DNA from: Trichosphaerium sp. ATCC 40318
Lineage: Eukaryota; Protista; Tubulinea
DNA length: 64,000 nucleotides
Assembly: GCA_038496445.1 (NCBI GenBank)
Contig: JALMLS010000213.1
Location: forward strand, 124,001 to 188,000
Direction: 5' to 3'
The translations under genes were made by a program, and so were the position numbers. Under the pieces are notes generated by a model. The model was not told the origin of the DNA, made no database searches, and saw only the letters and a program-made list of their open reading frames with translations. Shown here in pieces: positions 1 through 64,000 of the stretch; within the stretch, counting starts at the first letter, position 1; the number at the start of each line of letters is the position of its first letter.

Positions 1-764
1 TTACTTGCGTGGAAAGTCCTACAGTACGTGTTTTTCTGAAATATGAAACGTTGTTTACCAATAAAAAAAGGCCTGTTAAAGCAACTCCTGATACCATGAA
101 GAAGAGCGCAGCTAAATGGATTATGATAAATTCTTACTTTAGAAATTCATTAAAAGTTGCCTATATACTCACGTTTTGCTTGGTGGTAAGATTTCATGTT
201 AGAGTCAATATATCAAGAAGTAAGTTAACAACACTGGTTTGTGTTTTGTCACAAAGTAACTTTCTTAGATATTTCTGGCGCTTTCTTCCTTGGTATATAT
301 TTTGGATGTCTGTTACCTCAAGGTGTAGGTGAGTAACATGTATTTTATGCTAAAAACAGATGTCTGAACCTTATTCAGTTGACTCTTCAAGGTTTTTTTT
401 TGTTCCTGTTTATATTCTTTGTTAATTAAACTCACGTTTCTTAGCCAACTACCAAACAATAATGAAGCTTATAAAGTTAATAGACCAAGGAGAAAAGCTT
501 GCTCCAACACCACAAGGTAAAGCAACAAGGACAGGATTACGTAACATGGCATTATCTTCTTTAAGTTTTAGATTACTGGCACTACCTGTTTATCTTTGCT
601 TGGGATTTTTTGTAATCAGCTGGGATTATGCTCTTTTGTTTTTTATGTCTGTAAATGTTCTTGAAAGGAATTTTGTGTTGATATCTATTGTCAGAAAAAA
701 GAAAACAATAGCAGCAAATAGTGTTAGGACTGTAACCGCGAATACAAAAACAAGTGTACAATAA
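1..764 (+). CDS. Hypothetical multi-pass membrane protein, 3' part (start lies at or before the window edge)
   Basis: GT-AG exons join to ...KVAYILTFCLV|IFLALSSLVYILDVCYLK|MSEPYSVDSS|QLPNNEAY...|FRLLALPVYLCLGFFVISWDYALLFF...KTSVQ*; hydrophobic segments, no recognised family. Confidence 0.5.
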
Positions 765-959
765 AAAACTAAACATAAAAAAAGTTGACATCGGTTTTAA
801 TGGACTCCTTGTGAGTAATCAACGGAGTAAAGTTGATTTGTTCATTGGTACTGTCTAAGAGATATTTGAGCGCCCCTCTTAGAAATTGTACAATCAGTTC
901 TCAAAGTGATGCACACAAACCACACTGACTTAATGACAACGTCAAGTGTATCAAGCGCA

Positions 960-1815
960 ATGGGAAACATACTATTCACGCAACAGAAGGACTCTAACAG
1001 TACCAATAATACCAGCTCCCCAATTATACCAGTTCCTGCCCAAGTTGTACATGTACCTGCAGCCTCAACTAAGAGACGTAGTTTGAACACAGAAAAAACC
1101 GCTCCTGTTGTAAAGGTGGAAGTTGTACTTGTACCTGCAGCTAAAGCTAGGATACGTAATTTGAACACAAAAAAAACCGCTCCTGTTGTAATAGCGGACA
1201 AGAAAAAGGATACGGTACATAGTTTAAACGACAGTAAGACCACAACGAACGAAATTGGTGTTTGTTACTTTGAAACTTTGCCAAATGAACTACATGTACT
1301 TGAAAACATACCCCAACGCTCAACTAACGGAATTCGAGGTCATGATAAGCGTTTACAACGGCGAAATGTATTCAAAATATTGTTGTTTATCTAAATCAAT
1401 AGCTACAGCATCACACTACTCATTGTACGGCAGCTCATGTCAGTCAAAATATTCAATGAATTGAAGAAAAAAAAAAACAATTTGATTGAATGTTTTTTGA
1501 CTTTTTTCAAGCGATTTGAAGAGTCGTCGATGCTTTACATGGCATAAACATGGTTGGTTCATGAAACAAAAAACAGTAGTGGATGGTGTAAGAGATGGTC
1601 TTTATAGGCATTTCAATGATAAGGGAAAAGTGATATTGCATTGTTTTTACAAGCAAGGGAAGATACAGGGAACATACAAAGAGTTTCAGGACAACGGAGT
1701 GTTATGGAAGCATTGTGTTTACGAAGAGGGTATAATTGTCGAAAAAATACTTGGTTGGTTTTATGAACCACACGCATGTGGGAGAGTATATTACAAAGAT
1801 GGAATGCCAAGATGA
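960..1815 (+). CDS. F-box-like + MORN-variant (MORN_2/YwqK-like) repeat protein
   Basis: Introns 1296-1338 and 1425-1511 join three ORF-track pieces in frame. YFETLPNELHVMI is F-box-like; DGVRDGLYRHFNDKGK...GKIQGTYKEFQDNGVLWKHCVYEEG are MORN-variant repeats; MGN start. Confidence 0.65.
1044..1192 (+). repeat. Two-copy 78-bp in-frame tandem duplication
   Basis: gttgtacatgtacctgcagc...tttgaacacagaaaaaaccgctcctgttgtaa at 1044 and a near-identical copy at 1122; encodes VVxVPAA...LNTxKTAPVV twice. Confidence 0.9.
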
Positions 1816-1994
1816 TCAACATTAGAAGACAATTTCCTATAAGTATGTTTTTTGGTTTTGCTTTGAAATCTGTCTTTGTTTTTCTTACATAGTTTCTAGG
1901 CAATATACTTCGGTTGCACAAGAAGTAAGTGTTGTAATTATAATAAAAAGTTACAGATCAAACAGGGAAGAATGTAGAGAAAGTTAATGAAGTT

Positions 1995-2908
1995 TCAGCT
2001 TCGTCGAAACCAACTTAACACGTGTCCGAAAAAAGATGTCGTTTGCTGCTTTTCTTCTTGTAGTAATTGCTGTTTACAAAACTGTAATGATGCACTTGAC
2101 ATGGCGTCATTAACACCCACATTCTAAAGAGGTGTTACAAAAAATTGCAAAGAAAACTGTTTGTTGAACAGTGTTATCTCGTACATTCTTTGATGAAGTT
2201 TCAAAGTAAGACAGTTGTAGGTTTTGAACCATATCATCTACTTCTTGTTTTGAGACAATGCGGTTGGCAATATCATCAGCCTTTGTACCAACCAGAAACA
2301 CAAGTGGTTTCTATGTAGAGCTTGAAAGTCAGAAATCAAAAATAATCCAGTCGAAAACCCTTACAGCATCATGTAATGATTTTGTACTTGTATTAATATC
2401 ATCAATGTACTTTGTAACATTTTCGAAAGACATGCGATTGGTTAAAGAAAATGCAACAAAGATAACATGAGATCCCTTGTAAACAGAGCTTCTAAATTTA
2501 CCTCTTCTTCCTCCAACAAAATCCCAAAGCTACAATGAAAAGACTTTCAATATTCACCTAAACAATCAAGTATCCAAGGCGTACTTGTACTTTAACTCTA
2601 CAGTTAGGTATATGTTGGTTCAAATCTAGCAACTTGTTTCTCTGTGTCATGTTAAGTAATATCTACTTATACTTCCAACCGTACAAAGTTCACACCAACA
2701 GACGAGTTGTAATGCTCTTCGAATGGTTTGCCATCAGCACAATTAATTATTGATGTTTTACCTACCCCTACATAACCGCTGTTAGTACTCCAAACATACT
2801 AGTTTGAAAAGCTTCTTTAACTGTACCATAATCCCCGGCAATGATAAGTTTAACTAAAATTGTATAATCAGAGCCCCGCTGTTGTGTGTACGCGCCCTTT
2901 GGTATCAT
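1995..2908 (-). CDS. Divergent Rab-like small GTPase
   Basis: Spliced motifs KLIIAGDYGVGKTS (G1), SVGVNF (G2), LWDFVGG (G3), LVGTKAD (G4), FETSSK (G5); ends ...HVLSWFRRS*. Confidence 0.85.
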
Positions 2909-3132
2909 TTATTAATCCACAGCTGTAGCACTTTTTACTTGAAAGTCGTATTACTTAACTTGTTAAGTAAGCACCTCATGACCAGAAGAAACATAGCCAG
3001 CTTTGAGCTACAGTAAACTTCGTGTGCAACTGCAAAGTAATAAAAAGTGTCACGTGACTATTATCAGATTGAGTCTAAAGAAGGCCACCCACAGTCCATT
3101 TACATGAAAACAATTACCTGTGGGATTGTTTC

Positions 3133-4578
3133 ATGAATAACTATGAGTCAGCCTTATTCACAATAAAACACAGAAAGCAACAGATGGAACAGATGGAACA
3201 GTTTGTGAAGGGCGTCAGGCTTGCGTTAGAAGGTGTTTTGCACGCCTACAGTATCCCTGCCGTTAAACATTATTTGGGATTGGAGGTAATACCAGAACTG
3301 TCGTTTTTTAGCGTCCATACGCTATACAAGTAATTTAGGGAGTACTCACGGATCGTTTTAGTTTAAAATAAGCTTACTGTCTTATTCAGCCGTTATTCTC
3401 ATCGCAGCTATTTTATTATTGGTACTATGGATACCTTATTGGATTTTAACGCTTTTCACGTACGTACAGTCGTTGCCAATTTACCGATTCATGTACTGAC
3501 TTAATGGATTTAAGCGCACTTCCGTACATTGCGTACAGTACAGCGTGCTGGTATGTTTCTAAACAAATTGTATTCTTTGTTCCTGTTGTAGTATTACTTG
3601 TGTACAGGTAAACAGTTTTAAAAAAAAAACACGTGGGTGTTGCTAATCAGTGATTTAGAAACATTGCAAGAGTTGCATCTGACAACATTTTTTTCATTTG
3701 CTTGTCTGAACATGATGCTAAATGGTCAGAAGAAATATCAAGAATAAAGCCAGAGCGTCTATACACATGGTAATAATAACATAAAACAAAGAGCACGTGA
3801 AAAACTGACACCATTCGAAAGGTTTTATCGTGAAGGCAAACGTATTTTGAAGTACCTTGCTATGTTTGGCGCAGCACTCTTGGCACTGTTGACGATATTC
3901 TCCATGGGTGGTGTACTAGGACTTCTTCCCTTCATATCAGGAGGCTTAGTTGCCAATTATATTTGGTACTTTGTAGGTATGTAACTCTAGAACACAGTTG
4001 TACTGCCATTCTCACTCTTTGTTTTTAGGCTTGTCTCTTAAATCCTGGGTAGCGTATAAGACACTTGGTGTTAAATTCTCTGTAGCAATGTTCGTACTGG
4101 CAATAATACCAGCTACGCAGTAAGTGATACATAACAAGACTTCGCCACGTGATACATACATAATTATTAGGTCTTATGGTTTGCTGATATTAAAACTTGC
4201 TCTTGCTTCAGTAGCTTTAACTAGAGAGTTTCTAGAGCCTTTCGGGTACGGTTTGTATTTTTTTTGCTGAGTCCATTTTATTCAGACATTGAATAACGTA
4301 AATACATAGAGTGAGAACAGATAAAAAGGTTATGAACGAGTTCACTAAAGAAAAAGGATGGTTATTTTTTGGTTTCAGTTTACCTTTTCTTCTGGTTATG
4401 ACGATACCACTGTGTGAGTTTCTTTGCACTAAGATTGACTACTTAACTTCATTCTTATTTTTTTCTTATAGTTGGTATTCTCATATGGTTGTTCGCACAA
4501 GGAGCAGTAGCTTGTTTGCTTTTCCATTGTAAAAACGATATTGTAAATAATCAACACTATAAAATCAAAAAGCGATAA
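3133..4578 (+). CDS. Multi-pass membrane protein, possibly EI24/CysZ-like
   Basis: About 8 exons encoding several TM helices; C-terminal ...REFLEPF...WLFFGFSLPFLLVMTIP|LVGILIWLFAQGAVACL resembles EI24-family ends; family call tentative. Confidence 0.55.
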
Positions 4579-4815
4579 TGCCGAAATGCAAATGGAACCA
4601 AGTATATCGCTTAGAGTTTATACTGAAAAAGGGTCTTTATGCTAGTTTGTAGTCTATACTATGAGGGCATGGTGTTGAGGAAAGTTTTTGTGCACGTGAC
4701 CACTTAGTAGCCGGTATTACAAATAAATGGAACTTAAAATATACTAATTTATTAGTTTCAAGTTGAAGGTCAAAATACGACAAAAAAAAAAGAGTTTTGA
4801 TTCAATACTTGTTGG

Positions 4816-6645
4816 TCAGGATTCGTCTGTCTTGTTTTTTGGTGTCCCTGAAGATGTCATTTGTTTCTTAAGGAACCACTTTCTACCAACTTGCATTATA
4901 GGTTCCTTGACAGCTCCCCAAGTAAGGTTACTTGCTTCAAGTTCATCTTTTCCTTCTTTTTTTATATCATTCCTAAATCCAACAATTAGTTCACAATGAT
5001 TACTTTACAAATATCTAAAGCATAATGCTTAGAACTAACTTACCATAACCAATTGAGAAAACTTCTCATTGAACCACTTGACAAGTCACCTATTAAATTG
5101 AAATTAAATTCATTACCTCAACAGCAAAAAAAATTATACTAACCTTTGACACCTTCTTCTAGACCTTGTTGTAGCCTTGCTTCTGTTGCCATTATTTGAG
5201 CGTATTCTTCAGCATGTTTGGTAATAACTGGGTTCAACATCATAGCTTCTTGCTGCTTTACAGCTGCATGTGTCGTTCCTTTTGTCTTAAATACAAACTT
5301 CGAAAAGTACTCCTTTGAAATAAAGCCGTCATCATCTTCCACACAGGGATACCACACTAAACCCTCACCAGTGCCTGATACTCCAAAGGTATCCTTAACA
5401 AATGGATCATTGCTTTCAACGGCATCTACTATTTTGTTGATTTTATTGGCAGTCTCCTGAAGCTTGTCTTCATCCGCCATACAAATGTTAATTGGTTCAG
5501 TGAAAAAAGGAATGATAATGACATCAGGGTATTCATCTAAAGCATCACCCAAAAAAACTTTGATACGATCTGGGTTAATTATTAGTTTATCTCCAACCTA
5601 AAAAACAATATTAGACGCATGTAAATAATCGACGTAATCAAAAAAAAAATAAAAGAGTGTACCTGAATTGAGAAAATAGCAAAGACATTTTTATCAATGT
5701 CACAAATAGCAGCGCCTCTCATTATCCCTTTACCACACCATTCTCCAAATATCGTAAGGTTTTCCTTTGATGTATCCATGATACCCTGAACATCATGTTA
5801 AAGACTGACCGACAAAGTGAAGGCAACAGGCGGAACTCAATAAAAATAAACTTCAAAAAAAAAGTTTTAATAACCCAACCAAATTCCGAGAACAAAAACG
5901 CACCTTCCAGAACTTCAATTTACTTTTCGCGAATTTCTCGAATCCATGATTATCCTGTTTATAAGAAATAAACTTGTTTCGACTCTATAAAGATAACATG
6001 AGCACTATTAAAAATGACACAAAAACACGTCATTTTTTTATCAAAATACAGCAGAATTTAACGATTTTCACTTGTCAACGTGCCTGGAAGTACGCAAACT
6101 TCTTTGGACCTTGTACAGTTACGCTAGCGTTCGTTCCATGCACTTTAGGATAGTCAATAGACGAAGATTGGGAAGAAAGGCATTTAGCAACCGTACGTTT
6201 GATTTTGCCTCTAAATGGGATGGTGGTCTTGTCTTCAGAATGTTGAATCCTTACGTTGTGAAATAAGCGTATTTCAGGCCACCGTACAAAAGTTCCCTTG
6301 TTCCGTTTCCGAACAGTTTTTGGTTTTGCAACTACGTAATTGCGTTAATGATACAGAAAATTCGCTATCAGAACTCTTTTTACGCTGTTTGAGAGGTTTT
6401 TGGCAGACCCAATCAAGTTAAATGCGGTTTAGGTTTATTGTTGGTTACGTACGTGTAAGATCAGGGTACAGAGACTTTGCGTGTTTAATTAACCATGGTT
6501 TACATTGTTTAAACTGTTTTGCCTTTAAAGTGTCGCATAACTCCGCCTGAAGCGTGCATACATCACAATAGAGTACTTTATGAGGAAACTCTGTACTGTC
6601 ATCTTCTTTTACATCCTCATCGGGCTTATACGTCCACGGTTCCAT
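4816..6645 (-). CDS. DENR/Tma22-like N-terminal zinc domain fused to an Rnl2-family ATP-dependent RNA ligase
   Basis: Exon 1 KVLYCDVCTLQAELCDTLKAKQFKQCKPWL; ligase motifs I KIKLHGTNAS, Ia QSRN, III IFGEWCG, IIIa FAIFSI, IV GEGLVW, V FKTKG, plus C-terminal NDIKKE segment; all introns phase-compatible. Confidence 0.85.
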
Positions 6646-6966
6646 TTCAATATGTTATACTACTCTAATTCTTACTTTAGTGCAGCTAGAGTACGCCACT
6701 TCACGTAATATTCTCAAAAAGCTTTTCCCAGCAAATTACTGCGTACTGCTACAGTCAAACGACTTCCTGCATCTATAGAAAGACAAGCACGTGAACTATC
6801 ACTTGAAACGTCATTAATAAAAATAGGTTTGTACGTGCAAGCACGGGAACAACTTTTTTTTTTAACTGTCTCAATACCCACAAAAAATCTTGTCTTTTTT
6901 GAGGTTTATTTTACAAGTACATTTTATTCAAATTAACCATACATTGTCTATTTTTCTGTCCTCTCT

Positions 6967-9766
<2,800 letters not shown>

Positions 9767-10298
9767 ACGCTCGTGTCGATTGTCTTGCCTAGTAGATCCA
9801 ATTAGAGATGTTATGGGAGACAAACAACAAACTGTTTCAGATCGCGTTAAAGTGCAAAAATAGGGGTGTTTGGGGCATTATATAGCATATTCCCGCCTGT
9901 GACACTCCATTCAAAGCATTTGAAGGTAAAAGAAAATTCCGCGTTATTGTGGGTATGGAGATCGCTTGGAGACTCCTGCACACCTGTTGGCCATCAAGTT
10001 GAGTGGCTTGTTATTGTTGTGTACCAACAACTAGTTATTTGCTTGTAGCGCTTTTAATATTTGACCGTCGTGCAATATCTGACAAATGGGTTTTGTTTTG
10101 GTCTTCAGTATGCAAACCGCTTGAAGTGAGTTGTATTGCGTCTAATTGCAGTATTTATCTCCTTATGTACGCCTTTCAACTACTTCGCTTTAATGCCTTG
10201 TCTCCAGAGCAATTGTTCACGGAACTACGCTCTTGAAGCAAAAAAAAAGTCACGAGCGAGTCAGCTGTTTGTACATCACTACCCACATACACCAACAC

Positions 10299-12701
10299 AT
10301 GCTTCTCACATCACATAACACACAACCCTACCAAGACTCCTTCGGTCTTGACACCGCTAGTAGAAATTTACCGTTGCCTCCAACGCCCATGTCCGGAAGT
10401 CACCGTCCATTGCCTTCTGCGCCGGAAACAAGCAATTCTCTTGACAGGAGGTGTTCGTGGGACGACGAAGAATTTAGCTCGTTTCACGATAGCGACGATG
10501 CGTTAGATAGCGACAGGGAGTTTGATTCCGAGGCTTCAGAGTCAAGCAGTATTGTTCCACCTCTACCTCCACGAAGGCGCAGATCGTCTAATAATGTACT
10601 AATGGCATCTATGAGACATAGAAAACAGAGCGAAGCTGGTAATTCGTAAAAACAACATCGTCAATTCGGTAATAACTAGTATTATAGCAGCTAAACGCTC
10701 TAAAGCATCTATTTTACTTTCCAACACAAACCGTTCCCAATACAAAAACGGCGAAACAGATAAACGACACCAATACGATTATAATCAAAAAAGTACGCCT
10801 TACAAGTGAAAAGAACACTTTTAGAAAATAGTAATTGCATTTGGGTTGAGGGAACTTCGCTAACGTCTCCCGAAAAAAAAAAAGGGTTACCGATTCTCTC
10901 TACTCTCTTTACGATGCTACAACAACACATTTTGACTTAAATACAAAACCAACCCTCTTCTTAGTCTCAGCACAAGATATCGTGATCAACAACACTGGAT
11001 TACTCATGAAAAGCATGAGAGACTCTCTTGTAAGTACACGTAGCGCAATATTGGGAAAACTTGCCTATTCTAGAGCAATTGAAATCGCTTTTTCTTTGTC
11101 GACCTCCCAAAAGTGGCTTACAAAAGCTTTTATGCTAACAGAAAACTGTTTACTAGCGTTTTTCGTTTTTAGTACACGTAGTGCTACTTTTGGTCTAAAT
11201 TCCTCCATTAGAAGCAAGGTGATGAAGAAGCTGTGGCACAGATAAAAGACGCACTAAGAAACCTAGACGATGAAGGTCACTCTGAATATCTTAAACAGAA
11301 AGGATTTACGCCAATAATAAGAAGTGCTCCGGAAAAGATTTCAAGTTTTGAATGCGAGAATGATTCTGGAGCTCTTGGTGCACCAGTGTATGCAAAGATT
11401 ACACCTAGACTTCAAACAGGTGGATGTGTCGTAGACACAAAAAGCCGCAGTTATACAACTTTAGACCGTGATAGTTGGCGTAAGATGACCGTTGGACCAG
11501 TAGCAGGAACTGCACCTATAAATGGTGCTACTGGATCTAGCGCTAGAAGTCTTAAACCTGCTCCTGGTCCTTCAAAAACTCCTGGTAACCCAGGTGCACA
11601 CAAGAAGAATCAATCAGTTAGTTCGCGTTTCGCAGTAAAGAAGAAGTCAGGAAAGAAGCTTGTACGTCATAGTAGACAGGAAATTTTTTTTTGAATACAC
11701 GTTTTTTTTTTCTGTTTTCTTATCGTTTTCTTGTTTAGGAAATGGCTAGATTGAGAAAGAGTAAAGCTAACTTACCTGCTACTAAAATATCTTCATCAGT
11801 TATACCTGCACAAAGCAGATCTGTACCTTCTTTCTCTACAGCACCACGTAAAAAATCTCCTTTGAGAGCAAAACCTGAACGTATGTCATTTCACACTATG
11901 GCTGCCAATTACTATGGCAAAAAGGTATGTGCCTCATGACTTGTTATTATATCTGTATTAACCTATTTTTTAGAGTGGTAGTTATAAAGCAAGTGTGCTA
12001 GACTTTGAAAAACGTAAAAACGGTAAAGACGCAGTACTTTCTGTTGCTGTAAGTAACAAGTTTTTTTGGAACCTAGTTGTAGTTTCTTGTTTATTTATCC
12101 TTATATTTCTTATAGATGTTCCGTATTTGTGTATCAAGAGAAGGTAAGGAGTGGTTAGTATTCCGTAGTTACCAGCAATTTGTTAGTCTAGATAACAGAG
12201 TACGGAAAAACATTCTGAATTTTTTTCTGTTGTTTTTTTATTCGCGTACTAACTTTATTGTTTAGTTGAAAAAGAAAAAGGTCGTTGGTAAGAAAGACAT
12301 AAAAATAACGTCAAAGAAAGCAATGGTTGTACTATCACCTAAAAAGAGAGCTAAGATTCTTGATGGGTATATACAAAAGCTACTAGGTAATTTCAATGAA
12401 AGCTACAATGTTGTTTTTAGCGCACGTGCGCTTTTTCCAACCTACTTCAATTGTTGATGCAAGTTTAACGTTTTTATATCGTTTTTTGATAAGATCCAAA
12501 TATCCACTTTCTAACACGTGATTTAGCACTCTTGCACGTGACAAGAAGTCCATACTTTCAAAATTTTATTGAACCAATGCAACTTGGTGATATTAAGGTA
12601 AGTGGCTACTGTCCTTTCGTATTCCTTTTTTTATGGTGAAGCAACGTACTCATTTTAATTTTTTTTAGCCTGATAAATACGCAGCAATGCAGCAAGGATA
12701 G
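10299..12701 (+). CDS. PX-domain protein with long Ser/Pro/basic low-complexity N-terminus (start approximate)
   Basis: Last exons give MFRICVSREGKEWLVFRSYQQFVSLDNRL...KKRAKILDGYIQKLL...FQNFIEP, a PX signature; PPLPPRRRR motif upstream. Confidence 0.7.
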
Positions 12702-13193
12702 TTAGTTGATATATTTTGTTTAATATCTGTAAATATATGTAAATAAGCGAAACGAAAACAAAAATAGAGAGTCTGTATTTAATTAATGCAGCTCATCATA
12801 ATAAAAATTGCTAGTCTAAATAGAGTTAGATTGGCCAACATAGTCAATATAAGGAGACGCCCTTGCCAGGAAATATGCTCAGTCCTTGGTGGCTCTAGCG
12901 TAGCCACGTAAACGGATTTATTCTGTATTTTAAGAAGAGTTGTGTGAATTGCAAATGTGTTGGAAGCAAAAAAAGAAATATTTAATTTTTTTTCAAAGAA
13001 AAAAGGAAACAGTCAAATGGATTTTTAACAAATTTCGAAAATATGTCCAGTAGCACTGATACAGAGGCATGTGTTCTTTGTTTTATTTTGTGGTACCATC
13101 GCCCAAATCGAAGTTATCCAACCAAACTACCGCCATCAACAAGGTAATAATAATGATTGTTTATTCATTTGTTTTTTTATTTACAGGTTAGCT

Positions 13194-15490
13194 TTACTGA
13201 GCTTCTGATTTATCATCGTCCTCAATAAGTTTCTTGAGTACTCTAATTGATGGATATTTGATAGATTTATCGTTTCCATAAAGTACATCAAAGTCCTTGT
13301 GCCTGTTGTAAAAAAAACAATGAGATTTATTATACGTTTAGGAGGCAAAACAGTTTAAAGAAATGTACCAATTATACAGCGCAGCACCAGACGACATATG
13401 AGATCCAAATGGATTTAATTCAATAACGTGACAACTATAATCTTTATATACGACAATATCAATGACATATGAAGGCATTGGCAAGCAATCTTGAACAAAA
13501 AATAAGCATTTCAATCGCACACTAAAACACGAAATGGTTCACGTTTTTTTGTTCTACTGAGGTAAGCAAAAGCGTACCTTTGATCTTGTTGTGATATTCG
13601 ACTATAGAGTCTCGTATTTTACATACGTGCTCTCTATCTTGAAGCTTCTCAAACACGTAATAGCAGTGGTACTGTGAAATAGCATACATCTCTTTGTTAT
13701 GAACAAAACATCTGAATTCATGGTCTTGAGGCATCTCAGTGACCCAGTCTCTGAATATTAAGTTCAATACACCTCCGCTTGTGTCTAGTAGAAAATATTA
13801 ATACATACTCGGTGAGTTCAACTAAGTGCAAGTCATTTTCTAAACACTTCAAAAAAAGTCTAAGCAGTTTCAATTTTAGGATATAACATTTTGCTGTGAT
13901 TGTTGTGAGTGCGTTTATGTGCTATCACTGAACAATGATACAAAATTATACGTTTTTGGGATATAAAATATCACTTATAGTAAAGTTTTACGTACTTTTT
14001 ACACTGTACTGAAAGAACAAACCGATATCACTAGAAAAAAAAGTTAGAATCATATTGGAGACGTAAAACTTTGGTAAATAGAGTTGTTCGTTACCTAAAT
14101 ATACGTTGGCTTTTTGATACCAATTCAATACACTCATATCCGTTTTTGACTTGCAATCCGTTAAGTTTTGCTTGCATTCTTGTTTCAAGACTTCCTGAAA
14201 ATAGAGGTATAAGTTGTTGCCTTAATGTAAGGCTAGATTTATCTTACCGTCTTTTTCATCTTTAGACGTAGACACACCATCTTTAGGACTTCTTGTAGAT
14301 AAACGACAAAAGTAAGGGACGTCATCAGTGCCCAAAAATTTGGATATTTTGTCCTACACTCAAAGTCAGCATGAAAAAAAAACTGAATAAAAGCTCAAAC
14401 CTCGAGTGTTTCACGTGCTTCTGCCTCTGCGTTTGTTTCTCTTGAAGACATACCTTAATATCCAAAGTAAGAAATACGCACAAGTTTAAAGTCACTAAGC
14501 ACGTACCAAGATTCGTAGCTAGCTTTATGCTACAAAGCTTTTGAAGCAACTTAAGTTCTGTTTCATCGAGACCTATCCATTTTGTTGCAGATGTGTAACA
14601 AGTTCCAGACTTCTTTGATAATTCCTCCAGCGCAGGATACCTGAAAATAAAAAATTAAGTATCCAATGACCCATTACAAAGTCTTATACCATTGCTCAAT
14701 GTTATATTTTGTAATCTGTGCTACATATAGGCGACGCATTGTAATCTAAAAAACCACTTAGTATTCTGTTTGGTAAGGCTGATAATCACTATTTCTTTCT
14801 TTGCAATAGACATGGTCGGCACGGAAATATATTAGTTAGTCTACTGCCGTTTTGTTTTCAGAAAATAGACGCATGCAAATCAAAAACACAAACCAAGAAA
14901 ACCAAGTACCTCAAAGTTGGATTTGTCGACAATAAAATACACCTGTTCTGGTATACCTCCATCCTAAAAATAGGGTCAAAACCGTATCCTTGATTTGGAT
15001 TGCGTACGGTGAGTTTGAGTTTGAGTTCTTTGATGGCGTCTCCAATGTAAAACAGTTGAGAACGATCAAAGGTGACTTTTATTGGATTCTCAAAAGGAGG
15101 CTCCACAATAGCGTCTAAGTAGCCTGAAAACAATGTTAGTAACTTTATTTCATATCAGTGGACGTGTTTAAGCGTACATGGATGCGCTTTGTGCTTGTAG
15201 AGGTCCGTGAAAGTTTTAAATACCTATTTGGGCTTTTAATAAACGCTGGCGCGTACATTGCGTACCTGGAAACACATATCGCAGGTTGGAGTTGTTCCTG
15301 TAACTTTTGAAGGTCTTTCTACTTTTTCGTCCGTTTTGGCATCGAAGTAAGAATAAGGAGATCCTTTAGAGCCTTCAAGCTACAAAGAATTGAATATGGG
15401 CACTTTTAATAATAGACGCACGTTATTGTTGTTAATTTCATCTAATCTAGCTTCAACGTATATCTCAGGGTAATTTATAGTTGGCTCCAT
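13194..15490 (-). CDS. Cdc123-like (R2K clade) ATP-grasp protein with N-terminal zinc finger
   Basis: NIEQWYP, FCRLSTRSPKDG, LIFRDW, EFRCFV, AISQY, YVIDI, VIELNPFG, GAALYNW; N-terminal CDMCFQVFKTFTDLYKHKAHPC. Confidence 0.85.
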
Positions 15491-16046
15491 GGTTTTTTGG
15501 TATTATTGTGATATTTGCCACAGTTTTCTAAGACTTACATTCAGTGAAACTGTTCTAATCATTCGCCAAAATTCCAACAAAAAAAAATCCTTGTGTCTAA
15601 AACCAAAGTACTAACTTGTTGTGTCCTTTGTATCAGTTATGCGAATGCGTTCAAGAATCTTGAAAAACTCTTTGTAAACCCGAGTCAACTGTACAAGTGG
15701 CGGAGATTTAAAAATGTTGTAAATTTCACTGGATTCTACAAACACAAAAGAGACGAAGAAAAACGAGCATTACTAGTAACTTGTTTAACAAGCTGTGAAG
15801 ATAACAGATTGTCAGTACATCTACAATCGGAGAATTTATACTACAGGTATACTTTCGCTAGGCTTAGTACATAACTAGCTTGAACTGTTTGGTCAGTTTT
15901 TTACAACGTTTTCATTCTTTGAGTCGTGTGAAATACCAAATAGGGTATTTTAAACAATATTTATTTAGTAGTTTGGATCTCAGCTATGTATATCTTATGT
16001 TATTGAAATAAACAACTTCGTTGTAGCCTTGATAGGACTATGTACA

Positions 16047-18335
16047 TTACTTCATTGGTTGTGTTAACTCATCTACTAAATGGGCAGTGTCCTTATTATT
16101 ATCTGACGGAGTCATCTCACCCACTGGAAGAGGCGGAGTACTCCCTGTGTTTAGATATACTGCAATGGCTCCAGCTACAACTAGACCAAGTCCAGCTACT
16201 ATATATGGGATAGTGTTGCCTATAAAATTGTGTTAGCTTTGTTTATCTAGTGTTGATACAGCGTACTTGGTTTCGGTCTTTGTATGTCAAGTGTCATTTT
16301 GTTTTGTTCTAGAATACCTAATTCAACTGCCATTTGCTCGCCAATGCGCCAAGCGAAACATCCGTATGATGCACCACCACTGTTGTCTGGTAGAGAGGGT
16401 CACATTTTGTTTCAAATAAAAGTTGGCGAAAGGGAAAAAAGGTGTACTTGTATCAAAGCCAGGAAAGAATATCGTATTTGCAATGATTGATTGACCTTTA
16501 CCATTAGTTCTTGGTACTTTAATTCTATACAAAGGATCATAATCTTTAGGTTTCTAAAGAGTAGGTAAGAATGAATGAATGCTAGAAAAACAAAAGCAAC
16601 ACTGACAAAAGAAAAAAAAGCAAGTGGACTTTTACACGTGTCATTGCCGAAATAGCTTGGGTTGCAAAGTGAGGGTGTTTGACAGTAAGAGCAGAAACCG
16701 TAATGATGAAAATGTTCTTAAACAAAAAAGCCAACGCACTACATGACAATCTGGAAGTCCAAAAGCAAGTAACTTTTCATGATCGTCCAAAAACTGTTCG
16801 AGTCCGTGAGTGTATCCTTCATAAAGTAAGATTAAACTGTCCGTCCACAAATAATTTTTGAAGTAACTATTACTACCTGTGGCAAGTATTGCTGCATCAA
16901 ATTCGTGTCTCTTTCCGTTAACAAGAATAATACCACTTGGTGTAAATTTATCAATGCCATGAGGGATAATTTTAACATTTCCTTCTTTGATGTGTTTGAC
17001 GAGACCCCAGTCAAGTGTAGGAAACTTCCCAGTCTTCATACTATGTGCTAAAGGGGATAGCTTCGGCTTCTTAAGTTTAAAAGCGGATAAGTCCTAAACA
17101 AGTGTGAGAAAGAAGAACGAAAGGAAAGGCGTAAAAAAATGATAGTACTTGAGACAAAAAAGACATTATTTGATCAGACTTTTCAACCTTCTCCCAAAAC
17201 TCTTTTGTATGCCTAGTAATCCACATTTCACTCTTTAAATCTTGATATTAACTGAGTATAAGTATCTGGCTAATTAATCATTACCTTTTTCAGTTAAAAG
17301 CCCAGTTAGGTTATGCATTGATTGTAAAATATAATTCATCCATTTTCCGTCTATCACGTGTACAGGGCTTCTAACTAGAACCGATACATTTGCACCGTGA
17401 TCAACCTATATCAATTAGATATCCATTACAGTATTTATTAGCAGAAATACAACGTACACAGTCAAGGGCTTGCTCAAAAGCAGAGTTTCCAGCACCAACA
17501 ACTAACACATTTTTTCCGTTAAAACTGCTTCCGTTTCTGTACTGTTTAGCATTCAAAAGCTCTTTAAATACATCAATATTACCGTTTTAAATAACCATGT
17601 ACCTCCACTAAAGCTACCAAGACCAGTTATTTCAGGAATTCGCGGAACTCTATTGACACTCGTTGCAACAGCAATTACTTTTGTTCTGTAGGTTTTTCTG
17701 TTTGTACAAACTTGCCACCTGTACGCCTTTGTTGAGTGCGTATCGTCCTTGTTATTAAAATCTCCCATAAACTTTATGCTGGTAACAGTTGTATTGCATA
17801 TCAAGTGTTCTCCTAATTTATGATGTTTGGCATACCGAGAGAGGTCTAAACGAGAGATTGTGTTAAAGAAAAATACTATCACTTCAACAACAAATCTCAA
17901 AACGTGCAATACAAACGTACAATTCAAAACTTGCTTTCGTGGTTTCAAATACTCGTATTCAGATTTCCATTGCTTGGGTGTATTCCAAAGCCACATGTAA
18001 CCTATTAAAGTCAACGACAAAAAGGACATTGAACTGCCTTCAAAAAACTCCTTAAGTTTTTTTCAAAAACAGGCAATCATCAACCTACCATTATGAAAAT
18101 GTAGTCTATCGTATAGATTACTCCAGAAATGTCCTACAATATGTTGTTTAGGTGTATTGGCTTGAAATAAGAGCTTTTTGTACTTGACATGTCTATCTGA
18201 CGCACCTACGTCGCTTCCTCGCTCAATAATAATAAATTTCTCAACGCCTGACGCTTTTAGCGCCGCAGCGGTCCCTATACCGTTCCAACCGGCGCCAATT
18301 ACAATTGCATCCAATGTTTCGTAAGTTTGCGCCAT
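16047..18335 (-). CDS. Flavin-containing monooxygenase (FMO/YUCCA-like, class B) with C-terminal membrane anchor
   Basis: FAD motif VIGAGWNG, W...YDRL, NADPH motif VVGAGNSA, ILATGY; terminal hydrophobic helix IPYIVAGLGLVVAGAIAVYL. Confidence 0.85.
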
Positions 18336-18897
18336 CTGTTGTCTCTTTAGTCTATACTTAACATTTATGAACTCACTCTTTTCACTGAAGTTACACCTGA
18401 GTTGACAACTAGATTGTCGATTCCAATCAAATTATTCAGTTCGGATTCTCCAGTTAATAAATAAAGAAATTCCGTGGCAAGCACGCGCTGTACTTTATAC
18501 CTAAATCAGTGCGCGCGTAGTTTTGGTTGGAAGAAACCACAGGCACTGTTAGATTCACTTGTTCTTGTTAGTCCAACACTGCCAGATTGGAGGAGACTCC
18601 GTCTAGCTCGGCTGCGATCCAACGCAGCCATAGAAAATCCCAAGCCTTTACAACCATGAAGGCCCATCTACAAACTAGCCCCTCTTATCAAACGCTGGTA
18701 AAATACTACTTGTACCGTCATTATTTTTTTTCCAACGAGAGCCTATTTATGAGGAAAAACTTAGAAGCAGAGCAATCTAGTATGCCCATACCATGGTTTT
18801 AAGGGTTTTTTAAATCCATTGGTGACGATGATTGTTAGTAAAAATAAAAGACAATGAAGGACAGTGTTGTTTTTTATTTGGTTACGAACAACAAGCT

Positions 18898-19832
18898 TTA
18901 AAATTTTTCAACGTTTCTCTTTTCCTGACCCTTTGCTCTTGATGCGAGAAGCATAAAAACAAGCGTAAAACCACCAACAATACCATAAATAAGCATGATA
19001 CCTAGCTCAGCTTGAACAGATTTTGGTTGAGTGTAAGGAGAGTTCCCAGATTCGTAAATCCTAGTAACAAAAATCACGTGACAAGAACATTTCAAAAAAA
19101 AAAACAAAACCAAAGCGTACAGATTCATATCGTAATAAGCAGCACCAAAGACGAAGAAAAACGATATCGTGAGGGCCAACGTCCACTATACGTTGTTAGT
19201 ACAAAAAACCGGCGGTTCAAAGCAAAGAAAGTTGTATCGGGTGATAACGTCCCCAACTGTTTTAGATACAAACACCATAACGCTACGTACCACAGTGACC
19301 ATTAAAGAGTTCAAACAACACGCCACCATGACAATACCAGCAATACCGATAGCCACACCCATCAGACCGCCCTGAGGTTGATTAGTCGCGTACGAGAAAC
19401 GGAGAACGAAGAGCACAATACAAAAAAAAAGTATCGGCTTTTGTAACTTACCCAAACGGCAAAACCGGTGCTAAGGTCTTCAGGGTTACAGAATGTCCTC
19501 TTTTCAGGTAGTACTGTATCATTTCCAGGGCCTGTAACGTTTCCAGGCGCTGTATACCAATCCACACATGTTTGATGTTGACGTCTGTATCCTGCTGCGC
19601 CGATAACACAAATAGAAACAAACTAGTATGATATCGTTAGAAAACACAAAACAACAAAAAAGATCTTGCTTTTGCTTTGGTGACGCTGAAAATTTTTAAA
19701 AAGCGTTGATGTGGCGTGGTGACCGCAAATTGAGGATCAAAAGCTGAGAAAGTTCGTTTTGTATCGGAGATACGGATCTTTTAGAAAAATGAAGAATTTG
19801 GCGCGTTGACACTCGGTTGGATGGTTTTCATT
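18898..19832 (-). CDS. Hypothetical small multi-pass membrane protein (5' end uncertain)
   Basis: Exons splice to FVSICVIGAAGY...GFAVW|GGLMGVAIGIAGIVMVACC...|WTLALTISFFFVFGAAYY...|ELGIMLIYGIVGGFTLVFMLLA...KF*. Confidence 0.55.
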
Positions 19833-20086
19833 CTTGAGATTTATCACGTGATTGTTTTGAAAAAAAAGGGGAGAAGGAGAAGATTAGATGTAACTTACGA
19901 TAAGGATAGCGCAGGTGGTAGCTACTAAGAATTTTATAAAGGCTGCAGTGCACATGTTACGTTGTGAAGATATAAAAAACAGATAACTGTTGTGGTGCAC
20001 AAAAACCTGCGTTCAAAGCAAGTCAATAGAACTTATTTAGTTAACAATTTAGCTGTTGTACAATCGTTGTTCAGTAACTTGTGTAG

Positions 20087-21001
20087 TTACTGGTGGCTAT
20101 AGCTTTGTACGTTTTCTTCTGAAGTAGAGAGGGATTGATATGATTGGACTTCCGAATGACTTGATTCTTCACCAACTGATGGGTTAATTTCCAATAAACT
20201 TGAGTCACTGCTTACTGAGCTTGAAGAACTTGAGCTTTCATCATAAGAAAGTTGTTGTGGTGTCCTAATACTCACACTATCACTACTACATGAGCATATC
20301 GTTGGACAATGATTACAGGTTGTGGTAAAACAATGGAGACAGCTTTTTTCACATAGGATACAGCACGTGGTTTCACATATATCACACGCCACATCGCCAC
20401 CAACCTTTGGCTCATTCACGCAGTTTTTTTCAACAATTCTGTTTCTTCTTTTGTTACAACTTGGACATATTCTCGGCAGTACCCATGAAAGAGGAGGTCG
20501 CCCATTTTCAGAACATAAAGCACAATGAACTGTTATCCATAAGAATCCAACCTCAACTGATGCTATGCGACTCCATACACGCGCATGATCAAGGCCAACG
20601 CATATAGGACATGGTAGACACGGGTATTTATAAGACAAGTCGAATGATTGAGATCTTGACTCCAGTGTAAGAAGAGTGTTCCGCAAAGAAAGTGGATTTA
20701 AAATAGCTTCGGGACGTATATACTTCTTAATATAGGTAAAGACTTTCTTGAATTCTGATTCTATGTATGCCATGGATGCAGATGCGCCATGAAAGTATTT
20801 GGAAGTCCAAGAAAAATATATTAGAGATTGCAGGTCAACACAAAGTAGTATCATCTCTAACAGCTCTGGAATGTACAGTACAAACGGTGTTTCTGGTGTT
20901 GACGGCTTGTGGCCCGCTTGTAGATTTAACGGTGCTAACCTTTGTGGTACAGATACGTTTCTAACAATGAGGGTAACGCGCCTACGCTTTGGTGTTGTCA
21001 T
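20087..21001 (-). CDS. Intronless F-box-like, Cys-rich protein
   Basis: 304-aa ORF; LYIPELLEMILLCVDLQSLIYFSWTSKYF is F-box-like; many CxxC pairs; N-terminal PKRRRV; Ser-rich tail. Confidence 0.65.
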   Translation of the reverse strand: MTTPKRRRVTLIVRNVSVPQRLAPLNLQAGHKPSTPETPFVLYIPELLEMILLCVDLQSLIYFSWTSKYFHGASASMAYIESEFKKVFTYIKKYIRPEAILNPLSLRNTLLTLESRSQSFDLSYKYPCLPCPICVGLDHARVWSRIASVEVGFLWITVHCALCSENGRPPLSWVLPRICPSCNKRRNRIVEKNCVNEPKVGGDVACDICETTCCILCEKSCLHCFTTTCNHCPTICSCSSDSVSIRTPQQLSYDESSSSSSSVSSDSSLLEINPSVGEESSHSEVQSYQSLSTSEENVQSYSHQ

Positions 21002-21723
21002 TTGCTGTAGGTAAGCAAAAGTGATCGTCTTGGTTCAGCAGAGTTACTTGAATATTACCCACTGTGACTTATAGTGGTTAAGTTTTTCAAAAACTGTTAG
21101 TCTAACATGACAAACTACGATGAATTTAGCCTTTGAATTCACTAAGATTAACCTTAGGAAACCAAGTAAGTTCTCGTTTACGAGGAAAAATTGGCAACTA
21201 TTCTTTACTGGATTTCACTTTTTTGTAGTAAGAATAGCATGTTTATAAAGTAATTTTGTCGTAATAGTTGCATATTGAGTGGTGAGTTAAAGGTTGACTG
21301 TTATAATGTGTTTAGCACTGGACTGAATTTATGGCTGGTTGCGAATTGCGTAAGTTAAGAGTGTGGCTAATAAATTTGATATCAGCATTCTGACTGGTTG
21401 GTATGTTTACACATTGCACAAGTAAGGCAGTAATAGTAGTTGTGTTAAATTTAATCGAGTTGGCAGCATTTCTCGATTATGATTCTACAAAATTGAACTT
21501 TTCAAAATTTCACGTGATGATCACACGTATGTACCTGCTTAGCATGGTTTTTGTTGTACTCTTTGTTGTTAATTTGATTGCTTTTGCTATCATTTCATTC
21601 GGCGTGTCAAAAACGTGCAATAGTTTTCGGGTATCACGAAGGCCAGAGGCTATTCAGAACGCTGGATGATTGCGCGTATGTTCTAGCAAGATACTATGGG
21701 CTGTATTATCAACGCACGCACAG

Positions 21724-22021
21724 TTTAAAAGGTTGGAGAACCAACTGAAAAAAGAGACAATGGAATCTCTCTTGCCATTCGCCGATTCATTTCTAGAGAG
21801 GAATTTGAAGCGATTTATAGCACGCGTAATGATTGGGCGCATTTCAATCAGCAGTTTGATTTGCCAGAGTTCAAGCTAAAAATCGATAAATTAGTTCGAA
21901 ACCTACAGCCAATACTTCTGGAGTGCATTGTAAGTGGGTTGGACTTTTGAAACTGGTTAGTATGAGGAATGATTAGGCGCATTTCAACCAGCAGTTTGGT
22001 TTACCTGAGTACAAGTCCTAA
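21724..22021 (+). pseudogene. Decayed HEPN-like (RNxxAH) gene relic with partial duplication
   Basis: Frame at 21801-21950 reads EFEAIYSTRNDWAHFNQQFDLPEFK; second copy at about 21965-22021 reads RND*AHFNQQFGLPEYK. Confidence 0.4.
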
Positions 22022-22619
22022 TCTGCACATTTCTATGCCTCCCTGAGTCAAAGCCATACTGGTGGATGTTTCATTAGTTCTGAAGCGCTCTTAGGGTTGT
22101 CTCCTGGGCGAAAGCTATGTCTAATTTTCATTCTTCCTGCATGTGCTATAGCGTTTGAGGAACTTGTTCTCAACTCATTTATAAATGTTGTCGTTAGCTG
22201 TTGTATGGTATAGGCACTTGAGTAAAATATGAATAAGAAAACTCGTGCAATCTGTTTCACGTGTTTTTGGAACACGTTTTTATTTTATGAACATTTTATA
22301 TTTTGTTGTGATTATATTGTTACTAATTCTAAGAGAGCAGCAGTGTACAATAGTCTGCACGCGAGGCGTGATATTTCAGTGTTACTTCAACAAAATGCCG
22401 ACACGTGAACCTAATACCACAGTGTGTCTACGGAGCTACTGTGGTAATTCATTGCCAACAAGAAAGAGTTGTATGTTAACTATTATGGTATAAGGTTGCA
22501 CCTCACCGAGAGAGCGATTGTGTTAATACGCTTTTAGCGCAATGGTTTATAAGATATGACACTATATATACATAACACGTTCTATTTCATGAAGCAATCT
22601 ATTTTATTTGTACAAAGAT

Positions 22620-23359
22620 TTAATCAGAAAGAAGTGAAGGATCATCAAAGGCCTCGAGCGCGACACCAAGCTTCTTTTTCCTATCTTTAGTGATAACACG
22701 AACGTATGGTTTTAGTAGTTTAGCAAAATCATTTATGTTCTTCCTGCCAACTCCAAAGCAAGGTGTAGTTCCTAAAAGCCTTTAGATCAATTTCAACTTG
22801 ACTTTATTTTGTAGACATACCTTTACCGTCTGGATCACGTGCGTAGAGTCGTACTTGATCTTTAGATGTCTTGTTTGTGATTTTTCCCATTGTCCATTGT
22901 TTATCTCCGCGAAGTACAAGTGGAATACAATGATTAGGCTGTCCAATAGGACCTGCAAGAATAAGTACAAAAAGGAGAAATTATCAAAGATTACCTCTGG
23001 CTTCTTCATATAGTACAAGAAGAGCATTCTGAACTCTTTCGTCTTCCTTTTGAACATAGACCATTATAAAACAAGGTGTTGGCTTTGCACGACTTGCTGT
23101 TTTGAACATATGAAATGGCCTAACAAGAATAAGTATGTGACACAGTTTTCATTGTATAGTACCAATAGCCAATAGGAGATATGATGGTGTCAGCATTATT
23201 TACCTCTTCTTGAAGTGATTTTAAGTCGGATTGAACACCTCCAATGGCAGTTGGTCCGAAGTAGTGTCCTTTAATTTTGATTGTCTAAAAATCACGTGTT
23301 AGTAAAAGAAAAACAATGTCAGTACGATAGTAAATACATACGCTTTCAGAGTCAGACAT
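22620..23359 (-). CDS. Hypothetical protein, 5 exons
   Basis: MSDSES|TIKIKGHYFGP...PIGYW|PFHMFKTASRAKP...EEAR|GPIGQPNHCIPL...|GTTPCFGVG...DDPSLLSD*; phases consistent, no confident family. Confidence 0.6.
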
Positions 23360-23811
23360 TTGGTTGAGTTGTTTGTGTGGTAGTTGTTGTTCTTGTTGAT
23401 TGTTTTTGAATATGTTTTTAAGTACATGGTAAACTTGTGCCTTAACTCCTTTCACTTAAATCTCGAACGTCTCTTTTTACCACGTTCTTATCTCGGACTG
23501 TCTGAGTATTATATTTCAATGGAATCCATATTGGCGCATTAGGAAGCGACTACTAATACTTCGAGAAGAAGCGGGTAAGATCAAAAGAAAATATATGACA
23601 TCATACATCAGGCTTCTTGTAATATGGAGAGCGACAACTCTCCGTGTTACACGCGATATCAGAGCGTAGTATTACATGTACTATCCTGACAATAAATAAT
23701 TGACTAGCATGGTGCATTGGGTGGTTTCAGGTTATCTAGTACGCTATCACTCTATTTTGTAGCAAACACGTGCCTTAAGTGATTGTAAAAGGTTAACTAT
23801 TCTCAACGCAA

Positions 23812-24613
23812 ATGTCTAGCAATAAGAAGGCCATAACAGACCAATTTAGCCCAAAACTAGGTCTACAACTATTTTATCGCTGTGTTGATAATTTAAACGA
23901 TATAGTCTCAGAAGCGCTTTACCGCGACTACAGAATTGTTGTTAACTTAAAAATAACAAGTAAACAATAAATCAACGTATTGAGAATAATCCAGCAACAA
24001 CAAAAACGAATGTTCTACAGTTTGCTGGATTGCTTCAAAGACCGGTTAATAGACTTGGCTACTAGCACTGATAGGGTCATTTTGGATACATTATTTTATT
24101 TGAAGATGACTTTTACGCGTTTGCATGTTCATAAGGGCGAGAAATACTGCGCTAATTGCGTTTACGACAACCCAAACCTTGTATTCCAAAGGATCACAGG
24201 TATTTAATTCGTGATAGCAATGGTTAACGTACGTTCAGTAAGTACAAAAAATTTACTGACGAAGCCACTAAGTATTGTTGGTGAAATTTCCCAAAAGAAT
24301 CCGCAATGATGTCTTGACAGAAAACTTTGGTAGAGCGAACAACGTACTGAAACACAGACATCATTACGTGTTATTGCACTTTATTTACACGTTTTTAAAG
24401 TCTAATATGAACTTATTAAGAGACTTTCCCTACTTGTTTAAAAAGCAGGATTGGAAAAATGATATTCACAAAGACTACAAACAGAGTGTCTACAAAAAAT
24501 ACAATGCAATAATATCGCAAAACACTGACAAGTCATATACTTTATGCTATCGCTGTTTTAGATGACGTCACGTGTATCATGATCGTCGACTAGGAACAGT
24601 AAAATGCTTGTAA
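23812..24613 (+). CDS. Hypothetical protein (structure uncertain)
   Basis: Open segments from the ATG at 23812 and ORFs 23980 and 24275, separated by plausible GT-AG introns; no motif recognised. Confidence 0.35.
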
Positions 24614-24749
24614 TAGTCTTTTTAAACAATTACCTTAAGCAATAGATGTTGTTCTGGTGCAACAATCATGCACTAGACATAAAAGTTTTCCATTTTGTTG
24701 ATCAGCAAAAAACAGGTTTACTGGCTACAAGTACAACTCTCCTTACCTA

Positions 24750-26250
24750 ATGCAGCACAAACTAAATCGGACCACATTTGACTTTTTACGAGGTTTTATT
24801 CCATTAACCTCCACGAACAGGCGTTGTAAACAAACTTTGGAGACTACAAAAATGCGTGACATGAAGATCAAAGTAGATAAACAGGTTGAAATCCTACTTT
24901 CAAAGGACCGATTGCACCATGTAGAAGCAAAAACGCAAATAGCGTTATTTTCGCATGCTATCGTTTGTGTGGTGCGTTTGCGGACAAACCTATGTTGTGT
25001 GCTTACAGTATTGCTTATTTGATCAGGTTGTCGCTTGTATTGGTATTGGTTGTACTGTGGCTTTCCGTAACTTGTTCCCAAATAGACAACCAGGATTTGT
25101 AGCGTTGACGTTCCGTACGATTGTGGTTTTTATTCAAAAACCCCTTTAACGCGTATTGGACCCTCTTTCTAACTTGTACACAGTACCACCTGTGCTTTGG
25201 AACTTAGTTGTTGCACCAGCTGGGATTCTCACGTTGTACCTTCCAGAACCACACGCTCATAGATCAGGTATAGCTGTACGTACTTTTTGAGGACTAAAAC
25301 CGATTTTCTGCCCGAATCTCCGAACAAAAACAAAAAACCTAAAAACAGTTGAAGTTCGTTTTCTACCCTTCTTCTTTGTTACTTGTGCTTACCACGTTAC
25401 AGGTATATGTACTAGCAGGTATTGGATCTGGTATACGTACGTTTTAAATAGTTTTGAAGTTATGTTTTTGGGTTTTTTTCTAACTGTTGGATTTATTTTC
25501 AGTTCTTCCGACCTGGCTCATTTTAATGCTTACACAAAGCCGTGTTTGTTTTGATGGAAATGATTGCTTTTGGTTATATTACATAATGGCGCCTGTATTT
25601 ATAGTACAAATAGGTGTATGGGCACGTGTTTTGAAATAGTTTTTTGTGAATTGCTAGCTGTTGATTTCCTTCCAAACCCACGTCATAGCGTTCCATAGCC
25701 CAATGTTAGAGCGTCATGTATAAGCGATAGCATAGCAAAGCTAATGATCGCGATGACAACAGGAATATTAAACTGTTTCTTCTATCAGCAGAAACAATGT
25801 ACACAACATCTAATACTTTTTTTTTAGATAGCAGGGATTGTGATTGTTCGTATACATTTACCTCACCAAAAGCGTCGTATTCAAAAGCTACAGCATGATT
25901 TGACACCCCAAACCTCAAGATCTATTGGTATACGCACAGCAAGAACAATAAAGAAACGTGAGAGTCAGAGCGATGGTCTTGAGATTACAGCTTCTGATGA
26001 TAACACTGAAGATACAAGAGAAGATAAAACAATTGAAGAATCAATCGAGCGTCCTGATTTCGTTCTAAGTACAACCAGGTTGGATACTGATGGTATTTGT
26101 ACTCCTAGATCGCCTAGAAGTGATAAAGATCAATCAGATATGGATTTAGAGAATCCAGTATCAAGGAGGCTTAGTGGGTCAAAGAAAGTGTTCTTGGATG
26201 CTCGAAAAGAAAGGTTTAAGAAGAATCTTACTAAGTCGTCAAAGTTTTGA
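24750..26250 (+). CDS. Hypothetical four-TM membrane protein with charged cytoplasmic tail
   Basis: Spliced: IALFSHAIVCV|VVACIGIGC...ALTF|LPPVLWNLVVAPAGILTLYL...GIA|VYVLAGIGS|VLPTWLILML...CFWLYYIMAPVFIVQI|AGIVIVR then a hydrophilic last exon. Confidence 0.6.
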
Positions 26251-26607
26251 TTGTGATTGGAGAAGGGGAGTGTACAATAAACGAAAGATGTAAATACGGA
26301 ATAATACTTTCGTCCACAAGGTGTTTGTTTCCTTTTATGGAGTTAAAATATCGTTTTAGTTTCCTTAGTACATACAGCAAACACAATCTTTAACGTTTTT
26401 GTTTAACAGCCATTTGAATTTGTTGGCCTCGCGTGTACTAGTTACTTGGTCTGTTGATCGTCGTGATTTGTCAACATCGTTGTACGTGTGAATAGGTTTG
26501 ACACATTTGATTGCAATCTAGTAGGAAAGACGCCAATAAATGAATGGACAATGAGAAAGCTTCAAAATATTTTATTAACAATTGCTCTTTTTTTTAATTG
26601 AAATATA

Positions 26608-29600
26608 CTACACCGCGGGAGAAAACCTCTTTTTTGTCCCTTTTCTATACTTTTTATCGTCACTATCTGCTCTTCTTTTCTCTGATGAACCAAAAAATTT
26701 ACCAAGCTTAGATATACTATTACGTCTCTTCATCTTTGCTCTTAATGATCTAGACTTTGAGTTTTCTTCACTTGCCAAAGTTATTGCTTTTTCTAACTTC
26801 TCTACCATCTCATCACCTTCTTTTACAAGATCAATCTCGTATTTACTAGCTAGAGCATTCTTAGATTTCCTTCTTTGAACCCTTACTCTTCTCTTAAGGT
26901 TTTTACCAGGCTTGCCAGTGCTCAACTAAAAAAGAAAAAATTAGAACAAGTTTTCACTGAGAGAACATGAAGTGTCAAGTTTTGTTTTTTTTGAGCAATA
27001 AATAAACAGAAATAGCAAAAAATAAGGCATACATCTTTTTCTTCGCGGACTGACGTTATAGTGGAGCTATCTAAAGAATTACTTCTCTTACCTGTAGCAA
27101 CAGAATCAACAAGTCTATGTCTTGGTGATGCATAAGTAATATCTTCAGATATACTTAAATCTGTGCCCTCAGAGTTATTTGAGTGGAATGGTGATATAGA
27201 AGATAATGAAGGGCTTGTTGTAACTAATCCAGGGTATCTAAGCGCTGAAGACATCTCGGCTTTCAACCTATAAAAAGAAGAAAAAATCAGCAAACACGTG
27301 GCGTTAAATGAAACAAAAGTAAAAAAAAAGAAGAAAAAAGGTTTGGGATTGGAGATTTGGATAACTACTAAACACCACGTACGTCTTTATTTTATTTTCA
27401 ACTCGTTTATCTATTCGTTTTTCAAAATGTCTAACACGTGTTGTAACAGAGTCCATTCTTGAGATAAGTTCTTGCATTTTTTCTGCAATTAGATTAATCT
27501 CACTTGATCCCTTTTGACCTCTTGCTGATTGAACTTCTGCTGTACGTTCTAGTACTTGTTCTGTAACCTTTATAATAAATCGTAAGAACATATAAAACAA
27601 AACAGAATCCATCCAAAATGAGATAAAAGGCGTACAGCAGTGATCAACTCTTTTCTTGCCATAAATATAACACTTCCTTCCTCTTGAGTAACAATAGACG
27701 ATTTAGATCCTTGTGTTACCTTTTCTACTTCTTCCATTCTCTTATATAGGTCACCAATGAGTTCAACCATCGGTACACCATTAGGTTCTGTACGCATAAC
27801 AGTCCTATTAAAATTTACTCTCAAATCTTCATGTTTTATAGTCAAAGCATCTAAAGAAGCTTGAAGTCTCTTATTCTTTTGTGCAAGCGCATCTCTACCC
27901 TTAAAGCATGTTTAGTTAGTTGTTGTTCTGTAGTAACATGCAGTTGTAATAACCCCTACCTCTTTAGCTTGCTTTGCAACCTTCAATAAACCTTCGTTTT
28001 GTTTTATAGTCTCACTAAGTAAGTCACGAAGTTTTGATACTTCTTTATGAAGTGAAGATATCTCTCTACGGTTATTATGACGCGGAGATTTACTTGATTT
28101 TGGTACTCTCACGTGGTTAACGTGAGAAGGATCTACTGATTCAAATATAGCTTTTAGTTTATCAGCATCATAAGGCTAAACAAGTTAGTCAACGCTGAAC
28201 AATAATGGTGTAATTAAAAAAAAATGATTATGTCGTCTCGTACGTTTTTATACTCCCTTAAACGCTGTGCTATGATATCCCATGATTGTAGTACTATAGT
28301 AGATAGTGCTTTAATACATATTTCTTTTCCTGTGGAGAGAAAAGGGGTTAGGATAGTTATTGTCAAAAAAAGTCTATAATAGAACCAACAAACAAAAATC
28401 GACTTGTAATTGCATACGTTCTTGTGATACACGTTGTGTTATGGATATATCACTATCGACCCAAGTAGCCTTTCTTGGAGGTATGTAGTATTGTTTCCTA
28501 GTAGATCTCCCACCAGATTGCGACTGTGATCGCCTACGACTGAAAGAAAATGTCAAAAAAAAAAACGAACAAAAAAAACTTGTTTTGCGCTTTACCCTGG
28601 TTCTGGGGATAATGACGGTTGACTGTGTGGTGATTCTATAGAATGTGTATCTGAGGTCATAGCTCTTTGTCTTGTATTTGATGCAGGTAACGATGATACG
28701 ATTTCAAGATACATTTTTACAGAGTTCATATTATCGTTTATAAAGTCACAGAATTGTGCCATGTATGCCTTTAGAATACAATTAGTAAGAACAAAAGACA
28801 TGTATATATATACGATAGGTCTTTAGGGTTGTATGTGGATAGTTTTTAATGGATGTAAATGTAGGTACCTCTTTATTTGCAGAAACAAAAACAAGATTTG
28901 CCATATTTTGAAGCACTTTTGATATTAATACAAGTCCACGTCTTGTTTCGGGATTTACAGGTTTTCCTTTAAGGATATAAGCAACAGTAGGTTGGGTAAA
29001 GTATTTACAACAAGTGATAGAAAAAGAAACGCGTGCGAGGCGAGAATGACGCAAGGAGAAAAAAAATCCGAAACGACAAGTTAAGAAAATCTGGACGTAC
29101 CGTTTGACAAATTGTGTGCGTCAGGAGTCACAACAGCAGGACATATGAACCGTAGAAAAGCGAAATTGCCTACGGCAATGACTTCATTACCTGGAAAGTG
29201 CTCTGCAACCTTTATACGTAACATATTAAATATTACACGAAGTACTCTAATGAGTGTTAATATTAACGGTTGATTTAATCTCTGACGTATAGACACGTAC
29301 ACTGGACATTCGTTTGCTGTCTTTAGTAGAGCGTTTATAAGTTTAGAGAGTAGTTTGTGTAGTTTTTCTAAATTACTCTTGGCTTTATCTTTTGGTATTT
29401 TATTTGGGTCTATCTGTAGCGTGTTTTGTTAGTATTTTGATCGCTTTGTGCGTTTTGTGTTTTTATCAAACTAAAGGTATTTGTGATAGTCGCACCTCAA
29501 AACTACTCGCTTTCGCTGATAACACATCGTTTAATGGCCCTGAAAGGACCAGTGCTAAATACTGACCTCCAAGGTTTTTGAACAAACTATCCAAAAGTAT

Positions 29601-30004
29601 AGTTGCTGTACTTCTTGCTCTAAAGAGTTGCTTATCGCTTACTGCAACATTGTAAGCTATCTAATCGATGTTACAAATTTTGAAGCGTACCCGTTTGGTG
29701 AAGCTCGAAACCAATAGCCCAATTGAACAGATGTATTAATTTACCGTCTGCAAGGAAAATATCGATGATGTAGCTTGCGACTTTTGCTATTTTAGAGTGG
29801 TCTGTCGCATATTAGCCACAATGAACACTATCTTACTCACTACTACGTACCAATATTTAGGAGAATATCTTCGCAAACTATTTGAAGCAAAGGCAAATGA
29901 ACATCTTGTAGCAGCTATTACACGCGTTGGTAAATTAGAAAACGCTTTTAGGAGTATTGTACGTGTGCTAGCTTCTTTATGGATTCTTCATGCCGCGAGG
30001 ACAT
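26608..30004 (-). CDS. Ras GTPase-activating protein with coiled-coil C-terminus
   Basis: QLFRARS (arginine finger), FEIDP, FAFLRFICPAVVTP, LVLISKVLQNMAN. Confidence 0.92.
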
Positions 30005-30341
30005 AGGGTGGGTCGTTTGAGGTGTACGACGTTGACGGACTCGTCCGAGCGCCCCGGATGAACTTCTGTATTTAGAGTTTAGTGGTTGATTAAGCCGTGT
30101 CAACACTTCCAACACACAACAACACACGTACCTCCGCAATGGTGGTGTTATGCCTTTGACGATCATAAATCCCAAAAAGAACAAATTCAGAAGGTGTAGA
30201 ACAGAAAGTGGGTGTACACCTTTTGGGTGGCTTTTAGGATATTTTTTCAAATATTTGGTGGCAAAGTGGCCTTAATGCAACTTAGCTAAACTGTCTTTTT
30301 GCGCTACACTGTCCTGAAGGCAGCTCCTCGCACTCTACGTG

Positions 30342-32111
30342 ATGTACAATGATATGTATGACGAAGAGGATGATTTTGAAGACGAGGAGGCACAAGACAT
30401 ACTAATGATGAAGTTATACACTGGGTGCGTTAATAAAACACATTTGCCGTAATTATGAAAAAATTTTCTTTGCAACGGCTAGCAAATTGTCGCTGTCGCG
30501 TATACGCATTGAAAACAGCCTATTGGCGTGATTTTTAAATTATTAATGAGTTTTTCGCTAATTTGTACAGAGAATTCGATAAACCAGATGACCAGGAGGT
30601 TGAAAGCGGTGATGATGAATCAGAAAGCCAAGACAGCGCCAGTTCTGTCGATGGAGGACAAAAAACAGAAGTTTTGCATGAAGAGCAAATGGTACGCATT
30701 AAAATGAGGAGTAATATCGAATAGCAAGTCGCAATGCGTTATTGCTGATAATTATGACTGACATTTTAAATAAGGACAACCGGTTGAAGGATTCTACAGC
30801 CAGAGATATAGCACTGCGCCTCAACGTAGGAGAACAGGCTGATTTACACAATTTGAAGATAGATGACACGTTTGGTTGCGACGTTGTAAACGTATGTGAG
30901 CTCAAACCTTGTCTTCTTTTTTTTTGTACAAACAAAAGACCTCATTCTTGTCTATTAGGTCGTTGATACGTATTCTGACTCTGAGTCAGAGGAAGGTGGT
31001 GATAAAAAAAAGAGACGACACAGTAGGATAACTCCAACAGCTCAAGTACGTTAGAGGAACAGTAAATTTCATTTAACTTATTAAACAAAGCGTTACTTTA
31101 AACCTAAAGATAAAAGTTTTGTTTGTTTGGGATGTGGTCAATTCGGACACAAGAAAAATCGTTGTCCACAACGTGTACGGGTTTGTTTGTATGCCATACA
31201 TGTTGACCCTTCGTTTTAGTATGCTCTGTGCTATTTGTGCGCTGAGATGGGTCATCAAAGTCGGTTTTGTCCTAACAAATGTTGTGGAAGATGTGGCGTT
31301 TCTGGTCATAAAGCAGCAGTACGTATACATTTGATTTGTGCCTTGAGAAGTAATAATACTAAAATAAAATCTAGAGATGCAATAATCGTAATTATATCAG
31401 ACACAGATGTTATAGATGTGGTTCAATACAACACTCAACAGAGGTAAAGTTTTATGCTTCTTTTTTTTCTTTTGCCTTCGTCCCTCTTTAGTTGAGTTTT
31501 TTGTTCGTCTGTGAGACTCATTTTGATTTCTTTTTGTAGCATTGTACTCAAGAACGTGCTTTGAAAAAGAAATATGAAGATTCTGATATGACATCATGTG
31601 TAAATTGTGGAGATAGCGGTCATGTTGCTTCACAATGTAATGAGCCCACGTTTGATTATTTTAACAGACAGATGAATATATATCTTCCAGAGGAAGTATA
31701 CCTTTCATATGCAGATCGTGTAGGTGCTAGGCAGTACTATGGAGGTGGTAGAAGAAACAGTACAGGTAACTTTGTTTTAACAAACACGTTCAAAGAAACG
31801 GCAAGCTTACTGGCTAAATAGGTGGTAGTAAACGTTCTCGAGACTATCGTGATAGGAACGATAGGAACGATAGACCTCATAAAAGGCGGAGGCAGAGTGT
31901 TAGCGGTTCTGGAGATAGAAGAAATGGAGGTTATAGACGAAGTAGTGGAAGTAGTAGAACAACCGATTATGATCCTCATAGACGTAGTTCTGGTAATGGA
32001 GACCTTCCTCGAGGTAGTAGTGGTAGTAACAGTCGGAGAAAAGGTGATCGTGATGATAACAAAAGCTCAGAAAAACCTAAATCTGTCATACGTGACAAGT
32101 TCCAGTTGTGA
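30342..32111 (+). CDS. Multi-CCHC zinc-knuckle RNA-binding protein, Air1/2-ZCCHC7-like
   Basis: CLGCGQFGHKKNRC, CYLCAEMGHQSRFC, CGRCGVSGHKAARC, CYRCGSIQHSTEHC, CVNCGDSGHVASQC; acidic N-terminus, R/G/S-rich tail. Confidence 0.8.
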
Positions 32112-32586
32112 ATATTGCTTTCCATGTAAATACAAAAAAATGTTAATTGTCACATTATTATTTAGCACGAAAAGGACACAATGAGGTTGTATCAATCTTA
32201 ATCAGTGCCAACGCCAATATTGAGGCCTGAATTGGAAACATTATTTCTCAATTCCATTCAAACATTGTCTTGTTTGACTTAGTTGATCTTTTTTTGAGTA
32301 CAGCAGTAACTACTATTAATATTAAAAAGGGGAGAAATGGTTTATAACAGTTCTTGATTCAGTGATTAACCCGCAAGCATTTGCGAATTTATCACTTTAA
32401 GAAAGACATTTCGTTAATTGTACTGGTTCATACGGTGAAAGGCTAAGTAGGTTAACAATAAGGCAACAAGCGGTTAATCCTTACTGCCTATTTAGTACAA
32501 AATTCTCGGGCTTTTGTGGGCTACCAGACGTTGTTTTTCGCGTATTTATCAACTGTGGAGCTGTTTAGGCTGTATCAGCTTAAAGA

Positions 32587-34579
32587 ATGTCTAGTGCGAC
32601 TACATTGTCCAAGATAGCGTGCTATAGTTGTAGAGTACGCCACAGAAAATGCGACAGACGAATTCCTTGTGGAGAATGTACAAAAAACAATGTAAAATGC
32701 GAATACATACCAGGAAAGAAGCGAGGACCAAAGTCTGGTACGATTTAGAGCGACATGGAACTTTCAGGCATGTGACACGTATAGGCTTCAAGGGCTGTAA
32801 AAGTACCACTTTTAAGGTATACAGGCCTCCTAAAGAGTTAAAATCAGCACGACGCTCAAAGAAGCACCAAACACTTCAATTTCATATATCGAAGTTTAGC
32901 GGTTCAAACAACACTAGTATCCCACGCACATGAAGCGCAATCGTACGAGCGTTCGATGCTACAAGCGTTCATTAATGCTAATTTGGCACGTCCGTCAATC
33001 AAAGATTCTTGCCTAAAGGTATTCCTGACTCTTGTAGGATGTTTCTGTGGTTGTAACAAAGTACATAAGTTCTTATTTGTTCCCTGGTGTCGATCTGCAC
33101 ATGCCGAGTATGGATTTCGAAGAGTTTTTTTCTAAAAAGCGTACGTGTCCATATTTGGTCACTTAATTTCTAACGTTCTCAGCAACCGATAATAATTTTA
33201 AATGGTATAGCGCAATGGCAACATCAGCTGCAGTACGTATAGATAATGCTTATAAACGTATGACTACTACATAGGCTTTAGGAGACATACAAAGAGCGTA
33301 TGAATTTTTGGCAATTGCACAAAGTCTTAGTGACACCCTTATAACTTATCCGACATACGAAACTGCAGGTGAGATAAAGAAACATGTTTTATGACTTACT
33401 GGCTATGCGTTTTAGTCGGTCATTTCATTCTTGGTTTGCACTATATCGCTATGAACCTTATCCCTGCCGGTGTTAAAAGTTTCAGCGCTGGGTATCAAAT
33501 ATGTACATACTGTGAACGAGTATTCGGTCCACCTAAGAGAGGTATGTTGTGATTATGCCTCTTTGGCTTAACTAATAGTTTGTTGACATAGCATCCAGAG
33601 AGCTCTATATTGCTACAACTTTGTACATAGCAGATTTTTCTTACAAGTTTACTTTTGATAAAACAGTCTCGCTTGTTGAGTGTGATATTAAGCTACAGTC
33701 ACTGGTTGATGTATTACAAAAAGATGCAATGAATGACGAAAGGGATATGCTGAAAAGTATTCATTCATTTTGTACATTTTCTGGGTCAAGTGTAAAATTT
33801 GCAGTACGTGAGCAAGCGTTTTCTTATAAAATTCTGTTTGTTTTCTGGGTTTTTTAACTTAATTCGTAGCCTTGGGTACGGGATTACTTGGTAGAAGCTG
33901 ATAAGTATAATGCAAAGCTTCACCTTGCCGAGGGTAATATTTTAGAAGCAAAGAAGGTACAGTTAAACGAGATTTGAAACTCAAATGTAAGTTAACACAA
34001 AAAAAAGGACGCCGATCAACTAACGAATGACTTGAGTCAACTTCATGATACAGCACAGCTTATGTTTTGGCAAACTTATGCGTTGATTGAATCTATTGAA
34101 GTTCATGAAGTGCTTAACGATAATGATATGCTAAGCAAAGATTTTGATCTATTGTTGCGTATTTCTGCTCGGTTTCCTTTTGCACATGCCTTATATTTGG
34201 TAAGATCAATTACGTATATGTTGAGATTCTTTTTGCATTTGTTGACACAGTGTTTGTAGACTAAGTATTTGAAATTTAATTTTTTTATTCTTAGCAAGCG
34301 ACACAATTTGTTACAGCTCTTAGACAAAGTAACATCTCCCCTGTTGATATAGTAGGAACTGAATTAGTAGGTGAACATCTGGAAATTTTAGATAATATAC
34401 AAGAAGAACAATTAGAGTTACCATCAACAGACTACTACGATGATGGCACATTAATAACTGAATCACTTCATTTTGACTTTAGACATGAAGAACTTGGTGC
34501 ACTTGATTCCAGCAAAGACACAGCTATTGATATTCCTTTTATAAACCCTGATGAATTGGAAGACCTTCCATTCTTATAA
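32587..34579 (+). CDS. Zn(II)2Cys6 binuclear-cluster transcription factor
   Basis: ACYSCRVRHRKCDRRIPCGECTKNNVKCEY..KKRGPK in a frame missed by the ORF track; helical middle region, acidic C-terminus. Confidence 0.88.
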
Positions 34580-34756
34580 ATATTGTATTGAGTAACATAA
34601 ACAAGCACTAACCCACTAACTGTTCGTTCAAGTTCCAAAAAAGTGTCTTCCAAAGATGTATTTTATCCCTAAGTGCAACACTCTCCCGTTTTGTCTCTGT
34701 ACAATTAAAATATCTTTTTCTCATTGTTACTTAAGTGGATTTAGTAGCCAACCGAA

Positions 34757-37075
34757 ATGACGTGTATGAGAGCACTGATACTATTTTTCGCGGCAGTAAC
34801 TGTTATTTATGCTGAAGAAAGCGTTTACGGAGCTTACAAGTTATCTGGAAATGTCATTAATATAGATGAGTTAAAGCACGTGATTAACGCAATAGCTGAG
34901 CGTCAATGTTGTTTTAACTTTTCTTGTTTGTTTGTAGGCAAAAAGTTGATTTAAGCGGTAACGATACTCACTTTACAGTATTCGGTACAGGATCAAAGGA
35001 TGAACGCGAACTGCTTCGCAGATATGGTCTTTTTGTTGAAGATTTCGTTAAAGGTCGTCCATTTCGCGATGTTGCGTTTCCAAGTGGATACCACAATCCA
35101 AGCGTAAGTTCACGTGTCAAAGATCAATTGTTTAGTGAGCTTTCTTTTTGGAACCTAGTAGAAAAATTTTATGTTTGTAACCACGTGATAAATGTTCTAA
35201 TAGGAGCTTTTGAGCGAAATGGAAAGTCTTGTCGCAAAAGACCCGAAGATTGCAATGATAATTGTACAACAACTTTACCAATATTGCTTTTCTGAGCTTT
35301 ACATATTTTTTAGGACCTTATGGATACTTATAATATTCCTAAAACAGCTAATGGACGTACTGTTAAAGCTATAAAGATTTCTGATAACGTTGCTGCTTAC
35401 GAAGTAAGATAGTTTAGTTGAGAGGTAGCGAAGTAACGCCTTAGCTAGGATGAACCGAATTATATATTTGTTTCGAACTGTCATGCTCGTGAAGTCGTTA
35501 CGCCTGAGATTGCTTTAGATACAGCAAAAAGACTTATTGATGGTGGGTAAAAGATACAAGTTAAAGTATAGCTTACCCTGATTAGGTTATGGATCAGATC
35601 CTGAAATCACAGAAATAGTAAATCAAAATCAAGTATGAATCTTTTGGATCCTAGTATACTGATGTAGATAGATTGTGATTGTATGGACGTTTAATCCAGA
35701 TGGCCTACAATATGTTTGGAGTACAAATAATATGTGGAGAAAAAACAGAAGAAACAACGGAGGAGGTAAAGAGCTTAGTTCCGATCGAGAAATCAAATCT
35801 TTGCTCATTTACTGTGTTTTACAAATTTTCTCTGTAGGTATCTTTGGTGTTGATATGAACAGAAACTTCCCTTTTGGATGGTCAGGATTCCCTGGATCAG
35901 GTTCAACTAATCCTTCATCGGACGGATACCGCGGACCTAGTAAGACTTTTTGATTATTTTTTATCTTACAATGTTTCTATGTGCTGCAAGTGAGCCAGAA
36001 GTGCAAGCTGTAATAGCTTTGCAAGAAGACTATGTTCCAGACAAAGTACTAGGTACCTAAATCTTATTAGTTATTAGACGAGGATATATTTCGCCAATCT
36101 AGTGGACCAACCTTGAATATCGTTTTCTTTTTTTACTATTTATTTTTTTTATCTTACTTACTCTAGATTGGCATTCATATGCGAGAGATGTTAGACCATG
36201 TTATGGAACTTCTGGAGAGTTACCAGTAGTTATGAACAATTACTTTAGGTACAATGCAAATGATTTATTTTAGTAGGAACGGAAAATCAATGAGCTTGCC
36301 TTTACCTAAAACCATTTTAACGTTAAGCTTAATTAACTACTTTACCCTCATCTAGGGATATTGCTACCAAACACGGCGACTCAATGGGATACAAGCTAGG
36401 TAACGCAATAGCAATGGGGACACAGGTAATAGCTCAACAGAGACACGTGCACTCAAGATATCTGTTTCTGAAATTACCCTTAGCGTAATAATGCATACCA
36501 TACTTTTGGCGCAGTAGCTGAACTTGTTGAAACTGCGACTTCTTTTCAGCCTTCTGAAAACACTATGAAACAAGAACTCGTAAGGTACTGTCTTGCACAG
36601 GAGTTTGAGAATCCAAAAACAACCTTTCAAAAGGGTTTCCTTGTGCTTTGTTTTATTACTTGTGTTGTCTAAGAGTAACTCTTAGAGTATGGCCTGGTAC
36701 TTTGTTTTGGATTGACCTTCCTATTCCACTATCTGGGCACGTTAAAAACGCACAAGGTGTTCCAATAAGAGCTACTATTGAAATAGTAGATGTCGACTTC
36801 CTCTATGGAGAGTCCAACTACTCTAACCCTAAGAATGGTCGATACCACGTTTGGATACCAGCAGGTACATTGAAATATGAAACAATTTCTAAAACTGGTT
36901 TAAGGTCAGCGCACTGTAAGATTCACGGCATCTGGGTAAGTTGGTTTTTTTAAGGATTTTCATTTAAACGTTTTATAGGTACTCCCCTGTGACATTGACT
37001 GTCGAAATTACATCTTCGGGTGTTGTACGTGAGGTTGTGATGTCAAATCAAGAGCCGTATATCAACAGCCAATAG
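34757..37075 (+). CDS. Secreted M14 zinc carboxypeptidase (carboxypeptidase T-like) with C-terminal beta-sandwich
   Basis: Signal peptide; CHARE, FNPDG, WRKNR, GVDMNRNF, SEPE, DWHSY; LSGHVKNAQGVPIRATI regulatory-like domain. Confidence 0.9.
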
Positions 37076-37167
37076 CAAAAAGTACGAACTCTTTATCGTA
37101 AATAAAAAAATATGAACGTGAGAACAGCTGTATTCTAAACAACATGTTTGTACACAATGTTAGGTAT

Positions 37168-38395
37168 TTACTGCTGTGACGTATTCAGGACCGCTTTTAG
37201 ATACTTAACAACTTCTTTATGTCCATTCTTACGTGCTATATCAATTGCAGTAGTGTTGACTCCATTTATATCTATTGTCACACTTAAATCAACTACATTT
37301 GATTAGCCCAGATAGATACAATCAAAAAAATACAATCATACTATTAGGAGTGTTACATATCTTCTGTACTATGTCCAGATGTCCTTGGATACAAGCCCAC
37401 ATGAGTAAAGTCGCATGTCTCGTCTCTGCTTTTTGGAAGTCATCATCACCTTCAGAGATTGGAGCCGGATAGTAATAGTCGTTTTCTTCTGAGTAAGCTA
37501 GTAAAAATTATTCACAAACCTCTTGTTAATCACGTGCTTATGCCCGCCTTGAAATAAAGACTGAAATTACCTAACACAAATAATGAATATAAGGTTATCT
37601 TGGCAAGATAATTGGGAGAAAGATAATAGGAGCTCATACTCACCATAATACACCCAATCTATATAAGGTCCTATTGAATTTATGTTAAAGTTCTCAAAGA
37701 ACTCATCACCAATTTCTTCACTATCAGATGTATCTCCTTTGTGTTGAAGACCGTTGCCAATCTTAAGGGCAAGTTTTAAAGCCATTTCAAAGTTGTTGAA
37801 GTCCCCTACAACACTGTCAACAATTTTATCAACACTAGGACAATGAAATCCTTGTTTCAAACACTTTTATTTTACCTCTGTACGCAAATGCGATCATATG
37901 GTGAGCGGAGTTGATTGTTCCGCGACTTCCTGAGTTTTATTTATGAGCTTTAAAACAATAAAGCGTTTAAAAGTGTACCTATCCGCCCAGAATGTTTGTG
38001 TGGCTGTAATAGGCGACCCTTGTTGGGTATTAAACCGAAAACGCCTACAATGCGATTTAACGTGCCTTTAATTCTGTCAACGCGTCTTTGTACTGTTCTA
38101 GAGCGGTTGCGCCGATAAGTTGTTCTCTGCAGTGTTCAGAATAGTCTCGCTGTAGTAACTCTTTCCAAAGCTAAAACACGCCGTCAAACGATAATATAAC
38201 TCGTTTTAACGAATTGCAAAGAACCTGCGTACCTGTTCATCTTTCCCTATCCTCTCCCACTGTCTGCAAGTATATATGCATGAGCACAGGTCCTCAACAT
38301 CAATAAATGCAAAGATAAACACAAGTTTCTGCAATCAAGTTAACTTCTTACAATGTGCACTCTTGACGCCGCACCTCCTCTGGTAGAGTATCCAT
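37168..38395 (-). CDS. F-box + ankyrin-repeat protein
   Basis: MDTLPEEKLVFIFAFIDVEDLCSCIYTCRQW; TLLMWACIQGHLDIVQKI; TAIDIARKNGHKEVVKYL. Confidence 0.8.
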
Positions 38396-38785
38396 ACGAA
38401 ACGTTGTAGATTTGAAAGCAGCTTAACACAAAAAAAAAGTTTCAGTTAAAATAGTAGTTTATTGCTTACCAGATCTGTTCTTATACCATTCTCAATAATG
38501 GTGTACACGAAGATTCGAATGCATACCAGAACGTATGATATACCTGAGGATTGCTATAGGTGAACTGGCAACCTTGTTTATCTGGTGGCGGATCAGGTTT
38601 CTTTTAGGTTTTCGCCTTGACACAGTGTCTCCAAAAAAATCAATATAGAGCTGGCAGTGTAAACACCTTGTCCATAATAGCATTATTGTCTAAAAAATTC
38701 GTAATTTAGGCCTCGACGTGGTCAGATTAAGTGAAAGTAATGTCTTCTACAACCTATTTTAAGTCTTGAATCCGCAATTCTACAA

Positions 38786-39148
38786 ATGGGTAACATAGCT
38801 GGCTACTACGTAGAAGAAAAACTAGTTGAAGGAAAAACTGTATTAACAACAACATACAATGGACGTAAATACGCCCTCAAACCGCTATTTACATGTGAGG
38901 ACTGTAACAGAGACTCAGAGAGCGCTGTATGCACATCATGTAACACAAGGTATCAATGTGACGGCTGTAACAAAAAGATGAGGGTCAAAGAGAGAACTAA
39001 AACAAAGGACGGGTATTTTTGTGGATTATGTGCCGTAGAGTTATTTTACATGCATTGCGGTAAACGTGATCACAAGAAATATGGATCTTGTGGTTATGGT
39101 TCTTGGAGTTGCCAAGAGTGTACTGATGGCATGTCGAGGTACTCTTAA
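38786..39148 (+). CDS. Small intronless Cys-rich zinc-binding protein
   Basis: 120-aa ORF with five CxxC pairs; MGN start (possible myristoylation). Confidence 0.6.
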   Translation: MGNIAGYYVEEKLVEGKTVLTTTYNGRKYALKPLFTCEDCNRDSESAVCTSCNTRYQCDGCNKKMRVKERTKTKDGYFCGLCAVELFYMHCGKRDHKKYGSCGYGSWSCQECTDGMSRYS

Positions 39149-39469
39149 ATGTGTAAAATGGCGTTGTAAATAATAAAATCACAACAAGTTCTTCCATCGC
39201 AATAAATACAACCTATTGCTAGAGGTGAATTAGCACAAAAAACATAATGTCAGTCTTATGGTATAAAACTGAAATAAAACGTAGCCACAGGCATTGACCA
39301 AAGGCATTCTTTTTGCTAAGATTAATCAAAACTATCGTATGCACACGTGATTTTTATTTGGAGTTCCAAATGATTTGATTCTTAGATAATAATTTAACAT
39401 TCATCAAGTCTATGTACCTTTCCAGGCAACTTGTTACAAAGCAGTATGGTTTTGTATTGGTATCATTAT

Positions 39470-39665
39470 TCAAGACCTTGCAATACTGCAATAGTAACCG
39501 CTCGACGATCATAAAATAAGGGGCAATACCTGTATGTACCATATATGCCCGTATTAATAGTAACAAAAATCGATACCTCGACGATCATAAAATAAGGTTG
39601 TATGCACACAATCCTAACAAGTATTAGTGTCCTCGCATTGATTCTTTCCACAATCACAACATTAA
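39470..39665 (-). repeat. Two decayed copies of the 3' end of the adjacent Cys-rich gene
   Basis: cgatcataaaataag at about 39506, 39582 and 39813; minus-strand reading LFYDRR/LFYDRQ followed by remnants of GYFC. Confidence 0.7.
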
Positions 39666-39757
39666 TGTAGACAGCTTGCGTTTCATTCTTATTTGTTCAG
39701 AAATGTTCTTTTGTAGCATTACAAGTCAAAACAAAGTGTGTTTTTATTTTCTTACTT

Positions 39758-40482
39758 TTAGTAGCGATTATTAAGACCCATACAGTCTCTACAAAAGTAC
39801 CCACGCCCTTGGCGATCATAAAATAAGTTACCATCTTGACAATCTTTACATGCTAGCGTGTTATCACAACCATTATCACAACTGATTCCACAGTCTGGAT
39901 CAGAACATATTACCTTTTAGCAGTAGTCACAAGTGAAATTATCATCAGCATGCTCTCTACACAAAAAATCTTTACATAGTTCACACTGAGTCTTTACTTC
40001 ATCTGAGTTTAGCTCTATACAACTCGAGCACCAAACAACATCACAAAGTCCACACTTTAGTCTTGGTTCACACGCTTCGCATAAGAATTGAGTATTACCA
40101 GTATTGTCATTGCAGCAATCATTCCCATTTTCATCATCACTACAAAAATCATCGTTTTGGAATTGGTAACAATCAACTGCTGGTGGCTTGACAACTTGAT
40201 GGCAATAAAAACAGTATTTGTGATTAGATTTTTTGGCTTCTAAGAATTGTTCCGCATAGTGCTTCTCTGCTTCCAAGTACTTAGTACGCTCCTGTTTTGT
40301 CTATTTTTAAATTCCTCGAGTTCTTTGTTTTGTTCAGCGAGGAAACGTGCGTTCTCAGTTCTTATTTTGGAATTAAGAGCCTTTATTTTATCTGGGAACT
40401 GTTGATTTATAAATGGTTGATATTCTGCGCTGTTTGTCAGAGTTGTATTCAATTTCCGTTTTTTAGCTGCTGGAGGGTCCAT
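39758..40482 (-). pseudogene. Intronless Cys-rich protein gene interrupted by a frameshift and an in-frame stop
   Basis: ORFs 40240-40482 and 39917-40276 join by restoring 1 nt at the A4 run (40295-40298). After the TAA at 39917-39919 the same frame continues KVICSDPDCGISCDNGCDNTLACKDC...FCRDC. Confidence 0.7.
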
Positions 40483-40944
40483 ATTCTTTTTTGGATGTAA
40501 TACTAAGCGTATTAGTGTAAAAACTAGACCGCGTGTTCACTAGCTGCAAAAATGAAGTGGTGATGTTAGTCTGGAGGTATACAACTGTTGTTAACCTGTT
40601 ATTGCCTCTATTTACTTGACCCAAGTCTTCCTTAGTAATAACAGAAATGCGATTGATACTTAGAATCAATCATGGTAGAAAGCAAGGTTGTTTATTCAAA
40701 AAGATCGCTGTTATTACCAAAAGCTAGAAAAAAATTGAAAGCCACACCAAGGTACTAAACTGATCTAGCGGAATTTGACATGGCAAGCCAAAAGGTGGCC
40801 CAAGAATTTCTTGAGATAAACTCAAGTAATTTTTCCAAGTATTCACGACTTTATTCTTTACATAAATTCTTTAGCACTTTTATCGAATACTATCTTGTCA
40901 ATGATGAGGTCTTTGTTCACATCTTCTTTATAATGAAAGTGCCA

Positions 40945-41956
40945 TTATTTATGAAAACGAGAAAACATACAATGCATCTCCAAGTTGTCGTTCTCAAAAA
41001 TTTCTTCTAATTCGAATGTGATTGCCCCTGGTTTTACCTTTGCTAGGAACTTATTGGGTCCACACAGATGATGGCTTATACTTGTCTCAGAGAGCTTGAC
41101 ATCCTTTGATTCATGGATAGTTGTAGACGCGTCAAACTCTGCTTGAGATACCTTTGTTGATATAAACACGTTTTCTGAAGAGAAGATCTTCATTCGACGC
41201 ACCTCTTTGACATTGTAGATTAACGTGCATATAACAGGATAAAAGTCATCTTCTATTTCGGTTGTATACACCATGTTATTCACAATACAATTGTATTTGC
41301 TTCCATTTCGTTTATACGAACCGGTTATGTCATACGACATTGTATGAGGGATAGGCCAGTCATCGCTTTCATCTTCAAACGTTTTTAGCCTAAACGTCTT
41401 CTTTTTTGGTACCAGGACAAGCGAATACTCTGTCGATAGATTTCCCTTGCGACAGTAACGTATTGCTGATCGAAGAAGCGTCATAGTACTAGTCAGCTTA
41501 ATTATGGACTGCAAAACTTTCTCTGAAAATGGAGTCACTGAGTTTAAGGCCTCTCAAACACAGACAATGAGAAATGATAATTTATTGGTACCCATGTCTA
41601 TTATACAAGCTGTTGACACATTATATTCCAACAGCACTTCCTCTGCGAGCGATTGGAAATGGTTGCATTGACGGATTCGCCGGAGATTGGTCATGTTTAT
41701 TAAAAAGCTTCATTCTCTCTGATACGGACGTTAATTTTTTGTTGAGCTCCTTTTTATAGTCCCATTTGTTTAAATCTTCTATAGAATGATCGCATGCGTA
41801 TTTTGATGTGTACAAGTCCCTCCATAGACGATTATCTCTTAAATCATGTTTAAATGTCTTGCAAGTACGTATCAATGCTGCTGTTGATACCCAAGGGCTT
41901 TTACGGTACAGGATTATCTTTCTTATGACTTCAATTGGCAAGTCCGTTATGCTCAT
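40945..41956 (-). CDS. F-box protein; ORFs 41621-41956 and 40945-41538 probably form one gene (join uncertain)
   Basis: MSITDLPIEVIRKII...LIRTCKTF...DNRLWRDLY; a GT-AG intron (gtacc...ctcag) leads into the ATG-less start of the 197-aa ORF. Confidence 0.6.
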
Positions 41957-42425
41957 GGTGATTGTTTTGTAAATGTGAATAGGTGCCAGATTTTTTTTGA
42001 CGAAAAAAGACGATTGTTGTGACACTGTTTTCTGAATAAAATACACACCTAGTAATAAGAGTTCAACGAAGCAAGCGAAAAGCTATCAGCCTGATGAGTC
42101 GTGAAGTTACAGGAAACGTCAAGCAATGTAGTACTTTTTTTGTTGTCAATCACATGCTCATACACGTTTAAAGGAGCGACAAAGTCTCAGCATAAATCTC
42201 TGTTTTATAATCAATCTTATAGATGATAGACATATATCTATGGCGGTTACGGACAAGCCACGCTATACTACTTGCCCTAAGCTACAAGTTAGCGCTTTCG
42301 TTGGTGAAATAGGATGAGTTGTTACTTTACTTGCATAGAGGTGTATTTTATGAACGCCTTTCATTGATTCCTTTATCAGTAACTAAAGTGTTGCTGAGGT
42401 CAATAGCAAAGTGCCTTAACACCTT

Positions 42426-45400
42426 CACCTGACAGATTTGTACACGAATAGAGTTTCTTTAATTTGTTTCATTAGAGAATGTTTTACCATTACAGAATTC
42501 TTGGCGTGAGGCTCATTGTTTTTTTGGTTTGAAACCATTTACTCTAAATACTTACCCTCACTTGACTGGTTAGTATAGAGTGCGTATTTAGCGTACCAAG
42601 TAATGTTTTGTCGTAGACTGTACATAGTAATATTAAAAATATGAAAAAAAACTTGTGTGCTGTCAACAGTGTTTAATTAAGTTCAGTTGTTATTGTACGT
42701 ATTTTATTCTACGATTTGTTTGAAGAATAAAGTCAATAACTTGAGTATCATAATGTTTACTTTCATCTGATCCACCTGTTATTGTTATATCTGTTACTAC
42801 TTCATTTTTTGTTTTACCAAGCTCATCAATACCAGATTGATCACAGCATACTTTACCCAATACTATTTTCTGAAGTGTGTTGTTTTCATTCAAACAAGAA
42901 CATAGTTGAGCCATGCCAAAATTACTCTTTAATTGGAAAAAAGTAAGAAAACAAGGAAAAGAAATTATTTGATGTATCAAAAAAAAAATTCCGTTTAGGT
43001 TTTTCAAACATGCTCTCTGGACAACAGCCAATAATTTATCAACGCTATTGTAGCACTGCATAATATTAATTTATCCATTGATAAATTAAAGAGTAACTAT
43101 GAGTCAAAAAGGCTCTGAAAGGAGCAATAAAACGCCAGAAGTGGAAGCAAAAAGTTATAAACAGAAATTTGTAAAATGTTGAACGTACAAGACCTAATGA
43201 TTGAATAGAGAGTTCCTCCAGCACTGTATTTGTTTTTAAAACTTCAAATAGAGATATAATATGTGGATTTACTTTGTTAAGAAAAAAAGTATGAGAAAGA
43301 TCCAAGTTTATAATAGAAGAGCTCTTAGCTACACCCTTAACAAAAAAAATTTTAGTAACACAGTGACTTGGATATCTTACCGAGTATAACGTGGCTAATC
43401 CACGAGTAGTATCTGTTCTGACACCTTCTAAAACTAGTTTTTTAAGTGTGCTTGATTTTGTTGCTATAGATGATAGACACTCTGCGCCCTCATCTCCAAT
43501 ATCTGTTGGAAAAAAAATTATAAGCTGAAAAGAACAAATATTTGGGTTTTTTTACATCCGGTACGTACAATTAAAAGGTATCGACAACACTGTCAACATT
43601 GAAAACTTTACAATAACACTCTGAAGCTGACGGAGAAGTTTCCATGAGAACGCTTTAAAAGCAAGATGATAAGTACAACCAAGAGACAAAATTAAAATGT
43701 AAAAAAGTGTTAAGTGCTTACATGAATTGGCTGGTGAAACAGCAAACCATTGTACTTTACGCCCTGGAAGAGATAACTCGCGTAGTATTATATTATTTTG
43801 TTCAATATGCTGAATAAGTCGACACCCACTCTCATCTCCAATACCATAATTATTATTCTCTGTACAACAGTTCAGTAAAGTTACAACACTGCAAAAAAAA
43901 AAGTGTTCAAAAAATGTACAAGAGTTTCTTACCTAGTTTCAACTTGACCATTTTATCGCCTTTTAGAGACTTTAATAATATGTCTAGTACAGGAGGATAA
44001 AATCTGAAATCACTAAAATTCGCTTTTACATGCCCAGGTGCAACTACACCACGCTAAACAAATCTGTAAGCAACAAGAAAAAATCTGAAGTAACAAACAT
44101 GCCTTGAGCCCAAAAACTGGAGCGAATCTCATTACTAATACGTCAATACGTGTTGCTCCCTCTTTCCTAATATTCTCTGGTAGATTTGCGCCAAAATAAT
44201 ATACTATAGGGAAAGGATAGACAACTCCCTTTGAGATGAGCTTGTGAACAAACTTTCCTATTTTAGAAAGTGAATAAAAAGTTGATCAAAAAATCACGTG
44301 TTCCACAAAAACAAAAGGACGTGTCAATGATAATACTTGTGGTTATTTCATAAAAGATACTAGAGTTCACAATAACCCGATAAAGGAAAAAAAAAAGCTT
44401 TTTTTAATGTTTACCTTCACTTCGATAGGACAAGACAGATTTCTCTGCAATTGAGCTTGGTCGAATTAAAAAATCTCCATCTTTCCCTAATAGCTTTTCT
44501 GCATCTACACGTGAACGTTGGTGATAGCAATTGGTTATTTCGACTAAATAGAAATGAGTACAGTTATATAAAACAAAGTACTTACAAAATAGTTGCGCTT
44601 TTTGAGAAGCTTGATGAAAACCTCGTGGTAAGTCACATCCGTTGAGTATCTTGGATATAGAGTATATTGATACATATCGCCTTGAAGATCTTGTCAGAGC
44701 CGACGCTTTATCATCTAGAATACAAAAGTCAGATAGAGCTCCAATAGTTTTTTGGTCACAATTAATCAAAAAAAAAATATCGCACCTGTTATGTAGCTGT
44801 TTAGAAATGTCAAATGCTTTGGTTCAACCTTAATACCAGCCTTATAGGCTGCTTGCATAAAATTATCAAAGCTCACCAAACTCTATTGATACGGTTAACC
44901 AAGCTTAGATAGAATAAGAAACTCACCTTTGTTCCAAAACTATCACACCAAAATTGCTTTGCAACAGGCCAACCAAGATCACGCCATATTGGAAAGTTTG
45001 AAGCTGTATAAAGATTTTCTGCAATAACACCCGAACCTTCATACTGAATTTGTTGTATCATATTACTTTTATCATCTGAACAAATCAATTAAAAATGAAA
45101 AAAGCCATAATGAAAAATAAATAAATAAAATAAAATCCTTTGAGTGAGTGACGTACCAATAACAAATTGTGTTTGCCAATCACCTTTAATAACACCAGAA
45201 AATTTACAATTTACAGTATCACTATATAAAAAGTCAGACAGAGCAATTAACAAGTAAGTAATTGCACAAAATGAGCAAAAAAACGAAACTAATTCCTTAC
45301 GTTGTTTGTACGTAACAACCTTTGATTTCTTGATGCGTTGTAATAATATGAATATCACGAGCTAACAGCACTTCTATAATCATCGCCTCGACTGGTGTCT

Positions 45401-46108
45401 CACATTCTTTAAATGCAAGTGTCAAAATGGATTCAGTGAATAGAAAATTTTGAAGTAACAATCAAGTGTCGACCTTTGTTTAACGTTTTTTTCAAAATTT
45501 TCCAACGTTTTGTCTACGTACCATAGTAAGAAACCTTGAACGCAGCTAAAGACGCTGAAGTTTCAACATCGTTGAGTGCCACTTGCGTGCAAATGTCGCT
45601 TGGTCGCGTAGAAAAGCAGTAGTAGTAATGAATCAGGTTCAACTGTAAAGAGTTAACGGTTTGTTGGGTGTTAAAACAATTTCTAAGGTATTTGTAATAA
45701 TTCTGAAAATAATGCCCCCAGTACCTTGCGTAAGTGAAGACAGTCAACCTTTGGGCGTTTCTAAACGTTATTAGATTAAAAATCAGAGAAGGGCTAAAAG
45801 AGCTAATGGGTAGTGCCTTGTTTTTTGCGACATCCTTAAAATTAGCGTGATGCTTTAATGAAGCTTTACATTCATCGAGAGACCAAAAACGCAACGCATG
45901 CGATAACCATACTATTGGCGATGTAGAAAACGCTTCAGAGATACGTCGTGTTGATCTGGCGAGTGCTAACTGCGTATTGATTGGCAAGCGCAAAAATATT
46001 AACGAAAGTAGATCTCCAGGTAAATCTACAACGAAATTAAACTCGCCACCATCACCAACGAAAAACGCGTAAAAAAAAGTGTTGAAACTTACCTGGTAGA
46101 TTGCTCAT
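42426..46108 (-). CDS. F-box-like + SH2 + RNI-like leucine-rich repeat protein (3' end approximate)
   Basis: MSNLP|DLPGDLLSLIFLRLP; SH2 CYHQRSRVDAEKLLGKDGDFLIRPSS...VLSYRSE|GKFVHKLI; LRRs IGDEGAECLS...STLKKLVL, NTVLEELSI, NNTLQKIVL. Confidence 0.75.
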
Positions 46109-46317
46109 TCGTTAACCTCGCGGCGAAAGCCTCGTACAGCTCCACAGTGGCACTTACGAGCCGTACAACCGCGGTCTTTACCAGTCACATAGCGAACAAT
46201 TCTCCACAGATGCAATTTTCACTCAGAAGATAGTTATAAGCCTTCTCTGCTCTACCAAAAGAACTGAAATAGTATTGACGTCACTCAAGCTTTCTTTTGA
46301 GAGCGTAGATAAAGATC

Positions 46318-49058
46318 ATGGCTGCAAACAACAAAGAGCAAGCTGACTGTATCCACTAAACTACTAACGCGTTCAATTGAATTTTGCGCGCTCTTATTTG
46401 CATTTAAACCAACTTGAAACAGATTATTTGTAATCCACACCTTTTTCGTTCAAAAGCGGGTGAATCTTGACTTTTGCCGTCATACTACGGTATTGCGCTC
46501 TTCTAATTAATAACTTTTTTTCCTTGACTTCACAGTCATAAAATTCTTATCCACAACGCTACTACCAAACGAAGAAAGCGCAACAGATGACGCACCAGAG
46601 CAACAATATCCTCCAAACGTGCGTAATTTATTGTTTTTGTTTGATTAGCCAACAGATCGTTTTAAGGCTACCGGACAGCGTCACCAAAACGGAAACGAGA
46701 CTCAAAACAGCAACGTAAATATTCAAGGGCAATTCCAAGGCTATCTTCCACAACGTACCTAATGCCTTTTTCTGTGGTTTGCAAAACCGTAACGACGTTT
46801 TAGAAAATACCGACGTGTCGTATAGAAATCCTACAAATGCAGTAAACCATCAACAGGTACAAAGAGAAATTTAGAAAAAGTTTCAAAAAACCAGAAAAAA
46901 AAACCCAAAAAAAAAACCGTGACAGTGGCTTTAAACTATGAAATACAAATTGCCATTGAAACAATCAAAATGCGCTTTTAAAAATTATTTACACTTTCGG
47001 TTATTTTCATCAAAATGTAAGCGTGTCATTGACGTATGTCGTAACGGTTTTTTTTTTTCTTTCATCAATCTTGCATTTTTATTTTTGAATCAAAAATATT
47101 CGTATCCTAAAAGCCACAGAATGATATGTCTCAAATGTACAGAATGCCTAACGATGGTGGTATGTTTCAAGATCCAAGATACAGAGATCCTTCTTTTATG
47201 AATGTACACGATCCATATCAGCACGTATCTCCACAAGAAGAAGCTAAATTTGTACAAAACTTTGCAGTTAGTGGCGCACCGCCACCACAATTCATGGGAT
47301 ACAATTGGAATTTTCAACACCCTTTCGGTGGACTTCCTCCACCACAAGACTCTCGTCTGTTTAATCCTCAGAATGGTATGGGTATGGGCGGTATGTTTAC
47401 ACCACAAGGCGCAATGCCTCCTTACGGTAGACAACAAGATTTTGGACGACCAGTTTTTGCCAACTACGCTCCTCCAATGCCTGGTCAAGATGATCGAGCA
47501 CATCAAATGTATGCTCCTGGCGTGCCTGGACTTCAACAGATGGCACCTATGCAACCTAATATGCAAATGAAAATGCCAATTGGACAACCACAAAATGGTC
47601 AAACACAACCTTCTTCACAGGCTCCTGCTCCTACACAAAAGAATAATGGGTCTGCGCAACAGAAAGTAGCAAGTCAACCTCCAAAGAGAACAAATGTTGC
47701 TCCTACAGCGACTAGAGACGTACAAACAAAGGCGCCATTGCCAAAACAAAAAAATGTTGGTGCTGCTCAAAAACCTCGTACACAACAACGTGCTGCAACT
47801 AGTAAACCTGAAGCATTGCATTTTGGTGTTGCCAACATGTCTATTCAAGATAGTAATCAAAAAGACGTTCAAAAACCGAAAGCGCAACCACCGCGTAATA
47901 CACAAACCGCTACTCGCCCTTCTAACGCGAAGAGAAACACTACAAATCAACAAAAACCAAAACCACAGCCAGCAGCAAAGCCTGCTGCTGCACGTTCATG
48001 GGCATCTATCGCGCGAAAGAACCCTGGAAAAGGACCAATGCATCAACCACCACGCAACCCAATGCTAAAGCAAATGCCAGCAAAGAAAAAGAGACCACTA
48101 GCAGCCCCACAGGTAAATTCATCTTTTTTGTCTCTACTTTTTTTCCTCAGTGCCTAATGCTACTGATGACTCGAGCTAACGGTCGTATGGTATTGTTTAC
48201 TTTTGGTTTTGACTCTTCGCTCTTTTTTGTAGGCTCGCGATACTACAAAACGTTACAACAGCAATAATACTACAGCTCCGCAATCAAATGGCTCATATGA
48301 GAACAGCACTCTACCAAAAGAACTATTACAGAGCGTAAACAGCTCCTCTTTTGATCATAGACCAAAGTACGCTCGTTTTTTTGTAATCAAGTCGTATTCA
48401 GAGGATGACGTTCATAAATGTATCAAAGTACGTTAAAAAGAACCTCATAACGTATTGAGAATTGTTGCTGATTTTTCACTCAAATTAGTATTCAATTTGG
48501 GCAAGTACAGATAGTGGTAATAGGCGCTTGGATACTGCATTTAGGGAATCAGCGAGTAAGGGACCTATTTATTTGTTTTTTTCCGTGAACGCTTCTGGAC
48601 AATTTTGTGGCATGGCAGAGATGAAATCGCCTGTAGACTACGCTAAGAAGTGCTCTTTATGGACTCAAGATAAATGGAATGGTCAGTTTACAGTAGAATG
48701 GAAGTTCATAAAAGATATTCCCAATTCTCAGTTTAGACACATTCGATTACCGTATCCTTCTCGCTGCCCTTGTTTTCCTTTTTTCACTCTACAATTTTTT
48801 TTCAAACCCTTCTTCCTTGACCCTATCTAAAGAAACAACGATAACAAACCTGTAACAAACTCTCGTGATACACAAGAAGTACTACTTGATCCTGGTAGAG
48901 AGATTTTAAAGACTTTCAAACAGTATAACTCTAAGACTTCTATTCTCGATGATTTTGCTTGGTATGATAGGCGTCAAGAATTTATGATTGGTAAAAAGAA
49001 AGAACAGCAAAATTCCGAGGCAAACGGACATTCTGACGTACGTCATACCTCAACTTAA
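46318..49058 (+). CDS. YTH-domain m6A reader, YTHDF/ECT-like
   Basis: [66 protein letters not shown]; P/Q/G/M-rich low-complexity N-half; cage tryptophans present. Confidence 0.95.
46349..46535 (+). other. Probable U12-type intron
   Basis: Donor GTATCCAC, branch site TTCCTTGAC at 46520-46528, close to the CAG acceptor; restores the frame. Confidence 0.65.
48752..48832 (+). other. U12-type (minor spliceosome) GT-AG intron
   Basis: Donor GTATCCTTC, branch site TTCCTTGAC at 48813-48821, no polypyrimidine tract; removal gives conserved RHIRLPNNDNKPV. Confidence 0.88.
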
Positions 49059-49965
49059 GATCTATTTGAACCTGCCTTAACATAATTTCTTTTAGTATCA
49101 CTCTTACACCAAAAAGAACAATTCGTATGGTAATTCGAAAGGCTCTGGTAATCATATAAAAACAAACCCACAAAAAGGGGGTTTGGTTAACAACAGTAGA
49201 CGTATACGCAAAATGTAATTCTCCTTTTTGCACGTGGATGGTATTTCCATCAAAAACAACCACAACAAACCAAACTTATCAAATAATTTCTAGCTTCTTT
49301 TTCTTTTTTTTTTTCTTGTAACTTGTAAGAATATTCTCTATTGCTTTTGGCCAAATGAGACCAAATAATCATCATTAAATTTTCTTCAGTGATCACTTGC
49401 GTACCTGTTTATAAACATTGAAGGTTTTTTTTGGTGTTTCTAGCTTAAAAGTTTGTACGCTAAGTCACAGCGCTTGGATTTCGAATCATAGTGTTGTAAT
49501 CTTATTTGAATGTCATAATACACCTACAAGCGACAAACGCTAGATGTCGCTTTACAGCTTTCTCTTGCTTTTTTAAGATCCACCTTCTTTTCAGATTGTT
49601 TAATTCATGAAAGAAATGTACCAGAAATATGGAACGATAATGTGCAAACGAGCAAATAGTCAAGGATAAAACGATTAGATTTCCAATGAAACCAAAGTGG
49701 AGAATCTGTCAACTTCAATAACTAATATCCTATACGCTACAGTATATCGTACAGAGCGTTAGAGATGGAGTAAAAACTCTTTATGTACGGAAGAAAGATT
49801 TGTGATTCGGACAAAGTTTGTCCGATTTGTCCAAGTTGTTTCATAAAATTGATAAAGCGCACAATAATTCCAACGAGTGCGGAGGTAAATAAGGACCATA
49901 AAAAAAACAAGGAACCAACACCTACCACACAACCCACAACAAACACAACATCCACCACAAATACA

Positions 49966-52900
49966 ATGAACTTGTGGACATCATACGTTGGCTTTCTAGC
50001 CTGGATACAGAAAATAATCGAAAAGGGTTTTAGACGCGTTGGCGCTATTAACTATGACTACAGTTGGGTTGTTATACTATGTACACTCATTTTCTGCCTT
50101 ATTGTGAGCCTTGGACTTCTTCGTTTCAACGAGGAGACAGCTGCAGAAAAATTATGGCTTCCACAGAACTCTCAAGCTATAAAGGATAAGGTACAATGTT
50201 TTATTTGATAAAACGTATTGAAAACCTATTTCTCCATTTTCCTTTTTCCGCTTCGGACGCCTGCTAATACATTTACAGAGGGTAGTAGAAGCCGCATATG
50301 GCTTTAACTCGCGTCCGAATCAACTTTTCATCACATTAAAGAACGAAGGCGATTTATTAGCTGACAGGAACGCTTTGCTTGAAATACAGAAGTTGCACGT
50401 CGCAATAGCGAATACCTCCGTCGAAGTAAACGGAAGACAATACAAATACGCCGATGTTTGCACTGTAGTGACAGGTGGCACTGAATGTAATATTATTTCG
50501 TACGTTTGATTACAAATCACATTCGTAGCGACGTTTTCTCTTTTTCTAACTTCCTATTCAAGGCCTCTAGGGTACTGGAACTTTAACGAGGCAGATATTA
50601 TCGCTGATGAAGGAAATTACAATGCTACAATACAAGCAGGCGGCACTTACCCTTCCGGAGGTCGTATTGCTAGATCTACAGTCATAGCAGGCGTTGGAAT
50701 GGAAAACGGAGCTATTTCTACAGCTAGAGCCGTTCAATTGATTTATTTCTTGCAACCAGAGGATACTTTAGACTTGTCTGTATCGACTCTATGGGAGAAA
50801 GATGTATTTCTTGTACGTCAAAGCATTTTTTAACAAAAGTTGGTTTTTTGCTTACGAATCGCGTAGAAATTTGCTGCCGCTGATGATTTTGAATACATTA
50901 CAGTCGTTCGTCGTGCTGCATCAAGTTTTGATGAAGAATTGAGCAGTTCCGTTTCAGGAGATATTACTTTCTTTGCTGCCGCTATCGTCCTTATTGTAGT
51001 GTATGCATCTCTTATGCTAAGCAGATGGAACTGGACTGGCACCAGAATAATTGCTGCCAACATCGGATTCGTACGATCTTTGAAAAACACGTTTTTTTGA
51101 TACAGTTACTAATTATAATTGTTTAGTTGAGTGTCGGTTTATCAATCCTAGTTTCATTCGGATTATCGAGCCTTTTCGGCGTATTCTTCACATCTTTAGT
51201 TTCTATCATGCCTTTTATTCTTATTGGTGTTGGTAAGTGCTTTGAACTCGAACAAGAAGAAAAACGTGTTTGAATACAAGTGTTTTTTTTTTGGTTTCTA
51301 ATCTTCTTTTTTTACCAGGTATGGACAACGTCTTTGTTCTTGTAGATGCTTTTGATAGAACACCTGCTAAATGGGATACACGTAAAAGAATGGTTACTGC
51401 ATTAGGAGTAGCTGGTGGATCCATAATTGTAACATCTTTGACGGATGTCGCCGCTTTTCTACTTGGAACTCTCACAACGCTTCCAGCAATTCGATCTTTC
51501 TGTATCTACGCTGCAATCGGTGTTGGATTCAGTTTCATTTCCCATATCACCTTCTTCACTGCTTGGTTTTGTATACTCGAACGTGCAGCTGCAGCTGGTA
51601 GTGTAGAACTCGTCCCTTGCATCAAACAAAAAGACCAAGACATTCTTGACCAAAGAGTAAAGTCAAAGAGTGGTACGTCCTTCTTTTTTGTCTATCGCAA
51701 TAGCCACTTCAAAATCACGTGGTATTATTTGATACTAGTATCAATTTACTTACTGGTTTGAAACAGGTTCTATGTGGATCAGTTGGTTTATTAAGAAGTA
51801 CTACGCTCCTTTCTTGATGAAATTGCCAGTAAGAATCTGTGTTATCATTTTGACAGCTATCATTCTTGGTGTTGCTATCTACTTTACAACAACTCTCGAT
51901 CAAGGACTTCCTCTTGAAGATTTAGCTCCAGATGATAGCTACTTGCAAGACTTTTATACAATAGAATCACGATATTTTGAAGAGATTGGTCAAAGAGTTT
52001 TCCTCTATGTTGGAGAAGTTGACTACTTTTCAACTGAGGAACAAAATCGAATCATAGATCAAACGCAGCTATTATTCAACCTGAAATGGGTAGAGAAAAC
52101 GACTGGTAAGTCGTTAATATAACCTTTTATAAAGTCTTAACATTCTACTACAGGCTACGCTTCATGGCTTGAAGACTTTTTGGCTCACTTAAACGCAACC
52201 AATTTTACACCTGCAAACGAAACAGAATTTTATGATAGGTTGTTTAATACCTTCCTCAAGTCTCCACAAGGAGGTCAGTACAGTGTAAACGTAGTCCGTA
52301 AGTATAAACAGCATGCTATTACTCATCCAGAAGACTAACATATCTCTATAGCAACTGCTGACGGCCTTCGTATTCTTAACTCGAGAGTTCAATTTTTTTA
52401 CAATGCAGCTTCGACCATCAGAGAAAATGATGTGGACGTTCTCGATGATTCTCGTGAAGTTGTTATCTACAATAACATGTTTGTTTATAACTTCCAAATG
52501 GACTTCTGGGAACAATCAAAGGTTATACCTACAGAAGCATACACAAATCTTGCTTTAGCTGGTCTTGGTGTGTTTATAATTTCGAACGTTTTGCTTGCAA
52601 ATCCACTTCTTGCTGTTTATGTTATCTTCTGCTTGCTCATGGTACGTCCATTTTATGATCCTATTAATACCTTGGCATTGTCTTACTCTAAGTTTAGATT
52701 GATATTGATATTTTGGGCTTAATGGCATTGTGGAGCGTTAAACTTAACACAATTTCTGTTGTAAATCTTGTAATGGCAATCGGCTTCTCTTTTGATTATG
52801 TTGGCCATTTAGCACATGCTTTTATTGTAGCCAAAGGAACAAGAGTTGAACGCGTAAAAAAGGCATTGGTTAATCTCGGTGCATCAATTTTTAACGGAGG

Positions 52901-53244
52901 TTTTTCGACTTTACTCGGTGTTTTGGTACGCTTTGAACTTTTTCTTTTGTTGCAGATTGAACACTTTTCTTATTTTTTTCTTGTAGATTCTATCTGCTTC
53001 ACAATCAGCAATTTTCCGTATTTTCTTCAGACAGTTTGTTGGTATCGTTATATTTGGACTGTACCATGGTCTAGTATTCTTCCCTGTCCTTGCATCGTTC
53101 ATTGGACCTGCTCCAGTTGAAGGTCTTTCTGGTCATGGAGATGAAGATGAAGACCAGTCTGATGAAGAAAAAGGTGAAGCTAAAACAGCATTAGACTCAC
53201 CTACAAGTTCTTCTGGAACAGAAACAACACATTCTTCTTCATAA
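49966..53244 (+). CDS. Patched/NPC1-family sterol-sensing-domain (RND) membrane protein
   Basis: KLWLPQNS, SFDEEL, PFILIGVGMDNVFV, SIIVTSLTDVAAF, LPAIRSFC, LAPDDSYL, LNTISVVNLVMAIGFSFDY..H, YHGLVFFPV. Confidence 0.92.
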
Positions 53245-53664
53245 TAGATATGACCAAGGTGTTGTAAATGAAAAAAAAACCCAACAAAAAATGTACTAAT
53301 AACAAAATAAATTAAAAACAATTTAATATACTTATTGTCGACGACAGTAATGGTTTATTTTACGTTGTGTGGTTTTAACGAAATTGCTGGACTTTTTTTT
53401 TCTCATATGAGAGCTACTTGAGCTGCCAGGCACTGCTTCTGTACTTGTTTTTTACTAAGCTTGCAAATAAAGGAGGCAGAGTTATTTATAAAGCGTACAA
53501 AAGCTTCCTTTCTTTATTTGGTTTTCTTTAAAAGAACAATGTTTGTTTAAGGATAAAATGAGCAATAATGAATGTCTATGCTATTGATTAATAATCTCCT
53601 AAGTGTATCACGGAGGTGTGAATGGTAGTTATAAAATAAAAACTTCTTTTTTCGTTTTTCATCT

Positions 53665-56304
53665 TCACTTTTTCGTTTCCTGAACAGTATCAGCTGTATC
53701 GCCTTCTTTTTGTGTCTTTTCTTCTTCCTTAATCTCCTTTGCGTCTGGTAATGTACTGTCTGGTTTTTCAAAGTGTTTTTTGTCGACTTTGCCTACAAAG
53801 TAATGGCAAGCTGCAGCAGTGCCTAAAGAACAATCATAAGCACGTTTTAATGATTTTACTCTAGAGTAGTGGAGTAATACTATCTCTATATTCTTACCCA
53901 TTAGTCCAGCCATGGATATAAAGCAAGGATCATAAATAAATGGTGTAGGATCAATTGTTCCTTCAGGCATAATTTCCATTAGTTTTGCAATTGTGAGTGT
54001 CTTTGCTTGGATAAGCTCATTGGCTTTCTCTACAGGAGCTCCAAATGTTTGTAAAAATGCAGCTGGATCAACTTGGGTGAGTAGATCTGCAATAGAGCGA
54101 TCATAGGTCTATATCAAGGTAAATAAATTACGATTCATGAATATTTTGTTGCGTACGTTTTGACGAAGCCAAAGGAATAAGTTCTGTCCAAAAGGAGCTG
54201 AGAGGGTAGTACCAGCAAGCAACATACGTCCATGAATAGCACCGACATATTTTGCACCGTATAGATCGGTCTGGTACGCAGGTATAGTAGAGTATACACC
54301 ACCAAACATACTAATGGCAACAACAGTTGCTTGAAGAAAAAGGTGTCAGATATCTGCGTTTTGAAAATCAAACGTACTGCCGATAAATACGTAGATTGGC
54401 GCTACTGATTGCATGTCTATTGCCATACGAATGATGAAAGGAACAGATAGATATAGAGGAATACTAGCAAGTGAGAAAATATGAAACGTTGGTCTTCTAC
54501 CGTATTTATCAGAAAATGCTCCCCAACCTAGACGCCCAAGAAGATTTCCGCTAGCAACGGACATAACGTAAGCAGATGAGACAGTTGCCATTGCAGCCTG
54601 GTATGATAGTTAATAATAAAATCAGAAAGTAGGACACCAGTAAAAACAAAAAAAGAAACAGTTTTTGTGTAAACTATTAATGATAACTTCTGTGGAATAG
54701 TAAACCGTACTTGTGGGATGATATTGCCAAAGACCTCTGACATCATTGGCTTTGCGACAGCCATAATACCCATACCACCTGTTGAGATACAAAAGAAACT
54801 AGCGAACAATAAAGCGAATTGAGGAGTTCTCATTGCTGCATCAACAGGAACAGCGCTTGTGAGTGATCCTTTTGGTGGAACATAGCCTAAATGTCACGTC
54901 AACATACAAACCAAAAAAACATTAACAAAAACCGTAGTTCCTGTAGATTTTCAAAAAAAACTAAAAATGACAACGTACCTTTTGGTACATATCCTTTTGG
55001 TGCTGTACGGATTGCAAATGCAGACGTTAGCATAATTCCAGTGTAAATTGCACCAAATACGGCTAATGATGCAGCAGCACCAGTACTTCCTGTACCAACA
55101 ACATAAACACCTTCAGCTAAGTCTCCTGATAACTGAGATAATTCATTAGCATTGGCCTTTACAACTTCTTGCATTTGACCAGCGACTTCAGCGTAAAGTC
55201 GTCCATCTTTAAGTGTGGTGGCAACCTCTGCAGCTTTTCCAAGGTATTGTGGGGCACTTGAGAAGTATTCCATCAACTTACTAGCCAAAGGAGCAAAAAG
55301 TACTGCACCAGAACCGAAACCACCAATACACATACCAAACACGGTTCCTACACGTGATGAGATTATGTTTTTGTATTAATTAAATACCCTTCTTATCTGG
55401 AAACCATTGTGTGAGAGTCTAGAGTAGTGTGAGACGCCTCAATTATAGTAAAAATTTTTTCTTCAATGGTAAAAAAAAAAAGATCTATTTGTTTACCTGA
55501 AGTGGTGGAGTGTATGCAACACCAATACCGCAACCTTAAACAATAATATTAGTATGACAGAAACAGATTAAGAGTTCGCACCGGACATTACAGATCCAGC
55601 GTACATGAGAGGCAGCATGTGAAGGCCAACACCTGCCGCCATTACTACCCAACCGCCTCCAAAGAGGAGACCAGCGAGGGCCATTGAGGCTCTAGGTCCA
55701 ACCTTCATTTGCCATTTACCAGCTGCAAACGCGCCAATACCTTTAAAAAAAGAGTCAGAAATGACAAGATGATAAATTAAAAAATAATATTTTTGTAGAC
55801 TCGCGATGGAGTTTTCCTTGTCACAATGGAAAAGTAGTGCACTCGTTTTGGCGAAATTAAGGTTACGCGTGCCTTGAAACGCAAATGCAATTGACATCGG
55901 TAGGCCGACTGACCATAGTGACCAATCTAGTGCGGCAGCTGTTACAAAGCCTAATTCTCGCGAAAGGGGTCCTATTTACTAACGTTAAGCAAAAACCAAC
56001 TAAAAAGTCTAGGCGCTACAAAAATCTGTTTTTGCGTACCCATCATTACAGACCACGCGTATGGACTACCAATGCAAAAATGTGTGAAAAAAGCAGGCGC
56101 TACAACCCACCAACGTGAAGTGAAGTTTTTAGGCGCTTCGCAGGTCTTTGGGCCTAACCAACGGTCGAAGAAAGAGGTACCCGTCGATTTTTGACGAATG
56201 ACAATCTTACTGGGTTGGCGTTGTACTGGCGATACATAGTTATGTGTTGTAGGCTTGTTCAAGCCTGTGGCTAAACCTGGGCGAGATAACACTGTTCTGA
56301 TCAT
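53665..56304 (-). CDS. MFS transporter, oxalate/formate antiporter-like
   Basis: HFCIGSPYAWS, GVAYTPP, QWFPDKKG, GGFGSGA, GNLLGRLGWGAFSDKYGRR, GAKYVGAIHG. Confidence 0.88.
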
Positions 56305-57395
56305 AGGGCCTGCGTTGCTTGCGTGTTATTCAGCTGGAGCGCGCTATGACACCAATAACAAAGAAAAAAAGGTAAGGAGCGCCTAAGGCGTTAAGGCAAT
56401 TAAAACGCATTGCTACACTTCTTCAACTCTAACGGCTATACTGCTAGAAAAGTTTTTTTGTGCAGCATTTGGCTCTAATTGAACTTGTGCTGTATTTATA
56501 TCTTCCCCTGCGATTTGGTGTCTCTTCATCCAACAACTGTGTCGCAAGGCAAACGAATAAAAATGTTGCCAATGCTGTTAGGCTACACTGAAGCCTAGAG
56601 ATAGGATTGGTACTAGTCTAAGATAACGTATATTTCACACTCGCAGATGATGCTCAAAGTTGGTTTACACAAGAATCTAGTGGACAAATTAGTGTATCTT
56701 CTTGTTAGCCTGTAACTAATTAATGAAGCGTTACTGACTTAGAATATGTTGAACAAAGGCCACGGCACTAGCCTGAAACTACAATCACAAGCACAATTAA
56801 ACTGCATACCTGCTATTGTTTGTTATTATGAGGTATTTATAGATATTGTTTTGGAACGAAATATCAACGACAACACGTGGTTGCTTAAAAAAAACCTTTT
56901 CGTTTTTTAATTTTAATTTTAATTTCGTTCACTAATTTAAACTCGGCACAGTTTTGTAAGTAGCAATTATAACGTACCAAACAAGAATAATCCCATAACA
57001 GGAATAACCTTTTAGAAGTTTTGACAAAAAAAATACGACAAGGGTCACCGAAGAAACTTCACATTCGTTTAACGCGTTAGGAATAAAAAAGGACGAGCGC
57101 AGGTAGCGTGCAAAACTACTAAAAACTTCCCAAGACGCACAAAAATCTTACACCAAAATATCTGGGAGATACGAACTACTGTAGCGCTAGGCATTGCGTA
57201 AACAATGTGTTACAGTTTTTTAAACACACAAATATTATTTGACAACCGTGCGGTTATTTGACAAAAACGCGGCTCTTGATCATTGTAAATCTATCACGTG
57301 ATGCCGTAGTACTAAAATCTGAAACTTCAGCTTTTTCGTTGTTGCGAGGTTTGTGAATTAATCAGCACTTCCCTAGTGGCAATTTCTTAGTGGCA

Positions 57396-58230
57396 ATGTC
57401 TTTTAAACAACACTTCAGGTTAAAACGTAAGTTACAATAATAACATCTACTTCTGACTGTCGTAGGCTTTTTTAAGAGGAGTAAACGCTCTAAATCGGAG
57501 GGTTACCTGGCGGGTATAGAGCGCACGTCTCTTATAAATCCTACAGCTCCAGCGTTAGGGACTTTTGATGAGTACGTTAAAAGTTCCTTGTTTTTTACGA
57601 TACCCGTGTACCAACGACTTTGTTTAGTAGCCTCTCGGTGACAACAGATGATTCTGAAAGTCTAAGCGCTATTGAGAAGCTTGGGAGCGAGTACTGTTGG
57701 GAAGATCTGTGGGAGGATCCCAATTTATTTGCAAAATTTCGCTTTTATGTTTACGCCAAGCAAGCAAATGAAAACCTCTCCTTCTTGACTGCAGTAGGTG
57801 AGTCATACACTTTGTTGCACATTCCGAGCTGTGACTTTATCTAACAAGTTATTTATAGAACTGTACAGGAGCACTAGTAAAGCCAAGGAAAGGCGAGAGT
57901 TGGGTGAGAAAATCTTCAGGGATTGGGTGAACCTTGACACAGCAAGAGAGCCTGTCAACATTTCCCATCAACAACGATTGGTACGTACATTATATCACGT
58001 GATATGTCACGTGCTTACCCCGGTTATAGAGCATTGAGAGTAACTACACTATCGGCAATCGGGCTTTGTTTGAAGAAGCAAGAGAAGATATTATAAGGAT
58101 GCTCAAGTATGACTTGTTCTTGGAGTTCTTGTACGGTGGCGAGAAACTGAGGAAATCAAAAACAGCCAAATATAAAAAACTGACGCTTGAACGCTACCGC
58201 ATACTGAATGGAAGGCGAGTGAGTGTGTGA
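57396..58230 (+). CDS. Small RGS-domain protein
   Basis: FRFYVYAKQANENLSFLTAVELYR...IFRDWV...EPVNIS...LFEEAREDIIRMLKYDLFLEFL. Confidence 0.85.
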
Positions 58231-58464
58231 ATAAAGACAAAGACGAAGCAAAGGGTGTAAAAGTATTGTAAAAGTAGTAAACCACAAACGGCCCTTAGAA
58301 GGGCTAATGTACATTATTTAGCTTGTTCGGGTTACTTGTGTAGCATCAAGTGTGCTTGTTTGTCAAATAAAGCGCTTACGAAACCGAAAACTGCTTTACG
58401 ACTAAAGTTGACAGCATTATTGTTCAATTTCGAAACGCGTTAATGGCGTAGAAGGTTAGAGCGT

Positions 58465-61400
58465 ATGGATTCATCAGAGGAGCTTGAAGAATATACTCTA
58501 GACGAGTTAGAAGCAATAGCAAAATGCCAAGCTGTAAGTCGCGGGTTCTTGGCAAGAAAGAGATACAAACGCAGGGGCAAGTGCTTAAAAATAAGAACCT
58601 AGAAATAGTCATATTCCTTTATTTCGAACTCCAACCCTCTATTTACGCGGTTGTATAGTTAAACAAGCTGAACGGCGTACAAACATTGCTCGTGAGGTTT
58701 ACGAAACGGAGAGGTCTTACGTCAAATCATTAAGTAAAGTAATAGAGGTATGTAAAACGGCGCTGAGGTGTACGTTAGTTGTAGTATTTACTTTTTTAGC
58801 AATACATGGCTCCTTTACAAACGAGTCATCAACACTTGCTTACCAGGGATCAATTCAAGGCTATATTCAGCGAGATACAGGTTATTCACGCTTATTCGGC
58901 AAGGTACACAAAAATCTCCAAAGTAATAACGCTTATGACAGCCTCCACGCTTTGAAAACCACCTATAAACCATTTTTGGCATATAAAACGATTTCGACGT
59001 CTTTGTTAGCGAAATACGGACATTACTTTTTTAACTCATTTCTGTCAGGTTTGAAGAGCAGCTGGCTGAAAGAATAAAGGATTGGGGACCTCATCAAGTG
59101 TTGGGTGACTGCTTTCTTAAAACGGCACGGAGATAGAAAACAATAGAATGACGTTATCTGATTTTATCTATCCTCTAGATGGCTTTTTTGAAGGTTTATG
59201 GTCAGTATTGTAATAAATATGATACTTGTATGGTTATTCTTGCTGAAACAAAAGCCAATAACAGAGATTTTGCTACTTGGTTAAAGGTACGCATGCACTG
59301 ATTTTTTTGATTTTTTTCAATTTGAAATTATTATTTTTGGAAGTTTGCTTTTTTTGAAAGTTCGCTGAAGCGCCAATTAATGTGTTAATAGGAACAAGAG
59401 AATATCACTGGTGTTGCTATACCATTAGAAACCTATTTGATTCAACCAGTTCAACGTGTACCTCGCTATGCGTTACTCCTTGAGGTAACAAATGCGAAGT
59501 TTATTCTTTTTTTTTTTTTGAGTAAAGGAAAAATAATGTTTTTTATCTGAATTTTTTGTTCTGTAGCAACTACTTAAAAACACTTGGGAGGATCATGGTG
59601 ACAGAGAATCTATTAATTTATCGTGTGTCAAAGTAAGGACACTTGCGAAGGAAATCAATGAAAAGAAGAGAGCAAACGAGAACTTAGCTAAACGAGGTAC
59701 CTTATTATTTATTTTTTTTTGGTTTCCTTATGACACCATCTGACGTTCTACTCTAGCACAAATTTACAACGACCTCATTGGTATAGATGTATGTTTTTTT
59801 TAATTATCTTTTGATTGGTTTTGTTGTGTGCTTATAGTTTGCTATAGAATAAGGATAAACAGGATCTTTTAATGAATCGTAAAGAACCTCGTTGGTTCTA
59901 TGGTGAAGGACGTGTTACACGTTATGTGAAAGGGGCAACAACGAAATTCACTCTTTTTGTACTTTCTGGAGTTCTTGTTTGGACTAAAAAAAAGAAACAA
60001 GAGGGGGATGTTGTTTATGAGTTTAAAGATCGTACAGACTTGGTACGAGATGATGATTTGGAGTTTAAAATATTAGAACTATATGGTAAGTGGTTATTGA
60101 TAAGAGTTGTACACGTCAGGCGTGTCCAGGTATTTTACGACTTCATGTTTGACACATTTGTTTATAGATCACCGTAAAGTTGTTCATATTGCGTCTTCTA
60201 AGGAAGAAGTTGCTATGTTTCGTAGTGAATCAGAGGAAGAAACTCAAGAGTGGTTTAAATTTGTACAAGCAGCATACAGTGGTCAAAGTACGTGTAACAC
60301 AAAAAACCCCCAAGTTGCTGGCATTTTGTTGCCATCCAGTTTTTGTCCATTCTATTTTTTTGTTAACAGTTTTTAGTTATCTCTGATGACGATGATGATA
60401 GCTCATCAAATGAAAGTGCTAAAAAGAAAGTAATGGAGAGCCGTGCAAAGAAGATTATTGCTGATGCTCAAGTTTGGAAACCTTTAAAGAGACCACCATC
60501 AATGTCATTAAATGAGATGCGTGCTTTAAAGAAAGAAGAAGAGCGTCTCTCAGCGTTACAACTTCAAGATGAAACAAGGAAGATATCTGCTATTATTAAA
60601 GTAGAAAAGTTAATGAAGCAGTGGGAGGATACAGACCAGTCTAATGATTTGACGACATACAAACCTGCAGGGTACGTTTTTTTGGATTTTTTTGAGGTCA
60701 AACATAAAATTCTTAAGCTCACTACTTCTTACTCAGCTCTCCTGATAAGTTTTGGAATACGTACCCAGATAAAGCATTCAAGCATATACAAGAATTAACA
60801 CAACTATTGGCTAATTCTAATCTCTCATGGGATACTCATGAGTCTGTTGTTATTGGGACACAAGGGAGTGGTCAGCAACAAGTTATTGAGATGATACTTG
60901 GACATACTTTCTCCTCTTATCGTATCCTTTCTTTTTCTTATTTTTTCGAACTTTGATGTGTACTATATGCTTAGTTTGTCATTGACAGTTCTTTTATTTT
61001 TCTTTGACCTCTTAGCCGCACTCAGACGTCCATTGTATTTACATTTAATTCCAAATTCTCTTTATTCTGAACCTAAGATTACTATGCTTCGTGATACTCT
61101 TGAACAAAAAGTAGAAGGTGCAGAGTCTTCTAGAAACCTTGATTTAAAGGCTACAGATGTATCCAAGTACTTAAAGTGCGTTAAAGACGAGCTCCTTTTT
61201 CATTTTAGTTTCAACTTATAACTTATTATATTTCAATAGAAATCGCAATAGGCGGTATAGTTCTGAACCTGTACATATCCTCTACGAACTAAAGAATGTA
61301 TTTCCTGCTACAATTATTGATACACCGCCTCTAGAGGATTTTTTTCTAACAGATGGTGGTATTACTAGTAACGAAGTTACAAAGGTAAACAAACCATTCT

Positions 61401-64000
61401 TATTGACCAAATATTATTTTTTCCCCTCCTATGTATTTCAGGACTTCAAAGAAAGCCAGTTAGACTCAAGTGTTATTCTTTGTTATATTTCGCTAACGGC
61501 TTGTTTAAGGATAAATCTAGATTGTTGTTATACTTTGAATCAAAGAAGGAGCCTTCGTTATTATCAATGAACAGTGTTATTGGAAAGATGGATCCTAACT
61601 CTACACGCTCAATCTGGATACAAACACAACTGGATTACGTCCTTTCAAACATAACGTATGTCCTGTTACTAAAACATAACTAATAATCAAAAAAGGGATA
61701 AATCCACAGTAGACAGATACTTTAAACGTGCTGTACCAGCACTTAAAGAAGTAAGATAGAATGTGCTAGTTTTTTATTGATGTCTTAATAGTTTTACGTC
61801 ACTCCTCTTAGTGGCGCTACAAGGATGAGAGGTCGTGTATCTACTACTGATTATAGAAGAGTATCATTACAAGCATATTTAAGAGACTTGAACTCTATTA
61901 ATGCCTTGGAAGCACAAAAACACATTTTTGATGAAAGGTAAAATAATGTCTACTTTGAAATCATCTTATTTGCTTATTAGTTGCGCTCCATATGTTGGTG
62001 TACCTAATTTTAGACGTTATTACTTCCGTCTGCTATTCCGACACTATGTGTCTCAACTTGAGCGAAAACAATCTGAACTAGAAGCTATTGCGTTGAAGCA
62101 CAAAACACTTGTTTCTGACATTGACTCTTTTTTGGCACAACTTAATGTATCTGTCCTTCGTCGGCATACAATTTGTTTTTGCACTTCTTATCTGGATATT
62201 TTCCGTCAACTCTTGACTGGTAGTGCATCTATAGATGTAAATCTATACGGTCAAACAATAGAAGAAGAAAAAGCAGCTTCAAGTATGTTTTTGTTTTTTT
62301 TCACAACATTTTAGTTAATTTATGTCTTATCCTTGTCCTTTAGACTATCGTGGTTGGGTCAATTCCATGAATGAACCTATAAATCCTCGGCGTGCTAGAG
62401 GAAAAGCAATTCCAATGCAAGACGTTCGAGTCTATGGTAACTTATTTCAGATCTTTCTGGTAATTGTTATCTTACTATTTTTTAAATAGGTTCAGCACAA
62501 GTGTTCCGTCTCTTAGAGGTATTTAGTTCAGTAGTAGAAGGCGTAGAACTGCGTCGTCTTACATCTACAGATTACGTTTCTTTGGTTGGTATAAACAAAC
62601 CAACCTTTGAAGGTTTGATAGACGCTGTAAGTGAAATCAATGCAAATAATTTTTTTCTTATATCTTCTGTTTAGGCTCTTTGTTGGGTAGAAACCCAGTC
62701 AATGCAATTACTTGCCCCTTTAGCTGGACAATTACTTGATAGAATAGTAGAGATGATTACAAGGCTATTAAATATAACAGAGGGCGAGTTGAGTATGAGA
62801 TATAAGAGGGATACAACGTCTAGTACTTTTAGCTTTAATCAAGCTGATGTTCTAGTACATGCACCTTCTCTCACTGGCGATATTAGTCTCTTAATTAGGA
62901 GTACTCTAGATGTACGTTCGCATACTCATAACTTATGTCAACATCCACAAGAGCTTGTCACAAGAGCGGTGATATGCGTGATAAACAACACTTTGTACAT
63001 TCTATTACTATTTTGTTAACCTAATTGTTTAGGCACTTAAAATGGAATGCTCTGTTCGTTGCAGTAGGGCTTTACAAGAGTTTTCTACTATTGATCCTGA
63101 GTGGATTCAGGTTGATGAAGCATTGTACGTTCAAGTTGTTATTTCTTTTTTTTTTAATTACTAATGTTCGACAGAGAACGTATGAGCTTTGTTAGTAAAG
63201 AAGGCGCTCTTCAGAGGCTTGCATCAAATATTTTTATGCAAATTAAAAAACACTACATACAACAAATCACATTGAGTATTTATGAAATATTTATTGAAAG
63301 AGGGTACGTGATGAAACTGACCAAGCTAAATCATTTCGGTTTTTGTTCTTTTTTTTTTTGGAATTATGCTTTGCTTGTCTTTTTACGACCTTCATTTTTA
63401 TACTCTGGTAAAATAGAGTTATTTTGAGGGTCACGTGATGTAAACCAAATTATATTTTTAGCGAGCTTGTACTTCCCTTGAGTAAGAGTTTAAAACTGAC
63501 TTTATTTTTTTAGGTGTGAACGTATTTCAAGGGCAGTTATTACTGCTGTTTCTGGATTCCCTGATAGACAATTACTCAACCTATTCCAAGGTGAAAGACT
63601 AAAAATGAAGTTGAAACAAAGGCGTCAAGTAGAACACGAGGCGTTCAAGACATCAACTGCTACTGCTGCTCAGTTTAAAGACTGTTCGAAGAAATTTGCA
63701 AACTGTCATATGTCACCTTTGTGTATTAATAGAAACACGATTATTGAGAGAAATATGAATGCTCCAAACCTGGAAGCATTAGTTCCTCGTATGGCAACTA
63801 ATCACCGACGTCTCAGCTCAGGTTTTCCAGGTGGTAAACGTACGTTAAAAGAGAGAAAAACAATTTTTTTTTTGTTCTCTTTTTGCAGCACGTGTGGTTA
63901 TTGGATTCGACTGATTTTTCTTTTTTACATTAGGTGCACATAGTAGAGTCCGTTCTGCAGCTTTTAAGTCTCGTGATCAGAGATCTTTTACTATTACAGC
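58465..64000 (+). CDS. IQ-RhoGEF(DH)-PH protein fused to a degenerate DRP5/Dlp-type dynamin domain; runs off the window
   Basis: IQ CQAVSRGFLARKRY; DH EVYETERSYVKSL...LIQPVQRVPRYALLL; PH EEETQEWFKFV; dynamin-like VVIGTQGSGQQ, LRRPL, IIDTPP, GQTIEEEK, VYGSAQVFRLL. Confidence 0.85.
60922..61015 (+). other. U12-type GT-AG intron
   Basis: Perfect donor GTATCCTTT; TTCTTTGAC at 61000-61008 just before TAG; restores SSY-P-ALRRPL. Confidence 0.8.

Follow-up and report, generated by a model that had tools for sequence, protein, structure and literature searches.

What does a zinc module of the DENR type do at the N-terminus of an RNA ligase? This question is raised by a gene of the amoeba Trichosphaerium sp. 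ATCC 40318, which lies on the minus strand at positions 4816-6645 of a 64-kb window (the whole stretch of DNA that was analysed) and whose 8 exons encode a product of 415 aa. The original prediction described a DENR-type zinc domain fused to an Rnl2 ligase and proposed that MCTS1, the binding partner of DENR, could bring the enzyme to ribosome-bound RNA.

The structure and the expression of the fusion gene were established from transcript contigs of public runs (X1-X4). Precise removal of positions 6332-6452 was observed in contigs of three runs belonging to two studies (X2, X3 and X4), and single contigs of 1348 and 1234 nt cover the whole coding sequence with all seven splice joints. Exon 1 (6453-6645) encodes exactly the peptide that had been read from it, the intron that follows is GT-AG and of phase 1 as proposed, and exon 2 contains no methionine, in agreement with the claim that it has no in-frame start of its own. 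Of the initial two-exon model, the joint between exon 1 and the ligase was upheld, but the ligase part is spread over seven exons. The ATG is found at 6645, with an in-frame stop three codons upstream. Five of the six differences between transcripts and assembly in this gene are synonymous. No functional link could be drawn from the neighbouring ORFs within the 64-kb window. The features are as follows, in the order of transcription:

6646..6711, minus strand, 5' UTR (minimum extent); a transcript contig of run X3 reaches 6711.
6453..6645, minus strand, exon 1, with the start codon, an acidic N-terminus and the DENR_N zinc module; aa 1-64 and the first base of codon 65, from spliced contigs.
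6463..6576, minus strand, DENR_N domain proper, aa 24-61, with zinc ligands C27, C30, C37 and C48 (C-x2-C-x6-C-x10-C), from Pfam PF21023 and PDB matches.
6332..6452, minus strand, intron 1, 121 nt, GT-AG, phase 1, joining the zinc module to the ligase; joint 6331/6453 in X2, X3 and X4 contigs.
6197..6331, minus strand, exon 2, with a basic linker, the WPEI..LFHNV segment and the motif I lysine K109, without Met; from sequence and motif positions.
6143..6196, minus strand, intron 2, 54 nt, GT-AG, in frame, whose removal creates KLHGTN; joint 6142/6197 in X3 and X4.
6084..6142, minus strand, exon 3, with the remainder of motif I (LHGTN); from transcript contigs.
5985..6083, minus strand, intron 3, 99 nt, GC-AG, donor GCACGT; joint 5984/6084, with ends CT..GC on the plus strand, in X3 and X4.
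5904..5984, minus strand, exon 4, with motif Ia (SRN); from transcript contigs and motif positions.
5663..5785, minus strand, exon 5, with motif III (FGEWCG) and motif IIIa (FAIFS); from transcripts and motifs, with a weak PF09414 match for the exon alone.
5144..5597, minus strand, exon 6, with motif IV (GEGLVWYP), motif V (FKTKG) and the beginning of the C-terminal helical domain; from transcripts and motifs.
5044..5089, minus strand, exon 7, C-terminal domain; from transcript contigs.
4816..4972, minus strand, exon 8, which closes the Rnl2-like C-terminal domain with an ARKWF-type helix and carries the stop codon (4816-4818); from transcripts and the family profile against T4 Rnl2.
4782..4815, minus strand, 3' UTR (minimum extent); X1 and X3 contigs begin at 4782.

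Exon 1 was compared with the Pfam profile DENR_N (PF21023) and reached 33.9 bits for a cut-off of 25.3 (E 2.3e-8) over positions 1-36 of the 37 of the profile. A score so far above the cut-off over nearly the whole profile is not a chance match. The best PDB matches of the module are human DENR (6MS4_B, 5VYC and 5ONS_B), and C27, C30, C37 and C48 align to the zinc ligands C34, C37, C44 and C53 of the human protein. By profile and alignment, exon 1 is therefore identified as a DENR-type Cys4 zinc module, as had been proposed. It shares with DENR/Tma22 an extended N-terminal strand followed by the Cys4 zinc knuckle and a helix, whereas the third and fourth cysteines are spaced by 10 residues in the fusion and by 8 in DENR. 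The main difference lies downstream, where DENR carries a SUI1 domain and the fusion an RNA ligase. SUI1 (PF01253) was searched for in the exons of the fusion and in its orthologues and gave no match, which bears out the claim that this domain has been replaced.

Residues 24-51 of DENR are enough for MCTS1 binding, with Y33, E42, Y43 and Y46 providing contact side chains (PMC6013234). Our module retains Y26 (equivalent to Y33), E35 (equivalent to E42) and the four cysteines. In this copy, L36 stands for Y43 and T39 for Y46, which are two of the three mutation-tested MCTS1-contact residues of DENR. A triple mutation of the contact side chains that includes Y43 and Y46 abolishes MCTS1 binding, while the Y43A/Y46A double mutant still binds (PMC6013234). 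Since this double mutant retains binding, the two substitutions weaken the case for MCTS1 docking but do not refute it.

The remainder of the protein is, from its motifs, profiles and the predicted fold of an orthologue, a complete Rnl2-type RNA ligase with a nucleotidyltransferase domain and an Rnl2-like helical C-domain. The spliced product contains all the nucleotidyltransferase motifs that had been quoted (KLHGTN at aa 109, SRN at 130, FGEW at 169, GEGLV at 274 and FKTK at 300), and FAIFS at 191 in addition, so that motifs I, Ia, III, IIIa, IV and V are all intact, and the family motifs align to EKIHGTN, VFGEFAG, EGYVLKP and KCK of T4 Rnl2. The in-frame union of zinc module and ligase also holds at the protein level: in full-length blastp against PF09414 proteins, the product matched P0152, its closest orthologue (44% identical), with E 6e-118. 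PF09414 gave 14.8 bits on the fusion gene, with exons scored separately rather than spliced, and 44-55 bits on the fusion orthologues (cut-off 27). The ligase family profile covers residues 30-301 of T4 Rnl2 (E 2.5e-12), weak PF18043 matches occur in ligase relatives, and exon 6 has 820 homologues in the representative library. The AlphaFold model of P0152 (pLDDT 91.5) was used as a Foldseek query; the top match was full-length T4 Rnl2 (367 columns), followed by TbREL1 and NgrRnl. The enzyme is predicted to be ATP-dependent and to seal 3'-OH/5'-phosphate breaks.

In comparison with T4 Rnl2 (PDB 2HVQ), both the nucleotidyltransferase and the helical C-terminal domain are covered by profile and fold, but identity is about 15%, the phage enzyme lacks the N-terminal WPEI..LFHNV segment and the zinc module, and the amoebal gene is cellular and contains introns. 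Among eukaryotic nick-sealing ligases of the PF09414 type, NgrRnl (Rnl5) of Naegleria gruberi and REL1 likewise carry accessory modules at the N- or C-terminus. Nevertheless, they match the P0152 model less well than T4 Rnl2 does; NgrRnl has an N-terminal OB domain and no Rnl2 C-domain, and kinetoplastid REL1 acts in the mitochondrial editosome via a partner OB protein, both unlike the fusion.

The architecture is not confined to the Trichosphaerium genome. It was found in at least six other protein clusters (P0152, P0149, P0154/P0374, P0007/P0151, P0363 and P0347), and in P0149 and P0152 it comes from independent transcriptome assemblies of other species. These orthologues score 47-59 bits with DENR_N and carry the interface motif PPEYCEY or PPEFCEF together with the extended N-terminal strand F/Y-P-x-x-V-x-Y-C, for an overall identity among fusions of 35-44%. 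The ligase tree groups all fusions in one clade (support 100/99), which shows, as far as the tree can tell, that the fusion arose once. All the named eukaryote homologues on this tree are amoebae. Plain ligase paralogues devoid of the N-terminal module are present in the Trichosphaerium genome and in other amoebae. The initial statement that no such protein had been described is correct in that our literature search for a DENR_N-RNA ligase fusion found no paper, but not for the databases, where the P0154/P0374 proteins of Balamuthia mandrillaris were deposited under the NCBI name "Translation machinery-associated protein 22" (Tma22). SUI1 being absent from every orthologue, these proteins are not DENR on domain content, and the name is an annotation error.

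The bacterial relatives offer a parallel. Many of the sister ligases from Cyanobacteria and Myxococcota carry, at the same N-terminal position, a tRNA_bind domain (PF01588) that was detected by an alignment-based scan, single-protein scans having returned nothing. Examples are found in Acaryochloris marina, Crocosphaera, Microcoleus and Myxococcota; no paper on bacterial tRNA_bind-RNA ligase fusions was found in our literature search. These proteins form a sister group on the tree, with 36-41% identity over the ligase, and place an RNA-targeting module where the amoebal enzymes have the zinc module. The nature of the modules differs, however: the bacterial one, an OB fold of the Trbp111/EMAP type, binds tRNA itself, and the amoebal one would be a peptide that docks on another, tRNA-binding protein. 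By analogy, the bacterial sisters make tRNA a target no less likely than the ribosome. The genes around those of the bacterial relatives form a weak and poorly conserved neighbourhood: NADAR occurs at 6 of 48 loci, while Macro, PARG and a metallophosphoesterase were each found once.

The candidate partner is available in the organism. The Trichosphaerium genome encodes an intact MCTS1 (gene model C14, 7 introns) in which K139 and W175 of the DENR-binding surface are kept, as well as eIF1, eIF2D and a plain ligase paralogue. The separate canonical DENR that the original prediction expected was not found in the assembly by exon-by-exon search, which short exons can escape, so its absence is unproven. 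With PF21023, the fusion gene alone scored above cut-off in the genome, next to weak matches on C286 and C39 in a repeated element. PF01253 retrieved eIF1 (C66), eIF2D (C277) and three near-identical eIF1-like fragments, and TIGR01159 retrieved eIF2D alone. A profile built from the N-termini of the fusions gave one weak match of 11 residues on C461, without DNA similarity, and the SUI1 exon of the genome's eIF2D used as query gave weak repeated matches that are not SUI1-like. eIF2D (ligatin) is itself a gene fusion that rearranges MCTS1-like and DENR-like halves, but it joins the MCTS1-like part to SUI1 and has no zinc module (PMC6013234), whereas in the amoebal fusion the zinc module is joined to an enzyme.

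A complex of the 64-aa module, zinc and a heterologous intronless MCTS1 (L028, from a metagenome contig, with Pre-PUA and PUA domains) was then modelled. The ipSAE values were 0.83, 0.83 and 0.84, while the best of three controls reached 0.00; the ipSAE mark is attained by 51 of 78 solved complexes and by 2 of 108 mismatched pairs. The partner had pLDDT of at least 74 and the contacts agreed between runs to at least 83%. Predicted contacts involve module residues 20-22, 24, 26, 31-33, 35-36 and 39-40 and match the published DENR-MCTS1 interface, so that the fusion's module is predicted to dock in the same MCTS1 groove as DENR. The MCTS1 interface is preserved in part in this copy, where the Y33, E42 and cysteine equivalents are retained and Y43 and Y46 are substituted. 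The score may reflect likeness to a solved complex of the same kind rather than binding by this particular copy.

MCTS1, a PUA protein, contacts tRNA at its acceptor end as well as the 40S subunit. Taken together, we propose, with a probability of roughly 0.5, that the fusion consists of an MCTS1-docking zinc module, a short basic linker and an Rnl2-type ligase that MCTS1 takes to tRNA or to the 40S subunit. The zinc module would sit in the groove between the two MCTS1 domains, as DENR residues 24-51 do, and an MCTS1-ligase heterodimer would be formed with the ligase in place of the SUI1 domain of DENR. Through MCTS1, the ligase would reach tRNA, either free or bound to the small subunit, and could seal 3'-OH/5'-phosphate breaks there; in the bacterial relatives, this task would fall to the Trbp111/EMAP-type tRNA-binding domain that these ligases carry at the same position. 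That tRNA or 40S-bound RNA is the substrate, and repair the purpose, is what we infer from these elements. Binding of tRNA off the ribosome has been shown for the complex of DENR and MCTS1, but MCTS1 alone binds tRNA poorly in vitro and requires DENR (PMC6013234). Other parts of DENR may thus be needed for tRNA binding, which a ligase put in place of SUI1 might fail to restore.

An unlikely alternative that still deserves weight is a co-opted zinc module that has stopped recruiting MCTS1 and now caps the ligase structurally, regulates it or acts as its small nucleic-acid-binding knuckle; the enzyme would then be a general cytoplasmic nick-sealing ligase, like its plain paralogues. These paralogues, which Trichosphaerium and other amoebae possess, indicate that the ligase works without a targeting module, and Y43L and Y46T fall within the mutation-tested interface of this copy. 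Moreover, because the zinc module and linker have pLDDT of 89-97 in the P0152 monomer model, the module may pack on the ligase body within the monomer, which suggests a fixed intramolecular position. Yet the PPEYCEY/PPEFCEF motif and the extended strand are kept in the other fusions at an overall identity of 35-44%, which is hard to explain without a partner reading those residues; the module of this copy is docked at the canonical site with controls at 0.00, and the genome's MCTS1 retains its DENR-binding residues.

Quite improbable in our view is a purely regulatory use of MCTS1, in which the fusion would compete with or replace DENR in reinitiation or 40S recycling, or MCTS1 would merely stabilise the ligase. 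Such a role would fit the predicted MCTS1 binding, the mutual dependence of DENR and MCTS1 for stability (PMC6013234), and the failure to detect a canonical DENR when the same exon-wise searches found eIF1, eIF2D and MCTS1. However, short exons escape such searches, and intact ligase motifs with mostly synonymous coding changes argue that the catalytic part is under selection and is not a mere carrier. Finally, that the gene is the organism's own DENR/Tma22 orthologue, as the Balamuthia name and the lack of a separate DENR could suggest, or that two adjacent genes were joined artificially in the assembly or gene model, is in our view refuted by the absence of SUI1 throughout a protein whose DENR-like part has 38 residues, by exons 1 and 2 being joined in spliced contigs of two studies, by an exon 2 without start codon, and by the same architecture in the independent transcriptomes of other species (P0149 and P0152).

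Beyond the targeting of the ligase by MCTS1, a broader and tentative idea is that MCTS1 has in a group of amoebae a second, DENR-independent client, an Rnl2-type ligase with which it would form a heterodimer that repairs or processes tRNA, whether this is free or sits in the P site of 40S subunits after termination. In Trichosphaerium, whose assembly yielded no canonical DENR in the exon-wise searches, this ligase would perhaps be the main MCTS1 partner. To our knowledge, the roles described for MCTS1-DENR are limited to recycling and reinitiation, and the Rnl2-like family to which the fusion belongs, with its many bacterial members, has no assigned role. The N-terminal modules of this family, tRNA_bind in bacteria and a putative MCTS1 docking peptide in amoebae, both hint at tRNA and may give a clue to the substrate of these ligases. 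If the proposal is true, an RNA ligase would for the first time be found in physical association with the translation-recycling machinery, the fusion would be a eukaryotic counterpart of bacterial ligases that carry their own tRNA-binding domain, and MCTS1 would be an adaptor linking the tRNA/40S recycling machinery with RNA repair.

By three-frame translation and splice signals, the locus was resolved as a single eukaryotic gene on the minus strand, running from 6645 to 4816, with 8 exons that encode 415 residues:

6645-6453, minus strand, exon 1 (zinc module)
6331-6197, minus strand, exon 2
6143-6196, minus strand, in-frame 54-nt intron, whose removal creates motif I KLHGTN
6142-6084, minus strand, exon 3
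5985-6083, minus strand, GC-AG intron (ligase intron 3), donor GCACGT
5984-5904, minus strand, exon 4
5785-5663, minus strand, exon 5
5597-5144, minus strand, exon 6
5089-5044, minus strand, exon 7
4972-4816, minus strand, exon 8

The original prediction was right on the ligase motifs, on exon 1 and on intron 1, and wrong in taking everything after intron 1 as one exon: 6 more introns are present. The ATG at 6645 has an in-frame stop 3 codons upstream and exon 2 holds no methionine; therefore, the ligase could not be translated without exon 1. GT donors here are mostly GTACG-like (GTACGT, GTACGG, GTACGC, GTACGA) and not GTAAGT. The MCTS1 gene also contains a GC-AG intron with the donor of ligase intron 3, GCACGT (intron 4, about 1777-1834 of locus L021).

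Spliced contigs of the locus were found in public sequencing runs. Two runs from one sample (X3, X4) gave one contig each, of 1348 and 1234 nt, covering the whole coding sequence and skipping exactly the 7 predicted introns, with the GC-AG intron ends appearing as CT..GC on the plus strand. Run X2, from a second study, contains the exon 1-exon 2 joint (6331/6453), and X1, from a third, the three 3' joints. The expected junction across 6332-6452, joining the zinc-module exon to the ligase, is therefore found in contigs of X2, X3 and X4, which, being assembled, document the existence of the joined form and not its level or strand. The 6 differences between transcript contigs and assembly all lie in exon 6; 5 are synonymous and one changes Ala to Gly, a pattern compatible with purifying selection. 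The locus is considered a true, expressed DENR_N-Rnl2 fusion (probability about 0.95).

The ligase part matched PF09414 weakly when exons were scanned one at a time. Full-length blastp against the retrieved homologues gave E 6e-118 to P0152, the closest orthologue (44% identical), and values near 1e-80 for many PF09414 proteins. The spliced product retains every nucleotidyltransferase motif in intact form (K109-LHGTN, SRN, FGEWCG, FAIFS, GEGLVWYP, FKTKG), and a 72-member family profile matched T4 Rnl2 (E 2.5e-12, residues 30-301), reaching its C-terminal domain. In the same way, a Foldseek search with the AlphaFold model of P0152 (pLDDT 91.5, pTM 0.81) returned full-length T4 Rnl2 as best match, then TbREL1 and Naegleria NgrRnl. 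Because blastp, motifs, profile and predicted fold concur, the assignment to Rnl2 is upheld and the ligase part is a complete, if distant, enzyme of this type.

An exhaustive search with exon 6 retrieved 820 homologues, and DENR_N and PF09414 occurred together in 6 other protein clusters, so the architecture extends beyond Trichosphaerium. Fusions are present in EukProt transcriptome assemblies (P0149, P0152), in metagenomes (P0007/P0151), on an 84.6-kb JGI contig (P0347), as a full-length member of the P0153 cluster (P0363) and in Balamuthia mandrillaris (P0154/P0374; KAL6068671.1, KAL6080043.1). The Balamuthia proteins combine DENR_N and an RNA ligase without a SUI1 domain, and their deposited name, 'Translation machinery-associated protein 22', is misleading. 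A maximum-likelihood tree built from the ligase region only united the 7 fusions and 2 N-terminally truncated fragments in one clade (support 100/99), nested (99/94) in an 18-row set of eukaryote-type sequences. This set further includes plain ligases from Acanthamoeba, Pelomyxa and Endostelium, together with a plain Trichosphaerium paralogue; all its named members are amoebozoan. The fusion thus has a single origin.

The plain Trichosphaerium paralogue (G000:C266:22800-27000, minus strand, about 1080-2400 of locus L037) keeps all motifs (KIKLHGAN, QSRK, FGEWCG, FKTKG), begins directly at MKHSLWPSITKL without DENR_N, and groups among plain Pelomyxa-type ligases. The plain eukaryotic ligase P0277 has a transcript isoform, P0373 (423 aa), that extends the N-terminus by about 60 residues enriched in R, S and L and resembling an organelle presequence; dual targeting is possible for plain paralogues. 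In another unusual fusion, P0104 (720 aa), the ligase is followed on its C-terminal side by a PHD finger.

In exon 1, Pfam DENR_N (PF21023) was matched at 33.9 bits (E 2.3e-8, profile positions 1-36 of 37), above the cut-off of 25.3 bits, in agreement with the predicted DENR domain. The top three solved-structure matches were all human DENR chains (6MS4_B, 5VYC, 5ONS_B). In human numbering (PMC6013234), the zinc ligands C34, C37, C44 and C53 are kept as C27, C30, C37 and C48, as is Y33 (Y26), which hydrogen-bonds to MCTS1 His86. Among mutation-tested MCTS1 contacts, E42 is kept (E35), and Y43 and Y46 are replaced (L36, T39). The interface seems partly degraded but not abolished, since residues 24-51 of human DENR are enough to bind MCTS1, the double mutant Y43A/Y46A retains binding and only the triple mutant E42R/Y43A/Y46A loses it (PMC6013234). 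The main rival explanation, that the module was co-opted for an MCTS1-independent role, can draw on the Y43L/Y46T substitutions and on the high confidence of the module in a monomer model, but the interface motif is strictly conserved in the other fusions.

Docking on MCTS1 was modelled with the 64-residue module, zinc and a heterologous MCTS1 whose gene, found in a metagenome, lacks introns (L028:1656-2252; Pre-PUA 78.5 bits, PUA 47.5 bits). Three runs gave ipSAE of 0.83, 0.83 and 0.84, and the best of three controls 0.00; in the calibration, 51 of 78 solved complexes attain this mark, as do 2 of 108 mismatched pairs. The partner pLDDT was 74 or higher, and the contacts agreed to 83% or more. 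In the model, the module is placed at the known interface: residues F20-H22, V24, Y26, T31-Q33, E35, L36, T39 and L40, counterparts of the published DENR-MCTS1 interface, face the His86, Lys139-His141 and Leu170-Trp175 regions of MCTS1. As a like complex has already been solved, the score shows likeness and is no proof that this copy binds; binding of MCTS1 by the fusion protein is nonetheless judged rather likely.

The Trichosphaerium genome contains an intact MCTS1 gene on contig C14, with 8 exons; its 184-aa product has Pre-PUA and PUA domains, matches human MCT-1 best among solved structures, and keeps two residues of the surface that binds DENR, K139 and W175. eIF1 lies on C66 and eIF2D on C277. 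The separate canonical DENR that had been expected was not detected in exon-by-exon searches with PF21023, PF01253, TIGR01159, a fusion N-termini profile and the eIF2D SUI1 exon, an outcome that does not imply absence. An eIF1-like SUI1 fragment (…RYHKRNTRKGWTIVEGLETTKLKVNLKK…) occurs in 3 near-identical copies with conserved flanks (C456:14255-14359, C38:261717-261821, C382:16282-16386), which resemble a family of repeated genes or pseudogenes derived from eIF1. The sole other DENR_N-like trace in the genome, an isolated 11-residue KHFKTCHPWLM that matches the latter half of the module (C461:9984-10058, about 1501-1575 of L024), lies between possible splice signals. It has neither a CxxC upstream nor a SUI1 domain downstream, its DNA shows no similarity to exon 1, and the match is probably due to chance.

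The sister group of the eukaryote-type ligases (36 rows, bacterial where named) differs in its N-terminal module: at the position of DENR_N, many members have a Trbp111/EMAP-type tRNA-binding domain (PF01588). An alignment-based scan found full-length genes of this kind in many Cyanobacteria, including Crocosphaera, Pleurocapsa, Microcoleus and Acaryochloris marina (both domains confirmed in the latter), and in Myxococcota. The ligase family thus repeatedly gains tRNA-directed N-terminal modules, which is the strongest clue to its substrate. Two such homologues, P0021 (794 aa) and P0068 (1152 aa), are split by 1 or 2 inteins with LAGLIDADG homing endonucleases. Immediately beside the bacterial genes (L038-L117), 6 of 48 loci encode NADAR-domain proteins and one encodes a microbial PARG; in two loci scanned for neighbours, a Macro-domain gene lies near the A. 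marina ligase (L076, 6160-6672) and a metallophosphoesterase at L089, which hints faintly at end healing and at the handling of ADP-ribose.

Of the explanations considered, an RNA ligase docked on MCTS1 has the best support. Through the zinc module, the ligase would become a DENR-like partner of MCTS1, which would carry it to tRNA or the 40S subunit, where it would seal 3'-OH/5'-phosphate breaks. The findings speak neither for nor against ribotoxin attack as a source of such breaks. The original notion of a ribosome-targeted enzyme keeps its predicted MCTS1 docking, and because of the bacterial sisters its emphasis moves to 'tRNA-targeted, possibly on 40S'; tRNA or 40S-bound RNA as substrate is a tentative proposal. 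A full-text literature search found no paper on the DENR_N-ligase fusion, as originally supposed, nor on the tRNA_bind-ligase family, and the fusion sequences are already public, unnamed or misnamed. What is new is the combination of a known ligase fold with a known docking module, and its mechanistic implication is clear.

Follow-up and report, generated by a model that had tools for sequence, protein, structure and literature searches.

Does the right-hand end of this stretch of Trichosphaerium sp. ATCC 40318 DNA encode a single protein in which a calmodulin-binding RhoGEF runs in frame into a dynamin-family module that has lost its GTPase motifs? An earlier reading made from the letters alone had proposed such a fusion and placed it at the cleavage furrow. 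Here, we followed the proposed gene exon by exon up to the end of the stretch of 64,000 nucleotides (the window).

Gene model and RhoGEF part

Direct reading of the sequence yielded a stop-free model of 25 exons that extends from 58465 to the window end and encodes at least 1219 amino acids. The introns comprise 22 of the GT-AG type and two of the GC-AG type, measure 40-210 nt, and have an in-frame solution in 24/24 cases. The reading frame is still open at 64000; the gene continues past the window end and its C-terminus lies beyond it. From the N-terminus, the model consists of an IQ motif, a DH domain, a probable PH domain, a charged linker of about 100 amino acids, and a dynamin-like module, distributed as follows.

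58465..58576, forward strand: exon 1, start codon and IQ calmodulin-binding motif (Pfam PF00612)
58577-58658, forward strand: GC-AG intron after exon 1 (donor GCAAGT)
58659-58747, 58800-58903, 59049-59124, 59179-59286, 59392-59484, 59567-59696, forward strand: exons 2-7, DH RhoGEF domain (PF00621)
59757-59788, 59848-60085, 60168-60287, forward strand: exons 8-10, probable PH domain (weak Pfam match, position and strand pattern)
60288..60376, forward strand: predicted intron 10 at the fusion junction, 89 nt, phase 1 (GTACGT...TTTTTAG)
60377..60671, forward strand: exon 11, acidic and serine-rich stretch followed by a charged, probably helical linker of about 100 amino acids (open frame)
60737..60921, forward strand: exon 12, N-terminal dynamin helix and degenerate G1 (P-loop) GTQGSGQQ (hmmsearch and hhalign)
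61016..61175, forward strand: exon 13, degenerate G2 (switch I), ALRRPL replacing TRRPL (aligned to the vTRRPl columns)
61240..61358 (model A) or 61240..61384 (model B), forward strand: exon 14, degenerate G3, IIDTPP replacing DLPG (D-T-P aligned to D-L-P)
61442..61655, forward strand: exon 15, degenerate G4, TQLD replacing TKxD, after a DPxxxR[ST]I context (aligned to the DP.G.RTiGVlTKlD columns)
61696-61750, 61792-61937, forward strand: exons 16-17, end of the G domain (G-domain hhalign)
61981-62282, 62344-62436, 62490-62626, 62675-62911, 63033-63124, 63175-63303, forward strand: exons 18-23, helical stalk, middle-domain-like (ESM Atlas and stalk hhalign)
63514-63839, 63934-64000 and beyond, forward strand: exons 24-25, GED-like helix and basic serine-rich tail (hhalign)

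After exon 1, no donor other than the GC site at 58577 keeps the frame, because the IQ match spans the internal GTAAGT. The choice of sites is ambiguous at two junctions (61359/61385 to 61442/61456, and 61656 to 61696), and the frame is kept by every plausible choice at both. Within the G domain, splicing from the strongest donor to the strongest acceptor would break the frame. Pairing 61385 with 61441 leads to a stop at 61568, which may reflect a truncated isoform or an error in the assembly. The neighbouring gene at 57400-58230 was considered as a 5' part of the model and rejected, as an AATAAA overlaps its stop and the 235-nt gap that follows is exon-like and not intron-like. By eye, this neighbour is RGS-like; Pfam recognises nothing on its exons.

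The N-terminal part was identified with Pfam. The IQ motif that had been assigned to the GEF reaches 27.0 bits in exon 1, above its cut-off of 20.3 (E=3e-6, residues 16-35), and the DH domain is confirmed. Five of the six DH exons match the RhoGEF profile PF00621 collinearly (profile positions 1-20, 23-52, 84-117, 128-149, and 150-180), with one of them, exon 6, above the gathering score (29.1 bits over a cut-off of 27.6). Exons 8-10 are probably the PH domain paired with this DH domain. They lie directly C-terminal to it, they read by eye as strands followed by a C-terminal helix, and one of them gives a weak match to the SOS1/NGEF-like PH family PF22697 (E=0.056).

A dynamin-like module with altered G motifs

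For the downstream half of the model, we used a profile of 34 canonical dynamins taken from metagenome loci, noting that the DNA pattern employed retrieved canonical dynamins only. The spliced protein aligned to this profile with an hhalign probability of 94.3% (E=1.1e-7, 577 columns, about 15% identity). The alignment pairs residues 476-1156 of the model with positions 24-662 of the 695 in the profile, with the G domain, middle domain and GED collinear, and it bears out the claim that the downstream domain is dynamin-like. The score of 67.2 compares with 17.4±3.3 for shuffled sequences (maximum 31.6), and with about 19 for both the N-terminal GEF part and the reversed sequence. In hmmsearch, the spliced protein matched the same profile from G1 to G3 with E=1.8e-5.

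Aligned alone, the G domain (residues 477-713, ending in exon 17) matched profile positions 25-261 with a probability of 92% (E=6.8e-7). The stalk alone was collinear at profile positions 297-655 with a score of 28.1 against 15.9±2.3 for shuffles (0/80 reaching it, z about 5), at a probability of only 4.7%. Moreover, ESM Atlas placed exon 18 with Dynamin_M clusters (0.95, 19/40 hits), and it returned nothing for the GED-like exon or another stalk exon. A helical stalk after the G domain is supported, less strongly than the G domain itself.

Searches with single exons were far less informative. Pfam recognised none of the single dynamin exons. Against PDB sequences, phmmer gave only weak matches of the G1 exon to the P-loop regions of Mgm1 and Vps1 (E 0.2-1.8) and no match for the three other exons tried, and a scan of IMG/VR for the dynamin G1 motif had no matches. 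An exhaustive HMMER search with exon 18, a stalk exon of 100 amino acids, found no true relative in 1.84 billion representative proteins, and no relative with the same GEF-dynamin fusion came to light. The two matches of this search, a tandem-repeat ORF and a bacterial MBG-repeat adhesin, were discarded as repetitive junk.

The sequence-only reading had described all four G motifs as altered. The strings are present as quoted, and G1, G2 and G4 fall in the canonical profile columns. G1 (GTQGSGQQ, model residues 506-513) lies on the canonical GxQSSGKSS columns, G2 (LRRP) occupies residues 530-533, and G4 (TQLD) residues 673-676. In G3 (DTPP, residues 608-611), HMMER aligns only D-T-P to the profile D-L-P; that the conserved Gly has given way to a final Pro comes from direct reading of the sequence. 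The patterns G....GK[ST] and D.PG occur in 34/34 canonical dynamins and neither occurs in the model. Altogether, the losses comprise Lys and Ser of the P-loop, Thr of switch I, Gly of G3 and Lys of G4, and the Asp residues of G3 and G4 are kept. The choice of splice sites cannot alter these motifs, because each sits within one exon. In dynamin, a P-loop GTPase, loss of the Lys alone abolishes nucleotide binding, as in the K44A mutant. From these replacements, canonical GTP binding or hydrolysis would not be expected of the module, and with all four nucleotide-binding motifs gone a pseudo-GTPase would be the natural reading.

One gene or two, scaffold or remnant

Whether both parts belong to one gene depends on intron 10. 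It had been claimed that the PH exon is joined through a phase-1 intron at 60288-60376 to an acidic linker without a stop, and the junction has this structure: the donor GTACGT follows 60287, the acceptor TTTTTAG ends at 60376, and exon 11 continues in frame, followed by 14 exons up to the window end. The linker of exon 11 matches no Pfam family. From the gene structure, a single mRNA is predicted to span the 60287/60377 join. The alternative is a pair of neighbouring genes, that is, an IQ-DH-PH RhoGEF reading through 60288 to a TAG at 60374-60376 and a pseudo-dynamin starting from an ATG at 60433, which we consider unlikely. This arrangement would suit a compact genome in which the upstream neighbour ends just 235 nt ahead of the start codon of the model; exon 11 does contain an in-frame Met at 60433, preceded by a stop in the same frame at 60364, and the phases would be compatible by chance in about 1/3 of cases. 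However, only 56 nt would separate the read-through stop from the next ATG, and no AATAAA or ATTAAA lies within 59213-60506, whereas the true intergenic gap of 235 nt upstream carries two AATAAA signals. Those 56 nt are exon-like (A-rich, T 0.27) and their frame is open. In addition, the 89-nt segment combines a consensus donor and acceptor with an intron-like composition: GTACGT is the commonest donor in the gene (7/24 introns), and the T fraction is 0.40, compared with 0.43 in the other introns and 0.30 in exons. Reading through it would append a hydrophobic tail of 29 residues, typical of a translated intron. The only public run with matching DNA, from the related strain X1, matches 6% of the sampled words and gives four short contigs with no splice joints; it looks DNA-like because one contig retains an intron.

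A different objection concerns the dynamin-like part itself, which might be the decaying remnant of a once-active dynamin gene, either acquired by the GEF gene or adjacent to it, that drifts without function. The loss of four G motifs, the two awkward splice junctions, the lack of detectable relatives and an identity of 15% to canonical dynamins would all fit decay. Against this, about 850 codons over the 15 exons of the dynamin part are free of stops and frameshifts, and their codon usage follows that of the GEF part (r=0.80 in frame, about 0.2 out of frame). The dynamin part is real coding sequence. Moreover, G domain, stalk and GED have kept their order, and the residues that surround the motifs are preserved. 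The differences from strain X1 point the same way: 4/4 coding differences are synonymous, including three in exon 24, and two more are intronic, although four coding differences are too small a sample for dN/dS. We therefore regard decay as very unlikely. The least probable of the explanations weighed here is that the module has remained an active mechanoenzyme, dependent on nucleotide that it binds in a non-canonical mode. The retained G3 and G4 Asp residues and the overall alignment of the G-domain scaffold would be compatible with activity, but P-loop Lys and Ser, switch-I Thr, G3 Gly and G4 Lys are replaced together. The explanation that we favour, and hold to be reasonably probable, is a single gene with 25 or more exons encoding an IQ motif and DH-PH RhoGEF, a linker, and a full dynamin-family module with a dead G domain that would serve as an assembly and targeting scaffold.

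Proposed mechanism and relation to known systems

Under the single-gene explanation, the dead dynamin module would no longer be a motor and would act in assembly and targeting only. Its stalk may mediate self-assembly, or may insert the protein into polymers that active dynamin-like paralogues form on a membrane. Such a polymer would concentrate a Ca2+/calmodulin-gated GEF at the membrane, leading to local Rho/Rac activation. Oligomerisation of the module, its partners and its cellular site of action are what we infer from this scheme. In a more specific version, the protein would be a natural Rosetta-stone fusion: at the cleavage furrow or phagocytic cup, the stalk of the dead subunit would mediate co-polymerisation with active paralogues, either Dlp-type or other dynamin-like proteins. 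The Ca2+/calmodulin-gated Rho/Rac GEF would thereby enter the polymer, so that a single assembly hard-wires membrane constriction to local actin assembly; we see this as a doubtful extension. In particular, the idea that the protein joins active Dlp polymers at the furrow is a hypothesis drawn by analogy from the biology of DlpA and DlpB in Dictyostelium, where these proteins function in cytokinesis, form hetero-oligomers and stabilise actin (PMC8565484).

The module follows canonical dynamins (dynamin, Drp1/Dnm1, Vps1, Mgm1/OPA1 and plant DRP1) in its order of N-terminal helix, G domain, helical stalk and GED, and shares with them the patterns VV.G.Q..G...V.E...G..F, RRPL.L.L and DP...R[ST]I...T.LD. 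It differs from them in having IIDTP instead of [LIVM]DLPG, in the substitution of G1-G4 throughout, and in an insert of about 35 amino acids within stalk exons 18-23, followed by YGSAQ where many canonical members have GGARI. Furthermore, it lacks a PH or proline-rich domain of its own, and carries an IQ-DH-PH RhoGEF at the N-terminus.

The stalk segments that had been taken as signs of the DRP5/ARC5/DlpA-C subfamily do exist (YGQTIEEEK at residue 848 and YGSAQ at 890), and these strings, like IIDTP, occur in 0/34 canonical dynamins. We take DRP5-type proteins to carry IIDTPG at G3, and [FY]GET..(D/E)E(R/K) and (R)LYGGAQ in the stalk, all of which are echoed in the model. A literature search for these motif strings gave only unrelated matches, and no Dlp or DRP5 protein was among the matches of the exhaustive exon 18 search. 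As exon 18 has no relative in 1.84 billion proteins, the model is at best a very divergent member of this subfamily. In DlpA-C, domain scanners see only the G domain, and the stalk of the model is likewise invisible to Pfam. On the other hand, Dlp and DRP5 proteins, as far as described, stand alone and keep their GTPase motifs, whereas the module here is fused and has lost them.

On the GEF side, Ras-GRF1/2 and multidomain amoeba RhoGEFs likewise have an IQ motif directly upstream of DH-PH, and Ras-GRF is controlled by calmodulin through this motif. Unlike Ras-GRF, the model is devoid of REM and Cdc25 domains, and its C-terminal partner is a dynamin-like module. Coupling of Rho-family GEFs to dynamin assembly is familiar from Tuba/DNMBP and intersectin-1L in animals. 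Kalirin12 and ArhGEF37 are further animal Rho-family GEFs coupled to dynamin, according to the corresponding reports (PMC2703648, PMC6526708). These animal pairs are non-covalent and depend on SH3 or Ig-Fn binding to an active dynamin, whereas here GEF and dead dynamin would form one predicted polypeptide. We found no description in the literature of a calmodulin-binding RhoGEF fused to a motif-dead dynamin. If true, the fusion would be independent evidence, of the Rosetta-stone type, that the coupling of dynamin and Rho GEFs is ancient and functionally important.

Pseudo-GTPase domains kept as structural or scaffolding modules within a Rho regulator have a precedent in pG1 and pG2 of p190RhoGAP. 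Those are Ras-like small-GTPase folds, whereas the module described here has a large dynamin-type G domain and a stalk. Retention of a dynamin-type G domain as a pseudoenzyme would be rare, and the module would offer a natural test of which functions of a dynamin scaffold are independent of GTP, such as assembly, targeting or polymer capping.

Exon structure and the RhoGEF half

The stretch from 58465 to 64000 is part of a eukaryotic gene rich in short introns. Our exon model, which was built by hand and then checked by script, comprises 25 exons from an ATG at 58465 to the end of the window, without a stop in 1219 codons. Since this frame does not close before 64000, the C-terminus lies beyond the window. 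The 24 introns measure 40-210 nt and 22 of them are bounded by GT-AG, GTACGT being the most frequent donor (seven introns). Intron 1 (58577-58658) is of the GC-AG type, with donor GCAAGT at 58577 and no alternative in-frame donor. This assignment is imposed by the Pfam IQ match, which crosses an internal GTAAGT and extends to residue 35 of exon 1. Intron 4 (59125-59178) begins with GCACGG and may be a second GC-AG intron; using the GT at 59097 as donor instead would remove a conserved DH segment. Of note, two GC-AG introns would be unusually many for one gene.

The RhoGEF half was analyzed with Pfam exon by exon. Exon 1 scores 27.0 bits for the IQ motif (E=3e-6), above the cut-off of 20.3, which suggests that the GEF may be under calmodulin control. 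The RhoGEF family PF00621 matches five of the six DH exons (profile positions 1-20, 23-52, 84-117, 128-149, and 150-180). These matches follow one another as in the genome and span almost the entire DH domain, one exon alone being above the gathering score. A probable PH domain is indicated by a weak SOS1/NGEF-like PH match on a single exon (E=0.056) and by its location after the DH domain. The window contains the following features outside this gene:

41624-42046, minus strand: ORF with a near-threshold F-box-like match (E=1e-4)
47126-48157, plus strand: longest ORF of the window (343 aa), Pro/Gln/Met-rich and of low complexity
51270-51758, plus strand: sterol-sensing domain exon of a probable NPC1/Patched-like gene (PF12349, E=1e-27; Patched SSD, E=9e-23)
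57400-58230, plus strand: small multi-exon gene directly upstream of the RhoGEF gene, RGS-like by eye, with no Pfam match on single exons

The TGA of the latter gene is overlapped by an AATAAA and lies 235 nt ahead of the RhoGEF ATG. Animals have RGS-RhoGEF proteins; here, the two genes are probably separate.

A divergent dynamin-like module with altered GTP-binding motifs

Single exons of the downstream module carry little recognizable signal. Pfam returned no match for them, and searching PDB sequences with phmmer yielded only sub-threshold matches of the G1 exon to the P-loops of Mgm1 and Vps1. The longest stalk exon, used as query in an exhaustive HMMER search of 1.84 billion representative proteins, gave two matches, both repetitive false positives. 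A feature search of the ESM Atlas placed this exon among Dynamin_M clusters (0.95, 19 of 40 matches), with a recognition value below the reliability mark of the tool, and returned nothing for two other exons of the module. By searching with a degenerate DNA pattern of the P-loop motif of canonical dynamins, we retrieved 118 metagenome and metatranscriptome loci, and a profile was built from 34 full-length ORFs chosen among them, all encoding canonical dynamin-family proteins. Using hmmsearch, residues 503-610 of the model (G1-G3) fall on positions 52-168 of this profile (E=1.8e-5, single-target test). In agreement with the sequence-only reading, which had described a dynamin-like domain, the spliced module aligns collinearly with the profile from the G domain to the GED. 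Specifically, hhalign places residues 476-1156 on positions 24-662 of 695, spanning the N-terminal helix, G domain, middle domain, and GED (probability 94.3%, E=1.1e-7, score 67.2). Controls scored 17.4±3.3 for 60 shuffles (maximum 31.6), 19.5 for the reversed sequence, and 19.0 for the GEF half of the model. The G domain alone is recovered with a probability of 92% (E=6.8e-7). The stalk alone is weaker (E=0.0086, probability 4.7%); it falls on the expected profile positions 297-655, and its score of 28.1 exceeds all 80 shuffles (15.9±2.3). On this evidence, we conclude that the module is a very divergent member of the dynamin/DRP branch, with about 15% identity.

The same earlier reading held that the GTPase is dead, and all four GTP-binding motifs are indeed altered when the model is read and aligned against the 34 canonical dynamins (GTQGSGQQ, LRRP, DTPP, and TQLD for G1 to G4). 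In the profile alignments, GTQGSGQQQ stands in place of the canonical GxQSSGKSS, ALRRPL in place of vTRRPl, and TQLD in place of TKlD. At G3, HMMER puts D-T-P on the profile D-L-P, and the next residue is Pro instead of the Gly found in every canonical protein (DTPP for DLPG). A later Gly occupied the G3 Gly column in one MAFFT alignment that discards insertions, which is an artefact of the method. The patterns G....GK[ST] and D.PG occur in 34/34 canonical dynamins and neither is found in the model. Because each motif lies well within an exon, G1-G4 cannot be restored by a different choice of splice sites. The residues flanking the motifs are conserved and the nucleotide-contacting ones replaced, a pattern usually seen in pseudoenzymes and not in random decay.

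Two junctions within the G domain deserve attention. Downstream of the G3 exon, GTAAAC at 61385 is the strongest donor and TTTCAG at 61441 the strongest acceptor; the two are out of frame with each other, and pairing them would lead to a stop at 61568-61570. An in-frame product depends on either the weaker donor (GTATTA, 61359) or a purine-rich acceptor. Similarly, donor GTATGT at 61656 keeps the frame only when paired with an AAAAAG acceptor, giving a 40-nt intron, or with the acceptor at 61811, skipping a small exon. Both junctions have an in-frame solution, and the dynamin alignment favours the splice choices of the predicted model. The regions 61359-61456 and 61656-61811 could reflect an isoform that is truncated or targeted by NMD, an unusual choice of splice sites, or a small assembly error.

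One gene or two

The in-frame joining of the RhoGEF and the dynamin, also put forward in that reading, stands in our model: a phase-1 intron opens with donor GTACGT at 60288 and closes with acceptor TTTTTAG at 60376, after which the frame runs on into an acidic, serine-rich stretch. Both sites fit the consensus of the introns of the model itself, and the 60288-60376 interval has an intron-like composition (T 0.40, versus 0.43 in introns and 0.30 in exons). Moreover, the 56 nt from the acceptor to a Met codon at 60433 are exon-like in composition and open in frame. The alternative is that two genes lie in tandem. Without splicing at 60288, the GEF would acquire a 29-residue hydrophobic tail, as is typical of a translated intron, and the second gene would have to begin 56 nt past the read-through stop with no intervening poly(A) signal. 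A real gene boundary is found just upstream of the RhoGEF gene, where an AATAAA sits at the stop, another follows 136 nt on, and the gap measures 235 nt. Judging from splice sites, composition, and poly(A) signals, we regard a single continuous gene as quite likely.

Codon usage of the dynamin part correlates with that of the GEF part in the modelled frame (r=0.80) and poorly in the other two frames (about 0.2), and enrichment of G at the first codon position is seen in the modelled frame only. In addition, short contigs from the one public sequencing run that holds this DNA (X1, 2024) are 95-99% identical to the gene and cover 59337-59680, 62815-62989, and 63522-63736; a close strain of this organism was therefore sampled elsewhere. 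One of the contigs keeps an intron, indicating that they are DNA-like. Six differences were listed, two intronic and four coding. The GED-like exon has three of the coding differences and the DH domain the fourth, and all are synonymous changes at third positions; this points to purifying selection on the modelled frame, from a number of differences too small for dN/dS.

Subfamily and comparison with known systems

The sequence-only reading likened segments of the module to the DRP5/ARC5/Dlp subfamily, which is a candidate placement here. The model contains IIDTP, YGQTIEEEK, and YGSAQ, which all 34 canonical dynamins lack. In the hhalign alignment, about 35 aa are inserted into the stalk of the model ahead of YGSAQ. 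We take these motifs and the insert to be reminiscent of ARC5-type proteins. Amoebozoa are represented in the DRP5A clade by DlpA-C, proteins in which domain scanners detect the G domain only (PMC8565484). Hetero-oligomer formation is required for DlpA and DlpB to arrive at the cleavage furrow, where they stabilise actin (PMC8565484), and this makes the cytokinesis mechanism of the sequence-only reading coherent. Co-assembly with Dlp proteins at the furrow would be one among several possibilities. Most plausibly, the attached GEF would rely for its assembly and targeting on a dynamin stalk devoid of a working GTPase. Our literature search found no covalent DH-PH-dynamin protein. The literature does contain partnerships between GEFs and dynamins, namely those of Kalirin12 and ArhGEF37. 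In these cases the link is non-covalent, whereas in the model described here both parts would reside in one polypeptide.
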